From assembly GCA_963815905.1 (NCBI GenBank), contig CAWFIO010000005.1, positions 14,949 through 78,948 on the forward strand: DNA of 64,000 nt, read 5' to 3'. Of the stretch, positions 1-64,000 are shown one piece after another (positions within the stretch are counted from its first letter, which is position 1; each line of letters starts with the position of its first letter). The position numbers and the translations under genes were made by a program. Under the pieces are notes generated by a model. The model was given only the letters and a program-made list of their open reading frames with translations. It searched no databases and was not told the DNA's origin. Origin of the DNA: an uncultured Actinomycetota bacterium (GTDB lineage Bacteria; Actinomycetota; Actinomycetes; Propionibacteriales; Propionibacteriaceae).

Positions 1-1000
1 CTTGGTGTCCGACATGCCGAACGCGTCGACCACCCGGGCGGTGAACGCGTAGTCACCGGGCGTGGTCGGGGTACCGGACAGCACACCGGTCGTGGTGTTC
101 AGGGTCAAGCCGGCCGGCAGGGTGCCGGTGCTGATCGAGAACGTGAACGGCCCGGTCCCACCGCTGCGGGTCAGCGTCTTGCTGTAGGGATCTCCGACGA
201 TCGCGGTGGTCAGCGGCGAGCTGTAGGTCAGCGTCGGTGGTGCCGCGACGACGACCGTGAACTGCCTCGCCGACGTCGCACCATCGGCGTCGGTGACCTT
301 GACGGTGAAGGTCGAGCTCCCGGCCGTGGTCGGCGTACCGAAGATCAGACCGGCGCTGGAGATACTCAGACCGGCCGGCAGGGTGTCGGCGGTGATCGCG
401 TAGCTCAACGGAGCGGTGCCGCCCGAGGACACCAGCTGATGGCTGTACGCCGCGCCGACCTCGCCGTTCGGCGGGGTCGAGGTGATGGCGGGCACGCTGT
501 TCAACGTCACCGCGCCGGAGGCGGCCGAGGCCGGCCCGGTCCCGATCGTGTTCTTGGCGGCCACCCTGAAGGTGTACGTGCCTCCCGCGGTGAGCCCGGT
601 CAGCGTCTGGCTGGTGGAGGTCGAGTCGAAGGTCACCGGGGTCTGCGCCACGCCGGTGAGGTAAGGGGTGACGACGTAGCCGGTGATCGGAGAGTTGCCC
701 TCCGCGGTCGGAGCGGTCCAGCGGACCACCGCCGAGGTGGTGCCCCCCGTGACCGTGCCGATGGTCGGCGCGGCCGGGATGGTGCGGACCGACAGGCTGG
801 CGCCCTTGGTGTCCGAGGCGCCGAGCGCGTCGACCACCTTGACGGTGAACGCGTAGTCACCGGGGCTGGTCGGGGTGCCCGAGAGCACACCGGTCGTGGT
901 GTTGAGGGTCAGACCGGGCGGCAGGGTGCCACTGACGGTGGAGAAAGTGAACGGACCGGTCCCGCCGGTGCGGGTGAAGGTCGTGCTGTACGCGCTCCCC
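1..1000 (-). repeat. Intragenic module duplication, about 807-bp period
   Basis: 1-180 (cttggtgtccga...gtgaacgcgtagtcaccggg...gcacaccggtcgtggtgtt) closely matches about 808-985. Confidence 0.8.
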
Positions 1001-3621
1001 ACCTGGGCGTCCGGCTGCGCGCCGGTGAAGGTCAGGATCGGCTGAGCGGCGATGACCACGGTGAAGGTCTTCGTGCTGACCTCGTTGTAGGAGTCGGTGA
1101 CCCGAGCCCGGAAGGTGTAGGTCCCCGCCGCGGTCGGTGTACCCGAGATCAGGCCGCCGGCTGACAGGCTGAGCCCGTCGGGCAGCGTCCCGGAGGTCAG
1201 GTCGTAGGTGTATCCGGCCGTCCCCCCGGACTGGGTGAACTGGTGACGGTAGCCGATGCCCACCTCGCCGTCCTGTGGCGTCGAGGTGATGGTCGGTCCG
1301 GCGTTGACGGTCACCGCGTTCGTGGTGGCCGAGGCCGGACCGGTTCCGGCCGCGTTGATGGCCGCCACCGTGAAGGTGTAGGAGGAACCGGCCGTCAGAC
1401 CGGTCACGGTCTGCGTGGTCGCGGTCGAGTTGAAGGTCTGCGCGGTCTGCGCCACCCCACCGAGGTACGGGGTGATGACATAGCCGGTGATCGCTGAGTA
1501 TCCGTTGCTGCTCGGCGTGGTCCAGGTCAGTCGGGCCCCCGACGTTCCGGCGGTGGCCGCCGCAGAGGTGGGCGCGGACGGCACCGTGTAGGGCACGGCC
1601 ACGTCGCTGAGCGTGCTGGCCACACCGGTTCCGTTGGCGTTCTTGGCCGCCACCGTGAAGGTGTACGAGCTACCGGCGGTGGCGTTGGCCACCGTGTAGG
1701 TGGTGGTACCGGCGGCGATCTGGACCGCCGTCTGGGCCACACCGTCCTTGTACGGGGTGAGGACGTAACCGGTGATCGCCGAGCCGCCGCTCGCCGGGAC
1801 GTCCCAGCTCGCGGTGGCGCTCAGCACCCCCGCCGCCGCGGTGACGGTCGGCGTGCCCGGAACGCTGGTGTAGGTGAAGCCGACCGTGCCCGAGGATCCC
1901 AGGGTGACGACCTTGACCGACACCGCACCCACCGCGTGGGTCGGCATCGAAGAGATGCCCAGCGACCCGTTGGCGTTGGTGGTGAAGCAGCCGGCGGCCG
2001 CGACGTTGTTGGTGCACTGGGCCAGCGTCGTGCCGGTCGCGGCGGCCAGTTCGGCGGTGGTGCCGACCTGGATGGCGGTCGCGGCCGAGGTGTTCGTCCC
2101 GGTGATGACGACCGCCGTCCCGCTCGGGCCGCTGGCCGGAGCGATGGTCAGGTTGCTCGGAACCGAGGCCGGCGTCACGATCACCGTGGTGTTGCCGTAG
2201 CCCGGATTGGAGTTGGCCGAGGAGGCGGTGACGACGCTGCCGCTGCCGATGGTGGCCGAGGTGACCGCGGCGGTGGCGGTGCCGTTGATGGTCAGATTGG
2301 GCAAGGTCGAGCCGGCCGCGAACGGCTGGCTGTTGTTGGTGCAGGTGATCGAGTACTTCAGGGTGGTCGCGTTCTGAACCGGCGTGGCGCAGGTCCAGCC
2401 CGGACCCGACCCGCTGACCGCTTTCACCCCGGTGGGCATCGTCTCGGTGACCGAGACGGCCCCGGTCTCGCTGAGGCCCGCCTCGACACCGGCCTTGACC
2501 ACGTAGGTGACCGGATCACCGGCGGCGAGGTTGGCCGCGGTGTAGGCAGACTGGGCGACGGTCAGCTGCGGAACGGATCCGTTGAGGGTGGTGACCGTGG
2601 TCTGATCGAGCTCGTGGTAGTCGACCGAGCCGCCAGTCGAAGCGACGAATCCGAACGCCAACTGCTTGGGTAGGCCGGACGAGTCGAGGTAGCTCGCGGG
2701 GAACGACAGCCCCGCGCCGACGGTCGGCAGCGTGCTGGTGAGGACCTTCTGGGTGCCCCCGACCGGGGTGAAGGCGACCGCGTAGCTCTTGGCCGCCACG
2801 GTCAGACCCGACGCCGAGATGACCGCGGAGGTGTTGGGGTTGATGACGACCTGGACCGGAACCTTCGACGCGGTCCGGGTGTTCGAGCGCAGCGCGATTG
2901 CGGCCGAGGTCGTGGTGGTCGCCGTGCTCTGGATCGGGCAGTAGCCGACCGTTCCGTTACCGGGACCCTTGACCACGACCTGGCCCTTCACCTGCCCCGA
3001 GGCCGAGATCCAGGCCGGGCTCGCGGCACAGCCGGTGCCCTGGTAGGCGGAGTTGCTGTAGTTGCCGAAGACATCGAGGCCGATGCCGAGGTAGCCGTAG
3101 GCAAGACCCTTGTTCGTGCTGTAGGGCGCATAGCCCAACGAACCGCCGGTGTAGCCGATGTTCGGCGGGGACACCGGGTTGGTCGGGTCGACCGCTGCCA
3201 GCGCGAAGGCGATCCCGTCGGCCGGGGTCGTGGTCGTCCCGTACTGATAGGTGTTGAAGCTGAGATCGAGCCCCTGCGCGGTCGGCACGCTGGCCGCGGC
3301 AAAGACCCCACCGACCTTGCTGGTCCCGTTGTCGGTCAGCCGGAGGAAGCCCGATCCGTTGACGTCATTGGCCGTGGTGCAACTGGTGGGCACCACAGTG
3401 GTGTTGCCCGAGGCGGTCAGGCAGGCCATGTTCGTGCCACCGGACGACGTCGGCAGCACCACGGCGCCCACGCCGTTCGCGGTGTTGTTCTTGAATGTCT
3501 GGTTGAACAGCGTAGTGGTGGCGGCACCCGCTGGTGTGGGCAGCAAGACCTGGGTCGCAGTGGCGGAGACCGCGGCCGCGGCGAGGACAGCGACGACTCG
3601 CCGGCGTAACGACGTGATCAT
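1..3621 (-). CDS. Large secreted/surface multidomain protein, 3' end outside the window. Order: signal peptide, L-type lectin-like, DUF11-like, IPT/TIG-like, FN3 x2, putative-Ig (He_PIG-like) x2, FN3, He_PIG-like x2
   Basis: Missed by the ORF track because it is open at the left edge. ATG at 3621 reads MITSLRRRVVAVLAAAAVSATATQVLLPTPAGA (signal-like). Lectin-like motifs ADGIAF and GYLGIGLDVFGNYS; FN3 motifs ITGYVxTPY and YTFTVAA; Ig repeats GTLPxGLTLNTTTGVLSGTPT. The frame fits to base 1 (SDTK). Confidence 0.9.
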   Translation of the reverse strand, partial: MITSLRRRVVAVLAAAAVSATATQVLLPTPAGAATTTLFNQTFKNNTANGVGAVVLPTSSGGTNMACLTASGNTTVVPTSCTTANDVNGSGFLRLTDNGTSKVGGVFAAASVPTAQGLDLSFNTYQYGTTTTPADGIAFALAAVDPTNPVSPPNIGYTGGSLGYAPYSTNKGLAYGYLGIGLDVFGNYSNSAYQGTGCAASPAWISASGQVKGQVVVKGPGNGTVGYCPIQSTATTTTSAAIALRSNTRTASKVPVQVVINPNTSAVISASGLTVAAKSYAVAFTPVGGTQKVLTSTLPTVGAGLSFPASYLDSSGLPKQLAFGFVASTGGSVDYHELDQTTVTTLNGSVPQLTVAQSAYTAANLAAGDPVTYVVKAGVEAGLSETGAVSVTETMPTGVKAVSGSGPGWTCATPVQNATTLKYSITCTNNSQPFAAGSTLPNLTINGTATAAVTSATIGSGSVVTASSANSNPGYGNTTVIVTPASVPSNLTIAPASGPSGTAVVITGTNTSAATAIQVGTTAELAAATGTTLAQCTNNVAAAGCFTTNANGSLGISSMPTHAVGAVSVKVVTLGSSGTVGFTYTSVPGTPTVTAAAGVLSATASWDVPASGGSAITGYVLTPYKDGVAQTAVQIAAGTTTYTVANATAGSSYTFTVAAKNANGTGVASTLSDVAVPYTVPSAPTSAAATAGTSGARLTWTTPSSNGYSAITGYVITPYLGGVAQTAQTFNSTATTQTVTGLTAGSSYTFTVAAINAAGTGPASATTNAVTVNAGPTITSTPQDGEVGIGYRHQFTQSGGTAGYTYDLTSGTLPDGLSLSAGGLISGTPTAAGTYTFRARVTDSYNEVSTKTFTVVIAAQPILTFTGAQPDAQVGSAYSTTFTRTGGTGPFTFSTVSGTLPPGLTLNTTTGVLSGTPTSPGDYAFTVKVVDALGASDTKGASLSVRTIPAAPTIGTVTGGTTSAVVRWTAPTAEGNSPITGYVVTPYLTGVAQTPVTFDSTSTSQTLTGLTAGGTYTFRVAAKNTIGTGPASAASGAVTLNSVPAITSTPPNGEVGAAYSHQLVSSGGTAPLSYAITADTLPAGLSISSAGLIFGTPTTAGSSTFTVKVTDADGATSARQFTVVVAAPPTLTYSSPLTTAIVGDPYSKTLTRSGGTGPFTFSISTGTLPAGLTLNTTTGVLSGTPTTPGDYAFTARVVDAFGMSDTK

Positions 3622-3772
3622 GGGGGAGCTTTCTCGAGGGCAAGCGCAGCAGCACGAAAGAATCCCCCGAGGTCGGTCACCGCGACGATGCCGGATCCGA
3701 ACCGAGTGAAAGGTAGCAGACAGGTCACAACTTGATCAATGACCGATGTTCACCCCTGGGTGAAACGAAGTT

Positions 3773-4582
3773 TCAGGACTGGGCGCCGGGCCAACTCACG
3801 CTGAGGGCCGCCGCATCGGATGCGCGTCGCATCGCTGTCGCCCGATCGTCACCGGCGGCGAGGGCCGCGGCCAGCGCGCCGCAGTAGGTGTCCCCGGCAC
3901 CGGTGGTGTCGACCACGGTGTCCACCCGGCCGGCCGGGACCTCGATGTCGCCCCACCGCGAACCTTGGGATCCGAGCGTGACCAGGAGCGATCCGGCCCG
4001 ACCTCCGGAGGCGGCGAGCTCGGCCGCCTCGTGCTCGTTGACGATGACCAGGGCCTCGGCGATGGTCTCGGCCGGCAGGTCGGCGTAGGGGGCGAGGTTG
4101 ATGATCAGCCGGGCACCGGTCGGTGCCACCCGGCGCGCGGCCTCGGCCACGAGCTCGACCGGGATCTCCAGCTGGAGCAGAGCGACGTCGTCCTCATCCA
4201 GCTCGTCCAGCACCCCTAGGTGGGTCGGCTCGAGCGCGCCGTTCGCGCCCGGCGACACGATGATCGAGTTGTCACCGTCCTCGGCCACGGCGATGAGGGC
4301 CCGGCCGGTGGCCCGATCCGGAGCGACGACCAAATGCGCGATGTCGATGCCGGCGCGGCTCAGCCGGTCCGCGTACGCGGTGCCCTCGGCGTCGTCGCCG
4401 ACACAGCCGACCATGATCACCTCGGCACCGGCGCGGGCGGCCGCGAGGGCCTGGTTGGCACCCTTGCCGCCGAAGCCGAGCTGCGGCTCGCCACCCATCA
4501 CCGTCTCGCCGGGGCCCGGGTGCCGCACGACCTGGACGGTCACGTCGACGTTCAGCGACCCGACCACGACGACTCGTCCCAT
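3773..4582 (-). CDS. rbsK: Ribokinase / PfkB-family carbohydrate kinase
   Basis: N-terminal VVVVGSLNVD, GGKGANQALAAARAG, C-terminal DTTGAGDTYCG. Confidence 0.85.
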   Translation of the reverse strand: MGRVVVVGSLNVDVTVQVVRHPGPGETVMGGEPQLGFGGKGANQALAAARAGAEVIMVGCVGDDAEGTAYADRLSRAGIDIAHLVVAPDRATGRALIAVAEDGDNSIIVSPGANGALEPTHLGVLDELDEDDVALLQLEIPVELVAEAARRVAPTGARLIINLAPYADLPAETIAEALVIVNEHEAAELAASGGRAGSLLVTLGSQGSRWGDIEVPAGRVDTVVDTTGAGDTYCGALAAALAAGDDRATAMRRASDAAALSVSWPGAQS

Positions 4583-4869
4583 GCGCGTTTCCCCTCGTCA
4601 GATCCACGCCTGTTGGCGGGCACATGACAGAAATTGTTAACCCGTGTTCAGCGGCGCCCCGGTTTCGACACGCGGGGCCACGGGCAGCACTTGGGGCGGG
4701 TCACACGTGAAGTCCCTGCGCTCCCCCGTCCTCTCCGTTCGCCGTCAACGGCGGCGACTCGGGCGACTCGGGCGAGCTGTCGGCCGCCCGCCCGTCGGCG
4801 TGGTGTCTGGGTCAGCGGCGTACGGCTGCGTAGCGTTGGCGCGAGCCCGTTCGTCGCAAGGAGATCAAC

Positions 4870-5358
4870 ATGTCGTCATTCCTCGGTTTTCTGCGCAGCT
4901 TCGGCCTGCTCATCGCCCGGATCGGGGTCGGGGGCATCATGATCGCCCACGGCTACGTGCGTTGGCAGATCCAGGGGATCCCGAAGCAGACGGCGTACCT
5001 GATCCAGTTCGGCACCCCCTACCCCGAGGTCGCGGCCTGGGGCTCGACCATCTTCGAAATCGTCGGCGGCGTGTTCCTGGTCGTCGGTGCACTGACCCCG
5101 CTGATCGGGCTCGGGCTGCTGATCCAGCAGGTGCTGACCATCTCGTACACGAACTACTCCAAGAGCTGGAACCTGATGACCCTCGACGGCGCCGCCTACA
5201 ACGGTGGCTTCGAGTACAACGTCGCGCTCGGCGTGCTCGGTCTGCTGTTCCTGGTGATGGGTGGCGGCGCTGCGGCGATCGACCGGCTGTTCAAGCGGTC
5301 GAAGTCCGACGAGGACGTCGACGACCCGAGTGACGTCCATACGTCGGCCTCGGTCTGA
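4870..5358 (+). CDS. DoxX-family membrane protein
   Basis: LLIARIGVGGIMIAHG, EIVGGVFLVVG and NGGFEYN motifs; RBS aggag. Confidence 0.85.
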   Translation: MSSFLGFLRSFGLLIARIGVGGIMIAHGYVRWQIQGIPKQTAYLIQFGTPYPEVAAWGSTIFEIVGGVFLVVGALTPLIGLGLLIQQVLTISYTNYSKSWNLMTLDGAAYNGGFEYNVALGVLGLLFLVMGGGAAAIDRLFKRSKSDEDVDDPSDVHTSASV

Positions 5359-5400
5359 GACCATCCCGACGGTCCCCCTTGCCGACCTCCGGGCTGAGAT

Positions 5401-5428
5401 TCACAGACAGCACACAGGGAGAGCACAG
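5401..5428 (+). promoter_or_regulatory. Three CACAG direct repeats at 11-bp period, probable OmpR/PhoP-type autoregulatory site
   Basis: CACAG at 5402, 5413 and 5424, ending 33 bp before the response-regulator ATG. Confidence 0.6.
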
Positions 5429-5461
5429 ACGGGACCAGGAATCCGGTGACAGTCTGGCGTC

Positions 5462-6196
5462 ATGGCCCGACTCGACCACAGCACCTCGCCCTTGACCCGC
5501 CCGGATGGCACGCCGATCCGCGTTCTCGCGGTCGACGACGAGATGAGTCTGACCGAATTGCTCTCGATGGCCATGCGCTACGAGGGCTGGGAGGTCAGCA
5601 CCGCATCCTCCGGCACCCAGGCCGTCAAGGTCGCCCGCGAGGTGCGGCCCGACGCGATCGTGCTCGACATGATGCTGCCCGACTTCGACGGCCTCGAGGT
5701 GATGCGGCGGATCCGCACCGAGGAGCCCGATGTCCCGGTCATCTTCCTGACCGCCAAAGACGCGGTCGAGGATCGGATCGGCGGACTGACCGCGGGCGGT
5801 GACGACTACGTCACCAAGCCGTTCAGTCTCGAAGAGGTCATCGCCCGGCTGCGCGGACTGCTCCGCCGCAGCGGTGCCGCGTTCGCGAAGAGCGATTCGA
5901 CCCTGGTCGTCGGGGATCTGGTCCTCGACGAGGACAGCCACGAGGTGACCCGCGGTGGGACCGAGATCCAGCTGACCGCCACCGAGTTCGAGCTGCTCCG
6001 CTATCTGATGCGGAACCCACGCCGGGTGCTGAGCAAGGCGCAGATCCTCGACCGGGTGTGGAACTACGACTTCGGCGGCCAGGCCAACGTGGTCGAGCTC
6101 TACATCTCCTACCTGCGCAAGAAGATCGACGTCAACCGCGCCCCGATGATTCACACCATGCGGGGAGCCGGGTACGTGCTGCGTCCGGCGAGCTGA
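5462..6196 (+). CDS. OmpR/PhoB-family response regulator (TcrX/PhoP-like)
   Basis: Receiver motifs VLAVDDE, LDMMLPD, FLTAKD, DDYVTKPF; winged helix NVVELYISYLRKKID. Confidence 0.95.
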   Translation: MARLDHSTSPLTRPDGTPIRVLAVDDEMSLTELLSMAMRYEGWEVSTASSGTQAVKVAREVRPDAIVLDMMLPDFDGLEVMRRIRTEEPDVPVIFLTAKDAVEDRIGGLTAGGDDYVTKPFSLEEVIARLRGLLRRSGAAFAKSDSTLVVGDLVLDEDSHEVTRGGTEIQLTATEFELLRYLMRNPRRVLSKAQILDRVWNYDFGGQANVVELYISYLRKKIDVNRAPMIHTMRGAGYVLRPAS

Positions 6197-7755
6197 TGCC
6201 CGCCGAGGTCTTGTCCGCCGGGTTGGCTGCGCCGGTTCCACTGGCCCGGGGCACCCTCGGCCGACGGCTGATCGTGCGGGTCACCGCGCTGGTCGCTCTG
6301 CTGACCCTGGCGGTGACCGCCGCAACCGCGCTGGCCACCTGGCAGGTGCTGACCCGGCAGGTCGACGGCCAGCTGACCTCGATCAGCAACCGGCTGCGCG
6401 ATCCGGGCAGCGGGTCCGGTCGTCCGGACCGACTCATCGGCCCGGGCCAGCCCTTCGGCACCATCGCTGCCGTCTTCGACGCCGACGACACCCTGCTGCA
6501 GGGCGCCCGGCTGGTCGAGGAGCGCGGCACCGGGCGCGGCGGTCAGGCCGAATCGCTCGACACCCCCGTCATTGCCCAGCTGGCCGCCCTCGAGCTCGAC
6601 GGCCAGCCGACCACGGTCCGACTCGAGGGGCTCGGCCGGTATCGCGCCGTCAGCTTCCGGGTCACCGCCGGTGGTCGAACCATCGGCTCGATCGTCTTCG
6701 CCGTCCCCCTGCGCGACGTCGACCACGCGCTGATCGAGCTGGTCGGGCTGGCGGCAGGGCTGTCCGGGTTGGCCATCGTCGGAACCGTCTTCGCCTCACG
6801 CGCCCTGGTCGTCCGCAGCTTGCGACCACTCAACCGGGTCGCCGCCACCGCGCAACAGGTGTCGCAGCTCCCGCTCGATCGCGGTGAGGTGGCCCTCGCC
6901 GTCCGGGTCGCCCCCGACGACGCCGACCCCGCCTCCGAGGTCGGTCGGGTCGGCCAGGCGCTGAACCACCTGCTCGCCAACGTCGAGGACGCCCTCGCCG
7001 CGCGGCAGGCCAGCGAGACCAGGGTGCGGCAGTTCGTCGCCGACGCCTCGCACGAACTCCGCAACCCGCTGGCCGCGATCCGGGGCTACGCCGAGCTGAC
7101 CCGGCGGGACCGCCAGGAGATGCCGGCTCGGGCCGCGTACGCACTGGAACGGGTGGAGTCCGAGGCCGAGCGGATGTCGCATCTGGTCGAGGACCTGCTG
7201 CTGCTGGCCCGGCTCGACTCCGGGCCCGCGCTCGCGGTCACCGCGGTGGACCTGAGCGAACTGGTGATCAACGCGGTCAGCGACGCCCGGGCCGCCGGCC
7301 GCGACCACGTCTGGCAGCTGTCGCTGCCCGAGGAACCCGTCTCGGCGCTCGGCGACGCGCACCGGCTGCACCAGGTGGTTGCCAACCTGCTCGCCAACGC
7401 CCGCACCCACACCCCGGCCGGGACCCAGGTCCGGACCTCGGTGTTGGTGGACCGCGACTCGGCGGTGGTGACGGTGACCGACAACGGCCCCGGGATCCCC
7501 GATCAGATCCAGGACCAGGTCTTCGAACGCTTCACCCGCGCCGACACCGCACGGGTCCGCGCCGCCGGCGCCGCCCAGGGCAGGAGCACCGGGCTCGGCC
7601 TGGCCATCGTCGCCGCCGTGGTCGACGCCCACCAGGGCTCGGTCCAGGTGACCAGCGAACCCGGTCGCACCGAGTTCGTCGTCCGACTGCCGCTCGCCGT
7701 CCTCGAGGCCCCGCCGTACGACGGCCCCGGCCCGGACATGCGCCCGCCGGTCTAG
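6196..7755 (+). CDS. HAMP-containing sensor histidine kinase (TcrY-like)
   Basis: TGATG overlap with the regulator; H-box ASHELRNPL, N-box NLLANARTH, DNGPG, GLGLAIV. Confidence 0.95.
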   Translation: MPAEVLSAGLAAPVPLARGTLGRRLIVRVTALVALLTLAVTAATALATWQVLTRQVDGQLTSISNRLRDPGSGSGRPDRLIGPGQPFGTIAAVFDADDTLLQGARLVEERGTGRGGQAESLDTPVIAQLAALELDGQPTTVRLEGLGRYRAVSFRVTAGGRTIGSIVFAVPLRDVDHALIELVGLAAGLSGLAIVGTVFASRALVVRSLRPLNRVAATAQQVSQLPLDRGEVALAVRVAPDDADPASEVGRVGQALNHLLANVEDALAARQASETRVRQFVADASHELRNPLAAIRGYAELTRRDRQEMPARAAYALERVESEAERMSHLVEDLLLLARLDSGPALAVTAVDLSELVINAVSDARAAGRDHVWQLSLPEEPVSALGDAHRLHQVVANLLANARTHTPAGTQVRTSVLVDRDSAVVTVTDNGPGIPDQIQDQVFERFTRADTARVRAAGAAQGRSTGLGLAIVAAVVDAHQGSVQVTSEPGRTEFVVRLPLAVLEAPPYDGPGPDMRPPV

Positions 7756-7890
7756 CGCCGACTCCTCCGCCCACCCCCGCCGGGCCGACTCATCCCGCCC
7801 GGGGCCGTCGGGCTCCGCCGACCCCCGGGTCCGCAGAAAGTGGAGTGAACTCCACTTCCTGCAGCGGCCGCGCGGGGGGCGCGGGGTCGG

Positions 7891-9759
7891 TCAGACCTCT
7901 GCCGTGGCGAACTGGGTCCGGTAGAGCTCGGCGTAGCGGCCACCGGCGGAGAGCAGCTCCTCGTGGCGGCCGCGTTCGATGATCCGGCCGGCCTCGAGCA
8001 CCAGGATCTGGTCGGCGGACCGGATGGTCGAGAGTCGGTGGGCGATGACGATCGAGGTACGCCCGACCAGGGCTTCGCCGAGCGCCTCCTGGACGGCGGC
8101 CTCCGAGGTGGAGTCGAGGTGTGCGGTGGCCTCGTCGAGGATGACCACCTGTGGGGCCGCCAGCAGCAGCCGGGCGATGGTCAACCGCTGACGCTCGCCG
8201 CCGGAGAGTCGGTAGCCACGCTCCCCCACCACGGTGTCGAGGCCTTCGGGCAGCGCGGCGACCAGATCGCCCAGCCGAGCCCGACGCAGCGCATCGAAGA
8301 TCTGTTCGTCGGTGGCGGTCTCGCGCGCCAACAGCAGGTTGGCCCGGATCGACTCGTGGAACAGGTGCCCGTCCTGGGTGACCAGACCGAGGGTGGCACG
8401 GATCGAGGCGAAGCTCAGGTCTCGGACGTCGACGCCACCGAGGCGGACCGAGCCCTCGTCGACGTCGTAGAGCCGGGCCAACAGTTGGGCGATGGTCGAC
8501 TTCCCGGCGCCGGACGAGCCGACCAGCGCGACCAGCTCACCCGGGCGGGCGGTGAAGCTGACGTCGTGGATGACCGTCTCGCCGCCGCGGGAGTCGAGCA
8601 CGGCGACCTCCTCGAGCGAGGCCAGCGAGACCTTGTCGGCCGACGGGTAGGCGAAACGGACGTGGTCGAACTCCACCCCCGCCGGTGTGTCGGGCAGCAC
8701 GACGGCATCCGGCTTCTCGGTGATCAGCGGCTCGAGATCGAGGATCTCGAAGACCCGCTCGAAGCTGACCAACGCGCTCATCACCTCGACCCGGGCGCTG
8801 GCCAGCCCGGTCAGCGGCGCGTACAACCGGGTGATCAGCAACGCCATCGACACGACTGCGCCGGCGTCCATCCCGCCGGTCAGCGCGTAGTAGCCGCCCA
8901 GGCCGTAGACCAGCGCCAACGCCAGTGCCGACACCAGGGTGAGGGCGATCACGAACCCGGTCTGGACCATGGCGGTGCGGACGCCGATGTCGCGGACCCG
9001 CTCGGCCCGGTGACCGAACTCGGCCGATTCGCGGGTCGGACGCGCGAACAGCTTGACCAGGGTCGCGCCCGGGGCGGAGAAGCGTTCGGTCATCTGGGTG
9101 CCCATGGCCGCGTTGTGATCGGCCGCCTCCATCCCGAGTCGGGCGATCCGGCTACCCAACCGCCGGGCCGGGATGATGAAGATGGGCAGCAGCACCAGGG
9201 CCAGCACGGTGATCTGCCAGGACAGGGTGAGCATGGCGATCACGGCGAGCACCAGCGAGACCACGTTGCCCACAACCCCGGACAAGGTGTCGGAGAAGGC
9301 GCGTTGGGCGCCGATCACGTCGTTGTTGAGCCGACTGACCAGAGCGCCGGTGCGGGTCCGGGTGAAGAAGGCGATGGGCTGCTGTTGCACGTGGTCGAAC
9401 ACCGCGCGGCGGAGGTCGTAGATCAGACCCTCACCGATCCGCGAGGAGCAATACCGCGACAACAGCGCGACGCCCGCCTCGGCCAGCGCGATCGCCGCGA
9501 TGACCATCGCCAGGATGGCGACGATCCGATAGGGCTGACGGTCGACCAGGGCGTTGACGATCCGACCAGCGAGCAGCGGTGTGGCCACGGCGAGCACCGC
9601 GCCGACCACGCTGAGGACCAGGAAGCCGACCAGCAGCCGTCGGTGGGGCTGGGCGAAACCCAAGATCCGTCGGCCGGTGACCCGGGAGAACGAGCGCTTG
9701 CCCTGTCGCGCGTACATCATGCCGCGCAAGGACGTCCAGGCGGCGCTCTCCATACTCAT
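7891..9759 (-). CDS. ABC exporter, fused permease plus ATP-binding domain
   Basis: Transmembrane N-half, Walker A GSSGAGKS, signature LSGGERQR, Walker B ILDEAT. Start placed at MSMESAAW. Confidence 0.93.
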   Translation of the reverse strand: MSMESAAWTSLRGMMYARQGKRSFSRVTGRRILGFAQPHRRLLVGFLVLSVVGAVLAVATPLLAGRIVNALVDRQPYRIVAILAMVIAAIALAEAGVALLSRYCSSRIGEGLIYDLRRAVFDHVQQQPIAFFTRTRTGALVSRLNNDVIGAQRAFSDTLSGVVGNVVSLVLAVIAMLTLSWQITVLALVLLPIFIIPARRLGSRIARLGMEAADHNAAMGTQMTERFSAPGATLVKLFARPTRESAEFGHRAERVRDIGVRTAMVQTGFVIALTLVSALALALVYGLGGYYALTGGMDAGAVVSMALLITRLYAPLTGLASARVEVMSALVSFERVFEILDLEPLITEKPDAVVLPDTPAGVEFDHVRFAYPSADKVSLASLEEVAVLDSRGGETVIHDVSFTARPGELVALVGSSGAGKSTIAQLLARLYDVDEGSVRLGGVDVRDLSFASIRATLGLVTQDGHLFHESIRANLLLARETATDEQIFDALRRARLGDLVAALPEGLDTVVGERGYRLSGGERQRLTIARLLLAAPQVVILDEATAHLDSTSEAAVQEALGEALVGRTSIVIAHRLSTIRSADQILVLEAGRIIERGRHEELLSAGGRYAELYRTQFATAEV

Positions 9760-9934
9760 GGGTCTGACCCTAGAACGTGAAGCCGATATGAGCTCAATCG
9801 AAAACGACCAGTTGTGCGATTTCCTTGGCCCCTGGGCGGATCGGCCGCCCGATCCGCGTCGACGACCCTGACAGACGCGTCGACATCGTGCGACGGCCAA
9901 GCAGGACCTGGCCGGGGTGGCCCGGCTGATCCGG

Positions 9935-10010
9935 ATTTCCCGGCATGTGCCGGCAGACGGCTCCTGAAACGGCCGCGGGTGGGGGCGTTTCCCGGCACGT
10001 GCCGGGAAAC
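9935..10010. repeat. Two related 24-bp palindromes 52 bp apart
   Basis: 9987-10010 gtttcccggcacgtgccgggaaac is a perfect palindrome; 9935-9958 atttcccggcatgtgccggcagac is a degenerate copy. Confidence 0.8.
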
Positions 10011-10043
10011 GGAGAGCCGACGGTCAGGTCGTAGAGTCGGGCC

Positions 10044-11000
10044 ATGGCCAAGGCGACCGAGCGGATCGACTTCGAGATCGGCGATCGGGTGGTCAAGATC
10101 AGCAATCCGGGCCGGGTCTACTTCTCGGCCCGCGGCGAGACCAAGCTCGATCTGGCCCGCTACTACGCCTCGGTCGGTGACGGGATCGTCAACGCCCTCT
10201 ACCACCGGCCGTGCATGCTGCACCGGTTCCCCGACGGAGTCGACGGCGAGAAGGTCCATCAGAAGCGACTGCCCCATGGGGCACCCCCGTGGATCGAGAC
10301 CGTACGCGTGCACTTCCCCCGCTACAACCGCGACGCCGACGAGCTCTGTGTCACCCACCCGGCCGATGTGATCTGGGCGGTGCAGATGTCCACAGTGGAG
10401 TTCCACCCCTGGAACAGCCGCCGTGACGATGTCGAGAAGCCCGACGAGTGGCGGATCGATCTCGACCCGATGCCGGTCGCCCGCTACGCGGATGTGCGGC
10501 AGGCTGCGGTGATCGTCCAGCAACTCCTCGAGGAGCTGGGCGCGGTCGGTTACCCCAAGACCTCGGGCGGCAAGGGCTTGCACATCTACGTCCGGATCGC
10601 CCCCGAGCATGGTCACCCGGACGTCCGCCGCGCCGCCTGGGCGTTCGCGCGCGAGGTCGAGCGGCGCAGCAACGGGCTGGTCGACATCACCTGGTGGCGC
10701 AAGGATCGCGACCCCGGCTCGATCTTCGTCGACTACAACCAGAATGCTCGCGACCACACCATCGCCAGCGCCTACTCGGTCCGAGGCACGCCGGAGGGAA
10801 TCGTCTCCGCACCGATCCGCTGGGACGAGATCGCCGACGCCGAGCCCCACGACTTCACCATCGCCACCATGCCGGCCCGGTTCGCCGAGCTCGGCGACCT
10901 GCACGCCGACATCGACGACCACGTCTACCGGCTCGACACCCTGCTCGAGTGGGCCGCGCGCGACGAACGCGACCACAAGGCCGCACCCGAGGGCGAGTGA
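10044..11000 (+). CDS. Stand-alone LigD polymerase-domain protein (AEP primase-polymerase, Prim-PolC/PolD-like)
   Basis: RFPDG, DEWRIDLDP, KTSGGKGLHIY, FVDYNQN, SAYSVR motifs. Confidence 0.9.
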   Translation: MAKATERIDFEIGDRVVKISNPGRVYFSARGETKLDLARYYASVGDGIVNALYHRPCMLHRFPDGVDGEKVHQKRLPHGAPPWIETVRVHFPRYNRDADELCVTHPADVIWAVQMSTVEFHPWNSRRDDVEKPDEWRIDLDPMPVARYADVRQAAVIVQQLLEELGAVGYPKTSGGKGLHIYVRIAPEHGHPDVRRAAWAFAREVERRSNGLVDITWWRKDRDPGSIFVDYNQNARDHTIASAYSVRGTPEGIVSAPIRWDEIADAEPHDFTIATMPARFAELGDLHADIDDHVYRLDTLLEWAARDERDHKAAPEGE

Positions 11001-11165
11001 CGTCCGTCAACCCTGGACTGGATCGGCTGCAGCTCGGGCGGCAGCAGATCGCAGAACCCCGCGTACGCGTGTGATCCCACCCGGCCGAACGCCCCGGAAA
11101 AGCGAACGATCCCGCGGCCGTGCCGCGGGATCGCTCTACTCACTCAGGGACTCGGCGACACTCGC

Positions 11166-12104
11166 TCAGGCGAGGCCCTTCTCTTTCAGCCACTCCCCGG
11201 CCACCTGATCCGGATCCTGCCGGTCGGTGTCGACCTTGCCGATCAGCGCGGTCAGATCGTCCGTGGTGAGAGCGGCCGACACCGCGTCGAGCGCTCCGCT
11301 CACGGTGGTGTCCGACGCCAGGTCGGAACGCACCAGCGGCAACACGTTCTGCGGCAGGATCATCGACTCGGGGTCATCGAGCTTGACGTAGCCCTTCTCG
11401 GCGATGATCGGGTCGGTCGTGTAGAAGGTCGCGACCTGGATCTTGTTGCTGTCGAGGTCGGCGATCTTCGGGGGGTACTTCGGGTACGGGGTGAACGCCT
11501 TGAACTTGGCGCCGTAGATGCTCTCCACACCCTTCGGTCCGTACGCACGCGACTCGAGCTCCGGCGGTCCGCCGAGAGTGGAGTCGGCCGAGATCTTCTT
11601 CAGATCGGCGAGCGAGGCGATCCCGTTCTGGGCGGCATACTCCTTGGTCACCACGTAGACGTCCTGGTCGACCGCGGCCGACGGCTCGAGCACCTTCAGG
11701 TCGCTGGGTAGCGCGTCGGGCAAAGCCGCGTTGACCTCGTCGGCCGTCTTGGCGGTCGCGTCGGACTTGAAGTTCAACAGCAGGTTGCCGGTGTACTCCG
11801 GCACGACCGAGATCGACTGGTCCTGCAGCGCCTTGATGTAGATCTCCCGCGAACCGATGCTGAGCTTGGTCGAGCTCTGCACGCCCTTGGCGACGAGCGC
11901 CTGCGAGTAGATCTCGGCCAGGATCTTCGACTCGGTGAAGTCGGCCGAGCCGACGATGACCGGACCGCTCGCTGCTCCGGACCCCGACGCCGACGGAGCT
12001 GCCGAGGTGCCGCCCAGCGGGTCGCCACCTCCGCCGCCACACGCGGCCAGCAGGAGTGCGGCGAGCGTCAGGCCGACACCGGCTAGTGGCTTCTTGATCT
12101 TCAT
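11166..12104 (-). CDS. Osmoprotectant (glycine betaine/choline) ABC transporter substrate-binding lipoprotein
   Basis: Lipobox LLAAC, GSADFTES, PEYTGNL. Confidence 0.9.
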   Translation of the reverse strand: MKIKKPLAGVGLTLAALLLAACGGGGGDPLGGTSAAPSASGSGAASGPVIVGSADFTESKILAEIYSQALVAKGVQSSTKLSIGSREIYIKALQDQSISVVPEYTGNLLLNFKSDATAKTADEVNAALPDALPSDLKVLEPSAAVDQDVYVVTKEYAAQNGIASLADLKKISADSTLGGPPELESRAYGPKGVESIYGAKFKAFTPYPKYPPKIADLDSNKIQVATFYTTDPIIAEKGYVKLDDPESMILPQNVLPLVRSDLASDTTVSGALDAVSAALTTDDLTALIGKVDTDRQDPDQVAGEWLKEKGLA

Positions 12105-12150
12105 GGTGACTCCATCCGTCCCGGGAGTAATTCCCGACGATTCAACCAGG

Positions 12151-12837
12151 CTATGTAGGAACTGCGGCAGTAGCTATGTGTGTCTTTCTTCCTGGACGAC
12201 TTCTCCGCCCGGCCGCCCACCCGATGCCGCCCAGGAGCACGTCGAGGACGATCGCCAACGCGGCCACCACGACCGCTCCGGCGACCATCTGGGAGTAGTT
12301 ACGGGTGGCGTTACCGGTGATCAACAGGCGTCCGAGCGCACCGCCCCCGGTGAACCCGGCGATGGTCGCGGTGGCCACGACCTGCAGCGTCGCGCTACGC
12401 AGACCGGAGATGATCAGCGGAAGGGCCAGCGGGACCTCGACCTTGCTGACCACCTGACCCGCTGACATGCCCAACGCCCGGGCGGCCAGCACCGCTTCGG
12501 GCTCCGCGCCCTCGATCCCGGCCGAGGTCGCGGTCAGGATGGCCGGCAGGGCGAGGATCGCGAGCACCCCGATGATCGGCAGCACCCCCGTGCCCGCGAG
12601 CAGCACGACCAGGACGAGCAACCCCAGGCTGGGGATGGCCCGGGCAGCGTTGCTGGCCCCGATGACCAGGAACGAACCCCGTCCGGTGTGTCCGATGAGG
12701 ATGCCGATGGGTACCGCGATCAGGGCGGCCAGAGCCACCGCTGCCCCGGTGTAGCGCAGGTGTTCGAGCAGCAGCTGGAGGATGCCGTTGGTCCCGGTCC
12801 AGTTCGCCGGGTCCAGCACGTAGTCGAAGATCGTCAT
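12151..12837 (-). CDS. Osmoprotectant ABC transporter permease
   Basis: RAIPSLG, AARALGMS, EVPLALPLIISGLR. Confidence 0.9.
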   Translation of the reverse strand: MTIFDYVLDPANWTGTNGILQLLLEHLRYTGAAVALAALIAVPIGILIGHTGRGSFLVIGASNAARAIPSLGLLVLVVLLAGTGVLPIIGVLAILALPAILTATSAGIEGAEPEAVLAARALGMSAGQVVSKVEVPLALPLIISGLRSATLQVVATATIAGFTGGGALGRLLITGNATRNYSQMVAGAVVVAALAIVLDVLLGGIGWAAGRRSRPGRKTHIATAAVPT

Positions 12838-13490
12838 GCTGTCCGCCGCCGCCTAGCCCACGGCAGAGTGCCGCGTTGGATGATCAGAATGATCGCGTCG
12901 AAGATCAGCGCCAGCACCAGCGTGAGCACCAGTCCGACGATGATCGGGGTGTAGAAGAAGCTGCCGAAACCGAGATCGAACAGCTTGCCCAGGGCACCAC
13001 TGCCCACGAGGACGGCCACGCTGACCAGAGCGATGTTGGACACGGTGACGACCCGGAGCCCGGCGAAGATCACCGGCATCGCGAGGGGCAGCTCGACCCC
13101 GAACAGCCGCCGGAACCAGCCGTAACCCACCGCGGTGGCGGACTGCTTGACCAGCGGCGGGACCGAACGCAGACCGTCCACCACGCTGCGGACCAGCAGG
13201 GCCACCGAGTAGATGGCCAGAGCCACGACGATGTTGGCCGGATTGAGGATCTTGGTGCCCAGCAGCAGGGGCATCAGCACGAACAGGGCCAGCGACGGGA
13301 TGGAGTAAATGACCCCGAACAGGGCCAGGATCACGTTCGCCGCCTTACCGGTCTTCGACACCAGGTAACCCAGCGGCAGCGAGACGACGAAGGCCACCAG
13401 AACGGGCAGCACCGCCAGCACGATGTGCTCGAGCGTCAGCTGCCCGATCATCGGGATGTTGCGGTTGAGCCATTTCCAGTCGAGATTCAT
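12834..13490 (-). CDS. Osmoprotectant ABC transporter permease
   Basis: YSIPSLALF, ELPLAMPVIFAGLR; 4-bp overlaps with both neighbours. Confidence 0.9.
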   Translation of the reverse strand: MNLDWKWLNRNIPMIGQLTLEHIVLAVLPVLVAFVVSLPLGYLVSKTGKAANVILALFGVIYSIPSLALFVLMPLLLGTKILNPANIVVALAIYSVALLVRSVVDGLRSVPPLVKQSATAVGYGWFRRLFGVELPLAMPVIFAGLRVVTVSNIALVSVAVLVGSGALGKLFDLGFGSFFYTPIIVGLVLTLVLALIFDAIILIIQRGTLPWARRRRTA

Positions 13491-14944
13491 CGCCCGACCT
13501 GCGGGTTGGGCCGGATCTCGGTCGGCGCCTCGTCATCGGTGGCCCCGGGAGAGTGACCGGACACCGCACGGACCTGGGTGGCGTCGTCGTCCTCGGCCGG
13601 GCGCGGATCCTGCATCTCGGTCGGCCGGTCGGCAACCGGGACGCCGGCGACCACGATCGGGTCGTCGTCCCCGCGCTCCGGATCGACCAACGCTTCCTCG
13701 GTCGGGGCTACGGCGGAGTCGGTCGGGGTCGGATCGGTGGCGGCCGAATCGCTCTCGATCACCGGCTTCGAGATGACCGTGTCCTGCTCCGACTGCGGTG
13801 TCGCCTCGGCGACCGGGGGCAGGGTCGGGCCGGATCCGGACGGCGCCGGCGGGCCGGACGACAGCTCGATCGGTGAGGGGGCCACCCCCAGCCGGCTCTG
13901 GGTCACCTGGGCCAGGATCGCTGAGGCGCCGACCACACCGGCGAACCGACCGGTCTCGGGAGCGACGGCGACGGCGAGGCCGTAGGGCGAGGTCAGGGCC
14001 GAGTCAAGGGCGACCCGCAACGTGTCCCGGTCGGGCACGAAGGTGGAGCCCAGCGGCAACATCTGCTGCGAACGATCCGGGCCGGCCCAGCCGACCGGGC
14101 GCGCATCGGCGTCGACGACCAGAGTGGGCTCGCCCGAGGTGGCTGATTCGAGGTCGCGGACGACACGCACCGAGTCCAGGGAGATTCCCCCGGCGTTGAG
14201 GAAGGACAGTGAACGGTAGCCACGATCGCGACCGATGAAGCCTTCGACGAAGGCGTCGGTGGGCTCTTCGAGCAGTTGCTGCGGGGTGCCCGCCTGCGCG
14301 AGCCGGCCCCCGACCCGCAGGATGACGACCTGGTCGCCGAGTTTGATGGCCTCGTCGATGTCATGGGTGATCAGGATGATCGTCTTGCTGATCTCGCGCT
14401 GCAGGCCGAGGAAGAATTCGTGCAGCTCCGCGCGGACGACCGGGTCGACGGCAGAGAACGGCTCGTCCATCAGCATCACCAGCGGGTCGGCCGCCAACGC
14501 CCGAGCCACTCCGACCCGTTGCTGCTGCCCGCCGGACAGCTGGGCCGGGAACCGGTTGGCCATCCGCCGGTCGAGACCGACGTTGTCGAGCAGGGTCAGC
14601 GAGCGCTCCCGGATCTTGGACTTCGACCAGCCGAGCAATCCCGGGACCGTACCGATGTTGTCGAGCACGGATCGGTGCGGGAACAGCCCGCCGTTCTGGA
14701 TGACGTAGCCCATCTGACGGCGCAGCGTGGTCTTGCGACGCGACTTCAGCGGAGTCCCGTCCCAGGTGATCTTCCCGGTGCTCGGCTCGAGCATCCGGTT
14801 GACCATCCGCAGGGTCGTGGTCTTGCCACAGCCGGACGGGCCGACGATGACGGTGATCTTGCCCGACGGGACCACCAGACTGAGATCCTGGACGGCAGCC
14901 GTGCCGTCCCGGTAGGTCTTTCCGACTGACTCGAACTCGATCAC
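13487..14944 (-). CDS. Osmoprotectant ABC transporter ATP-binding subunit with long acidic/Pro-rich C-terminal tail
   Basis: GPSGCGKT, LSGGQQQRVG, LMDEPFSAVD. Confidence 0.9.
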   Translation of the reverse strand: MIEFESVGKTYRDGTAAVQDLSLVVPSGKITVIVGPSGCGKTTTLRMVNRMLEPSTGKITWDGTPLKSRRKTTLRRQMGYVIQNGGLFPHRSVLDNIGTVPGLLGWSKSKIRERSLTLLDNVGLDRRMANRFPAQLSGGQQQRVGVARALAADPLVMLMDEPFSAVDPVVRAELHEFFLGLQREISKTIILITHDIDEAIKLGDQVVILRVGGRLAQAGTPQQLLEEPTDAFVEGFIGRDRGYRSLSFLNAGGISLDSVRVVRDLESATSGEPTLVVDADARPVGWAGPDRSQQMLPLGSTFVPDRDTLRVALDSALTSPYGLAVAVAPETGRFAGVVGASAILAQVTQSRLGVAPSPIELSSGPPAPSGSGPTLPPVAEATPQSEQDTVISKPVIESDSAATDPTPTDSAVAPTEEALVDPERGDDDPIVVAGVPVADRPTEMQDPRPAEDDDATQVRAVSGHSPGATDDEAPTEIRPNPQVGR

Positions 14945-15128
14945 GTGCTACCCCACTTGCTCTGCGACGCCTCGTCAGCGTCGTCGCCAACGACAGTAGC
15001 TTCGGCCACGGACATTCTTCTCGACATCGACCGGCGTGGCTCGTTGCCGCGACCACAGCCCGCGGCTTGTCGGTACCTCTCCTTAGTATTCAAACGCCGA
15101 CCCGCGACGAGGCGGATCGGTGAGCTAA

Positions 15129-15144
15129 GTTACCGACCAGTAAC
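15129..15144. promoter_or_regulatory. Palindromic operator candidate GTTAC-N6-GTAAC
   Basis: gttaccgaccagtaac, 21 bp upstream of the Fe-S oxidoreductase ATG. Confidence 0.45.
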
Positions 15145-15165
15145 GAGGCGTGGAGGAGGGCTCCG

Positions 15166-17346
15166 ATGACCGTGGTAGCGATCGTGGTCGCGCTGGCGGT
15201 GTCGGCGGTGGGGATCGCCCTGTTCGCCCGGGCCGCCGCCCGGATCGTCGGCGTGGTCCGGCTGGGCCAGCCGGAGGTCGGCCGTCGGGACCGACCGGGC
15301 GAACGGTGGAAGCACCTCGCGGCCGAGACCCTGGGTCACACCCGGATGCTGCAGTGGAGCACGGTCGGGGTGGCTCACTGGTTCGTCTTCGTCGCCTTCG
15401 GTGCGCTCTTCTTCACCCTGATCACCGCGTACGGACAGCTCTTCGACTCGCGTTTCGCGCTCCCGTTGATCGGGCACTGGGTGGTCTATGAGTGGGCCAG
15501 CGAGATCATCGCCTGGGCCGGGCTGATCTCGATCGTCGTGCTGATGGCCATCCGGGCTCGGGCCCGCCGCGAGGGCCGTGGGTCGCGCTTCTTCGGATCA
15601 CGCGGGTGGCAGGGGGTGTTCGTCGAGTTCGTCATCCTCGGAATCGTCGTCTGCGTCCTCACCCTGCGGGCTCTGGAATACCGACTGCTCGGCGAGGAGA
15701 CGTCACGGTGGCACTTCCCGCTGACCTGGTTCCTGCTGCCGACCGGTCTCGCCGCTTCCGCGCTGGCCACCGCGATCGTCCTGGTCGCCGCGCTCAAGAT
15801 CATCATCTCGATGTCCTGGTTCGTCGTGATCGGGCTGCACACCACCATGGGTGTGGCCTGGCACCGCTTCACCGTCTGGCCCAACATCTGGTTCAAGCGC
15901 GAGTCGTCGGGCCGGCCCGCCCTCGGGGCGCTTCCGCCGATCGTCGTCGACGGCAAGCCCCTCGACTTCGCCGACATCGAGGACCTCGATGAGGACGCCG
16001 CGCTCGGCGTCGCCAAGATCGAGGATTTCAGCTGGAAGGGCCTGTTGGACGTCACCTCGTGCACCGAGTGCGGGCGATGCCAGTCCCAGTGCCCCGCCTG
16101 GCACACCGGCAAGCCGTTGTCGCCGAAGCTGCTGGTGATGGATCTGCGGGAGCACGCGTACGCGAAGGCGCCCTACCTGCAGGCCGACCCGGCCGACCGC
16201 GACTCGCTACCGGCCGCGGTGCAGCTCGAGGCCCAGCGCTCCTTGGTCGGACCGATCCAGGTCGGTGAGGACGGCATCCCCGGGGTGATCGACCCCGACG
16301 TCTTGTGGTCGTGCACCAACTGTGGCGCCTGCGTGCAGGAGTGTCCGGTCGACATCGAACACGTGGACCACATCGCCGGCATGCGACGCCATCAGGTGAT
16401 GGTCGAATCGGAATTCCCGAAGCAGCTCAACGGGCTGTTCAAGGGGCTCGAGAACAAGGGCAACCCATGGTCGATGAACGCCCGCGGCCGGCTCGACTGG
16501 ACCAAGGGACTGCCGTTCCCGGTGCCGGTGGTCGGCACGGACGTCCAGGATCTGACCGAGGTCGACTACCTGTTCTGGGTGGGTTGCGCGGGTGCCTTCG
16601 AGGACCGGGCCAAGAAGACCACCCAGGCCGTCGCCGAGCTGCTGCACACCGCCGGAGTCCGGTACGCGGTGCTCGGCAACGGTGAAACCTGCACCGGTGA
16701 CCCGGCCCGCCGGGCCGGCAACGAGTTCCTGTTCGCCCAGCTGGCGATGGAGAACGTCGAGACGCTGAACGAGGCCAAGGCCACCAGGATCGTCACCAGC
16801 TGCGCCCATTGCCTCAATTCGCTGCGCAACGAGTACCCGCAGTTCGATCTGTACGTCGAGGTCATCCACCACACCCAGTTGCTCAACCGGCTGGTCCGCG
16901 AAGGGAAGCTGACGCCAGTCGCTCCGGCGGACGGCGAGACCCGGTCGATCACCTATCACGACCCCTGCTTCCTGGGCCGTCACAACGAGATCTACGAGCC
17001 GCCGCGCGAGTTGCTCGGCGCCATCCCCGGGGCGAAGGTCGCGGAGATGGAACGCAGCCGGGAGCGCTCGTTTTGCTGCGGGGCCGGTGGAGCCCGGATG
17101 TGGATGGAGGAGGACCTCGGCACCCGGATCAACGCCAACCGCACAGCCGAGGCGGTGCGCACTCTCGATGGCGCGGAGAACGCGGCCATCGCGACCGGCT
17201 GCCCGTTCTGCCGGGTGATGCTCGGCGACGGTCTGACCAGCGAGCAGGCCGACGGGGCCGCGCCGGAATCGACCGAGGTGCTCGACGTCGCCCAGCTCCT
17301 GCTCGAGTCGGTCCGTCGCGGCCAGCCGGGGACTGACGTCGCCTGA
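15166..17346 (+). CDS. Membrane (Fe-S)-binding oxidoreductase, HdrD/GlpC-like (FadF/EtfD-type)
   Basis: Transmembrane N-terminus; CTECGRCQSQCP and CTNCGACVQECP; CCG-type motifs WVGC, ETCTG, YHDPC, FCCGAGG. Confidence 0.92.
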   Translation: MTVVAIVVALAVSAVGIALFARAAARIVGVVRLGQPEVGRRDRPGERWKHLAAETLGHTRMLQWSTVGVAHWFVFVAFGALFFTLITAYGQLFDSRFALPLIGHWVVYEWASEIIAWAGLISIVVLMAIRARARREGRGSRFFGSRGWQGVFVEFVILGIVVCVLTLRALEYRLLGEETSRWHFPLTWFLLPTGLAASALATAIVLVAALKIIISMSWFVVIGLHTTMGVAWHRFTVWPNIWFKRESSGRPALGALPPIVVDGKPLDFADIEDLDEDAALGVAKIEDFSWKGLLDVTSCTECGRCQSQCPAWHTGKPLSPKLLVMDLREHAYAKAPYLQADPADRDSLPAAVQLEAQRSLVGPIQVGEDGIPGVIDPDVLWSCTNCGACVQECPVDIEHVDHIAGMRRHQVMVESEFPKQLNGLFKGLENKGNPWSMNARGRLDWTKGLPFPVPVVGTDVQDLTEVDYLFWVGCAGAFEDRAKKTTQAVAELLHTAGVRYAVLGNGETCTGDPARRAGNEFLFAQLAMENVETLNEAKATRIVTSCAHCLNSLRNEYPQFDLYVEVIHHTQLLNRLVREGKLTPVAPADGETRSITYHDPCFLGRHNEIYEPPRELLGAIPGAKVAEMERSRERSFCCGAGGARMWMEEDLGTRINANRTAEAVRTLDGAENAAIATGCPFCRVMLGDGLTSEQADGAAPESTEVLDVAQLLLESVRRGQPGTDVA

Positions 17347-17350
17347 CGCC

Positions 17351-17536
17351 ATGAACCCTTCTCTTGACGTCGCAACGAACCGGGTCGGACGGCCTGCGGT
17401 CGGCTTCGGATCGCTGTCGGTGGGAGTCGCCGAGGACCTGCCGGCCTGGCTCGACGTGTCGTCGGTCTCCGGCGAGTCGCTCGTCGCCGTCCGTGCGCGC
17501 ACCGCGTCGGGTGACGTGATCAACTACCGCGCGTGA
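17351..17536 (+). CDS. Possible 61-aa hypothetical protein
   Basis: ATG 4 bp after the oxidoreductase stop; a perfect hairpin follows its stop. No recognisable motif. Confidence 0.3.
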   Translation: MNPSLDVATNRVGRPAVGFGSLSVGVAEDLPAWLDVSSVSGESLVAVRARTASGDVINYRA

Positions 17537-17537
17537 G

Positions 17538-17559
17538 CCGTTCCGACCGGTCGGAACGG
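17538..17559. terminator. Perfect 22-bp palindrome between convergent genes
   Basis: ccgttccgacc/ggtcggaacgg. No U-tract. Confidence 0.55.
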
Positions 17560-17566
17560 GTGCGGG

Positions 17567-18142
17567 TCAGATCTCGGTGCGGTGGAAGTTGAGGTGCGAG
17601 CGGCTCTGGGTCGGGCCGCGCTGACCCTGGTAGCGCGAACCCGACGCCGCCGAGCCGTAGGGGTGCTCGGCGGGCGAGGTCAGCCGGAAGAAACACAACT
17701 GGCCGATCTTCATCCCGGGCCAGAGCTTGATCGGCAGCGTGGCCACGTTGGAGAGCTCGAGGGTGACGTGACCGGAGAAGCCGGGATCGATGAAACCGGC
17801 GGTCGCGTGGGTCAGCAGACCGAGCCGTCCGAGCGAGGACTTGCCCTCGACCCGAGCGGCGATGTCGTCGGGCAGCGTGACGGCCTCGTAGATCGAGCCG
17901 AGAGCGAATTCGCCCGGGTGCAGGATGAACGGCTCGTCGCCGTCGGGCTCGACCGGCCGCGTCAGCTCGGCCTGTTCCATCGCCGGATCGATGTGCGGAT
18001 AGCGGTGGTTCTCGAACACCCGGAAGTAGCGATCGAGCCGTACGTCGATGCTCGAGGGCTGCACCATCTCGGCCGCGTAGGGCTCGAGACCGATCCGGCC
18101 CGCGGCCACCTCGGCCTTGATGTCGCGATCGGAGAGCAGCAT
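17567..18142 (-). CDS. dcd: dCTP deaminase
   Basis: [42 protein letters not shown]. Confidence 0.97.
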
Positions 18143-18183
18143 GGCCCGACCCTATCGTCCGTCGCAGGACGCGCGGTCCAGCG

Positions 18184-19450
18184 TCAGGAACGCCGGATCT
18201 CGAGCCAGTGATCCCCGATCGAGACGATCGAACCCTGCTGGACGTAGATGACTTCGCCCATCTGGCAGCGGGTGGACACGCCCTGGGCGTTGGTCACCGT
18301 GGAGCCGTTGGTCGATCCACGATCGACCACGAAGATGCCGCCCGCGTCGAGACCGACGGCCAGGTGGGACTTCGACACGGTCCGGGTCTCGTCAGCGATC
18401 TTGATCAGCTGAGCATCTTCCTCCCCCGGCTGCGGTTGCGGGTTGCGACCGAGCAGCACCAGCCCGTCGACGGCGATCTCGCGGCCGTCATCGAGCACCG
18501 CCCGCCACCCGGAGCGGGACGTCGCTGCGACGGGGTGGTCCGTCGCCGGTTCCCCGAGGTGTGCGGGGCCGGACGTCGGTGCCATCGGGCGCTGCTGAGC
18601 GGGCTGGTTGCGGCCCGCCGGCGGAAACGATCCCCCCGGGTTCGTCCCGGGCGGCGGGGTCAGCGGCATGCGCGGCCCGCCCGAGGCGCCGATCGGGGGC
18701 TGGACCGGTGGGGTCGGCTGACCGTAGGGACCCTGGGCCGGGTTGTTCGTCCGCGCGTACCCGGGTTGGGGCGGTCCGTACGCGGGTGCCTGCTGACCCG
18801 GGTCCGACGGCCGGTGCTGCGGCTGGGACGGGGCGCTCGGCTGGTGCTGGGGCTGGTTCGCGTACTGCTGCGGTTGGGCGGGCGGTTCGGTACTGCTGCG
18901 GTTGGTACTGGGGCGGTTGACCGCCCGGCAGTTGCTGCGGCGGTGACATGCTCGCGGCACCGGACTGGGCGGAGCGAGGCGCGAGGGCGCGACGCTTGAT
19001 CAGCACCGCCTTCGCCGCTTGATCGTGCAGCCCCTGATGGCGAGGATGCAGCAGCAGCAGGATGATCAGGACCAGCAGGCCGACGCCGGTCACCGAGAGC
19101 AGCCACATGACCAGGCCGCGGAGCAGCGCACGCCCCAGGCCGACCGGACGCCCGTCGTAGAACCCGACCAGTTGCAGCTTCATCGCCTGCAGCCCGGGCG
19201 TGGCCGCCTTGTTGGCCAACCGGAACAGCAGCAGCAGCGCCCAGGCCAAGGTGACCACCGACACGACGATGCTCAACGGCACCCGGCCGCCGTCCAGCGT
19301 CGGGAGCACCGCTCCCGCCACGACGCCGGCGATCAGCGGCACGGAGGCGTCGATCAGGTACGCGACAAAACGTGGAGCCAGCGGCGCGACCTCGACGCCC
19401 GGCGGCAGGCCGGTCTCGCGGCTGGGGTTTCCGGGTGCTCCCGATGGCAT
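18184..19450 (-). CDS. RDD + Pro/Gln linker + FHA domain protein, split by a +1 frameshift near 18890
   Basis: The RDD frame (RFVAYLID, TPG, HQGLHDQAA) runs to QYQPQQY; the +1 frame continues PPAQPQQY to an FHA domain (GRNP, VSKSH, DRGSTNGS). RBS ggag before ATG 19450. Confidence 0.85.
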
Positions 19451-19501
19451 TCGGACTCCTTGTGGACGCGGGCGAGTCAGGTCGACGCGCTTGACCCGAC
19501 G

Positions 19502-21235
19502 TTACTGAGGGAAGTCAATCAGAATCGAGACGCCGTCACCGAGTTCGACGACGCTGCCCAGCTGGATCGGTTCGGCGCTACCCGGGGGCAGCGGTCGGCG
19601 CTGGTGGCCGGGAGCGACGACGACCGTGCCGTTGGTGGAGTTCAGGTCGGTGACCACGATCTGCCACCCGTCGGGCGCCACTTCAGCGTGAGTCCGGCTG
19701 ATGTCGCCACCGGGGCTCGGCACCGTCATCAGCCGCGGTTCGGGGGTCGACGCCCGCTCGCCGGACGGCGCGCGGCCGATCAGGACCGCACGGTCGAGAC
19801 CGACGCTGGTCCCGTCGGACGACCGCAGCACGGCCAGGACCGGGGGTGGGACGAGGCGCGGCTGCTGCGGCGGGATCGGCGTGCCGCAGACCCGGCACCG
19901 GTCGAGATCGGGTGGGCTGTGATGGCCGTAGGGGCAGGTGACGGCGAGGATCCCGGAGTCGCGACCCTGCTCCGGCGCACCGGGCCGCCCGGCTGGGCCG
20001 GCCGTCGGCATCATCAGCTGGGTGTCGCCGTTCTCGAGCTCGTCCAGCATGCTCGGCTGATCACGCTCGTCCAGCCGGGGCGGGGGTGGCGGGGTGTCGA
20101 GCTCATCTGGGGCGGCGAACGCAGCTGCCGGGGCGGCGGCCGGCGGGATGCCGAACGGGGCCGGAAGGGCGTAGGGACCACCCGGTCCGGCTGGGCCGGC
20201 CGGCGCGAACGGATCGGTGACGCCGGGATGCCCGAACGCGTCGTAGCCCCCGGACTCCACGGGCTGGTCGGACTCGTCGTAGCCCTGCGGGTCGTCCTCG
20301 TCCTCGGCCGTGGCCGTGGCTGCGAACGGATCGGGCTCGGCCAACGGGTCCGGCTGTGCGAACGAGTCCGGCTGTGCGAACGAGTCCGGCTGTGCGAACG
20401 AGTCGGCCGGCGCGTACCGGTCGGCCTCGGCGACCGGCTCCTCGTCGAAGCCGGTGTCGGCGAACGGATCGTCCATCAGCTCGGTCGACAGACCTTCCTT
20501 CTCCTCGGCCTGCTCCTCCGCTGCGGTTTCGTTCGACTCGGCATCCGGGCCCTCCGCTGGGGTCAGCTCGGGCTCGGGTTCGGGAGCGACGACCGCGGCG
20601 ATCGGCAGCACCGGGGGAAGGGCGGGCGGCGCGGAAGCGACTAACGGGGCCGCCGCTGCGCTCGAACCGCCGTCGACCCCGGACGGAGCGAAGCCGCGGG
20701 AAGCCGGCGCAGCCGAGACGAGCGACACGGGCACCTCCTGCGGCGAGGAGATCAGCGCCGCCTCGTCGGCATCGAGCTCGACCGCCCCGGCGCGTACGGC
20801 ACCGACGACCAACGGGAGCGTGAGCACCGGACCGGTGGACCGGTCCGCGAAACCGCCCGCCGGTGTGGTCAGCCGGACCCGGGACACGTGACCGTGCCCG
20901 GTCTCGCTCCACGTCTGGATGCCCTCGCCGCTGGCCAGCACCGCGCCGGAGTCCGGGTCGGTGACCGAAACCGCACCCCGGACCAGCGAACGCATGCCGT
21001 CGGTCGTCCAGAAGAAGGCGGCGAAACTCGGCATCCGATCGATCTGGAACGCGGCCAGCCGCGTGGCGAGTTCGGGCATCGAGGCGGAGTCGATAACGCT
21101 CTCCCAGAGTCCCTCGATGAAGGACGACGCGTCGTCGGGTGGCGGCTCCAGCACCACCAACGACGTGGGTCCGGCCAGTACCAGCCAGTCACCCGGGGTG
21201 TATCGGGCCCGCCAGTGGCCCACCGTCTCGGTCAT
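19502..21235 (-). CDS. FHA-domain protein with unassigned N-terminal domain, acidic linker and C/H Zn-ribbon motif
   Basis: Start MTETVGHW with RBS ggagg; CPYGH...CRVCG; FHA motifs GRAP, ISRTH, DLNSTNGT. Confidence 0.88.
   Translation of the reverse strand: MTETVGHWRARYTPGDWLVLAGPTSLVVLEPPPDDASSFIEGLWESVIDSASMPELATRLAAFQIDRMPSFAAFFWTTDGMRSLVRGAVSVTDPDSGAVLASGEGIQTWSETGHGHVSRVRLTTPAGGFADRSTGPVLTLPLVVGAVRAGAVELDADEAALISSPQEVPVSLVSAAPASRGFAPSGVDGGSSAAAAPLVASAPPALPPVLPIAAVVAPEPEPELTPAEGPDAESNETAAEEQAEEKEGLSTELMDDPFADTGFDEEPVAEADRYAPADSFAQPDSFAQPDSFAQPDPLAEPDPFAATATAEDEDDPQGYDESDQPVESGGYDAFGHPGVTDPFAPAGPAGPGGPYALPAPFGIPPAAAPAAAFAAPDELDTPPPPPRLDERDQPSMLDELENGDTQLMMPTAGPAGRPGAPEQGRDSGILAVTCPYGHHSPPDLDRCRVCGTPIPPQQPRLVPPPVLAVLRSSDGTSVGLDRAVLIGRAPSGERASTPEPRLMTVPSPGGDISRTHAEVAPDGWQIVVTDLNSTNGTVVVAPGHQRRPLPPGSAEPIQLGSVVELGDGVSILIDFPQ
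20345..20405 (-). repeat. 18-bp in-frame tandem repeat encoding QPDSFA units
   Basis: gaacgagtccggctgtgc repeated about 3 times inside the FHA gene linker. Confidence 0.85.
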
Positions 21236-21268
21236 CGCTACCTCCTGTGGGCTCATTATGATGCTGGT

Positions 21269-22378
21269 ATGCCGGTCGAGTCTTCCCGTCAGCCGACCGA
21301 CGCGCTCGAGGCCGGCGAATTCGCCGACGCCGTCGACCGCATTCTGCTGTCGGAGGCGGCCGCACCCGCCCCACCGCCCGGCCGCGTCGTGGTCGTCGAC
21401 GACGTCACCGGTGCACTCTCGGTCGAGTTGCGCCGGCGTCTGGGTCCGGACACCGACCTGGTTCGCTACCACGACTCCTTGATCGCCGAGCGAGAGGTCG
21501 ACGCCCGGCTTCGCGCACACGGGCTGGAGGTCGCCTCGATAGCACCCGACGACGCACCGTTCGCCGGCGCTCAGCTTGTCGTGTTGCGACTCCCGGTCAG
21601 CCTGGCCGCCCTCGAGGACCTGGCGTACGCGATCGCCGAGCAGGCCGCACCGACGGTCCGAATCCTGGCCGGCGCGCGGATCAAGCACCTGACCCGCAGC
21701 ATGAACGAGGTGCTCGGACGCCATTTCGAGCAGGTCGACGCGAGCCTGGGACGGCAGAACTCCCGCGTCCTCCGCGCCTCGACACCCCGCCCCGGCTCCC
21801 CACCCGAGGCGCCCGCCCGGACCGTGCTCGACGACGTGGGTCTGACCGTGTGCGCGTACGGCGGTGTCTTCGCCGGGGCACGCCTCGATCTCGGCACCCG
21901 TTTACTACTCAGCACCGCCGACGACTGGGCGAGCGGCTCGCGCAGGGTCGTCGATCTTGGCTGCGGCACCGGCCTGCTCGCCGCTGCCGCCGCCCGCCGA
22001 CTCCCCGAGGCGCAGGTGCTCGCCGTCGACGAGTCCTGGGCCGCGGTGCGGTCGACCCGGGCCACCGCTGACGCCAACCAGGTCGCCGACCGGGTTCGCG
22101 TCGACCGGGCCGACGGTCTCGCATCCGGCGGTGGTCTTGACCCCGACCTGGTGCTGTGCAACCCGCCGTTCCATCGTGGCGCGGCGAAGGACTCGACCGC
22201 CGCCTTCGCGATGATCAAAGATGCGGCCCGGACCATGCGTGCAGGGGGCGAGCTCTGGCTGGTCTACAACGCCCACCTGCCCTATCTCCCCAGTCTGCGC
22301 CGGATCGGGTCGACCAAGATCATGGCCCGCGACCGCAGCTACCTGGTCACCCGGACTGTGCGGGCCGCCAGGGCTTGA
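21269..22378 (+). CDS. Class I SAM-dependent methyltransferase, RlmG/RsmC (MTS)-like
   Basis: GVFAGARLDLGTRLLL, VDLGCGTG, LCNPPFH. Confidence 0.85.
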   Translation: MPVESSRQPTDALEAGEFADAVDRILLSEAAAPAPPPGRVVVVDDVTGALSVELRRRLGPDTDLVRYHDSLIAEREVDARLRAHGLEVASIAPDDAPFAGAQLVVLRLPVSLAALEDLAYAIAEQAAPTVRILAGARIKHLTRSMNEVLGRHFEQVDASLGRQNSRVLRASTPRPGSPPEAPARTVLDDVGLTVCAYGGVFAGARLDLGTRLLLSTADDWASGSRRVVDLGCGTGLLAAAAARRLPEAQVLAVDESWAAVRSTRATADANQVADRVRVDRADGLASGGGLDPDLVLCNPPFHRGAAKDSTAAFAMIKDAARTMRAGGELWLVYNAHLPYLPSLRRIGSTKIMARDRSYLVTRTVRAARA

Positions 22379-22916
22379 GCCAGTCGGTCTCGGGCCAGCC
22401 CTCGGCTCCAGCCATCAGCTCATACATCGTGGCCCCGTCGATGTGCTCACGGACGATGTCGGCGTGGCCCGCGTGGCGAGCCAATTCCTCGATGACGTGG
22501 ATCAGGATCCATCGCGCCGAGACGCCCTTCGGATCCTCGGTGAACCACGGCGCGGGCGGCAGAAGAAACCGCTGATCCAGATCGTGCAGTCCGCGGACCG
22601 CCTGCTCGGTCTCGGCGGCGACCCGGTCGAACTGCGCGATCAAGTCCGCAAGTGTGGCATCCCCGTAGGCGAAGCTGTCGGCGTACGCGTCCTCGCCGGC
22701 GCTCGGGCGACCCGTCATCGTGTCGGTCCACCCCTTCTCGGTGTGAGCGGCGTGCTTGATCAGACCGGCGATGCTCAGCGCGGACCTGGTCGGGGTGGAC
22801 CGGGCCTGCTCGTCGGTCAAGCCGAAGCCGGCGTTCTTCAGCCCCTCCCGCTGCTGGATCAGATAGAGCAGCAACTGCTCGCGTTCGTCATCAACCGATG
22901 CTGGCATTCCGGGCAC
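22347..22916 (-). CDS. DinB/DUF664-family protein
   Basis: LSIAGLIKHAA and HVIEELARHAGHADIVREHIDG; overlaps the convergent methyltransferase by 32 bp. Confidence 0.88.
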   Translation of the reverse strand: MPGMPASVDDEREQLLLYLIQQREGLKNAGFGLTDEQARSTPTRSALSIAGLIKHAAHTEKGWTDTMTGRPSAGEDAYADSFAYGDATLADLIAQFDRVAAETEQAVRGLHDLDQRFLLPPAPWFTEDPKGVSARWILIHVIEELARHAGHADIVREHIDGATMYELMAGAEGWPETDWLKPWRPAQSG

Positions 22917-22999
22917 GACGGCCTCCTCCGCTGGACGCTTCCAAGGCGATCACCTTGACACCCGCCACTGACAATTCCCCCGCTCCGACGCAGCGGAGC

Positions 23000-24082
23000 T
23001 CACACGACGGCCGCCCGGATCGACAGCACATCGGGCAGGTGCGCGGCGATCTGGCTCCAGTTGTCGCCGTCATCGGTGCTGACGAAGATCGAGCCGTCCC
23101 GCGCCCCGAGATAGAGGCCCATCTGATCGGCTCGGTCGCAGCTCATGGCATCACGCATGACCGCGGCGTAGAAGTCGTCGGGCAGCCCGGACTTCGAGGG
23201 CTGCCAGGTCCCGCCGGAGTCGTCGGAGCGCCAAACCCGGGCCTGCGCCTGTGGCGGAAGCCGTTCGCCATCGGCGACCAACGGGAACACGAACACCGTT
23301 TCGGGGCGATGCGGGTGGACGACGATCGGGAAGCCGAAGTCCGCAGGTAGACCATCGGCGATCGAGACCCACTGGTCCCCGCCGTCGTCGGAGCGGTAGA
23401 CCCCGTGATGGTTCTGGGCGAACAGCCGATCGGGCGCCGAGGGGTGAGCGGCGACCTTGTGGACGCATTGGCCGAACTCCGGCCACGGGTCGGGGAAGAA
23501 GTAGGCCTTGATCCCCCGGTTGGCCGGCGACCAGGTGTGACCCCGGTCGCGGGTCCGGTAGACGCCACCGGTCGACATGGCCACGGTCACCCGGGCCGGA
23601 TCGTCTGGATGCGGCACGATCGTGTGGATCGCCTGCCCGCCGTAGCCCGCACCCCACTGCTCACGGTGCGGGTGGTCCCACAGAGAGCGGATCAGGCTGA
23701 AGGTGACACCGCCGTCTTCGGAGCGGAACAGCGCCGACGGTTGCGTTCCGGCATAGAGGACGTCGGGTTCGTCCACCCGTCCGGGCTGGATCTGCCAGAC
23801 CCGTTCGACGCTGGCGCCGAAATCGGTCGGGAAGTTGACCGAAGCCCCCAGCGCCTCGGTCCAGGTCTCCCCCAGGTCGTCGGAGCGATAGACCCCAGGA
23901 CCGAAGTGTTCGCTGGTTCCCCCGGCGAAGAGCCGGGGCTGCGGTCCCCGGGTGTCGATGCAGGTGGCGTACACCCCCTGCATCAGCAGGTGTGGACCCG
24001 ACCAGGTCCAGTTCTGACGTCCGTCGTCACTTCGGCCGACCCACAGACCCTTCTTGGTCCCCGCAAGCAGCACCGCCGTCAT
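23000..24082 (-). CDS. BNR/Asp-box beta-propeller protein (sialidase-like / WD40-YVTN)
   Basis: Repeated Asp-boxes RSDDLGETW, RSEDGGVTF, RSDDGGDQW, STDDGDNW; RBS gaggag before MTAVLLAGT. Confidence 0.88.
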   Translation of the reverse strand: MTAVLLAGTKKGLWVGRSDDGRQNWTWSGPHLLMQGVYATCIDTRGPQPRLFAGGTSEHFGPGVYRSDDLGETWTEALGASVNFPTDFGASVERVWQIQPGRVDEPDVLYAGTQPSALFRSEDGGVTFSLIRSLWDHPHREQWGAGYGGQAIHTIVPHPDDPARVTVAMSTGGVYRTRDRGHTWSPANRGIKAYFFPDPWPEFGQCVHKVAAHPSAPDRLFAQNHHGVYRSDDGGDQWVSIADGLPADFGFPIVVHPHRPETVFVFPLVADGERLPPQAQARVWRSDDSGGTWQPSKSGLPDDFYAAVMRDAMSCDRADQMGLYLGARDGSIFVSTDDGDNWSQIAAHLPDVLSIRAAVV

Positions 24083-24192
24083 CGTGACCCTCCTCACATC
24101 GAGGTATCCAGGCTAGATCCTCAACATCCTTGACCGGCAAAGCGTTGGGAAGTCATCGCCGATATCGGCGACCGAGCGAAACGAGCACCGCT

Positions 24193-24378
24193 ATGCGCAG
24201 GGTCCTGAACTTCTTCGTGGCCATCTTCCACGGCATCGGCTGGGTCGTCGGGTTGATCCGCGACGGAGAGAGCGACGTCGCCGAGACCTACCCGGACCGT
24301 CCCGGGCCCACTGGGGAACAGTCCGCCACCCAGGGGTCGGTCACCATGAGCCTGACCGGTCTCGGGACGGGCATGTAG
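24193..24378 (+). CDS. Small hypothetical protein (61 aa) with hydrophobic N-terminus
   Basis: MRRVLNFFVAIFHGIGWVVGLI...; GC3-rich codon usage. Confidence 0.5.
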   Translation: MRRVLNFFVAIFHGIGWVVGLIRDGESDVAETYPDRPGPTGEQSATQGSVTMSLTGLGTGM

Positions 24379-24696
24379 CTCGGCCACCCCACCAGGGCCC
24401 AGGGCCCAGGGCCCTTTCCTTCTGCCATGCCCCTGCGGGACGACAACCGGCGGCCCGCCCGACAGCGCGGTGGGGACCGTCGGTGATCAGGACGGCGGAT
24501 ATCACTGGGCGTACGGGACGTTCTCCGTTCCCTCGCACGGTGGCGGTGTGCGTCGCCGAATAGGCGTTTCGGGCATTTGGCGAACCTGTGCCCTATTACG
24601 TAACGTTACGACCAGGTTGCCGGGGGGGATGCGCAACCATCCTTTTCTTTTACCGACTCATCGGGGGCGGTCGGGCCACACTCCAGGAGGAGTTTC

Positions 24697-26271
24697 GTGC
24701 CCCCCTCTCACCCCCGCACCCGCCCCAGAACCCGCTTTTCCGTCGCGATGATCGCTCTCGGCGTCGTGGCGCTGATCGGACTGCCGGCCGGCCCGGCCGC
24801 CGCACAGCCGACCAGGATCAAGAACGCCGGCGCCGCGCACGCGATCAAAGGCGCCTACATCGTCGTGTTCAAGGACGGCTCCGTGGCGAAGTCGCAGGTG
24901 CCGGCGGTCACCGACCGGTTGGCCGGCAAGCACCAGGCAACGGTTCATTTCCGGTATGCCGCGGCGCTCCGCGGATTCTCCGCGCGGATGTCCCCGACCC
25001 AGGCCGAGAAGCTGGCCGGTGATCCGTCGGTGGCCTACGTCGAGCAGGACCGGGAGGTGACCATCGCCGCCACGCAGTCGTCCACCCCGACCTGGGGTCT
25101 CGACCGGCTCGACCGCCGCGATCTGCCGCTCAACACGACCTACGCCTACCCCAACGGTGGGGCTGGGGTCACCGTGTACGTGATCGACACCGGGATCCGG
25201 ACCACCCACGGCGAGTTCGGTGGCCGTGCGGTCTGGGGCACCAACACCGTCGATTCGACCAACTCCGACTGCAACGGGCACGGCACCCACGTCGCCGGAA
25301 CGGTCGGCGGCAAGACCTATGGGGTCGCCAAGGCGGTCAAACTTGTGGCGGTGAAGGTCCTCGACTGCCAGGGCAGCGGGACGTTCTCCGCGGTCGCGGC
25401 CGGGGTCGACTGGGTCACCGCTCACCACACGTCCGGGCCCGCCGTGGCCAGCATGAGCCTGACCGGCGAGGGCTCGGACCCGGCCGCCGAGACCGCGGTC
25501 CGTCACTCGATCGCGGACGGCATCACCTACACGATCGCGTCGGGCAATTCCGGGGCCGACGCCTGCGACTACACCCCGGCCCGGGTGACCGAGGCGATCA
25601 CGGTCAATGCCACTACCCGCACGGATGCCCGAGCCGCCTACAGCAACTACGGGACCTGCACCGACATCTTCGCCCCGGGCGACGCGATCACCTCCACCTG
25701 GAACACCAGCAACACCGCGACCCGGTTGAGCAGCGGGACCTCGATGGCCACCCCGCATGTTGCCGGTGCGGCCGCGATCATCCTGGCGGCGAACCCTTCC
25801 TACACCCCGGGACAGGTCGCCCAGATACTGCTCAGCAACGGGAGCACGGGTCGGGTCAGCGACCCGGGGCCCGGCACTCCCGATCGACTGCTCTACGTCA
25901 ACCAGCTCAACCCTGCACTGCCCCCCGACTGCGCGGCCAGGAGCAACGGCACCGACCGTGCGATCCCCGACCCGGGCACCGTCTCGTCGAGCATCACCAT
26001 CACCGGCTGTGCGGGCCGCGCCTCGGCCACGGCCACGATCAAGGTCCTGATTAGGCATCCCTACCGCGGCGACCTCGTCGTCGCCCTGGTCAACCCCGCC
26101 GGGAAGATCTACACGCTGCACAACCGGACCGGCGACGGTAACGACGACCTCGATGCCGTCTACACCCGAGATCTGGCGACGGCCAACGCGAACGGCACCT
26201 GGTTGCTGAGGGTGACCGACGACGCCGCCCAGGACGCCGGGTCGATCGACTCCTGGACCCTCGACCTGTGA
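24697..26271 (+). CDS. Secreted S8 subtilisin-like serine protease with I9 propeptide and C-terminal proprotein-convertase P domain
   Basis: Catalytic triad VIDTG, GHGTHVAG, GTSMATPHVAG; P domain HPYRGDL...GTWLLRV; RBS aggagg. Confidence 0.95.
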   Translation: MPPSHPRTRPRTRFSVAMIALGVVALIGLPAGPAAAQPTRIKNAGAAHAIKGAYIVVFKDGSVAKSQVPAVTDRLAGKHQATVHFRYAAALRGFSARMSPTQAEKLAGDPSVAYVEQDREVTIAATQSSTPTWGLDRLDRRDLPLNTTYAYPNGGAGVTVYVIDTGIRTTHGEFGGRAVWGTNTVDSTNSDCNGHGTHVAGTVGGKTYGVAKAVKLVAVKVLDCQGSGTFSAVAAGVDWVTAHHTSGPAVASMSLTGEGSDPAAETAVRHSIADGITYTIASGNSGADACDYTPARVTEAITVNATTRTDARAAYSNYGTCTDIFAPGDAITSTWNTSNTATRLSSGTSMATPHVAGAAAIILAANPSYTPGQVAQILLSNGSTGRVSDPGPGTPDRLLYVNQLNPALPPDCAARSNGTDRAIPDPGTVSSSITITGCAGRASATATIKVLIRHPYRGDLVVALVNPAGKIYTLHNRTGDGNDDLDAVYTRDLATANANGTWLLRVTDDAAQDAGSIDSWTLDL

Positions 26272-26347
26272 GGCCGGCCACCGCAACCGTCTGACAGATT
26301 CGGGCCGGGCCGGTGAGGCGACCACGAAGCCAACCCGATCGCGACCT

Positions 26348-26857
26348 CTAACCCCCCGCCGGCGACGTCGCCCCTTCCCGAACGGAGCGGGCCGCCCGGG
26401 TCAGCCGATACTGACGGAAGCGGGTGCCCGCGTACGCGACCTCGCCGTCGGGGACGAAACCGAACTTCGCCACCACCCGCTCGGGCCGACGGCTGAACGG
26501 CAACGCGAGGATCACCGCCTCGAGCCCGAGCTCGTCGAAACCGCGATCGAGCGCCAGCCGGGTGATGGCGGCGCCGTGACCCCAGTACGCCGGACGCAGC
26601 ACCAGCGCGTAATCCGCCCCGTTTTCTTCGTGCTGGAACCCGGCCCAGCCGGCGAAGTCGCCGTCGACCAGCACCGCCCAGGGCCCGTAGCCGTACTCGA
26701 CCCACTGGAGGTCCTTGGCGGCCACCCACCTGGCCGTTGCCTCGGCGTCGAAGCGGCCGGCCAGCGGCATGTGGCGGGCGTTGCGGGGCTCGTTGAGCAG
26801 CATCTGGATCTCGTCGAGCGGAACCGCGGTGAGTCGGGTGAACGAAACGGCCGCCAT
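26348..26857 (-). CDS. GNAT (RimJ/RimL-type) N-acetyltransferase
   Basis: GYGPWAV, FAGWAG, YWGHGAA; TGATG-coupled to the upstream hydrolase. Confidence 0.8.
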   Translation of the reverse strand: MAAVSFTRLTAVPLDEIQMLLNEPRNARHMPLAGRFDAEATARWVAAKDLQWVEYGYGPWAVLVDGDFAGWAGFQHEENGADYALVLRPAYWGHGAAITRLALDRGFDELGLEAVILALPFSRRPERVVAKFGFVPDGEVAYAGTRFRQYRLTRAARSVREGATSPAGG

Positions 26858-27720
26858 CAGCCCAGCGTGGTCCGCACGGCTGCCGCGAAGGCGACCGGAT
26901 CACCCATGAACCCACCATGGTCGCCGGGAAACACGACCGGCGCGACGCCCAACTGAACGGCGAGGGCCTCGGCCGAGCGGCGGGCCACCTCGGGTCCGGA
27001 GGTCGCGCCCACGGCGACGATCACCCGGGTCGCGGCCGCGGCGAGCGCGGCGACATCAGGCTGATATCGGGCGAACGGCTCGAGCATCCGGAGGAAGAAG
27101 AGGTGATCGTCGGACAACTGCTTCTCGGTCGGCGGGGGCGGCTGAGCCTGGTCGGCCGCCGGCTCCATTCCCGGCGGCGGCCATTCGGCGCGGTCCGGAC
27201 CGGCTTCGCCGACCTCACCCTGATGCATCACCAGCGCGACGAACCGGCCCCACGCCGGGCCCGAGCCCGACTCGCGGTAGGTCTCGGCGATGTCGTCGAC
27301 GGTCGACCGGATGTGGGGTGCGTCGGGCAACAGCTCGGTGACCGGAGGCTCATGGGCGATCAGTGTCCGCACCTTGTCGGGATGCGCCGCGACCAGGGCC
27401 AGTCCGGCGACCGCGCCGCCGCTGCTGCCGAACAGATCGACCGGCCCGGCGCCCAGTGCGTCGATGATCCGCGCCAGGTCGTCGGCCTCGACCTCGGGAG
27501 TGATTGGTTGACTCAGGTCGTCGACCGTACTGGCTCCGACCCCGTGCGGATCGTAGGTCACCACCGTGTAGGTGTCGGCGAGCAAATCGGCGAGCGGCGC
27601 GAAGGGTCCGCTGGTCATCGGCTGCCCGACGATCAGCAGCACGGGCCCGCTCCCCCGGGTTTCGTAGTAGATGGTCCCGCCGGGAACCTCCAGGTGGTGT
27701 GAAGTGGTGGAAACGGTCAT
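26857..27720 (-). CDS. Alpha/beta-fold hydrolase
   Basis: GSGPVLLI, TYDPHG, nucleophile elbow GSSGG, AHEPP, FPGDHGGF. Confidence 0.88.
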   Translation of the reverse strand: MTVSTTSHHLEVPGGTIYYETRGSGPVLLIVGQPMTSGPFAPLADLLADTYTVVTYDPHGVGASTVDDLSQPITPEVEADDLARIIDALGAGPVDLFGSSGGAVAGLALVAAHPDKVRTLIAHEPPVTELLPDAPHIRSTVDDIAETYRESGSGPAWGRFVALVMHQGEVGEAGPDRAEWPPPGMEPAADQAQPPPPTEKQLSDDHLFFLRMLEPFARYQPDVAALAAAATRVIVAVGATSGPEVARRSAEALAVQLGVAPVVFPGDHGGFMGDPVAFAAAVRTTLG

Positions 27721-27795
27721 GGTCGAACTCTCCTTCGGTCGGCAAATCTGCTGGGTAGACCGTGCGGACCGGCCCGAGTCATCGCGTCAACCGCC

Positions 27796-30423
27796 TCAGT
27801 GGGTCCGGACCTCGAGGGTGTGTCGTCCACGCCCGGTGGGCACGGTCACCTCGAGCCCGCGATGGGTGGTGCGCACCTGATAGCGCCGGGCCGGCTTGCC
27901 GTCGAGCAGCACCCGGGTCAGGGTCGCCCCGCGCGGGATGGTGTGTCCGATCTCGACGGTCCGGGCGCCAACGGACGCGGGCACCCGGACGCTGGTCCGG
28001 TAGCGATCGCCGTGATGTCGGGCAGTCACGGCGATGGTGCCGCCGCCGAGCCGGATGGCCGTGCCGCGGATGACGGTCTGGCCGGCCGGGACCTGCGGGA
28101 CGACGGCCACGCGGTCGCGCCCGAGATCGGGGCGAACACCGAGCCACTGGTGGACGACTGCCCACGCGGTGCCGTAGTGACCCCAGGCCTGCATGAACAT
28201 CGAGCGGCAGGTCCAGCAACGGTCGAGGTTGGTGCCCTGGTCGGGTGAGGCGAAAATCTCCGGCATGGCGCCCGGCTGCTCGTCCGGGGTCCCGACGGTC
28301 GCCGGCTGGCCGAACATCGGATCGGTCAGCGCCTTGAGGTAGCGACCTTGTTGGCTGGCCCCGAGCCGGCCGTAGTTGCCCTCGCCGATCGACTGGATCG
28401 AGGTGGTCAGACCGAAGACGACCTTCTCGCCCTTGCCGACCGGACCGCCACCGCAACCGGTGTGGAACAGTCCCTCGCTGTTCGGGGCGGTCCCGCTGAA
28501 GCAGTCGGTCTCCCGGGCGGCGAGCGCATCGCGACCATGGGCCCGCGGTGCGAGCCCGGGGACCGCTCGGCCGCGGATGGTCAGCTCGACCTCCATCGGT
28601 GTCTGGCTGATCCAGTGCTTCTGGAAGACCGGGTTGCCGTCGGCCTCGAGCGAGTCCGCGTACTGCTCGGCGGCCGCGTACCACCACGTTTTGTCGAACC
28701 GCTTCTGCAGGTCACGGGCCAGATCGAGGCTCCAGCGACGGGTCGCGGAGTCGCCCTCGGCCTGGGCCATGGCGGCCAGGTCGTAGAGCCCACGGATGAA
28801 ATAGACGCTGTTGTCGAGCTTCTCCGGGCCCATACCGCCGCGTTCGACGTTGCCCAGCCCCTCGGGCCAGCCGTCCTTGTCTGCGTCGAGCTGATCGACG
28901 ACGTAGCGCAGATTGCGCCTGCTGAAGTCGTACATCGAACGCATGAAGGCGTCGTCGCCGGTCCAGCGCCACATCAGCGCGACGGTGCTCGGGAACTTGA
29001 CCGTCTCGTCGGTGTTGAAGTTGTACGAGGTGGTCCCGTCGGGGTTCGGGGTGCGCGAGTCCTGGCCGAAGTAGACCGAGCCGTCAGCGGTGACCTCGTG
29101 GGTGACCACCCCGGACCGGTCGTTGAGCAGGTCGGAGATGTCGCGGAGCGCCTTCAGGTGGCCCTTGATGGCCTCGAACTGACCGACCGAGACCGCGGCG
29201 TACGCGGTGTATTCGGCGTCGGTGCCGAACAGCCAGGGGTAATCCGGATAACCGGCGCCGACCCAGTCCATCTTCGCCAGCGTCCCCGCCGGCTCCGGGA
29301 ACTGCCTGCCCTGGTTGGTCCAGCGCACCTTCAGGTTGCGCGACTGCTGGGTGAGGTCGGCGATGTTCTGCTTGCCCCAGTCGATGGCCGTCTCGGTCTG
29401 CGGGTCACCCGGCAGCGACAGCTGGGTATGAGCGGCCAGTGCGCGCCGGTCAGCCTTCTTGGCCGCGAGCTGCCGGGCCGGGGACTTGAGCGTCTTGCGC
29501 AGCTCCTTGCGGGCTTTCGCCGGGCCTTGGTCGGACCCGGCCACCCCGAGCCAGATGGTCTTGCTGGCGCCGGCTTCGAGCTTCACCGCGTACGTCAGCC
29601 GTCCGCCGGTCCCGTTGCCGAAGGGTCCGTCGTCACACATCGAGGGCTTGGGATCGGCCGGCGCACCGGGCTCCTGGCCGGTGCACCGATGCCCGTCGCG
29701 AGGACCCCAGAAGTCGTGGCCGATCGCGCCCGACGCGGGGGTCAGCGAGGTGCCGACGGCTGCGGCGTAGGTGTGTCGGACGCCACCCGGCAGCGTGCCG
29801 CGATCGGTGAAGGTGAGCCGACGGCCGTCATACTCCCCCCGGTCGGGCAGGTTGTCCTCGGCGTTGGGGCTGACGCCGGCGAAGCCCCAGGGGAACTGCC
29901 CCATCAGCTCCGAATGCGTGTCGATCGTGAGCTTGGCTGTACGCGACGCGCCGGGGTTGGTGACCTTGAGCCCGAACAGGGCGCCGCGGCGGCCGTCGGG
30001 GGCGAAATCGGTGCGCTCGACCTGCAGACCCGCGGTCGCGGGGAGGTCGTAGTGGGTGTAGCCCCAGCCGCTGGTGAACGTCTCCGCCGGGCCGACCCAC
30101 TGGTCGTCGAGCCCGAACCAGACGCCATCGACCAGCTTCATCGGCGGGGTCCACACCCCACCCATCTCCCCGGTGATGTGCCACCCGTTGGCATAGAAGC
30201 CCCCGTCGGCGAACCCGAGCGCCTGCGCCCGGGTGCCGGCGGCGACGACGCGTCGATCGGCCAGCCGTTCGGTCACCGACAGCGTCGAGGCATTCGCCGA
30301 CATCGCCGCGGGTTGCGCACCACCGGCCGGCGCCGCAGAGGGCTGAGCCTCCGCTGGAGCGAGCCCGAGGCTGGTCCCCACCAGCATCGTGGCCGAGGTG
30401 ATGAGCGCCACCTGACGTCGCAT
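27796..30423 (-). CDS. Secreted six-hairpin glycosidase / glycogen-debranching-like glycoside hydrolase
   Basis: Signal peptide; GAGYPDYPWLFGTD, DGWPEGLGNVE, GAMPEI motifs typical of (alpha/alpha)6 hydrolases. Confidence 0.78.
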   Translation of the reverse strand: MRRQVALITSATMLVGTSLGLAPAEAQPSAAPAGGAQPAAMSANASTLSVTERLADRRVVAAGTRAQALGFADGGFYANGWHITGEMGGVWTPPMKLVDGVWFGLDDQWVGPAETFTSGWGYTHYDLPATAGLQVERTDFAPDGRRGALFGLKVTNPGASRTAKLTIDTHSELMGQFPWGFAGVSPNAEDNLPDRGEYDGRRLTFTDRGTLPGGVRHTYAAAVGTSLTPASGAIGHDFWGPRDGHRCTGQEPGAPADPKPSMCDDGPFGNGTGGRLTYAVKLEAGASKTIWLGVAGSDQGPAKARKELRKTLKSPARQLAAKKADRRALAAHTQLSLPGDPQTETAIDWGKQNIADLTQQSRNLKVRWTNQGRQFPEPAGTLAKMDWVGAGYPDYPWLFGTDAEYTAYAAVSVGQFEAIKGHLKALRDISDLLNDRSGVVTHEVTADGSVYFGQDSRTPNPDGTTSYNFNTDETVKFPSTVALMWRWTGDDAFMRSMYDFSRRNLRYVVDQLDADKDGWPEGLGNVERGGMGPEKLDNSVYFIRGLYDLAAMAQAEGDSATRRWSLDLARDLQKRFDKTWWYAAAEQYADSLEADGNPVFQKHWISQTPMEVELTIRGRAVPGLAPRAHGRDALAARETDCFSGTAPNSEGLFHTGCGGGPVGKGEKVVFGLTTSIQSIGEGNYGRLGASQQGRYLKALTDPMFGQPATVGTPDEQPGAMPEIFASPDQGTNLDRCWTCRSMFMQAWGHYGTAWAVVHQWLGVRPDLGRDRVAVVPQVPAGQTVIRGTAIRLGGGTIAVTARHHGDRYRTSVRVPASVGARTVEIGHTIPRGATLTRVLLDGKPARRYQVRTTHRGLEVTVPTGRGRHTLEVRTH

Positions 30424-30571
30424 CCGAAACCCCCGTTCGACGGCGCCGATGCCGTCCTGATCGGACGGTAACCCAGGGCTCCGACATGTCGTGCGGCCGG
30501 GCCGCGGCCGGCACCGACGGCTTCGACGGCCTTTTCCGGCGGTTCCGGTCGAACATCCTGATTCAGGGCAG

Positions 30572-31153
30572 CTAGCGCTCGAGGTGGGCGGCGCCGAACG
30601 AGACGCTGAACCGCTTGCACCAGAGGGTGACGCTGGTCAGCTCGCCGAGATCGGCGTCGGCCGGGATCGGGTAATTCTGATTGCCCCGATTGGCTTTCAG
30701 CTTGCCCAGCTCGACATGGTCGTGATCGGCGAAGACCCGCCAGCCCTTGAAACCCTCGACCACGGGCGCCTCGCTCAGCCAGACCCGCAGATCAGGCCCG
30801 CTGACCGTGGCCAGGTCCTCGAACCGCAACACCCGCTCGCCGTCCGCGGTGCGGATGATCCGGACGCGGCCGGTGGTCGGGTGTTCGTGGGTGACGAGCC
30901 TCCCGGTGGCCAAGACGGTCGCGGTCGGACGTCGCGACTTACTCGGCGTCGGGACCGGTGGGGTCGGATCCACGGCCGAGGTCGACGGGGTCGATGGCTC
31001 CGCGGTGGCGCTGCGGGCGGCTCCCGGCTCGGCCTCGTCGACCGTCTCGTCGACGAACAGTCGCCATGGCTGGAACAACGCCAACCCGATCAGCAGCACC
31101 GCAACGGCAGCGACGGCGAACACGCCGCGTACGCGCCGCCCGGCTCGGATCAT
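30572..31153 (-). CDS. DM13 domain protein with N-terminal membrane anchor
   Basis: HPTTG, GPDLRVWLS, LGKLK...GNQNY, SVTLWCKRFSVSFG. Confidence 0.9.
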   Translation of the reverse strand: MIRAGRRVRGVFAVAAVAVLLIGLALFQPWRLFVDETVDEAEPGAARSATAEPSTPSTSAVDPTPPVPTPSKSRRPTATVLATGRLVTHEHPTTGRVRIIRTADGERVLRFEDLATVSGPDLRVWLSEAPVVEGFKGWRVFADHDHVELGKLKANRGNQNYPIPADADLGELTSVTLWCKRFSVSFGAAHLER

Positions 31154-31477
31154 GGGTCGAGACTAGATCTCCGATCCGGGCGGTGGGTCCGTCGATCGGG
31201 TCGGTGACCGAGCGGTAATCGGTCGCGTGATCGGTTCGGGTGAGCGACGATCAGGCGGCCGGCACCAGTCCCCAGGAGGCGTATCCATGGCGCGCCAGCT
31301 GGTCGCACTGAGCATCGGCGCGAACGAAGCCGCCTGGCCGGAGCGCGATTCCAGTCGGGCCTATTGCGCCGGGATTTGAGCCGAGGCATCGATCGTCGTC
31401 GGCGCCCTCTCCGGCGACGGATCGCAGGCGACCGGGCACTTCTAGAGCGCCGCCCCCGATCGGCCGTTGGTCGGGAT

Positions 31478-31613
31478 CGGACCAGGCGACCGAGGTCGAA
31501 CGAGTGATCGCGCTGGGCCCCACCGGGTCGACATCGGCCAGGACGACGTCAGCTGGGTCGTGCTGGCCGATCCCGACGGGCACGAATCTTTGGTGCCGGT
31601 GACCCCGGCGTAG
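31478..31613 (+). pseudogene. C-terminal remnant of a VOC/glyoxalase gene
   Basis: Reads DQATEVERVIALGPT, then shifts frame to VDIGQDDVSWVVLADPDGHE; no N-terminus or start visible. Confidence 0.65.
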
Positions 31614-32820
31614 ACGTCAAGAGCAGCGGCAGTGCGAGCGCCTGGAGCACCGCGACCCCGATGATCAGCGCCCTCACCGACTGCTCGTAGAGGGCTCCAG
31701 TCAACAAGCCGCCGCCCAGCGCACCCGCGCCCTGGACCGCTGCGAACATCCCGTACGCCGTGGCCCGCCGCTCGCGGGGCACCAGGTCGGCGACCAGCGC
31801 CTTGACCGTCGAATCCTGCAGGCCGAGCGCGGCGCCCCAGAGGACGACGCCGACCACGACAGCCGGTAGGGAATACCGGAAGGCCAGCGGCGCGACCGCG
31901 GCGACCAGGAACGGCAGCGTGACCAGGACGCGCCCACCGAACCGGTCATAGGCATGGCCGGTGATCAGCGCGGCGATCGCCCCCGCGAGCATGGCCGCGG
32001 CGTAGAGCAGCGGCACGCCGGAGATCGGCACGATAGCCTGCTCGACCAGGTGGAAACTGATCAACCCGAAGGTCACCAACCCAGCCGTACACAAGGCGGC
32101 GCCGGCCGCGAGCCGCCAGAATGCCGGCGGTAGCTGGAGGCGGGACGGTGTGGTCGCGACCTCCGCTGGTGTCGCCAAGGACACGCGCGGAGGCAACGGC
32201 ATGCGATGCCGGGTGACGAAGAGAAGCACCATCGTGACGACGGCGGGCACGGCAAGGGCCGCGAACGCGAGCTGCAGCCCGCCGAGATCGGTGGCCGCAG
32301 CCGCCACCAACGCCGCGACGGCCAGCGGTCCGGCGAAGGCCCCGATCTGGTCGAGCGCCTTGTGTACGCCGAGGCCGCGTCCCATCCCGACCTGGCTTGC
32401 CGCGTCGGCGAGCAACGCCGACTTCGCCGGGCTCCGGATCGCTTTGCCGGTGCGCTCGGCCAGGATGAGGCTGGCCGCGACGACCAGGCCGGCGGCACCC
32501 AGCGCCGGGGTGACCGCGAGCAACGGCACGCAGACCGCGGTCAGCGCATAGCCGACGATCGTGAGCGTCCAGTACCGCCCCGTCCGATCGGCCAGCCGGC
32601 CCGATACCAATCGGAGCAGCAATGCGGCGGCTTCGCCGGCTCCTGAAATGGCGGCCACGACGAACGCTGACGCACCCAAGGCCCCGAGCAGCGGCCCGTA
32701 GACCGACCGCGCGCCTTCGTAGACCATGTCGGCGGCCAGGCTGATCACTCCGAACCCGATGACGGCCCGCCACGGCGACCACGTCACCGTTCCACGGGTC
32801 TCAGCAGGAGTTTCGGACAC
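31549..32820 (-). CDS. MFS transporter
   Basis: About 12 hydrophobic helices, GRLADRTGR, AYDRFGGR. Start uncertain. Confidence 0.88.
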   Translation of the reverse strand: MSETPAETRGTVTWSPWRAVIGFGVISLAADMVYEGARSVYGPLLGALGASAFVVAAISGAGEAAALLLRLVSGRLADRTGRYWTLTIVGYALTAVCVPLLAVTPALGAAGLVVAASLILAERTGKAIRSPAKSALLADAASQVGMGRGLGVHKALDQIGAFAGPLAVAALVAAAATDLGGLQLAFAALAVPAVVTMVLLFVTRHRMPLPPRVSLATPAEVATTPSRLQLPPAFWRLAAGAALCTAGLVTFGLISFHLVEQAIVPISGVPLLYAAAMLAGAIAALITGHAYDRFGGRVLVTLPFLVAAVAPLAFRYSLPAVVVGVVLWGAALGLQDSTVKALVADLVPRERRATAYGMFAAVQGAGALGGGLLTGALYEQSVRALIIGVAVLQALALPLLLTSTPGSPAPKIRARRDRPARPS

Positions 32821-32935
32821 GTCAGCGAAGCCTATGCGCGTTCGGCATGCGGGCCGACCGGCTCATCCCGCGCTCCGACCACCGGAGGTCAGTATCCTCG
32901 TGGACAGATCACGGGCGTCGTGCTCCGATGAGGAG

Positions 32936-33379
32936 ATGCGCATCGACATCGCGACGAAGGCGTCGCCCGAGCAGGTGTTCCAGGCCCTGACGAACTTCAC
33001 CGACGCACGTCTGGAGATATGGGATCGCACTCTCGACCCGAAGACCTACGAGCTGCGGGAGAGTGGGCCGACCTGGGCGGTTGCGCGCGAAAGCAGCCCT
33101 CATTCGCCGTTCTGGGTCGTGCCCCGCTATGAGTGGTCCCGTGCCGGCGAGGTCCGTTGGACGATCCTGGAGAGCAGCTACGGCGGCGGCGGCGAGGGGC
33201 TGGTCCAGATCGCGGCCGGCACCGGCGGGGGCAGCCAGGTGCACGCAGAGTGGACCTACACCGACGCTCGCCCGATGCAGCGACCTGCCCTGTTCCTGAT
33301 CAACCACCTGATGCCCAGGATGATCTCCCGGATGTGGGCCTCGGCCCTCGACCGTTACGCGCACAACAACCCAGGCTGA
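32936..33379 (+). CDS. SRPBCC/START-fold protein
   Basis: RBS aggag before MRIDIATKASPEQVFQALTNF; polyketide-cyclase-like pattern. Confidence 0.7.
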   Translation: MRIDIATKASPEQVFQALTNFTDARLEIWDRTLDPKTYELRESGPTWAVARESSPHSPFWVVPRYEWSRAGEVRWTILESSYGGGGEGLVQIAAGTGGGSQVHAEWTYTDARPMQRPALFLINHLMPRMISRMWASALDRYAHNNPG

Positions 33380-33616
33380 CGGGGTGCGGGCTGGTCGCTC
33401 GGCGCGGAGCCTTTCGACGTCGGCGGTCCATGATCAATCAGGGGACCGCATTCCCACGCTGTGCGTGGCGATGTCAGCCATTCGATCAGGCAGAGGAGGT
33501 GGATCGACCTGCCGGGGACGTGCCTGCACGGCCCTGCGCCCTTTCAGGAACACGTGGCCGGCTCTGTCTGGGGCGAGCCCAAGGGACCTGCTGAGCCGGA
33601 TGGCGGTGGGACGAGG

Positions 33617-33690
33617 TGGAGCGGACGACGGGAATCGAACCCGCATATTCAGCTTGGGAAGCTGATGTTCTGCCATTGAACTACGTCCAC
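33617..33690 (-). tRNA. tRNA-Gly(CCC), CCA encoded
   Basis: Reverse complement GTGGACGTAGTTCAATGGCAGAACATCAGCTTCCCAAGCTGAATATGCGGGTTCGATTCCCGTCGTCCGCTCCA: cloverleaf, anticodon CCC, TTCGA T-loop, U73. Confidence 0.96.
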
Positions 33691-33806
33691 CGGGTCCGGG
33701 TGGGCCGGACCGACAGTGGAGTCTAGCGGCTCGGACGCAGAACTGTCAGACCCGGCTCCTACGCTGGCGGCTCCGACAGACCGACGAGCGAGTCAGGAGC
33801 AGGGAC

Positions 33807-34166
33807 ATGGCAGGAGCACTCACGTTCGGGCAGGTGGCGGTCGACGCCCAGGACGCCCAGCAGTTGGCGGGGTTCTACGCCGCCCTGTTCGACCAGCCGC
33901 TCGAGGAGGGCGCCAGCAGTCACTGGGCGCGGCTCGCCGGCCAGGACGGGCGGCCCTCGATCATGTTCCTCAAGGTCGAGGAGGAGCGGCTCGGCAAGAA
34001 CCGGCTGCACCTCGACTTCTTCACCACCGATACCGCGCACTGGGTCGACCGGGCCCTCCAGGCGGGCGCGACCCACCTCGGTGAGTTCGACGAGCACGGA
34101 GCAACGTGGACCACGCTGGCCGACCCTGAGGGCAATGTCTTCGACATCGGCCTCGCCCACGACTGA
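33807..34166 (+). CDS. VOC/glyoxalase-family protein
   Basis: LAGFYAALF, KNRLHLDF, WTTLADPEGNVFDI. Confidence 0.9.
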   Translation: MAGALTFGQVAVDAQDAQQLAGFYAALFDQPLEEGASSHWARLAGQDGRPSIMFLKVEEERLGKNRLHLDFFTTDTAHWVDRALQAGATHLGEFDEHGATWTTLADPEGNVFDIGLAHD

Positions 34167-34274
34167 GGCCGCGGCGCGAGGCCCTCAGGGTGGATCCCCG
34201 AGTCGACCCTGAGCGGCCCTTGACTTGTGCGCGTGGCTCTAGCCGGGTGGTAACACCCCGCCTAGCGTGAGGCC

Positions 34275-34949
34275 ATGACCGAGAGAATCGTCGAGCCCAC
34301 CGAGGTCGGGCCGATCGTGGGCGGCTCTCTGCGCGCCTCGGATTCCGACCGTGAGCAGGTCGCCACTGTGCTCGCCACCGCGTACGCCGAAGGGCGCATC
34401 ACCCGCGACGAGCTCGACGAGCGCACCGAGCACCTGCTGCGGGCCCAGACGTTCGACGAACTGATCCCGATCACCAACGACCTGGTGGTGATCGGCGCAC
34501 CCGCACCGACGACCGCGTCGACCGCATCGACGGCGTCGTCCTCGTTCTCGATCGAGCCGACCCCCGACGGGGACACCGACCACATGGTCGCGATCTTCGG
34601 TGGGGTGACCCGCAAGGGCACGTGGCGGGTGCGGCGGCGCACCCAGGCCTTCGCCCTGTTCGGCGGCATCGACCTCGACCTCCGCGACGCGATCTTCGAG
34701 GGCGAGACGGTCGAGTTCTCCGGGTTCTGGTGCTTCGGTGGGCTCGAGATCACGGTGCCGGCCGGGATGCAGATCCGCGACCAGACCGTCGCGATCTTCG
34801 GCGGCACCGACGTCCAGGACGTCGGAGACCCGCTGCCGGGCGCACCCACCCTGATCATCAAGGGCATGTGCCTGTTCGGCGGCGTCTCCGTACGGGGTTC
34901 CCAGACGAGCACCCGCGGCCACCAGGCCAACAAGGGCTGCAGGAAATGA
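34275..34949 (+). CDS. DUF1707 (SHOCT-like) + LiaF/DUF2154-like beta-domain protein
   Basis: LRASDSDRE...AYAEGRI...ELDER; AIFGG...G.W; ALFGGIDLDL. Confidence 0.88.
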   Translation: MTERIVEPTEVGPIVGGSLRASDSDREQVATVLATAYAEGRITRDELDERTEHLLRAQTFDELIPITNDLVVIGAPAPTTASTASTASSSFSIEPTPDGDTDHMVAIFGGVTRKGTWRVRRRTQAFALFGGIDLDLRDAIFEGETVEFSGFWCFGGLEITVPAGMQIRDQTVAIFGGTDVQDVGDPLPGAPTLIIKGMCLFGGVSVRGSQTSTRGHQANKGCRK

Positions 34950-35527
34950 GCGGGCTGGTCATGCGGGCTTCGGATGCCGATCGCGATCAGGTCGTCGGGC
35001 TGCTGCACGCCGCGTACGCGGAAGGTCGGCTGACCTACGTCGAACACGATGACCGGGTGGCCGCGGCCCTGGCGGCCAAGACGTTCGACCAGCTCGAGGA
35101 CCTGACCCTGGACCTGGTCCCAATGGCACCGAGTGACCCGTCGGTCATCGACGTGACCAGGACGAGCGGTGAGCCGGACCGGGTCGTCGCCCTGGTGTCC
35201 GACGCCAAGCGGGTCGGCCCCTGGCGGGTGGCGCCGGTGACCCAGGCTCAGGCCGTGGTCGGTTCGGTGCTCCTCGACCTCACCGACGCGACGTTCGAGA
35301 CGCCCGTCGTTGAGGTCAACTGCACGGTGTTCATGGGCGACGTCAAGATCCGGGTCCGGCCGGGCACGCACGTGCGGATGGAGGCCTCGGGGATCATCGG
35401 CGACACCTCGGTCCGGGGCATCGGCGAGCCCCGACCGGGGATGCCGACGGTGATCGTTCGCGGCACCGCGGTCCTCGGTGACATCAGCGTCCGGGGTCCG
35501 AAGCGTCCCCCCTTCTGGCGTCGGTGA
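34946..35527 (+). CDS. Second DUF1707 + LiaF-like protein (tandem paralog)
   Basis: ATGA overlap; MRASDADRDQV...AYAEGRL; GSVLLDLTDA. Confidence 0.88.
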   Translation: MSGLVMRASDADRDQVVGLLHAAYAEGRLTYVEHDDRVAAALAAKTFDQLEDLTLDLVPMAPSDPSVIDVTRTSGEPDRVVALVSDAKRVGPWRVAPVTQAQAVVGSVLLDLTDATFETPVVEVNCTVFMGDVKIRVRPGTHVRMEASGIIGDTSVRGIGEPRPGMPTVIVRGTAVLGDISVRGPKRPPFWRR

Positions 35528-35556
35528 CCGTTCGGATCGCAGCGGCCACGTAGCCT

Positions 35557-36057
35557 GTGAGCGCTATGGACGACCTCTTCGCACCGCCGGCGTACGAATG
35601 GAAGCGGCTCTCGCCCAACTACCGGAAACTGCGGCGGGTGACCACGCTGCTCGTCGCGCCGATCGTCTTCACCATCCCGGCGGTGATCGTCGGGCTCGCT
35701 TCGGGGCTGTGGTGGATCTCGTTCATCCTGTGGGGCATTGCGGCGCTGATCGTCGTCATCCGGTGGATCCTGATCGATCGCACCTACCGCTCCTGGGGCT
35801 ACGTCGAGCGCGAGGACGACCTCTACATCACCAGCGGCGTCCTCTTCCGCACGCTGGTCGCCGTCCCCTACGGCCGGATGCAGCTGGTCGAGGTCGGCTC
35901 CGGGCCCATCGAGCGCGCATTCGGTCTGGCCAACGTCACCCTGAAGACGGCGAGCGCCGAGACGAACGCCACCATCCCCGGACTCCCGCCCGAGGAGGCC
36001 GCCCGCCTCCGTGACCGGCTCACCGAGCTCGGCGAGGCCCAGGCCTCCGGCTTATGA
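35557..36057 (+). CDS. YdbS-like membrane protein with bacterial PH (bPH_2) domain
   Basis: Two transmembrane helices, then WGYVEREDDLYITSGVLFR, VPYGRMQ, GPIERAFGLA, IPGL. Confidence 0.88.
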   Translation: MSAMDDLFAPPAYEWKRLSPNYRKLRRVTTLLVAPIVFTIPAVIVGLASGLWWISFILWGIAALIVVIRWILIDRTYRSWGYVEREDDLYITSGVLFRTLVAVPYGRMQLVEVGSGPIERAFGLANVTLKTASAETNATIPGLPPEEAARLRDRLTELGEAQASGL

Positions 36058-38382
36058 CCGAACCGGCACCGACGACGCCGCAGACCGAGGTCGCCCCCGT
36101 CGTTCCCGGCGCCCCGGTGGTCAAGCAGACCGAGCGTCCGCACCCGGCTACCCCGTTCATCCGCGGCTGGCTGGTCTTCGTCGCCATCATCTTCGCCTGG
36201 GGACGCGAGCTGATCCCCGACGGTGAGGGCGACAGCTTCGACTCCGGCGATCTGCGCTGGATCCTGCCGATCGTCGGCGCGATGATCCTCGCGGCCGCGG
36301 CGATCGGCTTCATGACCTGGTATTTCACCCGGTTCGTCATCGACGACGACGAGCTGCGGATCGAGACCGGGGCGATCTTCAAGAACTCCAAGAAGATCCC
36401 CTTCGAACGCCTCCAGTCGGTCGACATCATCCAGCCGCTCGCCGCCCGGATGTTCGGTCTGGCCGAGCTTCGACTCGAAGCCGGCGCCGGTGACAGCACC
36501 ACCAAGCTCCGCTACCTCAACCGGGCCAAGGCCAGTCGACTCCGCGACTATCTGCTGACCCGGGCCCACGGACAGCGCGCGTCGATCAGCGACACCCACA
36601 ACTCGGCCGCGGCCAGCGCTTTCACCGACCTCGGCACGCAGGACCGTCCGCTCGCCATCATCCCGGCGCAGCGCCTGGTCGTCGGATTCCTGCTGTCGGC
36701 GGAGTGGCTGTTCCCGCTGCTGTTCACCATCGCTGCGATCATCTTGTTGGTCGTGTTCGACGTCGGACTGGCCGCGTTGGGCGGATTCATCCCGATCGTC
36801 ATCGGCGGGTTCTCGCTGGTCAGCAAACGGGTGATCTCGATGTTCAACTTCACGTTGGCCGAGTCCCCCCGCGGTCTCCGGGTCACCCGAGGACTCACCA
36901 ACCTGACCAGCCAGTCGGTGCCCATCGACCGGATCCAGGGCGTGAAGATCAGCCAGTCGCTGCTGTGGCGGCGGGTCGGCTATTACCGCGTCGACGTCGA
37001 TGTCGTCGGCTACGGCCGGTCCAGCGGCGAGAACAATGACTCGTCGGCGACCAGCGTGCTCCTCCCCGTGGCCACCGCCGACGAGACCGCGCTCGCGCTC
37101 AGCCGCGTACTCCCCGGATTCGACATCGACGCGGTCGAGTTGCACCCGTCGCCGCGTCGCGCTCGCTGGGTGCGCTGGTTCGACTTCTGGACCCTGCGCT
37201 ACGGCTGGGACGAGCGCATGATCGTCACCCAGAAGGGGTGGATGACCCGCGTACGCAGCATCGTCCCGCACGCCAAGACCCAGTCGGTGCGGATCACCCA
37301 GGGACCGTTGCAGCGCAAGCTCCATCTGGCCGACGTCCACATCGACACCCCCAAGGGCCCGGTCAATGCGATCGCCGAGGAACTCGACGTCACCGTGGCC
37401 CGCGAACTGGCCATGAGTCAGCTCGACCGGGCCCGGTCGGCTCGAGAGGTGGCCCGCCAGCTGCGGGTAGCTCAGCCGGCCGAGGACGACGCGGCCCTGA
37501 TCGCCGAGCTCGGCAGCGACCGCGACCGCCTGCTCGGTTCAGGTGGCGAGTGTGAGGTGTTCGCGCTCGACGAGCAGCGAGTTCTGCGGCTCTATCGGGG
37601 CCGACACGAGGCGCCGCGACGGACGGCCGACCAGCTGCAGAGCCTCTACCGGTTCTGGCAGTACGCCGATGTGGGCATCGAGATCCCGTTCACCTTCGAG
37701 GTCGGCGAGCGGGGCGACCGGACGTACACGATCGACCGGTTGATGTCGGGCCGGAACTTCTCCGACTGGCTCGCCGAGGCCGATCTGGAAGCCCGCCGCC
37801 GCGCCCTGCTCTCCTATCTCGATGCCGGCGAACGGATCCAGCGACTGCCGAGTCCATTCGCCGGGCTTCGCCCGGTTGGTCGGCGACGGCGCACCGCAGC
37901 AGTTCGGATCACTGGCCGAGCTGATGGCGGCCATGCTGGGCCGCCCCACCGAGGAGAGTCGCGAGCAGCTCGAACGCGATGTGCCCGACGTCGCCGGGGT
38001 CTGGCAGCGGTTGTTCGCCGATCTGAGCGCTCGCCAGGTCACCCCGGTCGTCGTCCACGGCGACGTGTGCCCGCCCAACGCCTTCATCAGCATGGGACCC
38101 CACGGACCGGTGGTCAGCGGGATCGGCGACTTCAGCCCGCACACCGTCCAGGGCGATCCGATGATGGATCTGACCTGCATGGTCGCCTTCCTCGAGCTCG
38201 AGTCGTACGCGGGAGCGGCCGACGACGCCGCCTGGCTGCTCGGCGTGGTCGTGCGACGACACGGCCCGCAGGCCGCGCACTGGATCGGGGTCTACCGCCG
38301 CTTCTACGGGTTCTACTTCTCGAACGCGTACACCTTCGACCCGGTCCTCTACGCGTGGTGCCTGCGCCAGCTCGGAAGCTGA
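36054..38382 (+). CDS. YdbT-like multi-bPH_2 membrane protein fused to an APH/choline-kinase-like phosphotransferase; +1 frameshift near 37865
   Basis: YdbT motifs IPFERLQSVDI, VPIDRIQGV, VPHAKTQSV; then in the same frame GSGGECEVF..VLRLY; after the shift HGDVCPPN and IGDFS (ORF 37822-38382). Confidence 0.82.
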
Positions 38383-38384
38383 TT

Positions 38385-38828
38385 TCAGCGCTTGCCCGCC
38401 CAGTCGACCAGGCGGTCGAGAGTGGCGTCGATCGAGCGACGGTTGCGCTTCTGGGCCCTCATCAGCTTGAGCACGATGGGGGCTCGCGAATGGGTCGGGT
38501 CGAACTGCTCGGTGACCTCGGTCGTGTCGGCGTCGATCGGCTCGAGCAGGTAGCGCCAGACGTGTCCGCCGAAGTGCCGCCAGGCGATCCGTCGGCCCTC
38601 CTCGAACTCGGTGACGTGGTTGAGGATCTTGTAAGGCGCGAGGAACTTCATCTGCATTCCGAACTTGGCCCCGACCGACAGCCGATCCGGGGTCCCCGGC
38701 TGCGTGCCCTGCACCGAACCCGATCCGTCGATCAGCGCGTGCTGCGCCGGAGTCGCCAGCAGTTCGAAGATGTCGGCCGCGGGCGCGGGGACCACGCGCG
38801 TGGCCTCGATGATGCCGGATGAGGTCAT
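38385..38828 (-). CDS. SRPBCC-family protein
   Basis: MTSSGIIEATRVVPAPAADIFELLA, IDGSGSV, EFEEGRRIAWRH. Confidence 0.85.
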   Translation of the reverse strand: MTSSGIIEATRVVPAPAADIFELLATPAQHALIDGSGSVQGTQPGTPDRLSVGAKFGMQMKFLAPYKILNHVTEFEEGRRIAWRHFGGHVWRYLLEPIDADTTEVTEQFDPTHSRAPIVLKLMRAQKRNRRSIDATLDRLVDWAGKR

Positions 38829-38879
38829 GACGAGGAGTCTGCCCGGACACCGCAAGCGTCGACCACTAGAGTTCCGGCC

Positions 38880-39680
38880 ATGACCGAATCGACGGGGATT
38901 GCCACGCCAGCCAAGCCTGTTCTCGGCATCGACATCGGGGGCTCCGGAATCAAGGGAGCCCCGGTCGATCTGAGCACGGGTGAGATGACCACCAAGCGGC
39001 TCAGAATCCCCACACCGAGCCAATCGACGCCGAAGAACGTGGCCGGCGTGGTCGGCGAGATCGTCGCCCACTTCGCCGACGCCATCGGCGACGGCCCGAT
39101 CGGGATCACCATCCCGGCCGTGGTCACGCACGGCAGGACGCGCTCGGCGGCCAACATCGACAAGTCGTGGATCGACTGCGAGGCCGAGAAGATCTTCGCG
39201 GACGCACTCGGCCGCGACGTCTTCCTGGTCAACGACGCCGACGCCGCCGGCGTGGCCGAGGTGCACTATGGCGCGGCCAAGGACCACCAGGGCCTCGTCG
39301 TTCTGACCACGCTCGGCACCGGCATCGGCACGGCGGTCGTGTACCGCGGCGTCCTGATCCCCAACTCCGAGCTCGGCCACATCGAGCTCGACGGCCACGA
39401 CGCCGAGACCAAGGCCGCCTCGAGCATCAAGGACAAGGAAGGCCTGTCCTACACCGACTGGGCCAAGCGCCTCCAGCGCTACTACACCCACCTCGAGGCC
39501 CTGCTCTGGCCCGACCTGATCGTGGTCGGAGGCGGCGTCAGCAAGGACGCCCACAAGTTCCTGCCCAAGCTCGAACTCAAGACCCCGATCATCCCCGCCA
39601 CGCTCCTCAACTCCGCCGGCATCGTCGGTGCCGCCTGGCTCGCCACCGAACGCCAGAGCCTCCCGCCCGAGCTCCTCTGA
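38880..39680 (+). CDS. ppgK: Polyphosphate glucokinase (ROK family)
   Basis: GIDIGGSGIKGAPVD, NDADAAG, TLGTGIG, NSELGH, GGGVSK. Confidence 0.93.
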   Translation: MTESTGIATPAKPVLGIDIGGSGIKGAPVDLSTGEMTTKRLRIPTPSQSTPKNVAGVVGEIVAHFADAIGDGPIGITIPAVVTHGRTRSAANIDKSWIDCEAEKIFADALGRDVFLVNDADAAGVAEVHYGAAKDHQGLVVLTTLGTGIGTAVVYRGVLIPNSELGHIELDGHDAETKAASSIKDKEGLSYTDWAKRLQRYYTHLEALLWPDLIVVGGGVSKDAHKFLPKLELKTPIIPATLLNSAGIVGAAWLATERQSLPPELL

Positions 39681-39811
39681 CGTTCGTCGCCCGTGGCGGA
39701 ACGCGGGAGAGAAGCGGAGGTGCGGACGGTTGTCCGCGGTACACCACCGCCAGCCACTACACGCGGCGGTCATGGTCAGACCACCGGACGCACCGGACTC
39801 GCGACGGAGGG

Positions 39812-41449
39812 TTACATGCGGTCGGGGGCTTCGATCCCGAGCATCTCCAAGCCTGACGCCAGGACCCGCTTGGTCGCGACGCACAGCGCGAGGCGGGTGT
39901 CGCGTACGGCGCCCTCGGACTTGAGCACCGGGCACTGCTCGTAGAAGGCCGAGAGCGCGCCGGCCAGGTCGTAGAGGTAGCCGCAGAGCTTGTGCGGCTG
40001 GAGGCTGACGGCCACCTCGTCGACGACCTCGCCGAAGCGGGTCAGGGTCAGCGCGAGGGTCTGCTCGGCCGGCTCGTCGAGCACGGTGACCTGGGTTTGC
40101 TCGCCGATGCCGTCCGCTTCGGCGCGACGCAGCACCTGGGCCATCCGGGCGTGGGCGTACTGCAGGTACGGCCCGGTGTTGCCGGCGGTCTGCACCATCC
40201 GGTCGACGTCGAAGACGTAGTCCTTGTTCAGGCTGTTCGACAGGTCGGCGTACTTGATCGCGGCCAGGGCGATCGGCCGCGCGGCGACCTCCTCGGCGGC
40301 GTCGAGCAGCGTGGTCAGGGTGACCGCGGTTCCCTCACGGGTGGAAAACTTCTTCCCGTCGGCCCCGAGTACCTGCCCGAAAGCGACGTGTTCGGCACTG
40401 ACCTCGGGCGGCAGGAAGCCGGCCTTGCGGGCCACCGCGAAGACCTGGTCGAAGTGGAAGGTCTGCGGGGTGCCGACCACATAGATCAGCCGGTTGGCCT
40501 TGAACTCGTTGACCCGACGGCGGATCGCGGCCAGATCGGTCGCCGCGTAGCCGAACCCGCCGTCACGCTTGCGGACGATCATCGGGGAGTTGAAGCCCTC
40601 GACGAAGACACAGAGTGCGCCGTCGTCGAGTACCGCGGTGCCGTCGGCCTCGAGATCGGACACCACCCCGGCCAGATCGGCGTTGTAGGTCGACTCACCG
40701 GCCAGGTCGTCATCGGTGAGCAGCACGTTCATCCGGGCGTACGCGGCGTCGAAGCCGGCGATCGACATCTCGACCAACTGCTGCCAGGTCGCCCGCGTCT
40801 CCTCGTCGCCCGACTGCAGCGCGACGACCCGGTTGCGGGCCCGATCGGCGAAGTCCTCGTCGGCCTTGAAGTGCGCGTTGGCCCGCAGGTAGAGCGCCTC
40901 GGCCGAGGCGAGATCGAGACGACGGACGTCGATCTCCTCGGTCAGGATCTGCTCGACCAGCATGCCGAACTGGGTGCCCCAGTCGCCGACGTGGTTCTGG
41001 GCGATGACCGTGTGGCCCAGCGCACGCAGGATCCGGTGGAAGCAGTCGCCGATCACGGTCGAGCGCAGGTGGCCGACGTGCATCTGCTTGGCTACATTCG
41101 GCGAGGAGTAGTCGATGACCACGACCTGCGGATCGGCCGACACGACGAGCCCGTTGTTCGGATCGGCCAGCAGCGTGGTGACCGCCTCGGCCAGCACCGT
41201 GGACTTGAGTCGGAAGTTGATGAAGCCGGGGCCGGCGATCTCCGGCGTCTCGCACAGGTCGTCGACCTGCAGCGCGGCCACGATGTCGGTGGCCACGTCG
41301 CGCGGCTTGCGACCCTCTGCCTTGGCCAGGCGCAGCGCCACGTTGGACTGGAAGTGTCCGAACTGGGGCTTGGTGGCCTGGCGGAGCTCGGGATCGATAC
41401 CGGTGACGGACTCGACGCGGGCGCTCAGTTGGGCGGGTAGTGACGACAC
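39812..41449 (-). CDS. argS: Arginine--tRNA ligase
   Basis: DYSSPNVAKQMHVGHLRST, GDWGTQFG, GNTGPYLQYAHAR, DALR-type C-terminus. Confidence 0.96.
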   Translation of the reverse strand: MSSLPAQLSARVESVTGIDPELRQATKPQFGHFQSNVALRLAKAEGRKPRDVATDIVAALQVDDLCETPEIAGPGFINFRLKSTVLAEAVTTLLADPNNGLVVSADPQVVVIDYSSPNVAKQMHVGHLRSTVIGDCFHRILRALGHTVIAQNHVGDWGTQFGMLVEQILTEEIDVRRLDLASAEALYLRANAHFKADEDFADRARNRVVALQSGDEETRATWQQLVEMSIAGFDAAYARMNVLLTDDDLAGESTYNADLAGVVSDLEADGTAVLDDGALCVFVEGFNSPMIVRKRDGGFGYAATDLAAIRRRVNEFKANRLIYVVGTPQTFHFDQVFAVARKAGFLPPEVSAEHVAFGQVLGADGKKFSTREGTAVTLTTLLDAAEEVAARPIALAAIKYADLSNSLNKDYVFDVDRMVQTAGNTGPYLQYAHARMAQVLRRAEADGIGEQTQVTVLDEPAEQTLALTLTRFGEVVDEVAVSLQPHKLCGYLYDLAGALSAFYEQCPVLKSEGAVRDTRLALCVATKRVLASGLEMLGIEAPDRM

Positions 41450-41542
41450 GAAACACCATTATTTCACCGCTGCGACCGCCCACCGACCAGGTCGACCCAG
41501 GGTGAGGCGCGAGGTCCGGGCGGGCGTGACCAGAATGGCCGG

Positions 41543-43387
41543 ATGCACTCTCGTCAGCCGTTCCTGCACGATCTCGTGGTCCAGGTCGCCGCACCGACCC
41601 AGGCACTCACCACCCCCGCCGGCGGGATCGGCCGGCCGGCGGGTCGGCCCAGCGTCGAGGGCGTCTTCCACGGCGACGTCCGGGTGCTGAGTCATCTGGC
41701 GATCCGGGTGGACGGTGAGCCGGGCGAGCCGATCGCGCATCGGGTCAGCGGGAACCAGGCCGCGTACACCACCCTGCACCGTCAGGTCGGCGCGGATCTC
41801 GTTTCGACACCGGACCCCGCGGTGCGGCTCGACCAGGTGCGGACCGTCACCGCTGGCACGGTCCACGAGGACCTGGTGGTCAGCTCGACGCTGGACACGG
41901 CGGTGATCCTCAGGCTCGAGGTGGTGTTCGGCAGCGATCTCGCCGAGCTCTCCGTCTTGCGCGAGGGGCGACTGTGCGAGCCGGTCACCATCGACCCCGC
42001 CGGCTGGGGCGACCAGGTCCGCGTCACGCTCGAGGCGGCCGCAGCGACCTGGACCCACGAGGGTGCGTACGCGGTGGCCGGCTGGGTCCTCGAGGTCCCG
42101 GCCCGCGGGACGGCCACGGTGAACTGGCGGCTGTCGATCGCCGACCCGGGCGCCGAGGTGATCGCTGCGCCGGGTCGCGGAGCCCGCCCCGTCGTACGCG
42201 GTGATCACCGGTTGGTCGCCTGGCTGGATCGCGCCCTCGATGACCTGGACGGGTTGCGGATGGCGACCGCCGGCCACCCGGACGACGTCTTCTTCGCCGC
42301 CGGATCGCCCTGGTATCTCACGCTGTTCGGCCGCGACAGCCTGTGGGCCGCGCGGATGGTGCTGCCGATCGATCCGGCGCCGGCCCTGGGCACCCTGCGG
42401 ACCTTGGCGCGGCTGCAGGGCATCCAGCACGACGTCGACACGGCCGAGGAGCCCGGCAAGATCCTGCACGAGGTACGCCGCTCGGCGTTTTCGCTCGGCG
42501 CGATGGTGCTCCCGCCGCTCTACTACGGCACGGTCGACGCCACCCCGTTGTGGATCTGCCTACTCCACGATGCCTGGCGCGCCGGGCTCGCCGAAGCGGA
42601 CCTGCGCGAGCTCGCTCCCGCGCTCGAGGCGGCGCTCGGCTGGCTGCTGACCGCCGGCGGAGACGACGGGTTCCTGTCCTACCGCGATGCGAGCGGCCGC
42701 GGTCTGTCGAACCAGGGCTGGAAGGACTCGGGGGACAGCATCCGTTTCGCCGACGGTACCCAGGCGGAGGGGCCGGTCGCCTTGTCCGAGGTCCAGGGGT
42801 ACGCGTACGAGGCCGCCATCAGCGGGGCCACGCTGCTCGACCACCTCGACCGGCCCGGCGGGGACCGTCTTCGGGGCTGGGCCGATGCCCTGCGCGCGCG
42901 GTTCCGCGACCGGTTCTGGTGCACGGTCGGCGACCATCGGTTCCCGGCGCTGGCCCTCGACGGGCACGGCCGCCCGGTCGACGCCCTGACCAGCAACATC
43001 GGCCATCTGCTCGGCACCGGGCTGCTCGACGCCGACGAGGAACGGATCGTCGCCGGTCTCGTTTCGGGTTCCGATCTCGATTCGGGGCTTGGGCTGCGGA
43101 CCATGGCCGCCTCCTCCGGTGGGTACGCACCGCTCAGCTACCACTGTGGCTCGGTGTGGCCGCACGACACGGCGATCGTCATCGCCGGCCTGGTCCGGGC
43201 CGGGCTGACCGAGTACGCCGGCGGTCTGGTCGAGGGGCTGCTGGCCGCGTCGGTCGCGTTCGGCCAGCAGGTCCCCGAGCTGTGGAGCGGTGAGGGTCGA
43301 CCGGTCCCCTACCCCGCCGCATGCAAACCGCAGGCCTGGTCGGCCGCCGCGGCCGTGGTCGTTGCCGAGGCGCTGGGCGTCTGGTGA
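41543..43387 (+). CDS. Amylo-alpha-1,6-glucosidase / glycogen debranching (GDE_N + GDE_C) protein
   Basis: AGSPWYLTLFGRDSL, EEPGKILHE, YYGTVDATPL, NQGWKDSGD, YHCGSVWPHD. Confidence 0.92.
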   Translation: MHSRQPFLHDLVVQVAAPTQALTTPAGGIGRPAGRPSVEGVFHGDVRVLSHLAIRVDGEPGEPIAHRVSGNQAAYTTLHRQVGADLVSTPDPAVRLDQVRTVTAGTVHEDLVVSSTLDTAVILRLEVVFGSDLAELSVLREGRLCEPVTIDPAGWGDQVRVTLEAAAATWTHEGAYAVAGWVLEVPARGTATVNWRLSIADPGAEVIAAPGRGARPVVRGDHRLVAWLDRALDDLDGLRMATAGHPDDVFFAAGSPWYLTLFGRDSLWAARMVLPIDPAPALGTLRTLARLQGIQHDVDTAEEPGKILHEVRRSAFSLGAMVLPPLYYGTVDATPLWICLLHDAWRAGLAEADLRELAPALEAALGWLLTAGGDDGFLSYRDASGRGLSNQGWKDSGDSIRFADGTQAEGPVALSEVQGYAYEAAISGATLLDHLDRPGGDRLRGWADALRARFRDRFWCTVGDHRFPALALDGHGRPVDALTSNIGHLLGTGLLDADEERIVAGLVSGSDLDSGLGLRTMAASSGGYAPLSYHCGSVWPHDTAIVIAGLVRAGLTEYAGGLVEGLLAASVAFGQQVPELWSGEGRPVPYPAACKPQAWSAAAAVVVAEALGVW

Positions 43388-43421
43388 ACCCCTGGGGCGC
43401 GCCCGGCTGGGTCGATCGCGG

Positions 43422-44210
43422 TCAGCCGGCGGGCTGACACCTCGGACACCAGTAGCTCCGGCGCTCCTGACCCACCGGCCCGAACTCCTCTGTGAGGATC
43501 GTGGTCCCGCAGCGCCGGCACGGTTGGTTGTTCCGCTCGAAGACGTAGGTGCGCTTGCCGTTTCGGAGATCGCCGGTGGTGGTCTGGTCGACCCGCCAGC
43601 GGTTGGCGTGCAGCAGGGCCTTGGCTCGTTTGAGCACCCTCGCCAGGTCGGGCACGTCGGCGACCGGCGTACGCGGGTGCAAGCCCTGGAGGAAGCACAG
43701 CTCGGACCGCCACAGCGTCCCGAGTCCGGCCAGGTTCCGCTGATCGAGCAGCGCCTCCCCGATGGACCGCGACGGGTCGGAGCGCAGTCGGCGCAGCGCC
43801 TCGTCGATGTCCCAGTCGGGGCCGAGCAGATCGGGTCCGATATGGCCGACCACGTCGGACTCGTCCGCGGTCGGGATCAGCTCGGTGACCGGCAGTCGGT
43901 AGCCGACGCAATCGTGCTCGGCGGTCGACAGCACCACCCGGATCTGCCAGTCCGGGCCGCCGGACCACGGCTGACCGTGCGGATAGATCCGGTAGGTGCC
44001 CTCCATCCGGAAGTGGGTGTGCAGGGTGTATCCATCGGCGAATCGAAACAGCTGGTGTTTGCCGCGCGAGACCACCTCGTTGACCGCCACCCCGGTGAGG
44101 TCGGTGGTGGCCAGAGACGGGATCCGGAACTCACAGCGCGTGAGGACGCGACCGGCCAGCACCTGATTCAGTCGCTGACAGGCCCGCCAGACGGTGTCAC
44201 CCTCCGGCAT
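43422..44210 (-). CDS. nei: Fpg/Nei-family DNA glycosylase/AP lyase (actinobacterial Nei2-type)
   Basis: N-terminal MPEGD, RGKH, HFRMEG, H2TH LLDQRNLAGLG, Zn finger CRRCG...CPRCQ. Confidence 0.92.
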   Translation of the reverse strand: MPEGDTVWRACQRLNQVLAGRVLTRCEFRIPSLATTDLTGVAVNEVVSRGKHQLFRFADGYTLHTHFRMEGTYRIYPHGQPWSGGPDWQIRVVLSTAEHDCVGYRLPVTELIPTADESDVVGHIGPDLLGPDWDIDEALRRLRSDPSRSIGEALLDQRNLAGLGTLWRSELCFLQGLHPRTPVADVPDLARVLKRAKALLHANRWRVDQTTTGDLRNGKRTYVFERNNQPCRRCGTTILTEEFGPVGQERRSYWCPRCQPAG

Positions 44211-45309
44211 GACCGCCCTCCGCTGAGGCGTTCCCGGGGTCGCCGATGGACAGCGCGTAGAACCGGAAGAAGCCGAAATTCTCGATCGGCAGGATCCGCG
44301 TCTCCGCGAAGCCGGCATCGCGGGCGTAGCCGGCCAGGGTCGCCGGTCGCATCACCGTGCCGGTCCCGACCGAGGGGGTCGAGGACAGACCGTCGGGCAG
44401 GCAGACGAACAGGCTGAACCCGTACATCAGTTGCTCGACCTCATCGCCGGCGCCGTCGAACGCCTCGGCGACCGCCTCATCCATCACCACGACGATGCCG
44501 TCGGCGGCCAGACCGTCACGCACCGAGCGGAGCACGGCGACCGGCTGGGGCATGTCGTGCAGACACTCGAAGAAGAAGGCCACCTCGTACGCCTCGCCCG
44601 CAGCCGGCGCATCCGGAGCGACCCGCTGGAACTCCACCCGCTCAGCCAGGTCATCGGCCAGGTGCGAGCGCGCCGCGTCGATCGACGGGCCGTCGATGTC
44701 GACACCGCGTACGCGGGACTGCGGGTACGCCATCGCCAACGCCTGGGTCGACCATCCCGCACCGCAGCCGACATCGAGGATCCGCAGACCGGGTGTGCTC
44801 AGTCGGGTGTGCAGATCGGGGTCGGAGCGCAAGGCTCCGGCCAGACCGTGAAGGAACCACGGTCGGTTCATGTCGGCCTGGCTCTCCCGGGCGTCGTCAC
44901 CGAACTGGTCCCAGCTCACCCCGGTGCCCTGACGGTAGGCCGCCAGCAGCGGATCCATCTGCCGGGCCGACCCCGTGATCATCCGGGCCAGGGGAGCCAG
45001 GTAGGACAGACTCTCGGGATCGGTGAGCACCTCCGCGGCCCCGGGCGGCAGCGCGAAGACGTGCCGGACGCCGTCTCGGCGCTCGCTGGCGATCAGCCCG
45101 ATCGTCGCCTGCTGTTCGAGCCACTCACGGGCATACCGCGGGTCGGTGCCCGTCCGCCGGGCCAGCTCCTCAGGCCCGGTCGGTCCGTGCTCGGCCAGTG
45201 AGCGATACCACCCGAGCCGGTCGCCGACGTAGATGCTGAGCACCTCGAGGGCGCCGAGAGCGGAGGCGAAGACCCGCTCGGCGACGGCCTCGGCGGTCGG
45301 CTCGGTCAT
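44197..45309 (-). CDS. Class I SAM-dependent methyltransferase with N-terminal wHTH
   Basis: RYAREWL, ILDVGCGAG, FFECLHDM, SVGTGTVMR. Confidence 0.88.
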   Translation of the reverse strand: MTEPTAEAVAERVFASALGALEVLSIYVGDRLGWYRSLAEHGPTGPEELARRTGTDPRYAREWLEQQATIGLIASERRDGVRHVFALPPGAAEVLTDPESLSYLAPLARMITGSARQMDPLLAAYRQGTGVSWDQFGDDARESQADMNRPWFLHGLAGALRSDPDLHTRLSTPGLRILDVGCGAGWSTQALAMAYPQSRVRGVDIDGPSIDAARSHLADDLAERVEFQRVAPDAPAAGEAYEVAFFFECLHDMPQPVAVLRSVRDGLAADGIVVVMDEAVAEAFDGAGDEVEQLMYGFSLFVCLPDGLSSTPSVGTGTVMRPATLAGYARDAGFAETRILPIENFGFFRFYALSIGDPGNASAEGGHAGG

Positions 45310-46262
45310 GGCGCAGCCCGACCGCGCGACGTCAGCAGCTCGGCTTTCACGTCTTTAGCTCTATCACCGCCGTCACTGAGCTGGAGAGCGCCCTTGGCCC
45401 GGATCAACACACTGGCCCAGGTGCGAAAGGGTCGCCACCGCTCGGCGAGCTCGGTCAACTCCGCCGTGCTCAGCTCGTGGTCGACGCCGTAGAGCTCCTG
45501 CGCCGCCGCGCGAAAATGTCCTTCCTCGACCGCGAGCACATCGGTGTGGCCGAGCGCGCGGATGACGATCAACGCGCTGTAGAACGGCCCGATGCCCGGT
45601 AGCTGCTGGAGATCGGCCCGGGCCGCATCCGGCTCCATCCCCCGCAGCTTCGCGGCGGCGAGCCGGCCCTGCTGAGCAGCCTCGGCAATCGCCCGCAACC
45701 GCGGGATCCGGTCGGCGGGCAGCCCGGGCAACGCCTCGATCTCGAGGAACCGTCGGGGCGTCGGGAGGGCGTACGTCCGCTCCCCCGCCACCTCGAAGGT
45801 CGCGCCGCACTGCGCCGACAGTCGGGTGCGCAGCGCGATGCCCTGGGGTCGGGCCCGGCGGGCGCTGATGATCGACCACGCCGCGGCCTCGTACGGCGAG
45901 TAGAAGTTGGCCGGGCGGAACCCCGGCGCAGCCGCGTGGATCCGGGCCAGCACCGGGTCGGCTTCGCAGACCCGTGCGAACGCGGTCCCGTCCCCGTCGA
46001 GGGAGAGGACCCGCGCGACCTGGGCCCGAGCAGTGGTGACCTCGTCGTCGCTCAACGGGGGTCCGATCGTCTGCAGCTCGAGCTCCACCCGATCGCCGAC
46101 CTGCCGGGCGGCCACGCCGATCTGCCGCTCGTAGTCCCCGTCGAGACAGAACGCCATCCGCATCACACCGTCGAAGCTGCGCTCGTCGCGGTGTCCGAAA
46201 CCCATCGTGGCTATCTCACCCAGGTCGTACGGACCGGTGATGTCGAGGCTCGTCGTCGTCAT
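45306..46262 (-). CDS. AlkA-type (HhH-GPD) DNA-3-methyladenine glycosylase
   Basis: SPYEAAAWSII, HhH motif LQQLPGIGPFYS, WRPFRTW. Confidence 0.85.
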   Translation of the reverse strand: MTTTSLDITGPYDLGEIATMGFGHRDERSFDGVMRMAFCLDGDYERQIGVAARQVGDRVELELQTIGPPLSDDEVTTARAQVARVLSLDGDGTAFARVCEADPVLARIHAAAPGFRPANFYSPYEAAAWSIISARRARPQGIALRTRLSAQCGATFEVAGERTYALPTPRRFLEIEALPGLPADRIPRLRAIAEAAQQGRLAAAKLRGMEPDAARADLQQLPGIGPFYSALIVIRALGHTDVLAVEEGHFRAAAQELYGVDHELSTAELTELAERWRPFRTWASVLIRAKGALQLSDGGDRAKDVKAELLTSRGRAAP

Positions 46263-46335
46263 GACCGACAGCATCCGGCCGAGCACTGACAGTTTCCCGG
46301 GTCCGATCGAGCCGACCTGCGATTAGGGTTGAGCG

Positions 46336-47022
46336 GTGCCGCTGCCCCAGCCCCAGACCCGTCACGGACGCACCCTGTTCCGGATCGCGCTGGTGGTGGC
46401 CGGCGCCGGACTGGCCGGGGTCGGCGTGCTCGCCGGATCGGTCGGCTGGGTCCGGGTGACCTCGTCCGGCCGTCTCTATTCGGCCGCTGACGTACCGAGT
46501 GCACCCGTGGCCCTGGTGCTCGGCGCGCAGGTCTATCCGAACGGGACCCCCTCGCCGTTCCTCGCGGGTCGACTCGACCTCGGAAAGCAACTGTTCGACG
46601 CCGGCAAGGTCGAGGTGATCGTGGTGTCGGGCGACAACATGGCGCCGGAGTACAACGAGCCCGATGCGATGCGTAACTACCTGATCAACGCCGGCGTCCC
46701 GGCCGACAAGGTGATCGCCGACTACGCAGGCTTCGACACCTATGACTCGTGCGCCCGCGCGAAACGGATCTTCGGCATCCACAAGCTGATCATGGTGACG
46801 CAGGAGTATCACCTCCCCCGTGCCGTCGCGACCTGCCGCGCCCTGGGGGTCGACACCGTCGGGGTGGGCGACACCAGCGTGAAGCGGTGCGGCGGAGCGT
46901 GGACCGAGGGGTGGATCCGCGACCAGGTGGCCTGCGTCAAGACGGTAATCGACCTGGTTACGCGGCGCGACCCGGTGCTCGGCAACCGCGAGACCAGCGT
47001 CGACGAAGCGCTCGCCCGATAG
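46336..47022 (+). CDS. SanA/YdcF/ElyC (DUF218) family protein
   Basis: N-terminal transmembrane helix, VLGA, VSGDN, YNEP, DYAGFDTYDSC, TQEYHLPRA. Confidence 0.88.
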   Translation: MPLPQPQTRHGRTLFRIALVVAGAGLAGVGVLAGSVGWVRVTSSGRLYSAADVPSAPVALVLGAQVYPNGTPSPFLAGRLDLGKQLFDAGKVEVIVVSGDNMAPEYNEPDAMRNYLINAGVPADKVIADYAGFDTYDSCARAKRIFGIHKLIMVTQEYHLPRAVATCRALGVDTVGVGDTSVKRCGGAWTEGWIRDQVACVKTVIDLVTRRDPVLGNRETSVDEALAR

Positions 47023-47045
47023 TTCTCGCCCGATAGTTCTCGCCC
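47011..47045. repeat. 14-bp tandem duplication covering the SanA stop codon
   Basis: ctcgcccgatagtt ctcgcccgatagtt ctcgccc. Confidence 0.85.
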
Positions 47046-47124
47046 AGCGGAATCCTCTGCTCTGGCGCACACTCCGTCTCGGTGTAACACTGTAATGAAA
47101 GCAGTCGAGTAAGAGAGGATCGAA

Positions 47125-47670
47125 ATGGGACCGAGGGGACACCGCGGCTTTGGCCGCCCGGGCGGTTGGCAGAACGTCGACGTACCGCCCGCCGATGACG
47201 CCGCCGACTGGTTCAGGGGACGGTTGCCCGGCGAATGGTTCACCGACGTCGAGGTGGTGGTCGACCGCGAGGAGATCACCGTGATCGGGTCACTGCCCGC
47301 GGCGGGCGTCGAGGGCTCCGCGGCCGCCGAGGGCCGGATCGGCCGGTTCCGGGCCGACACGCGCGAGCGCCGGATCGAGATCGCCGAAGAGGCCGAGTCC
47401 CGCTACGGCCGCAAGGTCGCCTGGGGTGCCAAGCTGGGCGACGCCGAGTCGCTGTTCACCCACATCTCGGTGCCGGTGATGACCCGGCTGCGGCAGCCCG
47501 AGCGCCGCGTGCTCGACACGCTCGTCGACGCCGGCGTCGCCCGCTCCCGCTCGGACGCCCTCGCCTGGGCGGTCCGCCTGGTCGGCGAGCACGCGGACAC
47601 CTGGCTGACCGAGCTCCGCACCGCGATGACCGAGGTCGACAAGGTCCGCGCCCAGGGCCCCGACCTCTGA
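47125..47670 (+). CDS. Hypothetical protein with possible C-terminal ribbon-helix-helix-like motif
   Basis: Clean ORF, RBS gagagg; C-terminus PVMTRLRQPERRVLDTLVDAGVARSRSDALAWAVRLV. Confidence 0.8.
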   Translation: MGPRGHRGFGRPGGWQNVDVPPADDAADWFRGRLPGEWFTDVEVVVDREEITVIGSLPAAGVEGSAAAEGRIGRFRADTRERRIEIAEEAESRYGRKVAWGAKLGDAESLFTHISVPVMTRLRQPERRVLDTLVDAGVARSRSDALAWAVRLVGEHADTWLTELRTAMTEVDKVRAQGPDL

Positions 47671-47728
47671 GCTGAGGCTGGCGGGCGCAGCCCTGGCTTC
47701 GGCTCCGGCTCCGGCTCCCCTATTCAGC

Positions 47729-47783
47729 AACTGGGGGCAGATAACAGAATTTGCGGCGATCGTGCTGTTATCTGCCCCCAGTT
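47729..47783. repeat. REP-like palindrome, copy 1
   Basis: aactgggggcagataacag, 17-nt loop, ctgttatctgcccccagtt (19-bp perfect arms). Confidence 0.92.
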
Positions 47784-47814
47784 AGTTGGGAAACCGCTGA
47801 CGCAGGTCGCCGGT

Positions 47815-48729
47815 TCAGCCGCCGGACCACCGCTGATGGACTCGCCGACGGCCGCTCAGCCCGAGCAGCGAATCATCGAGCAAAGCGTTCCACCGCCGCA
47901 GCCGACGCGGATCCCAGGTCCGACCGAGCGCCCGATCCACCGCAGCGATCAACGTGCCGCCGTCATTGCGTAACTCGACCGAGGTGTAGCCGAAGCGCAG
48001 GGCGCCCTGCTCGGCGATCATGCGTTCGCGACCCAGATCGGACCGATGGACCGCACGGTCGCGGTGGATATCGCCGTCGTACTCGTGAATCCGTGGGGTG
48101 CCCACGATGCCGAGATCGGCATGCGCCACGACCCGGCCGCCCGCATCGATGATCTCCATCTGCGGCTCGACCTGGATGTCCGCTGCCCGGTGCAGGACCC
48201 GCATGATCGATTCCCAAGGCGATCCACTTCGCTCGTCCAGCGTCGGGATGAGTTCACGCAGTCGCCTCACCCCACGACGTCGGTGCGTCGCCGTCTCCTC
48301 GAGTTCGTCGAGCGTCAGTTGCTTCAGACGGAGGGCCGAGTCGCCGAGCACGACCAGGTCGAGCAGCCCGAGATCCCGGCAGGCGGCAAGCAGAGTTTCG
48401 GCGGCAGTGGTCACCGGCAAGCCCATGACCGACGTCGCCGGCACCGAGGACCGGTGCCTCGATAGGACCACCCCGGGCCGTCGCGGGTAGGACCCCGTCT
48501 CTGGCGCGGCGATGAAGATCGGATGGTGCCTGCGCGAGGGCATCCACCATCCGCAGAGCTCCGCTGCGGTCAGGTGTGTAAATGCCGCACCCGCCGGCAA
48601 CAACAGCCGCCAGGCATCCAGGTCGTGCGCCAGGCTTTCTTGTGGAAGTGACGAGCGGTAGAGCCCGTACGTCAGACGCCGCCATTGCGCACCCCTGCGG
48701 TGACCGCGCACCGGGTTACTTGTTCTCAT
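47815..48729 (-). CDS. AbiEi-like N-terminal domain + DUF559/Vsr-like PD-(D/E)xK nuclease-domain protein
   Basis: FTHLTAAELCGW and GLPVTTAAETLL (AbiEi-like); SGSPWES.MR, VEPQ, HADL, HEYDGDIH, DLGRER (DUF559-like). Start chosen at MRTSNP; uncertain. Confidence 0.8.
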   Translation of the reverse strand: MRTSNPVRGHRRGAQWRRLTYGLYRSSLPQESLAHDLDAWRLLLPAGAAFTHLTAAELCGWWMPSRRHHPIFIAAPETGSYPRRPGVVLSRHRSSVPATSVMGLPVTTAAETLLAACRDLGLLDLVVLGDSALRLKQLTLDELEETATHRRRGVRRLRELIPTLDERSGSPWESIMRVLHRAADIQVEPQMEIIDAGGRVVAHADLGIVGTPRIHEYDGDIHRDRAVHRSDLGRERMIAEQGALRFGYTSVELRNDGGTLIAAVDRALGRTWDPRRLRRWNALLDDSLLGLSGRRRVHQRWSGG

Positions 48730-48779
48730 ACAGAAAACATGCTGACGTCGCTCGACTTCGTGCCGCCCTCGTCGGAATC

Positions 48780-48818
48780 TGTGGATAACGGACTTAGCGG
48801 TCGGCGCGCTGTGGACAA
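48780..48818 (-). promoter_or_regulatory. Two DnaA-box-like 9-mers 30 bp apart
   Basis: On the minus strand TTATCCACA (48780-48788) and TTGTCCACA (48810-48818), upstream of the nuclease gene. Confidence 0.55.
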
Positions 48819-48835
48819 CGGCGCCCCCTGCCCCC

Positions 48836-48896
48836 ACTATCTGGGGGCAGATAGCGCAAAACCTGATGGTTTCGACGCAATCTGCCCCCAGATAGT
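48836..48896. repeat. REP-like palindrome, copy 2
   Basis: actatctgggggcagat ... atctgcccccagatagt (17-bp perfect arms, imperfect inner extension). Confidence 0.92.
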
Positions 48897-48940
48897 CGAA
48901 TGGGGAGGCGGCGTGTTGCCGCTGGCCAGGACTTGTTCGG

Positions 48941-50617
48941 TTACGCGGTGCGCTGGGCCCGGTAGTAGCGGATCAGGTTCTGGGTGGAGGGGTCCTGGTC
49001 GGCGAGGGCGGCCTCGTCGCCGCCGACGGCCGGGGTGACCTTGAGGGCGAGCTGCTTGCCGAGCTCGACGCCCCACTGGTCGAAGCTGTCGATGCCCCAG
49101 ACGACGCCCTGGGTGAAGGTGATGTGCTCGTAGAGCGCGATCAGCTGACCGACCACAGCCGGGGTCAGGCTCGGGGCCATGATCGAGGTGGTCGGGCGGT
49201 TCCCGCTGAACACCCGGGCGGGGACGATGGCCTCGTCGGTTCCCTCCGCGCGTACCTCGTCGGCCGTCTTGCCAAAGGCCAGCGCGGCGGTTTGGGCGAA
49301 GAAGTTGGCCAGGAAGAGCTCGTGGACGTCGGCACCGCCGTCGTTCAGCGCGTGGGCCGGGTTGGCCACCGCGATGAAGTCCGCCGGGATCAGCTGGGTG
49401 CCCTGGTGGATCAGCTGGTAGAACGCGTGCTGGCCGTTGGTCCCGGGCTCGCCCCAGAACACCTCGCCGGTCGCTGTCGTGACCGCCTCTCCGTCGTAGC
49501 GGACGCCCTTGCCGTTCGACTCCATGGTCAGCTGCTGCAGGTACGCGGCGAAGCGATGCAAGTACTGCGCGTACGGAAGCACGGCATGGCTCGCCGACCC
49601 GAAGAAGTTGACGTACCAGATGTTGATCAGACCCATCAGCACCGGCACATTGGACTCGAAGGGGGTCTCGCTGAAGTGGGTGTCGATGGTGTGGAAGCCG
49701 TCGAGGAACGCGGTGAAGTTCTCCGGCCCGATGGCAACGGCGACCGAGGTGCCGATGGCCGAGTCGACCGAGTAGCGACCCCCGACCCAGTCCCAGAAGC
49801 CGAAGGCGTTGGCGGGGTCGATCCCGAAAGCGGCGACCTTGTCGAGAGCGGTCGAGACGGCGACGAAGTGCTTGGCCACCGCGCTCGAGCCGGCCTCGTC
49901 CCCGCCCTCGATCGCGCCGGAGGCCCGCAGCCCGTCGAGCAACCAGGCCCGGGCCAACCGCGCGTTGGTCAGGGTCTCAAGGGTGGTGAAGGTCTTCGAG
50001 GCCACGATGAACAACGTGGTCTCGGGGTCGAGATCGCGGGTCGTCTCGGCCACGTCAGTCGGGTCGATGTTGGAAACGAACCGGCAGCTCAGACCGGGCT
50101 GCACGTACGGTTGGAGGGCCTCGTAGACCATCACCGGACCCAGGTCCGAGCCGCCGATGCCGATGTTCACCACGGTCTCGATCCGCTTACCGGTGACTCC
50201 GACCCACTCACCGTTGCGCACCTGGTCGGCGAACGCGTACACCTTGTCCAAGACCTCGTGAACCTGCGGCACCACATCGACCCCGTCGACGGTCAAGGAC
50301 GCGTCGCGAGGCAGCCGCAGGGCGGTGTGCAGCACGGCCCGATCCTCGGTGACGTTGATGTGTTCGCCGGAGAACATCGCATCGCGACGCTCGGCCAGAC
50401 CCACCTGCTCGGCCAGGGCGAGCAGCGCAGCGATGACCTCGTCATCGATCAGGTTCTTGGACAGGTCCACGAACAGGTCGCCCGCCGTGTGGCTGAAGTG
50501 CTCAGCCCGGGCCGGATTCGCGTCGAACCAACCCCGGAGGTCGGGTTCGAGCGCAGCCTTCAGACGGGTCAGGTCGGCCCAGGCCGCGGTCGTGGTCGGG
50601 TCCACCGGTGCACTCAT
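48941..50617 (-). CDS. pgi: Glucose-6-phosphate isomerase
   Basis: [61 protein letters not shown]. Confidence 0.98.
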
Positions 50618-50887
50618 CGCATTCCTCTTTCTCGTCGACCCTCGGTCGTCATCCGGCAGCCTACTGAGAGGGGACCTGCGACGGCGACGACGCCCGAGGT
50701 ACTCAGCGAAACCCCATGGTCGTCAACCTCGCCGTTTGCTGACCGGCCTTGGCCTGGCGGGGTCGCCGCCGCGCGAACCGGCTGGCGCCAACCGGAACGA
50801 GCCCATCCCGGTGGCGCCGTCTGAGTCGAGTAGCGCAGCTTCTTCCCGGTCGAGGTCGAACACCTCATCGCGCCCTGTCCTCGAGCA

Positions 50888-50946
50888 CTAACTGGGGGCA
50901 GATAGCACTGCCGGAGACCCGTCTGCCGCTATCTGCCCCCAGATAG
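50888..50946. repeat. REP-like palindrome, copy 3 (between divergent genes)
   Basis: ctaactgggggcagatagc ... gctatctgcccccagatag (15-bp perfect core arms). Confidence 0.92.
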
Positions 50947-50967
50947 CGAAGGGGGGAGGCCGCTAGC

Positions 50968-52497
50968 GTGGCCCGCATGGACCTACGTCTGGCCCGGTCG
51001 CGACCGGAGTCGGAGCCGCCGTACGCCTCGGGTGAATCGGAGTTCCGCACCGACCTGGAGCGCATCCGCTTCGCCACCTCGTTCTCGCGGCTCGCTGAGG
51101 TCACCCAGGTCGTCACCGCCGGCGCGACCGGCGGGGTCGTGCACAACCGGCTCACCCACACGATCAAGGTGACCGCGGTCGCTCGGGCCATCGCGGTCCG
51201 ACTGCTCCGCACCGAGAGTCGCGAATTGCTTCGCGAGCTCGGCGGGCTCGATCATGTGGTCGTGCAGGCCGCGGCCTGCGCGCACGACCTCGGACATCCA
51301 CCGTTCGGCCACCTCGGCGAGCGCGTGCTCGATCGGCTGGCCCGGGACCGCTTCGGGATGGCCGACGGTTTCGAGGGCAACGCGCAGACGTTCCGACTGC
51401 TGACCGAGCTCGAGGTCCACGGACCCGGCGACACGGGACTCAACCTGACCTCGGCCGTACGCGCCGCGGTGCTGAAGTACCCGTGGGCCCGGCACCACCT
51501 CCCTGACCCCCACCCGACCGACTGGGACATCCCGCCGCGCGGGGCCGGCCACGGCGGCGGCGGGGGTGGGGCGGCCAAGTTCTCGTGCTACCTGATCGAC
51601 GCTCCGGCCATGCAGGACGCGTTGGCCGCTTTCCCCGATCTCCGCGCCGGCCGCCAGACGCTCGAGTGCTCGGTGATGGATCTGGCCGACGACATCGCCT
51701 ACTCGCTGCACGACGTCGAGGATTTCCATCGCTCCGGAGTGCTGCAGTTCTCCCCGGTGTCGGGTGAGTTCCGGTCATGGGAATCCAACCGCACCCGATA
51801 CGCCGCCCTACCCGAGCTCGAGGTGGTCCGGGCCGGGCGGCAACCCGGAGCCGGACTCGAACGACTCCGGCGCTATCTGCGCACCCGCGACGCCTGGATC
51901 TTCGACGAGGACAGTTTCGCGGCCGCCGTCGCCACCGTCGGCGACGAGTTCGTCGACGGGGTCCTCGCGGTCCCGCACGACGGGTCGATGCAGTCCGACC
52001 GGGCGATCTCCGGCTTCACCTCGCGCTGGATCGATCACCTGATCACCTCGGTGTTCCCAGATCCGGAACCGCCGGTCCGCTCGGGCTACGTCCGGATGAG
52101 CAACCAGGCCTGGCACGAGGTGTCGGTGCTCAAGTTCGTCAACTCCTACTTCATCCTCGAGCGCCCGGACCTGGCCATGTTCCAGCGCGGTCAGGAGAAG
52201 ACGATCGAGCTGCTGATCGCCGCCTTCGACGACTGGCTCTCCGACCGTTACGACACCAATCGCGCGCCGCGTCGACTGGTCGACCTGGTCAACGCGGCCC
52301 AGCACGGCTACGACAGGATCGCCCGCGACCACCCCGAATGGCTCAGCCCCGATCTCAACGACGCCGAACTGGCCCGAATGGGGCGCGGCCGCGGCATCAT
52401 CGACTTCGTCAGCAGCCTGACCGATGCCCAGGCCGTCGCGTACGCGGCTCGGCTCGGCGGAGCGACCGGGCTGCTCTGGGGCTCTGGCGGTCTGTGA
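50968..52497 (+). CDS. Deoxyguanosinetriphosphate triphosphohydrolase (dGTPase)-family HD protein
   Basis: HNRLTHTIKV, AHDLGHPPFGHLGE, FEGNAQTFR, LKYPW, DLADDIAYSLHDVED. Confidence 0.9.
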   Translation: MARMDLRLARSRPESEPPYASGESEFRTDLERIRFATSFSRLAEVTQVVTAGATGGVVHNRLTHTIKVTAVARAIAVRLLRTESRELLRELGGLDHVVVQAAACAHDLGHPPFGHLGERVLDRLARDRFGMADGFEGNAQTFRLLTELEVHGPGDTGLNLTSAVRAAVLKYPWARHHLPDPHPTDWDIPPRGAGHGGGGGGAAKFSCYLIDAPAMQDALAAFPDLRAGRQTLECSVMDLADDIAYSLHDVEDFHRSGVLQFSPVSGEFRSWESNRTRYAALPELEVVRAGRQPGAGLERLRRYLRTRDAWIFDEDSFAAAVATVGDEFVDGVLAVPHDGSMQSDRAISGFTSRWIDHLITSVFPDPEPPVRSGYVRMSNQAWHEVSVLKFVNSYFILERPDLAMFQRGQEKTIELLIAAFDDWLSDRYDTNRAPRRLVDLVNAAQHGYDRIARDHPEWLSPDLNDAELARMGRGRGIIDFVSSLTDAQAVAYAARLGGATGLLWGSGGL

Positions 52498-52518
52498 CGG
52501 GTCGGGCAGACTCGTCGG

Positions 52519-53259
52519 GTGGACCTGATCGGCGAGGTATGGCGACGCGCCACTACGGAGCAACCCGCACCCCCGCCCGAGATCATCGCTGTCACCGCGC
52601 TGATCGCCGCGGCGCTGGTCCTGCTGCGGGTCACCTGGCCGTGGACCCGGGCGCTGATCACCATCGCCCACGAGGGCGGCCACGCGTTCGCCGCGCTGCT
52701 CACCGGTCGTCGGCTGCGCGGCATCCGGCTGCACACCGACACCTCGGGGCTGACCATCTCCGCGGGCAAGCCGCGCGGATCGGGCATGGTGGTGATGCTG
52801 GCGGCGGGCTACGTGGCTCCGGCGGCGGTCGGCCTGGCTGCGGTCGTCATGCTCCTCGCCGGTCACGCCCTCGGGCTGCTCTGGGTGATGCTGATCGTGC
52901 TGACGCTGATGCTGCTGAAGATCCGCAACGGCTACGGCCTGCTCGTCGTGCTGGCCTGTGGCGGCGGTCTGCTCGCCGTCAGTTGGTATGCGGGCCCGGG
53001 TGCGCAGACCGCATTGGCGTACCTGCTGACCTGGATCCAGCTGATCGCCGCACCCAAGCCGGTGCTCGAGCTGATCGCTCAACGCCGCCGGCACCCGACA
53101 CCCCAGTCCGACGTCGATCAGCTCGGGCGGCTGACCCGGGTGCCGGCCGGCCTCTGGCTCGCGTTCTTCCTGTTGCTGAACGGCGCCGGCCTGTTGGTCG
53201 GCGCCGCCCTGCTCCTACCGGCGTTGGCCGACATCGCCCGACAGCTCGCCGTCGGCTGA
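52519..53259 (+). CDS. M50 (M50B-like) membrane zinc metallopeptidase
   Basis: HEGGH zinc motif, AGYVAP, SDVDQL, many transmembrane segments. Confidence 0.88.
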   Translation: MDLIGEVWRRATTEQPAPPPEIIAVTALIAAALVLLRVTWPWTRALITIAHEGGHAFAALLTGRRLRGIRLHTDTSGLTISAGKPRGSGMVVMLAAGYVAPAAVGLAAVVMLLAGHALGLLWVMLIVLTLMLLKIRNGYGLLVVLACGGGLLAVSWYAGPGAQTALAYLLTWIQLIAAPKPVLELIAQRRRHPTPQSDVDQLGRLTRVPAGLWLAFFLLLNGAGLLVGAALLLPALADIARQLAVG

Positions 53260-53274
53260 AGTCGGGAAACACGA

Positions 53275-53302
53275 ACGGCCCCACCCCGAGGGGGGAGGCC
53301 GT
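53275..53302. terminator. Imperfect GC hairpin between convergent genes
   Basis: acggcc...ggccgt with inner cccc/gggg pairing. Confidence 0.4.
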
Positions 53303-53324
53303 CCGACGATGCGCTGTGGGGGCC

Positions 53325-53468
53325 CTACTTCATCGGGCTGCGCTGAGCGACGATCATCAGCTCATCGCGCATGGCCGGGGTGAAGGCGTTGCCGATCGCG
53401 CGGTTGAGTTCGCGGCGCGTACGGGCAAACTCACGGTGGCTCTGGATGGCCTTCGCGAGGCGAGACAT
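53325..53468 (-). CDS. 47-aa small protein (below the ORF-track cutoff)
   Basis: MSRLAKAIQSHREFARTRRELNRAIGNAFTPAMRDELMIVAQRSPMK*, RBS ggaagg, promoter-like motif upstream. Confidence 0.7.
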   Translation of the reverse strand: MSRLAKAIQSHREFARTRRELNRAIGNAFTPAMRDELMIVAQRSPMK

Positions 53469-53555
53469 GGTTCTGCTTCCTTCCTGGGGTGACATCGAGG
53501 TCTCTTGACCGTGATGTTTTCGAGATCGAACTCTTCGACTTCGAACGTTACTCTA

Positions 53556-53582
53556 CAACAGGGTTCGGCGCAGCGGTATTCC
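53556..53582 (-). promoter_or_regulatory. ECF sigma (SigR/SigH/SigE-type) promoter GGAAT-N18-GTTG
   Basis: Minus strand ggaat accgctgcgccgaaccct gttg, 87 bp upstream of the small ORF. Confidence 0.55.
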
Positions 53583-53729
53583 TGGAGGGGTGATCTCGAT
53601 AACAGGTGGTTCGAGCCGCACGAAGGCAGCGGAGAGTCCGGGATCCGCCGGATGGCGTGCTCTCGGCGAAAGCGATGGTGACCAGCGGAAAGGTCGATCA
53701 GCCGCTACGACAGGGGCCGACGAATTCGC

Positions 53730-54188
53730 TCAGGCGGCCTGACCGTAGCGCGGATCGCTGACCTCGAGGCCGGCGCGCTCGAGCTCGGCCTCGACCCGGA
53801 CGCGCTCGATGTCGCGTTCGATGCCCACGGAGTCCCGGGCCAGCTCATGCTCGATCTCGAGCATCGCGCAGGCCTGCGTCAACAGCCGGTCGTAGGCCAA
53901 CCGGTTCCCGACCTGGTGTGCGGCGGAACGATTCGAGTCGGTGCGAACGAGGCCACGCAGGCGACGGAGATCGGCGGCGAGCTGCTCGATCGGGATACCG
54001 GATTGCTTCCGCAGGGCGCGCACGCCCCGGCGATGCTCAGCGGTGGTGTCGCGACGTGATCGCCAGTGTTGCAAGCTCTCGTCCCAGCGGCCGGCCATCA
54101 GGTCGTAGCCCACCACGCAGAGGACCGGGACGAGCACCATGATGGCCACGGCGATCCCGCCGAGCAACACCTGGTACGGGTCCGCCAT
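53730..54188 (-). CDS. Hypothetical membrane-anchored protein
   Basis: N-terminal transmembrane helix followed by a helical charged domain (PIEQLAADLRRL...AYDRLL...AC). Confidence 0.7.
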   Translation of the reverse strand: MADPYQVLLGGIAVAIMVLVPVLCVVGYDLMAGRWDESLQHWRSRRDTTAEHRRGVRALRKQSGIPIEQLAADLRRLRGLVRTDSNRSAAHQVGNRLAYDRLLTQACAMLEIEHELARDSVGIERDIERVRVEAELERAGLEVSDPRYGQAA

Positions 54189-54237
54189 CTACAAACCATA
54201 AGTCGGCCCAGACCCGGAGACAAGGCGGACAGAAATT

Positions 54238-55137
54238 CTAGCCGGTGCCGCTGTTCCCGTACACGGAGACATGCACGTGGTCGTAGTGATTTGCCGTGGC
54301 CGAACCGCGGTCCGACATCGACCGCCAGCCCTCGGAGCCGCGCTGGACGGTCCAGATCTTTTGCGAGTAGATGACCTCGCTGACGCCGAGACGCTTCGCG
54401 TTGGCCTGAACCCAGCGCGCCATCTGCCAACCAACGGTCGAATCCGAGATCATCGCATCGACCGCTCGGCCGGAGCCGTGGAAGTCGTTGCTGGGCCGGC
54501 GGCCGCCGAACGAGGCCACCTGGGGATAGCGGGCACAAAGGGCGCGATGCACCCGGACGGCGTCCTCGGTCAGGCCCGACTCCATCGCGGAGCCCGAGCT
54601 GCAGGCGGCCGTCGACAACCCGCCGCTGGTGGAGGTCGGCTTCTTCTTGGTGAGGAACTTGTCGGTCACCCAGCGGCTCTTGTCGCGATACTCGACCAGT
54701 CGGTAGCCCTTGGTCACCGTGTCGGTGACGGTCAGCTTGGTGCCGGCGTCCACCACGGTGAGGACCTTCGCCTTGGCCTCGGCCCCGGCCCGGATGTTCA
54801 ACGACTCGGTCGCGTACCGCCTGCCGATCACCTTCGGCTCGGGAGCGGTCTTGGCGGTGACGGCCCCTGAGACGCTCCGGTCGAGTGCCGGACGCAGATC
54901 GCTACGGGTGGGGCGCTGCGCGCGTTCGCTGAAGGCGGGGGTGGCCGCCGGTGCGGCGGAAACCGCGGTCGCCACGATCGGAGCCGGGTAGGCGACCTGC
55001 GTGTCCTGGGCCCCGGCCCAGACTCCCACGGTGATGGCGGTGCCGGCGAGACCGGCCAGGGCGACCGGTGCGGCCAGCTTCGTCGCACGCATCGCGAGCG
55101 TCGGACGGGCGGCCCGGCGCGGGCGGTGACGGGTCAA
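54238..55137 (-). CDS. Secreted SH3b-domain protein with C-terminal M15-like/peptidoglycan-hydrolase-type domain
   Basis: TTG start with RBS gagg; SH3b ATESLNIRAG...RWV; DFHGSGRAVD and NHYDHVHVS metal-binding pattern. Confidence 0.75.
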   Translation of the reverse strand: MTRHRPRRAARPTLAMRATKLAAPVALAGLAGTAITVGVWAGAQDTQVAYPAPIVATAVSAAPAATPAFSERAQRPTRSDLRPALDRSVSGAVTAKTAPEPKVIGRRYATESLNIRAGAEAKAKVLTVVDAGTKLTVTDTVTKGYRLVEYRDKSRWVTDKFLTKKKPTSTSGGLSTAACSSGSAMESGLTEDAVRVHRALCARYPQVASFGGRRPSNDFHGSGRAVDAMISDSTVGWQMARWVQANAKRLGVSEVIYSQKIWTVQRGSEGWRSMSDRGSATANHYDHVHVSVYGNSGTG

Positions 55138-55360
55138 GACTTCCTCATTCCCCGAGATCGTCCGGCGGCGCTCGCCGAGACCAAAGCGTTATTTTTCGAA
55201 GAGTTTAGGCAGAGCCCGAACGTTTTGCCCAACCGTGACCGGTCTGAATCGGCCCAAACAGGGCCTTTCGGGTACCTCGGTCGACGTGAGTCTGGCCACA
55301 TCTCTGTCGGTGGACGGGGTTAGCGTGAGCGCAACGAAGCCATCAGGAGAAGGGGTGGGC

Positions 55361-56716
55361 ATGACCGCGTACGACGCGATCGTGATCGGAGCAGGACAAG
55401 CGGGGCCCGGAGTCGCTGCGGCGCTGGCGGAGCAGGGTAAGCAGGTCGCGCTGATCGAGATGGACCGGGCGGGAGGCACCTGCCTGAACCACGGCTGTAA
55501 GCCGACCAAGACGCTACGAGCCACCGCCAGCGTGGCCCATCAGGCCCGCCGGGCGGCCGAGTACGGCGTACACGTGGGGCCGGTCAGCGTCGACTTCGGT
55601 GTCGCCATCACACGGGTCCGGCGCATCATCGGCGCGATGCAGGAGTCGATCGACGGTTGGCTCGACGGTCTCGACGGCGTCGACTACATCCACGGTCGGG
55701 CCACCCTGCGCAGCGACCCCGGCGGGCAGCGGCACGTGGTCCGGGTCGAACGAGACGGAGCTGACCGCTCCGCAGGTCTACCTGAACGTCGGGGGCCGGG
55801 CCTCGCGCCCGCCCATCCCCGGACTGGACGACGTCGAGTGGATGACCGAGGTCGAACTGCTCGCGCTCGACGAACTGCCCGAGCACCTCATCGTGGTCGG
55901 GGGCGGCTACATCGGATGCGAGTTCGGCCAGATGTTCGCCCGATTCGGTTCGCGGGTCACGATGGTCGCCGGAGGCAAGCTGGCCGGCCGCGAGGACCCG
56001 GACATCTCCGAACTGGTGGCCACGATGCTGACCGAGGACGGCGTGCGGATCCTCGACGGACGACCCTCGCAGGTCCGGCGAGCCGACGGCGGTGACATCG
56101 AGGTCGAGGTGGACGGCGAGACCGATCACCGGGACCCACCTGCTGCTGTCGACCGGGCGTACGTCCAACTCCGACCTGCTCGGCGACCACGGCGATCGAG
56201 ACCGACGAGCGCGGCTTCTTCGTCGTCGGACCGCGGTTCGAGACCTCGGTGCCCGGGGTCTGGGCGCTCGGCGACGTCAACGGGCGCGGCGCCTTCACCC
56301 ACACCGCGTACCAGGACTCGCAGATCCTGCTCGCTCCCCCGCGTACGGTCGAGGGCCGGGTCACCACGTACGCGATGTTCACCGATCCGCCGCTCGGCCG
56401 CGTCGGCATGACTACGCAGGAGGCCCGCGACTCCGGACGCCGGGTGCTCAAGGCCGAGGTGCCGATGAGCTCGGTCAGCCGGGCGGTGATGGAGAGCGAG
56501 ACCACCGGACTGATGCGGATCCTGGTCGATGCCGACACCGAGGAGTTCCTCGGCGCCACCATCCTCGGCCTGCATGCCGATGACCTGATCCAGGTCATCG
56601 GCACCGCGCTGCAGGCCGGCGTCCGCTACCCCACGGTGCGTGACGCGCTGCCCATCCACCCGACGATGGCGGAGTACATCCCCTCGATCCTCGGCTCATT
56701 GACCCCGCTCGACTAA
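55361..56716 (+). pseudogene. Class I pyridine nucleotide-disulfide oxidoreductase (mercuric-reductase/dihydrolipoamide-dehydrogenase-like) broken by three +1 frameshifts (about 55747, 56121, 56195); possibly intact in vivo
   Basis: VIGAGQAG, GGTCLNHGCKPTK, VVGGGYIGCE, THLLLSTGR, ALGDVNG and IHPTMAE are spread over four successive frames. Confidence 0.8.
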
Positions 56717-57048
56717 CGCGGATCGGCGAGGATGCCGATCAGATTGCCGTCCGGATCGACCAGCACCGCGATCCGGCGGCCGCCTCCGACGTCGTGGACG
56801 GGTTCCTGCTCGGTGGCGCCGGCAGCCAGCAGAGCGTCACGGGTCGCCTCGATGTCATCGACCTCCCAGTAGGCCACCGTGCCGGACTGATTGCTCTGGG
56901 GAGCCAGCCCGACGTGCAGGCCGTCGAGGTCGTAACCGACGTAATACGGCGCGTCCATGCTCGGTTCGACCCCCAGGACGGTGGCGTACACCGCCTTGGC
57001 CGCGGTCAGATCGGCCACTGGTACGACGATGGTCTTGAGTCCGGACAT
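56713..57048 (-). CDS. VOC/glyoxalase-family protein
   Basis: MSGLKTIVVPVADL, YWEVDDI, DVGGGRRIA, DPDGNLIGI. Confidence 0.88.
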   Translation of the reverse strand: MSGLKTIVVPVADLTAAKAVYATVLGVEPSMDAPYYVGYDLDGLHVGLAPQSNQSGTVAYWEVDDIEATRDALLAAGATEQEPVHDVGGGRRIAVLVDPDGNLIGILADPR

Positions 57049-57124
57049 GTCAGGGTTCCTCTCGGTCACGAAGATCGCCTCTCGATCGTCACACCCCTGA
57101 CGAACGAAAGAGGAAAGGTGTGAC

Positions 57125-57979
57125 ATGCACGAGGATGAGTGGTTGGCCGAGCGCTTCGAGGAACAGCGGAACCACCTGTCGGCGGTCGCGCTTCGGATGC
57201 TGGGATCGCCCGCGGAGGCCGACGACGCGGTCCAGGAGGCATGGCTGCGGCTCAGCCGATCCGACGTCAGCGCGGTCGACAATCTCAGCGGGTGGCTGAC
57301 CACCGTGGTGTCGCGGGTCTGCCTGGACATGCTGCGGACCCGCCGCCGGCGGGGCGAGACCGAGCTCGGGGACCAGATCAGCGAGCCCGTCATCGCTGGG
57401 CCCGAGCACGAGGCGCTACTCGCCGATGCCGTCGGCCCGGCTCTGCAACGGGTCCTCGACAGCCTGGCCCCGGCTGAGCGCATCGCCTTCGTGCTGCACG
57501 ACCTGTTCGCGGTGCCGTTCGACGAGATCGCCGAGATCTTGGGGCGGACGCCGGCCGCTACGCGCCAGCTGGCCAGTCGGGGGCGGCGTCGGATCCAGGG
57601 CGGGGACGCCCCCGGCGATCCCGATCGTGCCCGTCGAGCCGAGATCGTCGCGGCCTTCCTCGACGCCTCCCGCAACGGCAACTTCGCCGGGTTGCTGGCC
57701 ATCCTCCATCCGGGCGTACTCGTCCGGGCCGATGCCACCGCGACGGCGATGGGAGCCGAAGCCGAGATCCGCGGATCCGAGCTGGTGGCCGCGGCGTACA
57801 ACGGCCGGGCCCAGGCGTTGCGCCGCGTGCTCATCAACGGCGAGCCCGGGGCGGTCTGGCAGCTGCGAGGCGAGATCAAGGTGATGTTCGCGTTCACGGT
57901 CCTCGACGGCCTGATCGCCACCGTCGACCTGATCTCCGACCCGGACGCGTTGGCCGCCGCCGAGGTGGACTACCTCTAG
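57125..57979 (+). CDS. ECF sigma-70 factor with C-terminal SnoaL-like domain (ECF41/SigJ-like)
   Basis: EADDAVQEAWLR, WLTTVVSRVCLDMLR, ERIAFVLHDLF, RQLASRGRR; SnoaL-like extension. Confidence 0.9.
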   Translation: MHEDEWLAERFEEQRNHLSAVALRMLGSPAEADDAVQEAWLRLSRSDVSAVDNLSGWLTTVVSRVCLDMLRTRRRRGETELGDQISEPVIAGPEHEALLADAVGPALQRVLDSLAPAERIAFVLHDLFAVPFDEIAEILGRTPAATRQLASRGRRRIQGGDAPGDPDRARRAEIVAAFLDASRNGNFAGLLAILHPGVLVRADATATAMGAEAEIRGSELVAAAYNGRAQALRRVLINGEPGAVWQLRGEIKVMFAFTVLDGLIATVDLISDPDALAAAEVDYL

Positions 57980-57996
57980 CACCGCGCATCCCCTCT

Positions 57997-58073
57997 CCCG
58001 TCGAACTAACTGGGGGCAGATAGCAGTGTTTCGGCCGATGGTTGCGTTATCTGCCCCCAGTTAGTTCGACGGG
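57997..58073. repeat. REP-like palindrome, copy 4 (longest)
   Basis: cccgtcgaactaactgggggcagata / tatctgcccccagttagttcgacggg (26-bp perfect arms). Confidence 0.93.
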
Positions 58074-58123
58074 CGGGGGCGACCGGCAGAGGGCGAAGAG
58101 AGGCGGCGCCCCGGGTCAGGCGC

Positions 58124-58709
58124 TCACGTGCTGAGGCGCGGGGCCCGCGGGCTGCGTTTGTAGTCGGAGACGAAGCGGCTGCCGGCCTCGTGGAAGCGCC
58201 ACGGGCGGTCGGCCTCGACCGAGACCCCGACGCGCGGGCCGACCACGATGGCCGCCGGGCGGTGGGCCGGGCTCGAGCCGCAGCGCACCGCCGGACAGCA
58301 GGTCGGCCCCCTTGTGCTCGGCGTTCAGCCCCAGGGCCTGAGCGAGCCGGCCCGGGCCGCGGGCCAGGTCGCGATCGGTCGAGCGGCCGCGCCGGCTGCG
58401 GGCGAGTTCGAGACCCGCGATCACCTCGCCGGCCCGGAGCAGGACTCCCGATGCGGTCCCGTCGGGTCCGCAGACCACGTTGGCCGCCCAGTGCATGCCG
58501 TAGCTGAAGTAGGTGTAGAGGTGGCCGGGGGGCCCGAACATCGTCTGGTTCCGCGGCGTCGGGCCGCGGAAGGCGTGCGAGGCCGGGTCGCGGGCCCCCG
58601 CGTACGCCTCGACCTCGGTCAGTCGGACAGCGATCTCGCCGTGCCACAGGATCGCACCGAGCAGGGCCGGCGCGACCAGCTCGACCGGGCCGGAGAGGTC
58701 CCAGCTCAC
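58124..58709 (-). CDS. mpg: 3-methyladenine DNA glycosylase (MPG/AAG family); +1 frameshift near 58258
   Basis: [38 protein letters not shown]; the +1 frame gives the expected tail GPRVGVS...PWRF...FVS. Confidence 0.85.
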
Positions 58710-61045
58710 GTCAGGACCTCGACCGTGCCGGCGCCGCCGTCGACCCGGACCCGGTCCCCGGTGTGCAGCAGCATGGTGGCGTTGCCGCAGCCGACGACCG
58801 CGGGGATACCGAGCTCGCGGGCGACGATCGCGGCGTGCGACAGCGGAGCGCCGACATCGGTGACGACCGCGGCCGCACGCGGGAACAGCGGGGTCCAACC
58901 GACGTTGGTCACCGTCGTGACCAGCACTTCGCCGGGCTGCAGCCGGGTCGGGTCATCGGCGTCGAGCAGCACCCGGACCACCCCCTCGACGATTCCCGCC
59001 GACCCCGCGAAGCCCCGAACCGCCGCCGACTCAGCGGTCTGTCTTCCCTCGACGACGACATCACTGCGCCGCCGCGGATCCCCCGCCCAGCGGAACGGGT
59101 CGAAGCGACCGCTGATGAGGGTCGGATAGGCCGGCAGTTCCCGATAGCCCGCGTACGCGGCCCGTCGTTCGGCGATCACGCGGGGACTGATGGTCTCCCC
59201 GTGCAGCACCCGCAGGATCTCGGCCCGCTCGAGGAAGAAGATGTCCTCGCCGAGCCCGGTCAGCTCACCCGCCCGGATGACCCAGGCGCGTAGCACCCAG
59301 AAGTAGCGGATCACCTCACTGCGGGCCCGCTCGCGGTTCCGGGCCATCCGAGCCCAGGCGGTCAGCCGCCGACGGAGCCCGCGGGCCTGCCGCGGGTGGC
59401 GACGATCCAGCTCGGCCCAGGCCCGATCACGTCGCTGCTCCTGATCTACCAGCAGCCGTCGGTGGTCGACCGCCGACGCGGTCAGCTCGGCGAGGTGGGG
59501 ATCCACCCAATCCGGGTCCTCGCCCGGGCGTGGGATCGAGATCTCGAACTCGTGCGGTCCGCGATGCCCGAACTGGCGGTCGAAGGTGTCACGGTCGATC
59601 GCGCCGTCGGCCAGCGCCGCCAACCCGTCGAGCAGACCGAGGCTGGCGAGCCCCGCGTCGCCACCGAGTCCCGAGGTGATCGCGTTGGTGGCCGCGTCGC
59701 CGAGGAGATTCCGCAGCCAGGCCCGGGTGGTGACGAACGAGGCGCCGCTGGTCCGGGTCGCCGCCGACAGCATCAGGCTGACGCGGTGGAATTCGGGATC
59801 GAGCGTCTCCTCCCAGCGGTCGGCCAACTGCTGCGGCGCATCGGTCGCGGCGATCTCGACCCGGCGCCGATCGCAGAGCTGCGGGTGCCCGGCGAGATAG
59901 CCGTCGAGCCGCCGCGCGTCGCGGCGAGCCTCGCGGAGGACGTGCACGGCCATCGGGACCACCGAGCCGAGCACCCAGAGTCGGTGGACCGGAACGTCGG
60001 GGATGTCCAGGTCCTCGGGCAGCCGACCGAACACCTCCTCGGTGAGCGTGCGGAACCGCCGTTCGCTCACCCCGACCGAGCGCGACAGCGCGGCCATCAC
60101 ACTGACATTCAGATAGATCCGCCCGCCGATCCGGCCGTAGCCGACATACGGCGGGATCGACGCCGTGGCCATCGCGTCGGTCAGAAACACCTGCACCATC
60201 GACCAGGTGACCGGGGTCATCACATCGGGGATGGCCTCGCCGACATTGGTGTTGGTCCAGAGGAAGTTTCCCGCTCGGCTGTCGTTCCACGGGTCGGCCG
60301 GTGCGACCACGGTGATCGGTCGGGCCTGGACGACGAAGAGGTCATCGCCCGCCCGGCACCACTCGACATCCATCGGCCCATCAAACCGTTCGGCGATCGA
60401 GCCGCCCAGCGCGACCAGCCGGGTCACCTGGTCCCGGTCGAGTGTGGGTGGGTGATGGCGTACGCGGTCGACCACCGCACCGGTCCTATCGACGCGGAAC
60501 TCGTCCGGATCGGCCTCCCCGGACACCAGCCGGTCAGCGAGCCCGGGAACGGCGTCGATCACCGTGACCGGGTCCCCGGTCACCGGATCGACCGTGAACA
60601 GCACTCCGGCGGCGTCGGCGGCGACCATCGCCTGGACGACGACCGCCATGGCCAGACCGTCGTCACCGATCCCGCGCTCGGCCCGGTAGGCGACCGCCCG
60701 CTCGGTGTGCAACGAGGCCCAGCACCGACGGACGGCGTCCAACACCGGCTCGTCACCCACCACCTCGAGAAAGCTGTCCTGCTGGCCGGCGAACGACGCA
60801 TCGGCCAGGTCCTCCGCTGTGGCCGAAGACCGCACGGCGACCGGACCGCCGCCCAGCCGGTGATAGGCGTCGAGGACGGCTCGGGTGACCGGTTCGGCCG
60901 GACCGTCGCGGGCGTACGCCGCTGTCGTCACCACGAAACCCGGCGGGACCGGGAAGCCGTAGGCGATGAGCCGGGCCAGCGCGGCACCCTTGCCGCCCAG
61001 CTCGGCCGGGTCGACCGAGCCGCCGTCGGCCAGATCGACGATCAC
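58706..61045 (-). CDS. Rifampin-phosphotransferase (Rph)-like / PEP-synthase-like protein: ATP-grasp, central domain, swivel phosphohistidine domain
   Basis: [40 protein letters not shown]; C-terminal [30 protein letters not shown]; no pyruvate-binding TIM barrel. Confidence 0.88.
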
Positions 61046-61092
61046 CCGTCCACACTAATCACGAGTCGATCCGGCGATCGGGCCCGAGCGAC

Positions 61093-63537
61093 TCAGCTGC
61101 GATCGAGCTCCAATCGGACGTCGCCGAGACCGCGGGCCACGACCAGCCGACCGCCGGCCGGGGTCGTCCATGCGTCGGCGAGGTGGTCCCAGAGCCGGAG
61201 CAGGCGCGGGTCGAGATCGACCGTGACCACCCGTTTCTCGCCGGAGACCACGGTGTCGGCGACCGAGTACCCGACCAGGCGCACCGGGGCACCGTTCGCG
61301 GGCCGCCAGTAGACCTGGACCACCTCGGTCGACGGGCGCTCGGCGGTGTTGACCAAAGTGACCGTGACCGATTCGGCCCCGTCGCGGGCCCGTTGGTGCT
61401 TCGCCGAGCCGTACTCCCAGGATCCCCAGCCGAGCCCCTCGCCGAGCCAGAAAGCCGGCTCGGCGGCCGACCGGTCCCACCCGCGGTAGCCCATCGCGGT
61501 GCCCTCGGCGTAGTCGAGCGTTCCGGCGATCGGCGTGACGCTCCAGGCCGGACCCTCTCCGTCGCGGGCCGGGAACGTCGTGACCAGGCGGCCGGTCGGT
61601 TCGCTCCGGCCGAGTAGCACGTCGCTGACCGCGTGGCCGCCCTCCTGACCGGGCAGCCCGACGACGAGGATCGCGTCGACCTCCGTGCGCCACGGCATCA
61701 GGACCGGCGTCGCCGCGTTGACCACGACCACCGTTCGCTGCGCGACCGCGGCGACCGCGCTGACCAGCTCGTCCTGGCGACCGGGCAGGGCCAGCGTGGC
61801 CTTGTCGATCGCTTCGGTCTCCTGCTCGGCGGTCACCCCGACGACCACCACGGCGGTCCGGGCCCCGGTCGCGGCCTGCACGGCGGCGGTCAGCGATTCG
61901 TCGTCGCTGCGGCCGGCGGGCTGAGCGATCAGGCCGACCAGCGAGATCCGGGCGGTCAGCCGCGAACGCACGGTCAGGACGGCGTTCTCCTGGGCCTCGA
62001 CCACGGTCACCCAGGTCGGCGGGATCATGAAGCCCGCCTCGTCGGCCGGCGGCGACGGGATGGTCACGTCGTGGTCCACGCCGCCGTAGCTCAACCGCCA
62101 TTCGCCGACCCCGCGTACGCCGATCATGATCGGGCTCCCGGTGGGCAGATCGACCCGGGCCGACACCTCGACCTCCGCCGTGGCCGCGCTCGGATCGTGG
62201 GCCGGCCAGACGACGATCTCGGGGACTTCGTTGACCGTCGCCGTCTGCACCTCGCCCGAGGCGTCGAAGCGGGTGACCCGGGCTCCGGCGGCGCCGGTCT
62301 CCGGGTCGGTGATCACGTCGGTCGACGCGGCCGGCGGATCGACCCGGACATTGACCCCGTCGACCACCCGGACGCGGGCCGCACCCAGCGCCTCGACGAG
62401 ACCGTCGGCCACCGAGATGGCGTGTGGCGGCCGGACCGCTGCGGAACCGCCACCCTGCAGGACTGTGTTGATCCCGTGTCGACCGATCAGGACCAGCGGT
62501 TCGTCCTCGGTGACCTCGTCGTCGCGCAGCGGCAGCGCATCCTGTCCGGTCAGCAGCACCATCCCGGCGCTGGCCAGGGTCCGCAACGCCAGCCGGAACG
62601 ACGGATCGGTCGGTTCGACGACCGGCCCGAGCGCGGCCTTGCGATCGGGCGCGATCGCGTGGACCGCGCCCACTCGCCCGGCCAACCGGAGCAACCGGGC
62701 GAGGTGGTCGTCGATCGCCGCTTCGTCCACCTCACCGGCGCCGACGGCGTCGACCAGCGCGGCACCCCACGGGCCACGCGGACCGGGCATGACCAGATCG
62801 AGACCGCCGCGGGCCGCCGCGGCCGCGGTCTTGGTGGCGCCCCAGTCCGACATCAGCAGGCCGTCCCAGCCCCACTCGCCCTTGAGCACGCCGTTGTTGA
62901 GCTCGTCGTGCTCGGTAGCCTCGACGCCGTTGATCTTGTTGTACGCGGCCATCACCGACCAGGGGTGCGAGTCGGCCAGGCAGATCTCGAACGGCAGCAG
63001 ATAGAGTTCGCGCAGCGCGGCGTTCGAGACCCGCGAGTTCATCGTGTGGCGGTCGGTCTCAGACTCGTTGGCCACGTAGTGCTTGAGGCAGGCCCCGACC
63101 CCGTAACGCTGGATGCCGTTGACGTACGCCGCGCCCAGCCGCCCACTGAGCAGCGGGTCCTCGGAGAACGCCTCGAACAACCGGCCGCCCAGCGCCGAGC
63201 GATGCAGGTTGATCGTCGGGCCGAGGACGACATCGACGTTCTGCCGCCGGCCCTCCCCGGCCAGCAGCTCGCCGACGTGGTGCGCTGCGGCGTCGTTCCA
63301 CGACTGCGCGAGCAGAGTCGCGTTGGGGAACATCCCGACCTGTGCGCCGCCGGTGAACTCGCTTCCGCGTACGCCGGTCGGACCGTCGCTGAACACCAGT
63401 CCGCGCAGCCCGATCGACGCTTCTGCGGCGAGGGAGAAGGTGTCCGCTCCGGTCAGCAGGGTCACTTTCGCCTCGAGCGAGAGGTCGGCGATCGCGCTCG
63501 CGATGACGTCGTCGATCGAGGCGGGGGCGCTGCTCAT
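61093..63537 (-). CDS. GH3 beta-glucosidase
   Basis: SDGPTGVRG, GRLFEAFSEDP, CLKHYVAN, MAAYN, LMSDWGA, GQEGG, C-terminal FnIII-like domain. Confidence 0.93.
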   Translation of the reverse strand: MSSAPASIDDVIASAIADLSLEAKVTLLTGADTFSLAAEASIGLRGLVFSDGPTGVRGSEFTGGAQVGMFPNATLLAQSWNDAAAHHVGELLAGEGRRQNVDVVLGPTINLHRSALGGRLFEAFSEDPLLSGRLGAAYVNGIQRYGVGACLKHYVANESETDRHTMNSRVSNAALRELYLLPFEICLADSHPWSVMAAYNKINGVEATEHDELNNGVLKGEWGWDGLLMSDWGATKTAAAAARGGLDLVMPGPRGPWGAALVDAVGAGEVDEAAIDDHLARLLRLAGRVGAVHAIAPDRKAALGPVVEPTDPSFRLALRTLASAGMVLLTGQDALPLRDDEVTEDEPLVLIGRHGINTVLQGGGSAAVRPPHAISVADGLVEALGAARVRVVDGVNVRVDPPAASTDVITDPETGAAGARVTRFDASGEVQTATVNEVPEIVVWPAHDPSAATAEVEVSARVDLPTGSPIMIGVRGVGEWRLSYGGVDHDVTIPSPPADEAGFMIPPTWVTVVEAQENAVLTVRSRLTARISLVGLIAQPAGRSDDESLTAAVQAATGARTAVVVVGVTAEQETEAIDKATLALPGRQDELVSAVAAVAQRTVVVVNAATPVLMPWRTEVDAILVVGLPGQEGGHAVSDVLLGRSEPTGRLVTTFPARDGEGPAWSVTPIAGTLDYAEGTAMGYRGWDRSAAEPAFWLGEGLGWGSWEYGSAKHQRARDGAESVTVTLVNTAERPSTEVVQVYWRPANGAPVRLVGYSVADTVVSGEKRVVTVDLDPRLLRLWDHLADAWTTPAGGRLVVARGLGDVRLELDRS

Positions 63538-63608
63538 GAGGACTCCTGATGGGGTGGACCGGGGCCCCACGCTAGCGATGGGCACCGACGCCGCCGAGAG
63601 TGGACCAC

Positions 63609-63897
63609 ATGGCTCCGACGTACCTGCTCACCTGCACCCCCTGCCCGCACTGGCCCCGGCCCCACCGGTGGCGACCAACTCCCCCGGCGACCCCGTACGC
63701 CGCAGCGTTCGGGCGGCGTACGGGATCGTGACGAGGACCCGCGGGCCCGTCCGCTGCTCTGGGCGCTGCTGCTCTGGGCGCTGCTGCTCGGCACCGCTGC
63801 GTTCGCGGTGATGACGATCGGGGGTAGGAGCGGCACCGACAACTCCCCCACCTTCGCGCAGTTCCAGCCGCCCGCGGCCGAGGGCCAGGTGACCTAG
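63609..63897 (+). CDS. Possible ~95-aa membrane protein, requires a +1 frameshift near 63727
   Basis: MAPTYLL...RRTG then +1 to RDEDPRARPLLWALLLWALLLGTAAFAVMTIGG...VT*; contains a 15-bp in-frame tandem repeat (LLWAL x2). Confidence 0.35.
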
Positions 63898-63918
63898 GTG
63901 TACTGACCACCTAGGTCA
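63890..63918. repeat. 11-bp inverted repeat at the window edge
   Basis: tgacctaggtg-tactgac-cacctaggtca. Confidence 0.7.
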
Positions 63919-64000
63919 TCTTTGGCCGCAAGGGCGGTGTCCGCGGTGGCGGCGGTGGCGGCGGCCGCGACGGGTCGAGCAATGAGTCGGCCGTCCAGAT

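What the first reader, a model, noticed from the sequence alone, without database searches (positions are those of the whole stretch)
47729..48896. AbiEi-like/DUF559 nuclease gene bracketed by two REP-like palindromes: candidate non-RAYT REP-nuclease system
Seen: the gene (47815-48729) has a palindrome 31 bp past its stop and another about 105 bp before its start, and the same arm recurs in solo copies at 50.9 and 58.0 kb. Known: this layout is the hallmark of RAYT (HUH transposase)/REP loci. Here the central gene instead has an AbiEi-like N-terminus and a PD-(D/E)xK DUF559/Vsr-like C-terminus, a widespread actinobacterial family of unknown function. Inference: the protein recognises or cuts these hairpins and spreads or maintains them, or they are its operator or a hairpin-guided substrate.
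Basis: partly seen in the sequence, partly recalled or inferred. Interest (0 to 1): 0.85.

Follow-up and report, generated by a model that had tools for sequence, protein, structure and literature searches.

The report
Nuclease gene framed by own palindromes
A gene for a DNA-binding nuclease sits between two copies of a palindromic repeat that is also scattered about 54 times through this genome, and seven of its eight sister genes in the genome sit among repeat families of their own (five framed on both sides), so this looks like an actinobacterial counterpart of the REP/RAYT repeat-plus-enzyme partnerships, built on an unrelated enzyme and found in none of the papers searched.

Summary
Gene 47815-48729 (-) lies between two copies of a palindrome with exact CTGGGGGCAGAT arms and a 27-nt centre. 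The genome holds 54 intact copies.

The pairing is not chance.
- Nine members of the protein family occur in this genome. Six are bracketed on both sides by their own palindrome family; two more have their own repeats beside them (0.004 bracketed genes expected).
- Orthologs at 81-90% identity in three other organisms keep the same arms on both sides, although the centres have diverged.
- A close relative (pgi 95% identical) has only the two flanking copies, so the 54 copies are a lineage-specific burst.
- Across 79 homolog loci, flanking palindromes are 9-10 times more frequent per side than at control genes, and about 70 times for both sides. Arm sequence follows the protein tree.

The protein is under purifying selection (dN/dS 0.09). 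Its model resembles an AbiEi-like winged helix plus a Vsr/I-Bth0305I-type PD-(D/E)xK nuclease. The genome has no RAYT.

Arms are near-perfect in every copy, while centres drift at fixed length and the two arms do not covary. This suggests dimer binding to two half-sites.

Binding, cutting and mobilisation remain untested. I found no published description.

The parts
47729..47783 (.). Downstream family-A palindrome: AA-CTGGGGGCAGAT-(27 nt)-ATCTGCCCCCAG-TT, ending 31 nt past the stop codon. The weaker outer symmetry reaches about 47712-47800.
   Evidence: The orthologous copy is kept in L006, L007 and L009 with a different centre.
47815..48729 (-). Gene for a 304-aa protein with an AbiEi-like winged-helix N-terminal half and a Vsr/EDxHD-type PD-(D/E)xK nuclease C-terminal half. 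D205, E216, D218 and H222 are invariant.
   Evidence: dN/dS is 0.09-0.12. GC3 is 0.78, against 0.88-0.94 in the neighbouring genes.
48779..48785 (-). Proximal TCCACAG box (reads CTGTGGA on the + strand), part of TTATCCACAG on the coding strand.
   Evidence: One or more T[CA]CACA boxes lie upstream of 73 of 78 homolog loci, against 0.025 expected.
48809..48815 (-). Distal TCCACAG box (TTGTCCACAG on the coding strand), 30 nt from the proximal box.
   Evidence: It is conserved in L006, L007 and L009.
48828..48896 (.). Upstream family-A palindrome (core 48841-48891) with an extra outer half-arm, CTGCCCCCA, at 48828-48836. It lies about 110 nt before the start codon and 49 nt past the pgi stop codon.
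   Evidence: The orthologous copy is kept in L006, L007 and L009.
50892..50942 (.). Solo family-A copy between the divergent genes pgi and the HD-domain dGTPase gene. It is absent from the same intergenic region of the relative G041/L006.
58010..58060 (.). Solo family-A copy between convergent genes. Its pairing extends to about 57997-58073.

Best explanation
The gene and its two flanking palindromes form one conserved unit: palindrome, two TCCACAG boxes, gene, palindrome.

The protein is a site-specific DNA-binding nuclease. It combines an AbiEi-like winged helix with a Vsr/I-Bth0305I-type PD-(D/E)xK domain, and its cognate DNA is the arm sequence of its own palindrome family.

The most likely mode of action, which is inferred and not shown, is this:
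- A dimer binds the two roughly 18-nt arms as independent half-sites at a fixed spacing.
- That places the nuclease domains over or near the unconstrained centre, where they nick or cut.
- This activity maintains the repeats, and in some lineages amplifies them.

The partnership is inherited vertically, like REP/REPIN-RAYT pairs, but the enzyme is unrelated to RAYTs. In this genome family A has expanded from the two ancestral flanking copies to about 54 extragenic copies. Seven other paralogs each have a repeat family of their own.
For: Shown by the analyses:
- One-to-one pairing inside one genome. Nine family members were found.
  - P1 goes with family A, P2 with B, P3 with F, P5 with D, P6 with C and P8 with G. 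Each is bracketed on both sides.
  - P4 has a family-E array on one side, and P7 has family-H arms on both sides.
- Unbiased clustering of hairpins gives families A, C, G, B and D as the top families that are not low-complexity.
- Of nine same-family pairs lying 300-4000 nt apart, six enclose a family member.
- By chance 0.004 bracketed paralogs are expected. The maximum was 2 in 200,000 simulations.
- The bracket with the same arms and the same 27-nt spacing is kept in orthologs of 90% and 81% identity, while the centres fall to 41-63% identity.
- G041 (pgi 95% identical) carries family A only at the gene.
- A dispersed copy in another organism lies at a site that is empty in G000.
- In 79 homolog loci, palindromes occur upstream in 56%, downstream in 37% and on both sides in 20%. 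At 348 control genes the figures are 6.3%, 3.7% and 0.3%.
- The geometry is constant and arm type follows the protein tree.
- Another family, GAAAGTGGTCAC, is dispersed in G003 and G005.
- The protein is constrained (dN/dS 0.09-0.12) and its catalytic residues are invariant.
- The fold matches Rv2827c (probability 1.0), I-Bth0305I (0.99) and the R2 RLE domain.
- All 54 copies keep their arms, with no decayed copies. Centres are 54% identical to their consensus, against a null of 41%.
- The polymorphic positions of the two arms do not covary.

From established knowledge, not tested here: AbiEi antitoxins bind inverted repeats in their own promoters through the winged helix.
Against: - No biochemical or expression data exist. 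Binding, cleavage and mobilisation are inferences from co-location and co-divergence.
- A hydrolytic PD-(D/E)xK nuclease has no obvious way to copy DNA to new sites on its own.
- G041 keeps an intact gene but has had no amplification, so the gene alone does not drive spread.
- Empty-site comparison failed. Intergenic DNA is too diverged or rearranged between G000 and G041, so the insertion chemistry is unknown. No target-site duplication was seen.
- Families E and F are small and were defined only after looking at the flanks.
- P9 has no detectable repeat.
- The protein itself gets no Pfam, NCBIfam or PDB hit by sequence.
Confidence: 0.6

Rival explanations
1. The palindrome-gene-palindrome unit is itself a slowly moving selfish cassette, with the palindromes as its ends. 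The solo palindromes are footprints, or non-autonomous derivatives left by recombination between the two ends, in the manner of solo LTRs. They are not elements that are copied on their own.
For: - The cassette layout is the constant feature of the family, whereas dispersal is patchy. G041 has only the two flanking copies.
- GC3 of the gene is lower than that of its neighbours.
- There are many paralogs per genome, at unrelated loci.
- Earlier notes of this scan reached this reading for other genomes (a lead only).
Against: - The family-A cassette is single-copy and sits in the same place (pgi, gene, Rv1265-like gene) in four organisms.
- No nuclease gene fragments lie next to any of the 52 other A copies.
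- dN/dS of 0.09 indicates long-term function.
- Fifty-two clean deletions with no remnant would be needed.
- Two identical family-B copies with different flanks, 3.1 kb apart, show that whole palindromes are duplicated without the gene.
Confidence: 0.2
2. The palindromes are ordinary cis-regulatory DNA. The upstream copy would be an operator for AbiEi-style autorepression and the downstream copy a terminator. The dispersed copies would be a regulon, or structural or terminator sites adopted by the host, and the nuclease domain would play no part in them.
For: - The N-terminal half has an AbiEi-like fold.
- The upstream copy sits about 106 nt before the start and the downstream copy about 3 nt after the stop across the family.
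- About 75% of A copies lie within 100 nt downstream of a stop codon.
- The copies form strong hairpins.
- Every copy keeps perfect arms, as expected for sites under host-level selection.
Against: - Conserved TCCACAG boxes, not the palindrome, occupy the promoter-proximal region.
- Most dispersed copies lie at 3' ends of genes, not in promoters.
- The whole set of 52 extra sites is missing from a relative with 95% pgi identity, which is not how a regulon behaves.
- The catalytic residues are invariant.
- Eight parallel 'regulons' in one genome seem unlikely.
Confidence: 0.12
3. Chance: the gene merely lies in a stretch rich in REP-like repeats, with five A copies in 17 kb.
For: - There is a local cluster of A copies at C5:62.7-79.3 kb.
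- The neighbouring gene pgi is also bracketed.
Against: - By chance 0.004 bracketed paralogs are expected, and six are observed.
- The bracket is conserved in three other organisms, one of which has no other copies.
- Enrichment over control genes holds across the whole family.
Confidence: 0.01

Closest known systems
REP/REPIN-RAYT systems (REPtrons) of Proteobacteria
   Same: - A single-copy, vertically inherited enzyme gene is flanked by its cognate extragenic palindromes.
- The same palindromes are dispersed in tens of copies.
- Several enzyme-repeat pairs coexist in one genome, each with its own repeat sequence.
- Copy number is specific to the lineage.
- There are no target-site duplications.
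   Different: - The enzyme is a wHTH plus PD-(D/E)xK (Vsr/EDxHD-like) nuclease, not an HUH-Y1 transposase. PF01797 is absent from the genome.
- Only the arms are conserved, and the centre drifts at fixed length. In REPINs the whole sequence stays close to a master copy.
- The two arms show no covariation.
- The host is actinobacterial.
AbiEi antitoxins (e.g. Rv2827c, PDB 1zel)
   Same: - The N-terminal winged-helix region gives the best fold match (probability 1.0).
- AbiEi proteins bind inverted repeats near their own gene (from the literature, not tested here).
   Different: - No AbiEii toxin gene is adjacent; the neighbours are pgi and an Rv1265-like gene.
- The C-terminal half is a nuclease.
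- The repeats are dispersed through the genome.
I-Bth0305I (EDxHD homing endonuclease) and the Vsr/DUF559 nucleases
   Same: - The catalytic domain has the same fold (3r3p, probability 0.99, TM 0.63 on the target).
- The E-x-D-G-x-x-H motif is invariant.
- DUF559 gives sub-threshold hits in 14 of 42 homologs.
   Different: - The gene is not inside an intron or intein.
- It is not next to a cytosine methyltransferase.
- Its own locus is stable.
- The target would be a dispersed palindrome family, not a single homing site or a T:G mismatch context.
MITEs
   Same: They are short, non-coding, dispersed elements with terminal inverted repeats that expanded in one lineage.
   Different: - No target-site duplication was seen.
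- No cognate transposase was identified: PF01797 is absent, and other transposase families were not searched.
- The interior is not conserved among copies.

Membership tests
REP/REPIN-RAYT (REPtron) | The associated gene encodes an HUH-Y1 transposase (Y1_Tnp, PF01797) | tested here: not met
   No PF01797 match anywhere in the genome at E<=1, while the control genomes respond. The flanked gene is PD-(D/E)xK-like.
REP/REPIN-RAYT (REPtron) | The gene is flanked by the same palindromic repeats that are dispersed through the genome, mostly outside genes | tested here: met
   there are 54 copies, 52 of them intergenic, and the gene is bracketed.
REP/REPIN-RAYT (REPtron) | Each enzyme clade has its own repeat sequence, and inheritance is vertical | tested here: met
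   Eight paralog-family pairs in G000. Arm type follows the protein tree. Gene order is shared by four organisms.
REP/REPIN-RAYT (REPtron) | A conserved GTAG (or CGTC) tag at the 5' end of each REP | tested here: inconclusive
   The arms are followed by TTAGT or ATAGT, which resembles GTAG but is not identical to it. Nothing is known about function.
DUF559 / Vsr-like PD-(D/E)xK nucleases (PF04480) | A match to the Pfam model above the curated cut-off | tested here: not met
   No hit for the window protein even at E<=10. Fourteen of 42 homologs hit only below threshold (best E 0.0045).
DUF559 / Vsr-like PD-(D/E)xK nucleases (PF04480) | Vsr/EDxHD catalytic fold with conserved acidic and His residues | tested here: met
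   Model pLDDT is 91.6. Foldseek gives 3r3p at probability 0.99 and R2 RLE at 0.97. D205, E216, D218 and H222 are invariant.
AbiE type IV toxin-antitoxin (AbiEi antitoxin) | An adjacent AbiEii nucleotidyltransferase toxin gene | tested here: not met
   The neighbours are pgi and an Rv1265-like gene in G000 and L006.
AbiE type IV toxin-antitoxin (AbiEi antitoxin) | An N-terminal winged helix of the AbiEi type | tested here: met
   Foldseek's top hit is 1zel (Rv2827c), E 2.7e-3, probability 1.0. No Pfam AbiEi hit was obtained.
MITE | Target-site duplication flanking the terminal inverted repeats | tested here: not met
   No direct repeats of 3-5 nt at any offset from 0 to 15 in 47 copies.
Homing endonuclease gene | The gene is inserted within its own recognition site, or within an intron or intein, with presence/absence polymorphism of the gene | tested here: not met
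   The gene lies between two complete palindromes at a syntenic locus in four organisms.

The most novel reading that the evidence does not exclude
These wHTH-Vsr-like nucleases are the engine of a second, independent class of REP-type genomic replicators.

A hydrolytic nuclease dimer reads two duplex half-sites and cuts in the free centre. Host repair of that break both propagates the palindrome and keeps its arms perfect. In effect it would be a sequence-specific short-patch repair or gene-conversion system that protects and spreads its own binding sites.

This would account for three observations together:
- all 54 copies have flawless arms;
- the centres evolve about neutrally but never change length;
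- the copies are absent from a sister genome.
Probability: 0.25. Interest if true: 0.9.

Novelty: new variant of a known kind. Interest (0 to 1): 0.8.

Why it matters
REP elements and their RAYT genes are the only well-described case of a persistent, vertically inherited partnership between an enzyme and a repeat in bacterial chromosomes. RAYTs are essentially a proteobacterial story.

Here the same genomic logic appears in Actinobacteria with an unrelated enzyme class. Eight pairs sit in parallel in one 3.85-Mb genome, and a sister genome carries the unexpanded state.

If the nuclease really reads its own arms, three things follow:
- It gives a function to a large and abundant family of 'DUF559 / endonuclease domain-containing' proteins.
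- It explains where actinobacterial extragenic palindromes come from.
- It offers a natural series of proteins and 18-nt DNA sites that have diverged together, usable for studying or engineering DNA recognition.

It also gives a directly testable case of how repeat arms stay perfect while the interior drifts.

Tried and rejected
- Rfam: no family matches the palindromes. The only hit in the window is a tRNA.
- Sequence searches of the protein itself against Pfam, NCBIfam and PDB gave nothing. A profile search against PDB also gave nothing.
No paralog has a family-A copy within 30 kb. This led to the finding that each paralog has a different arm.
- The exact A element is absent from 40 relatives. 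Only one further metagenome contig carries it.
- The family GAAACCGGTCAC was not found among the sampled relatives, apart from one related copy in G011.
- Empty-site reconstruction failed. The pgi-dGTPase intergenic region cannot be aligned between G000 and G041. The 58-kb site is rearranged in G041.
- Hairpin covariation: positions 13/39, 14/38 and 16/36 pair no more often than under independence. Covariation within an arm is weak (p=0.02-0.2). A selected long stem is therefore not supported.
- Hypermutation of the centre is not needed. Centre divergence from its consensus is about 0.7 substitutions per site, which fits the saturated intergenic divergence since the split from G041. It does exceed dS/2 of the coding genes, so the point stays inconclusive.
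- Target-site duplications: none.
- The genome search on L006 failed because the record is not held; I used L022/G041 instead.
Full report
**1. Observation**

The minus-strand ORF 48729-47815 encodes 304 aa. It lies between two copies of a palindrome whose arms are exactly CTGGGGGCAGAT / ATCTGCCCCCAG, separated by 27 nt. The cores are at 47731-47781 and 48841-48891. Two more copies lie at 50892-50942 and 58010-58060.

The window holds eight arm matches against 0.31 expected. The window is C5:14949-78948 of a 3.85-Mb genome with 69.5% G+C.

- *Copy number.* The genome carries 54 intact copies, and 53 measure exactly 51 nt between arm ends. nhmmer finds nothing between the intact copies (47-69 bits) and noise (9.7 bits), so there are no decayed relics.
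- *Position.* Fifty-two copies are intergenic, and about three quarters lie within 100 nt downstream of a stop codon.
- *Extent of the palindrome.* Conservation runs outward to cACTA[A/T] and inward to R-R-C-R. A weaker C-run/G-run about 11-17 nt outside makes the whole symmetric unit about 85 nt.
- *Target-site duplication.* None was seen.

**2. The protein**

Sequence searches of this protein against Pfam, NCBIfam and PDB find nothing. Its 393 detected homologs also carry no precomputed Pfam domain, although JGI and UniRef name some of them 'very-short-patch-repair endonuclease' or 'DUF559'. Scanned one by one, 14 of 42 homologs give sub-threshold DUF559 hits and 4 give REase_MTES_1575 hits.

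An AlphaFold2 model built on 42 sequences is confident (pLDDT 91.6, pTM 0.89). Its best matches among solved structures are:
- Rv2827c, an AbiEi-type winged-helix protein (probability 1.0);
- the catalytic domain of the homing endonuclease I-Bth0305I (probability 0.99, TM 0.63 on the target);
- the restriction-like endonuclease domain of R2 retrotransposons.

D205, E216, D218 and H222 are invariant. dN/dS is 0.09 against the 90% ortholog and 0.12 against the 81% ortholog.

**3. Is the bracketing chance? The test inside this genome**

None of the paralogs found by tblastn has a family-A copy within 30 kb. Looking at their flanks, however, showed that each has its own palindrome.

An HMM of the family finds nine members among the six-frame ORFs. 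Their repeats are as follows:

| Paralog | Position | Repeat family | Family size and arrangement |
|---|---|---|---|
| P1 | this gene | A | 54 copies; both sides |
| P2 | C13:44196 | B, AGTGTCGGATAACGACGC | 10 palindromes; both sides |
| P6 | C8:237242 | C, GGTTTCCCATG... | 21; both sides, mirrored |
| P5 | C13:280299 | D, GTTTCCCGGCA | 19; both sides |
| P8 | C13:~378340 | G, CTGAAAATCGACGTCCAGT | 20; both sides |
| P3 | C21:84562 | F, TGCGGAC... | small family; both sides |
| P4 | C13:300953 | E | array on one side |
| P7 | C9:60023 | H, GACTGGCGCYGGATTYTCAGC | 14 arms genome-wide; an arm on each side |
| P9 | C8:501757 | none | weak family member |

An unbiased clustering of all hairpins in the genome returns A, C, G, B and D as the top families that are not low-complexity. 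Of the nine same-family pairs lying 300-4000 nt apart, six enclose a family member.

With repeats dealt at random among about 3,000 intergenic regions, 0.004 bracketed paralogs are expected. The most seen in 200,000 simulations was two. Chance is excluded. The genome has no RAYT.

**4. Across genomes**

- *Orthologs.* The relative G041 (also fetched as L006 and L022) has the ortholog at 90% identity in the same gene order: HD-dGTPase, pgi, the gene, an Rv1265-like gene, DUF218. It has the A palindrome on both sides, again with a 27-nt centre, but the centres are only 63% and 41% identical to ours. Two metagenome orthologs at 81% identity show the same arrangement.
- *A sister genome without the burst.* G041 is close (pgi 95% identical; dS 0.39-0.70). 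It carries family A only as those two flanking copies; the other near-matches are at control level. The flanking copies are therefore the ancestral state, and the 52 others are a burst in the lineage of this genome.
- *Independent insertion.* A dispersed copy from the organism of L007 lies at a site that is empty in G000. Insertion has thus happened independently.
- *No ortholog, no element.* The 24 sampled genomes of the same genus have neither the A element nor an ortholog above 56% identity.
- *Homolog loci.* Their 50-56% homologs, and 79 scorable homolog loci from Propionibacteriaceae, Nocardioidaceae and Geodermatophilaceae, carry other palindromes.
  - A palindrome of score 11 or more occurs upstream in 56%, downstream in 37% and on both sides in 20%.
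  - At 348 control genes in the same loci the figures are 6.3%, 3.7% and 0.3%.
- *Geometry.* It is constant. The upstream copy ends a median of 106 nt before the start, the downstream copy begins a median of 3 nt after the stop, and total length is mostly 55-63 nt.
- *Arm type follows the protein tree.* Examples are:
  - AACTGTCGNCAGATTGCATC in one clade;
  - AGTGTCGGAT in the P2 clade;
  - GAAACCGGTCACT, AAGTGGTC and AACCGCT... in others;
  - our clade next to AAACTGGCGACAGAT.
- *Dispersal elsewhere.* GAAAGTGGTCAC is dispersed in G003 (11 arms, 4 of them at the gene) and in G005 (9 arms), with none in the controls.

**5. What the repeat anatomy says about mechanism**

- Arms are virtually invariant in all copies and across species. 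The centre retains only residual homology: 54% identity to a consensus...GTCGAAACCGGCCGCGGAGGCG..., against a null of 41%. Its length does not change.
- The polymorphic inner positions vary only by transitions, and independently in the two arms. Watson-Crick pairs are no more frequent than under independence.
- That argues against selection for a long stem. It favours two half-sites read separately at fixed spacing, as a dimeric DNA-binding protein would read them.
- Whole elements, centre included, can be duplicated. Two identical B copies with different flanks lie 3.1 kb apart.
- Centre divergence is compatible with neutral drift since the split from G041, because intergenic DNA between the two genomes cannot be aligned. 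It exceeds half the coding dS, so faster evolution of the centre cannot be excluded.

**6. A further conserved part**

Between the upstream palindrome and the start codon lie two direct TCCACAG boxes about 30 nt apart (48779-48785 and 48809-48815). At least one T[CA]CACA box is present upstream of 73 of 78 homolog loci, and two or more in 38, whatever the arm type. The expected count is 0.025 per region. They resemble actinobacterial DnaA boxes (TTGTCCACA, from general knowledge). Their role is unknown.

**7. Interpretation**

Shown here:
- a conserved cassette of palindrome, boxes, gene and palindrome;
- one-to-one pairing of protein clades with repeat families;
- amplification specific to one lineage;
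- strong constraint on the arms and on the protein.

Inferred:
- the winged helix reads the arms, by analogy with AbiEi and from the co-divergence;
- the nuclease acts at or near the centre;
- this activity maintains or spreads the repeats.

The rival readings are a self-moving cassette with solo footprints, a purely regulatory role, and chance. They are weighed in their own section of this report; chance is excluded.

**8. Novelty**

Full-text searches for DUF559 together with 'palindromic', for DUF559 alone, and for REP/RAYT with actinobacteria found no description of this arrangement. The review of tagged REPs notes that some REP super-families lack a dedicated enzyme (PMC3733652).

Earlier notes of this scan report the same cassette in at least 38 other genomes. 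I saw them after reaching the same reading, and they are leads, not independent evidence.

This window adds three things:
- eight pairs within one genome, which serve as an internal control;
- the sister genome with only the two ancestral copies;
- the evidence that the arms are read as half-sites.

The logic is that of REP/RAYT, but the enzyme and probably the chemistry differ, so I class it as a new variant of a known kind.

**Limits**

No clean empty sites were recovered. No biochemistry exists.

Noticed in passing
window 48779-48785 and 48809-48815; loci L022-L101, upstream of the gene: Two direct TCCACAG boxes (TTATCCACAG and TTGTCCACAG, resembling DnaA boxes) lie about 30 nt apart between the upstream palindrome and the start codon. 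At least one T[CA]CACA box lies upstream of 73 of 78 homolog loci (two or more in 38), whatever the palindrome arm sequence, against 0.025 expected.
   Followed up: partly
G000 C9:195432-198668 (outside the window): Two family-B palindromes that are identical, centre included, but have different flanks. They bracket 3.1 kb carrying a 736-aa protein that looks like a PLD-helicase (defence-like) plus a 108-aa ORF. This may be a repeat-flanked mobile segment or a recent local copy.
   Followed up: partly
window 9936-10011: Copies of another dispersed repeat family, D (ATTTCCCGGCAtgTGCCGG and GTTTCCCGGCAcgTGCCGGGAAAC). Its cognate nuclease paralog lies at C13:280299-281039.
   Followed up: partly
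G000 C13:588001-588042, C23:99778-99940, C8:260007-260104; C11:119960, C13:753716, C16:4825: Two further small hairpin families, GTGTGGGGGG-N4-CCCCCCACAC (about 9 loci) and AAACGGCCC arrays (about 6 loci), for which no associated gene was found.
   Followed up: no
window 47815-48729; L006 5716-6630: Automatic gene calls shorten this gene to 242 aa in the window's genome (P0003) and 209 aa in G041 (P0004). Both genomes have the full 304-aa frame, which aligns end to end with homologs.
   Followed up: yes
G000 C18:25371 and C19:21471; C17:10478 and C18:6: Pairs of A copies that are exact reverse complements of each other, on different small contigs. These are probably assembly duplicates or contig ends breaking at the repeat, so the true copy number may be 52-53.
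   Followed up: no
window 58075-58137 compared with G041 C1:3615358 (L104): Gene order between G000 and G041 breaks next to the solo A copy at 58 kb. The upstream gene, 57125-57979, has a different neighbour in G041.
   Followed up: partly

What the first reader, a model, noticed from the sequence alone, without database searches (positions are those of the whole stretch)
47729..58073. Dispersed palindrome family with conserved arms and unrelated loops (4 copies in 10 kb)
Seen: eight arms share CTGGGGGCAGAT, usually extended outward by CTA(A/T) and often by TCGAA and a CCYCCC-like run; loops of about 17-27 nt differ in every copy. Copies sit between convergent genes (1 and 4), tandem genes (2) and divergent genes (3). 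The divergent copy, 21 bp before the dGTPase start, cannot be an ordinary terminator, and none has a U-tract. No copy was noticed in the first 47 kb, so they cluster near the nuclease gene, consistent with local spread. Constant arms with variable inserts could also form a structured RNA with a variable segment (speculative).
Basis: partly seen in the sequence, partly recalled or inferred. Interest (0 to 1): 0.7.

Follow-up and report, generated by a model that had tools for sequence, protein, structure and literature searches.

The report
Nuclease-linked REP-like palindrome family
The four hairpins belong to a family of about 54 near-identical intergenic palindromes whose likely partner is the DNA-binding nuclease gene that two of them bracket, a repeat-plus-enzyme arrangement like the REP/RAYT systems of proteobacteria but built on an unrelated enzyme.

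Summary
All four window copies have invariant 12-nt arms (CTGGGGGCAGAT) separated by exactly 27 nt. The genome (3.85 Mb, 69.5% GC, Propionibacteriaceae by the names on homologs) holds about 54 copies. All are intergenic, no decayed copies were found, and no arm occurs singly.

The centres are not unrelated. They share a degraded, oriented consensus. There is no base-pair covariation, no Rfam match, no U-tract, no target-site duplication, no parent IS and no Y1 (RAYT) transposase.

Copies 1 and 2 bracket a 304-aa gene encoding an AbiEi-like winged-helix domain fused to a Vsr/DUF559-like nuclease domain. Paralogs and orthologs of this gene in at least 10 other loci are bracketed by their own cognate fixed-length palindromes.

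The closest relative (about 35% divergence at 4-fold sites) keeps only three copies, all orthologous. Their arms are conserved while centres and flanks have drifted. Other sites in that relative are empty or carry decayed arms.

Best reading: a REP-like repeat family recognised and kept or spread by this nuclease, with hairpin effects at gene ends as a by-product. Its clustering near the nuclease holds, but only as one cluster in a genome-wide family.

The parts
47706..47806 (.). Copy 1 of the palindromic element. Core is 47731-47781 (arms 47731-47742 and 47770-47781); the perfect 19-nt stems span 47729-47783. It lies between the stop of abmR (+) and the stop of the nuclease gene (-).
   Evidence: RNA fold -48.5 kcal/mol, z -4.8. 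The orthologous copy in the closest relative G041 has 24/24 arm identity but 11/27 centre identity.
47815..48729 (-). Gene X, 304 aa: an AbiEi-like winged-helix N-terminal domain plus a Vsr/DUF559-like PD-(D/E)XK nuclease C-terminal domain. It is bracketed by copies 1 and 2 and is the proposed cognate enzyme of the repeat.
   Evidence: GC3 gene call. No Pfam or NCBIfam hit. Homologs are named DUF559 or very-short-patch-repair endonuclease by their sources. AF2 model has pLDDT 92. Foldseek hits: Rv2827c, I-Bth0305I catalytic domain, R2 restriction-like endonuclease, NGO0050. D205, E216, D218 and H222 are invariant in 52 homologs.
48816..48916 (.). Copy 2. Core is 48841-48891. It lies between the stop of pgi (-) and the start region of the nuclease gene (-).
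   Evidence: Fold -65.2 kcal/mol, z -8.5. The ortholog in G041 has arms 22/24 and centre 18/27.
50867..50967 (.). Copy 3. Core is 50892-50942. It lies in the divergent pgi / dGTPase intergenic region; its G-block (50953-50961) sits just upstream of a conserved TAGCGT box and the ATG at 50977.
   Evidence: Fold -57.1 kcal/mol. The element is absent at this site in G041, G001 and G016.
57985..58085 (.). Copy 4. Core is 58010-58060, with 32-nt arms at 57991-58079. It lies between the stop of an ECF sigma-factor gene (+) and the stop of mpg (-).
   Evidence: Fold -70.1 kcal/mol, z -9.6. This copy and the sigma gene lie in about 1.15 kb that G041 lacks.

Best explanation
The four hairpins are members of a lineage-specific, REP-like palindromic repeat family of about 54 copies. 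The unit is: C-block CCTCCCC, N5-8, cACTAA, CTGGGGGCAGAT, RRCR-N19-YGYY, ATCTGCCCCCAG, TTAGTg, N4-7, G-block GGGGAGG. The 51-nt core has a fixed length, and presence/absence differences with the closest relative are about 100-120 nt. The proposed partner is the gene bracketed by copies 1 and 2, which encodes an AbiEi-type winged-helix DNA-binding domain fused to a Vsr/DUF559-like nuclease. Proposed mechanism (inferred): a dimer of this protein reads the two roughly 20-bp arms at their fixed spacing, either on duplex DNA or on the extruded hairpin, and nicks or cuts there. This copies the unit to new intergenic sites and/or keeps the arms of existing copies identical. The centre and outer flanks are not read and drift. 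Once in place, the very stable hairpins (-48 to -70 kcal/mol) probably act incidentally at gene ends as transcription barriers or mRNA 3' stabilisers, as REPs do, and occasionally sit in promoter or SD regions (copy 3). Shown: the family and its anatomy; the bracketing of the nuclease gene; recurrence of that layout with different cognate palindromes in paralogs and other species; conservation of arms but not centres across species; presence/absence polymorphism. Inferred: that the nuclease binds or cuts the arms, and that it is responsible for spread or maintenance.
For: Family: 48 exact and about 54 total copies, with 0 hits for the reversed-pattern control. With a covariance model, all G000 loci score at least 50 bits except one copy truncated at the start of contig C18 (42-50 bits); the next genomic hit scores 24 bits, so there are no decayed copies. 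All 104 arms are in pairs; there are no solo arms and no IS-sized pairs. Spacing is fixed at 27 nt. The arms behave as half-sites rather than stems: Watson-Crick counts at variable positions 13/39, 14/38 and 16/36 match independence (25 vs 26.4, 23 vs 24.6, 18 vs 22). Outer flanks are no more complementary within a copy than between copies (5.18 vs 5.19). Link to the enzyme: copies 1 and 2 bracket gene X. The only three copies in the closest relative G041 include the two bracketing its intact ortholog. The G000 paralog at C13:44199-45020 is bracketed by a second family (AGTGTCGGATARCGAC..., 53 nt, 10 copies). The same layout, each with its own palindrome, is seen in G001 (3 copies), G017, G071 (6 copies), G101, Microlunatus ginsengisoli and other MAGs. 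Upstream and downstream flanks share an exact word of at least 15 nt in 9 of 17 loci, against 7.7% of mismatched locus pairs. The densest cluster of copies in the genome surrounds gene X (P about 0.003). Enzyme: confident model of a wHTH plus nuclease-like domain with invariant acidic and His residues. Constraint on arms: 67 of 72 arm positions are identical at the three orthologous pairs, although 4-fold sites differ by 35% and centres are 11/27, 18/27 and 15/27 identical. Turnover: six G000 copies sit where G041 is 58-120 nt shorter.
Against: No biochemical or transcript data exist, so binding or cutting of the arms by gene X is purely inferred. G041 has an intact gene X yet only three canonical copies, so the gene alone does not guarantee a large family. 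Gene X matches no Pfam or NCBIfam model, and its nuclease-fold matches are weak (Foldseek E 0.002-1). If copies spread by simple copy-and-paste after the split from G041, their centres and flanks should be more alike than observed (mean 7.5 of 19 centre positions). This is not explained. Whether the differences from G041 are insertions in G000 or deletions in G041 was not resolved with an outgroup. An earlier check of the same general claim on other DNA in this scan reported a failed pre-set test of repeat-with-gene co-occurrence.
Confidence: 0.6

Rival explanations
1. The copies are host-selected hairpins, acting as factor-independent or bidirectional terminators or as mRNA 3'-end stabilisers. 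They happen to share sequence, and their position beside the nuclease gene is incidental (its own terminator and upstream insulator).
For: The hairpins are very stable. Forty-five of 52 copies adjoin at least one gene 3' end, and convergent intergenic regions are enriched two-fold (16 of 52 vs 16.5%, P about 0.008). In convergent sites the element fills the whole 136-170 nt gap. Relatives carry other hairpins at the abmR/pgi junction.
Against: There is no T/U-run. Seven copies lie between divergent genes. Selection for pairing alone would allow compensatory changes, yet 24 arm positions are invariant in about 50 copies, and variable stem positions show no covariation. Terminator function does not explain why each nuclease paralog or ortholog carries its own palindrome on both sides.
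Confidence: 0.15
2. The copies are a regulon of operator sites. They are static binding sites for a dimeric DNA-binding protein (the winged-helix domain of gene X or another factor) that regulates or insulates neighbouring genes, with no mobility involved.
For: Arms vary independently like half-sites at a fixed centre-to-centre distance. AbiEi-type proteins are known (from my own knowledge) to bind inverted repeats for autoregulation. Copy 3 abuts a promoter-like box.
Against: Operators are normally degenerate, whereas here 2 x 12-20 bp are identical in about 50 sites with no weak sites at all. Most copies lie at gene 3' ends rather than promoters. Presence/absence differences of about 100-120 nt with the sister species, and copy numbers of 2-54 among species, indicate gain and loss as units. 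The nuclease residues are conserved.
Confidence: 0.1
3. The copies are an ordinary MITE mobilised in trans by a conventional IS transposase.
For: The family is short, intergenic, multicopy, has terminal inverted repeats and is specific to one lineage.
Against: No arm pair is spaced like an IS and there are no solo ends. The bases next to the arms are inverted rather than direct repeats, so no target-site duplication is visible. The interior is not conserved as in MITEs. There is no Y1 transposase in the genome. No match was found in plasmids or phages.
Confidence: 0.05
4. The copies encode a family of structured small RNAs with a constant scaffold and a variable, guide-like loop.
For: Constant arms, a variable insert of fixed length, and stable folds.
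Against: There is no covariation and no Rfam family at gathering score. No promoter consensus was found and element orientation is unrelated to gene direction (12 vs 15). The longest matches of the centres elsewhere in the genome are 13-18 nt, little above shuffled controls, and nothing matched in plasmids or phages.
Confidence: 0.03

Closest known systems
REP/REPIN-RAYT systems (REPtrons) of Proteobacteria (Bertels & Rainey 2011, PMC3116915; PMC3337134)
   Same: Both have short intergenic palindromes in tens of copies and a unit made of two inverted arms with a less conserved spacer. In both, a single-copy enzyme gene is bracketed by its own repeats, the repeat sequence changes with the enzyme lineage, inheritance is mostly vertical, and copy number varies between related species.
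   Different: Here the enzyme is a winged-helix + Vsr/DUF559-like PD-(D/E)XK nuclease rather than an HUH Y1 transposase, and the genome has no Y1_Tnp at all. There is no GTAG-type 5' tetranucleotide. The arms are invariant while the spacer is almost randomised at strictly fixed length. The host is an actinobacterium.
BoxC / PIT / TM-ECO intrastrand-triplex repeats (Holder et al. 2015, PMC4666352)
   Same: Both are G/C-rich, strictly intergenic repeats with CCCTC-type C-blocks and GGGAG-type G-blocks and are associated with locally variable intergenic regions. Other reports of this scan link small DUF559 genes to them (unchecked here).
   Different: The TM-ECO consensus CCCTCNCCC-N3-6-GGGNGAGGG-N3-GGGNGAGGG has 0 exact or loose matches in this genome. 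Here the C-block and G-block are about 75 nt apart, separated by the conserved palindrome, which has no counterpart in BoxC.
Subterminal hairpins of IS200/IS605 elements and their PATE derivatives
   Same: In both, an enzyme gene lies between two similar imperfect palindromes, there are no terminal inverted repeats in the usual sense and no target duplication, and non-autonomous hairpin-only derivatives exist.
   Different: Those elements use a Y1 HUH transposase acting on single-stranded DNA, and their left and right hairpins differ and carry guide sequences. None of this was found here.
Free-standing and Vsr-like homing endonucleases (e.g. I-Bth0305I, PDB 3r3p)
   Same: The catalytic fold is related. 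The gene is present or absent between conserved neighbours (abmR and pgi are adjacent in G008, G015 and G016).
   Different: Homing endonuclease genes interrupt a single long target site. They are not bracketed by two complete palindromes and do not come with dozens of solo copies.
AbiEi antitoxins / Rv2827c (PDB 1zel)
   Same: This is the best structural match over about 200 residues: an N-terminal winged helix followed by an alpha/beta C-terminal domain. From my own knowledge, AbiEi binds inverted repeats.
   Different: There is no adjacent AbiEii-type nucleotidyltransferase toxin gene, and the C-terminal domain keeps nuclease-type acidic and His residues.

Membership tests
REP/REPIN-RAYT | Many intergenic copies of a short imperfect palindrome, or an inverted doublet with a spacer | tested here: met
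   About 54 copies, all intergenic, each with two inverted arms and a 27-nt spacer.
REP/REPIN-RAYT | A RAYT gene (Y1 HUH transposase, Pfam PF01797) flanked by the repeats | tested here: not met
   PF01797 has no match in the whole genome at E <= 0.01, while the control genomes do match. The gene flanked by the repeats is an AbiEi/DUF559-like nuclease.
REP/REPIN-RAYT | A conserved GT[A/G]G tetranucleotide at the 5' end of each REP | tested here: not met
   The column profile shows cACTAA-CTGGGGGCAGAT with no GTAG or GTGG at either end of the arm.
MITE | Terminal inverted repeats matching a parent IS, plus a direct target-site duplication | tested here: not met
   There are no IS-sized arm pairs and no solo arms. 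The bases adjoining the arms are inverted, not direct, repeats.
Intrinsic (rho-independent) terminator | A G+C-rich hairpin immediately followed by a T/U-run, placed at a gene 3' end | tested here: not met
   The hairpin is present. None of the four copies is reported by the terminator scan, and the flanks are G-rich rather than T-rich. Seven of 52 copies lie between divergent genes. Termination without a U-tract could not be tested.
BoxC / PIT / TM-ECO triplex motif | CCCTCNCCC-N3-6-GGGNGAGGG-N3-GGGNGAGGG (definition from PMC4666352) | tested here: not met
   There are 0 exact and 0 loose matches in the genome. G-blocks do occur in 64 of 104 outward flanks, against 9% of background, but in a different arrangement.
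Rfam RNA families | A match at the gathering score | tested here: not met
   Only sub-threshold microRNA-model hits, which are hairpin artefacts (34 bits against a gathering score of 104).
DUF559 / Vsr-like PD-(D/E)XK nuclease (gene X) | An HMM match to the family, or the Vsr-like fold with catalytic acidic and His residues | tested here: inconclusive
   No Pfam or NCBIfam hit even at E <= 10. Database sources name homologs DUF559 or very-short-patch-repair endonuclease. Foldseek finds the I-Bth0305I catalytic domain (E 0.03, TM 0.65 on target) and NGO0050. D205, E216, D218 and H222 are invariant.

The most novel reading that the evidence does not exclude
The nuclease does not only move the element. 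It installs or repairs just the arms by nick-initiated, very short patch conversion, so that the two roughly 20-bp arms evolve in concert across about 50 loci while the centre stays local DNA. This would explain four things together: invariant arms with no decayed copies in G000; centres as diverged as neutral DNA; strict length conservation; and the site C9:261433, where the sister species has homologous sequence of equal length with the centre conserved (18/27, P about 0.004) but non-canonical arms (13/24).
Probability: 0.15. Interest if true: 0.85.

Novelty: new variant of a known kind. Interest (0 to 1): 0.62.

Why it matters
REP/RAYT is the only well-described case of a bacterial repeat population tied to a single-copy, vertically inherited enzyme. 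A second, independent system built on a PD-(D/E)XK nuclease in Actinomycetota would show that such partnerships arose more than once. It would give a function to a large set of unannotated 'DUF559/AbiEi-like' genes and would explain species-specific hairpin families that shape intergenic regions, gene ends and promoters in high-GC genomes. The fixed spacing and invariant 20-bp arms also make the hypothesis directly testable in vitro.

Tried and rejected
- Covariation as evidence for an RNA or DNA stem: none at variable positions, and outer flanks are no more complementary within a copy than between copies.
- Rfam search: no family.
- Coding potential of the centre: read by eye only. One copy has an in-frame stop and the codons would be rare for this genome, so the idea was dropped.
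- Promoter reading of the arms: no TANNNT-type hexamer is conserved, and the scan found nothing.
- Orientation of the centre: a modest oriented consensus exists (information content 16.6 vs 15.7-16.0 bits in controls). It does not correlate with gene direction (12 vs 15), GC skew or gene-strand bias.
- Centres as guides: no long matches in the genome, plasmids or phages.
- Parent IS or RAYT: none found.
- BoxC membership: rejected.
- Pattern for the G017 family: wasted, because G017 was not among the genomes drawn.
- P0111 lookup: found nothing.
- Literature searches for DUF559 together with palindromes, AbiEi or REP in Actinobacteria: found no description.
- Polarity (insertion vs deletion) of the G000/G041 differences: not resolved, because the other congeners are too diverged (70-82% identity) to align the intergenic regions.


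Full report
OBSERVATION. The 12-mer CTGGGGGCAGAT occurs eight times in the window, as four inverted pairs at 47731/47770, 48841/48880, 50892/50931 and 58010/58049. Chance expectation is 0.31. The inverted-repeat scan recovers the same four palindromes, with 19-39-nt arms. The alignment shows conserved ACTAA/ACTAT outside the core and C-rich / G-rich blocks further out. In all four copies the core arms are exactly 27 nt apart. No arm lies in the first 47 kb of the window. A fifth copy lies just past the window end, at C5:79289.

GENOME-WIDE FAMILY. The window is C5:14949-78948 of a 3.85-Mb, 23-contig, 69.5% GC assembly.
- The full pattern occurs 48 times exactly, and the reversed control occurs 0 times.
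- Allowing two mismatches per arm gives 56 pairs (a few of them chance matches), 53 with a 27-nt spacer.
- With a covariance model built from 36 copies, all G000 loci score at least 50 bits except one copy truncated at the start of contig C18 (42-50 bits). The next genomic hit scores 24 bits, so there is no tail of decayed copies.
- All arms occur in pairs; there are no solo arms and no IS-sized pairs.
- The column profile defines the unit as CCTCCCC, N5-8, cACTAA, CTGGGGGCAGAT, RRCR-N19-YGYY, ATCTGCCCCCAG, TTAGTg, N4-7, GGGGAGG. C-over-G skew on the left and G-over-C skew on the right fade over about 45 nt.
- G-blocks of the GGGGAGG type occur in 64 of 104 outward flanks, against 9% of intergenic background, usually 9-11 nt beyond the core.
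- Many flanks also carry short C-rich or G-rich tandem repeats.

IS IT A STEM OR A PAIR OF HALF-SITES? At the variable arm positions 13/39, 14/38 and 16/36 the Watson-Crick counts are what independence predicts (25 vs 26.4, 23 vs 24.6, 18 vs 22). A·C mismatches are as frequent as G·T. Left and right outer flanks are no more complementary within a copy than between copies (5.18 vs 5.19). The copies would nevertheless fold very stably as single strands (-48 to -70 kcal/mol, z -4.8 to -9.6). The sequence therefore behaves like two independently varying copies of one roughly 20-nt recognition sequence held at fixed distance. It does not behave like a stem kept by compensatory change.

THE CENTRE. 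The 19 most variable positions are more alike than shuffled controls: 119 pairs share at least 11 of 19 positions, against about 11.5 expected. After orientation they give a weak asymmetric consensus, roughly RRCRYCGAAACCGGCCGCNGRAGGCGYY, with 16.6 bits against 15.7-16.0 in controls. Orientation does not follow gene direction (12 vs 15 in tandem contexts), GC skew or gene-strand bias. The centres have no long matches elsewhere in the genome (longest 13-18 nt, little above shuffles), and the element has no match in plasmids or phages. No Rfam family fits.

CONTEXT. With a GC3-based gene call (3237 genes, 84% coverage), all 52 scored copies are intergenic: 29 tandem, 16 convergent and 7 divergent. 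The background of intergenic regions is 67%, 16.5% and 16.6% respectively. Convergent sites are enriched (P about 0.008) and divergent sites are depleted per base (P about 0.02). In convergent sites the element fills the whole 136-170-nt gap. None of the four window copies has a T-run. Copies are spaced as random placement predicts (10 with a neighbour within 10 kb, against 10.9 expected). The one exception is the 5 copies in 17 kb around gene X (P about 0.003).

THE BRACKETED GENE. Neighbours in the window are abmR (47125-47670, NF058631), pgi, a dGTPase-type HD protein, an ECF sigma factor and mpg. Copies 1 and 2 bracket a 304-aa ORF (47815-48729, minus strand).
- The ORF has no Pfam, NCBIfam or PDB sequence match.
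- It has hundreds of homologs in Propionibacteriaceae, which sources label DUF559 or very-short-patch-repair endonuclease (Microlunatus, Friedmanniella).
- An AF2 model from 52 homologs is confident (pLDDT 92, pTM 0.89).
- Foldseek ranks M. tuberculosis Rv2827c (AbiEi-like wHTH protein) first. It is followed by R2 restriction-like endonuclease domains, the Vsr-like catalytic domain of homing endonuclease I-Bth0305I, and NGO0050.
- D205, E216, D218 and H222 are invariant.

THE LAYOUT RECURS WITH DIFFERENT PALINDROMES.
- In G000 the 52%-identical paralog at C13:44199-45020 is bracketed by AGTGTCGGATRANGAC...GTCGNTATCCGACACT (53 nt). That second family has 10 copies, again with invariant arms, fixed length and variable centres. 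A more distant paralog on C21 has its own pair.
- In congeners the ortholog between abmR and pgi is bracketed by GAGTGCCGGATAGTTGC-N21-... in G001 (3 copies genome-wide, also 51 nt) and by ACTAAYTGCTGGGAGA... in G017.
- G071 has CTGAACGGGGGCAG-N17-CTGCCCCCGTTCAG in 6 copies, two of them bracketing the gene. G101 has 2 copies, both bracketing.
- Microlunatus ginsengisoli and an ENA MAG show the same layout, with C-block and G-block flanks.
- Across 17 loci, the upstream and downstream flanks share an exact word of at least 15 nt in 9, against 7.7% of mismatched locus pairs.
- Some arm cores are visibly related to ours (AACTGCGGGCAGA, GAACGGGGGCAGC).
- In G008, G015 and G016, abmR and pgi are directly adjacent (65-130 nt), so gene X plus its two palindromes is present or absent as a block.

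DISTRIBUTION AND EVOLUTION.
- The exact element is found in only one other of 185,579 species genomes, MAG OY969929.1 (G041). It is found in none of 40 relatives with up to 2 mismatches.
- G041 is syntenic, has 35% divergence at 4-fold sites, and is closer than the sampled congeners (70-82% identity).
- G041 has three copies, all orthologous to G000 copies: copy 1, copy 2 and C9:293903. Its gene X is intact.
- At these three pairs, 67 of 72 arm positions are identical, while the centres are 11/27, 18/27 and 15/27 identical and the outer flanks are barely alignable. This is direct evidence for constraint, or homogenisation, on the arms only.
- At eleven further G000 copies whose G041 site was examined, six sit where G041 is 58-120 nt shorter (C9:237293, C9:346043, C21:260451, 326914, 355926, 418339). 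Window copies 3 and 4 lie in rearranged regions that lack the element in G041. Three sites have sequence of similar length without canonical arms.
- At C9:261433 the centre is conserved (18/27, P about 0.004) while the arms are 13/24. C9:321167 is marginal (17/27, P about 0.04), and C9:276606 is not significant.
- I could not determine insertion versus deletion polarity, because no outgroup aligns in these intergenic regions.

UNEXPLAINED. If most G000 copies arose after the split from G041, plain copy-and-paste followed by neutral drift predicts more similar centres and flanks than observed. It also predicts some decayed copies, and there are none. Either the copies are old, are held by strong constraint on the arms, and were lost in G041. 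Or the process renews only the arms. The data do not decide between these.

COMPARISON WITH KNOWN SYSTEMS. The closest analogy is REP/REPIN-RAYT (PMC3116915, PMC3337134): an enzyme gene bracketed by its repeats, lineage-specific repeat sequence, and inverted doublets with a looser spacer. Membership fails on the defining enzyme, because there is no Y1_Tnp anywhere in the genome, and on the GTAG signature. MITE membership fails: there is no parent IS and no target duplication. Canonical intrinsic terminator fails on the U-tract. BoxC/TM-ECO (definition from PMC4666352) has no match, although C-blocks and G-blocks of similar composition flank the palindrome. I found no paper describing DUF559/AbiEi-like genes bracketed by cognate palindromes. 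Other reports of this scan describe the same layout in other actinobacterial genomes. They are leads, not independent evidence.

VERDICT. Best explanation (confidence about 0.6): a REP-like palindrome family whose arms are the recognition sites of the bracketed wHTH-nuclease, which spreads and/or maintains them, with hairpin effects on transcripts as a side consequence. The enzyme-repeat interaction is inferred, not shown.

Noticed in passing
window 48779-48820: Two DnaA-box-like 9-mers (CTGTGGATAACGG and CTGTGGACAACGG) lie between copy 2 and the start of the nuclease gene. Both are conserved in the sister genome G041, while the surrounding intergenic DNA has diverged.
   Followed up: partly
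window 47125-47670: The gene next to copy 1 matches NCBIfam NF058631 (ATP-binding transcription factor AbmR, 258 bits). The interval between abmR and pgi is a hot spot that ranges from 65 nt to 3.8 kb across the genus.
   Followed up: partly
window 56861-58137: About 1.15 kb, holding the ECF sigma-factor gene (57125-57979) and copy 4, is replaced by 129 nt in G041.
   Followed up: partly
window 50962-50979: The dGTPase-like gene probably starts at the ATG at 50977, which is conserved in five relatives, and not at the GTG at 50968. A conserved TAGCGT lies 7 nt upstream, which suggests a leaderless transcript.
   Followed up: partly
G000:C13:44113-45115 and nine other loci: A second palindrome family, AGTGTCGGATARCGAC-N21-GTCGYTATCCGACACT (53 nt, 10 copies), brackets a 52%-identical paralog of the nuclease gene.
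   Followed up: yes
G000:C9:321227-321260; C21:239566-239600; L015 (G004) 1200-1500: Short C-rich or G-rich tandem repeats, such as (GGGTGC)n, (GGGTGAC)n and (CAGCTCCC)n, directly adjoin many palindromes in this genome and in relatives.
   Followed up: no
G000:C17:10478 / C18:6 and C18:25371 / C19:21471: Identical copies, with identical flanks, sit at or near contig ends. This is probably one repeated region split by the assembler, so the true copy number may be 1-2 lower than counted.
   Followed up: no
G000:C8:120897/121071, C8:174304/174447, C21:604020/604119: Three pairs of copies lie 100-175 nt apart with similar or identical centres. These are local tandem duplications of the element.
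   Followed up: no
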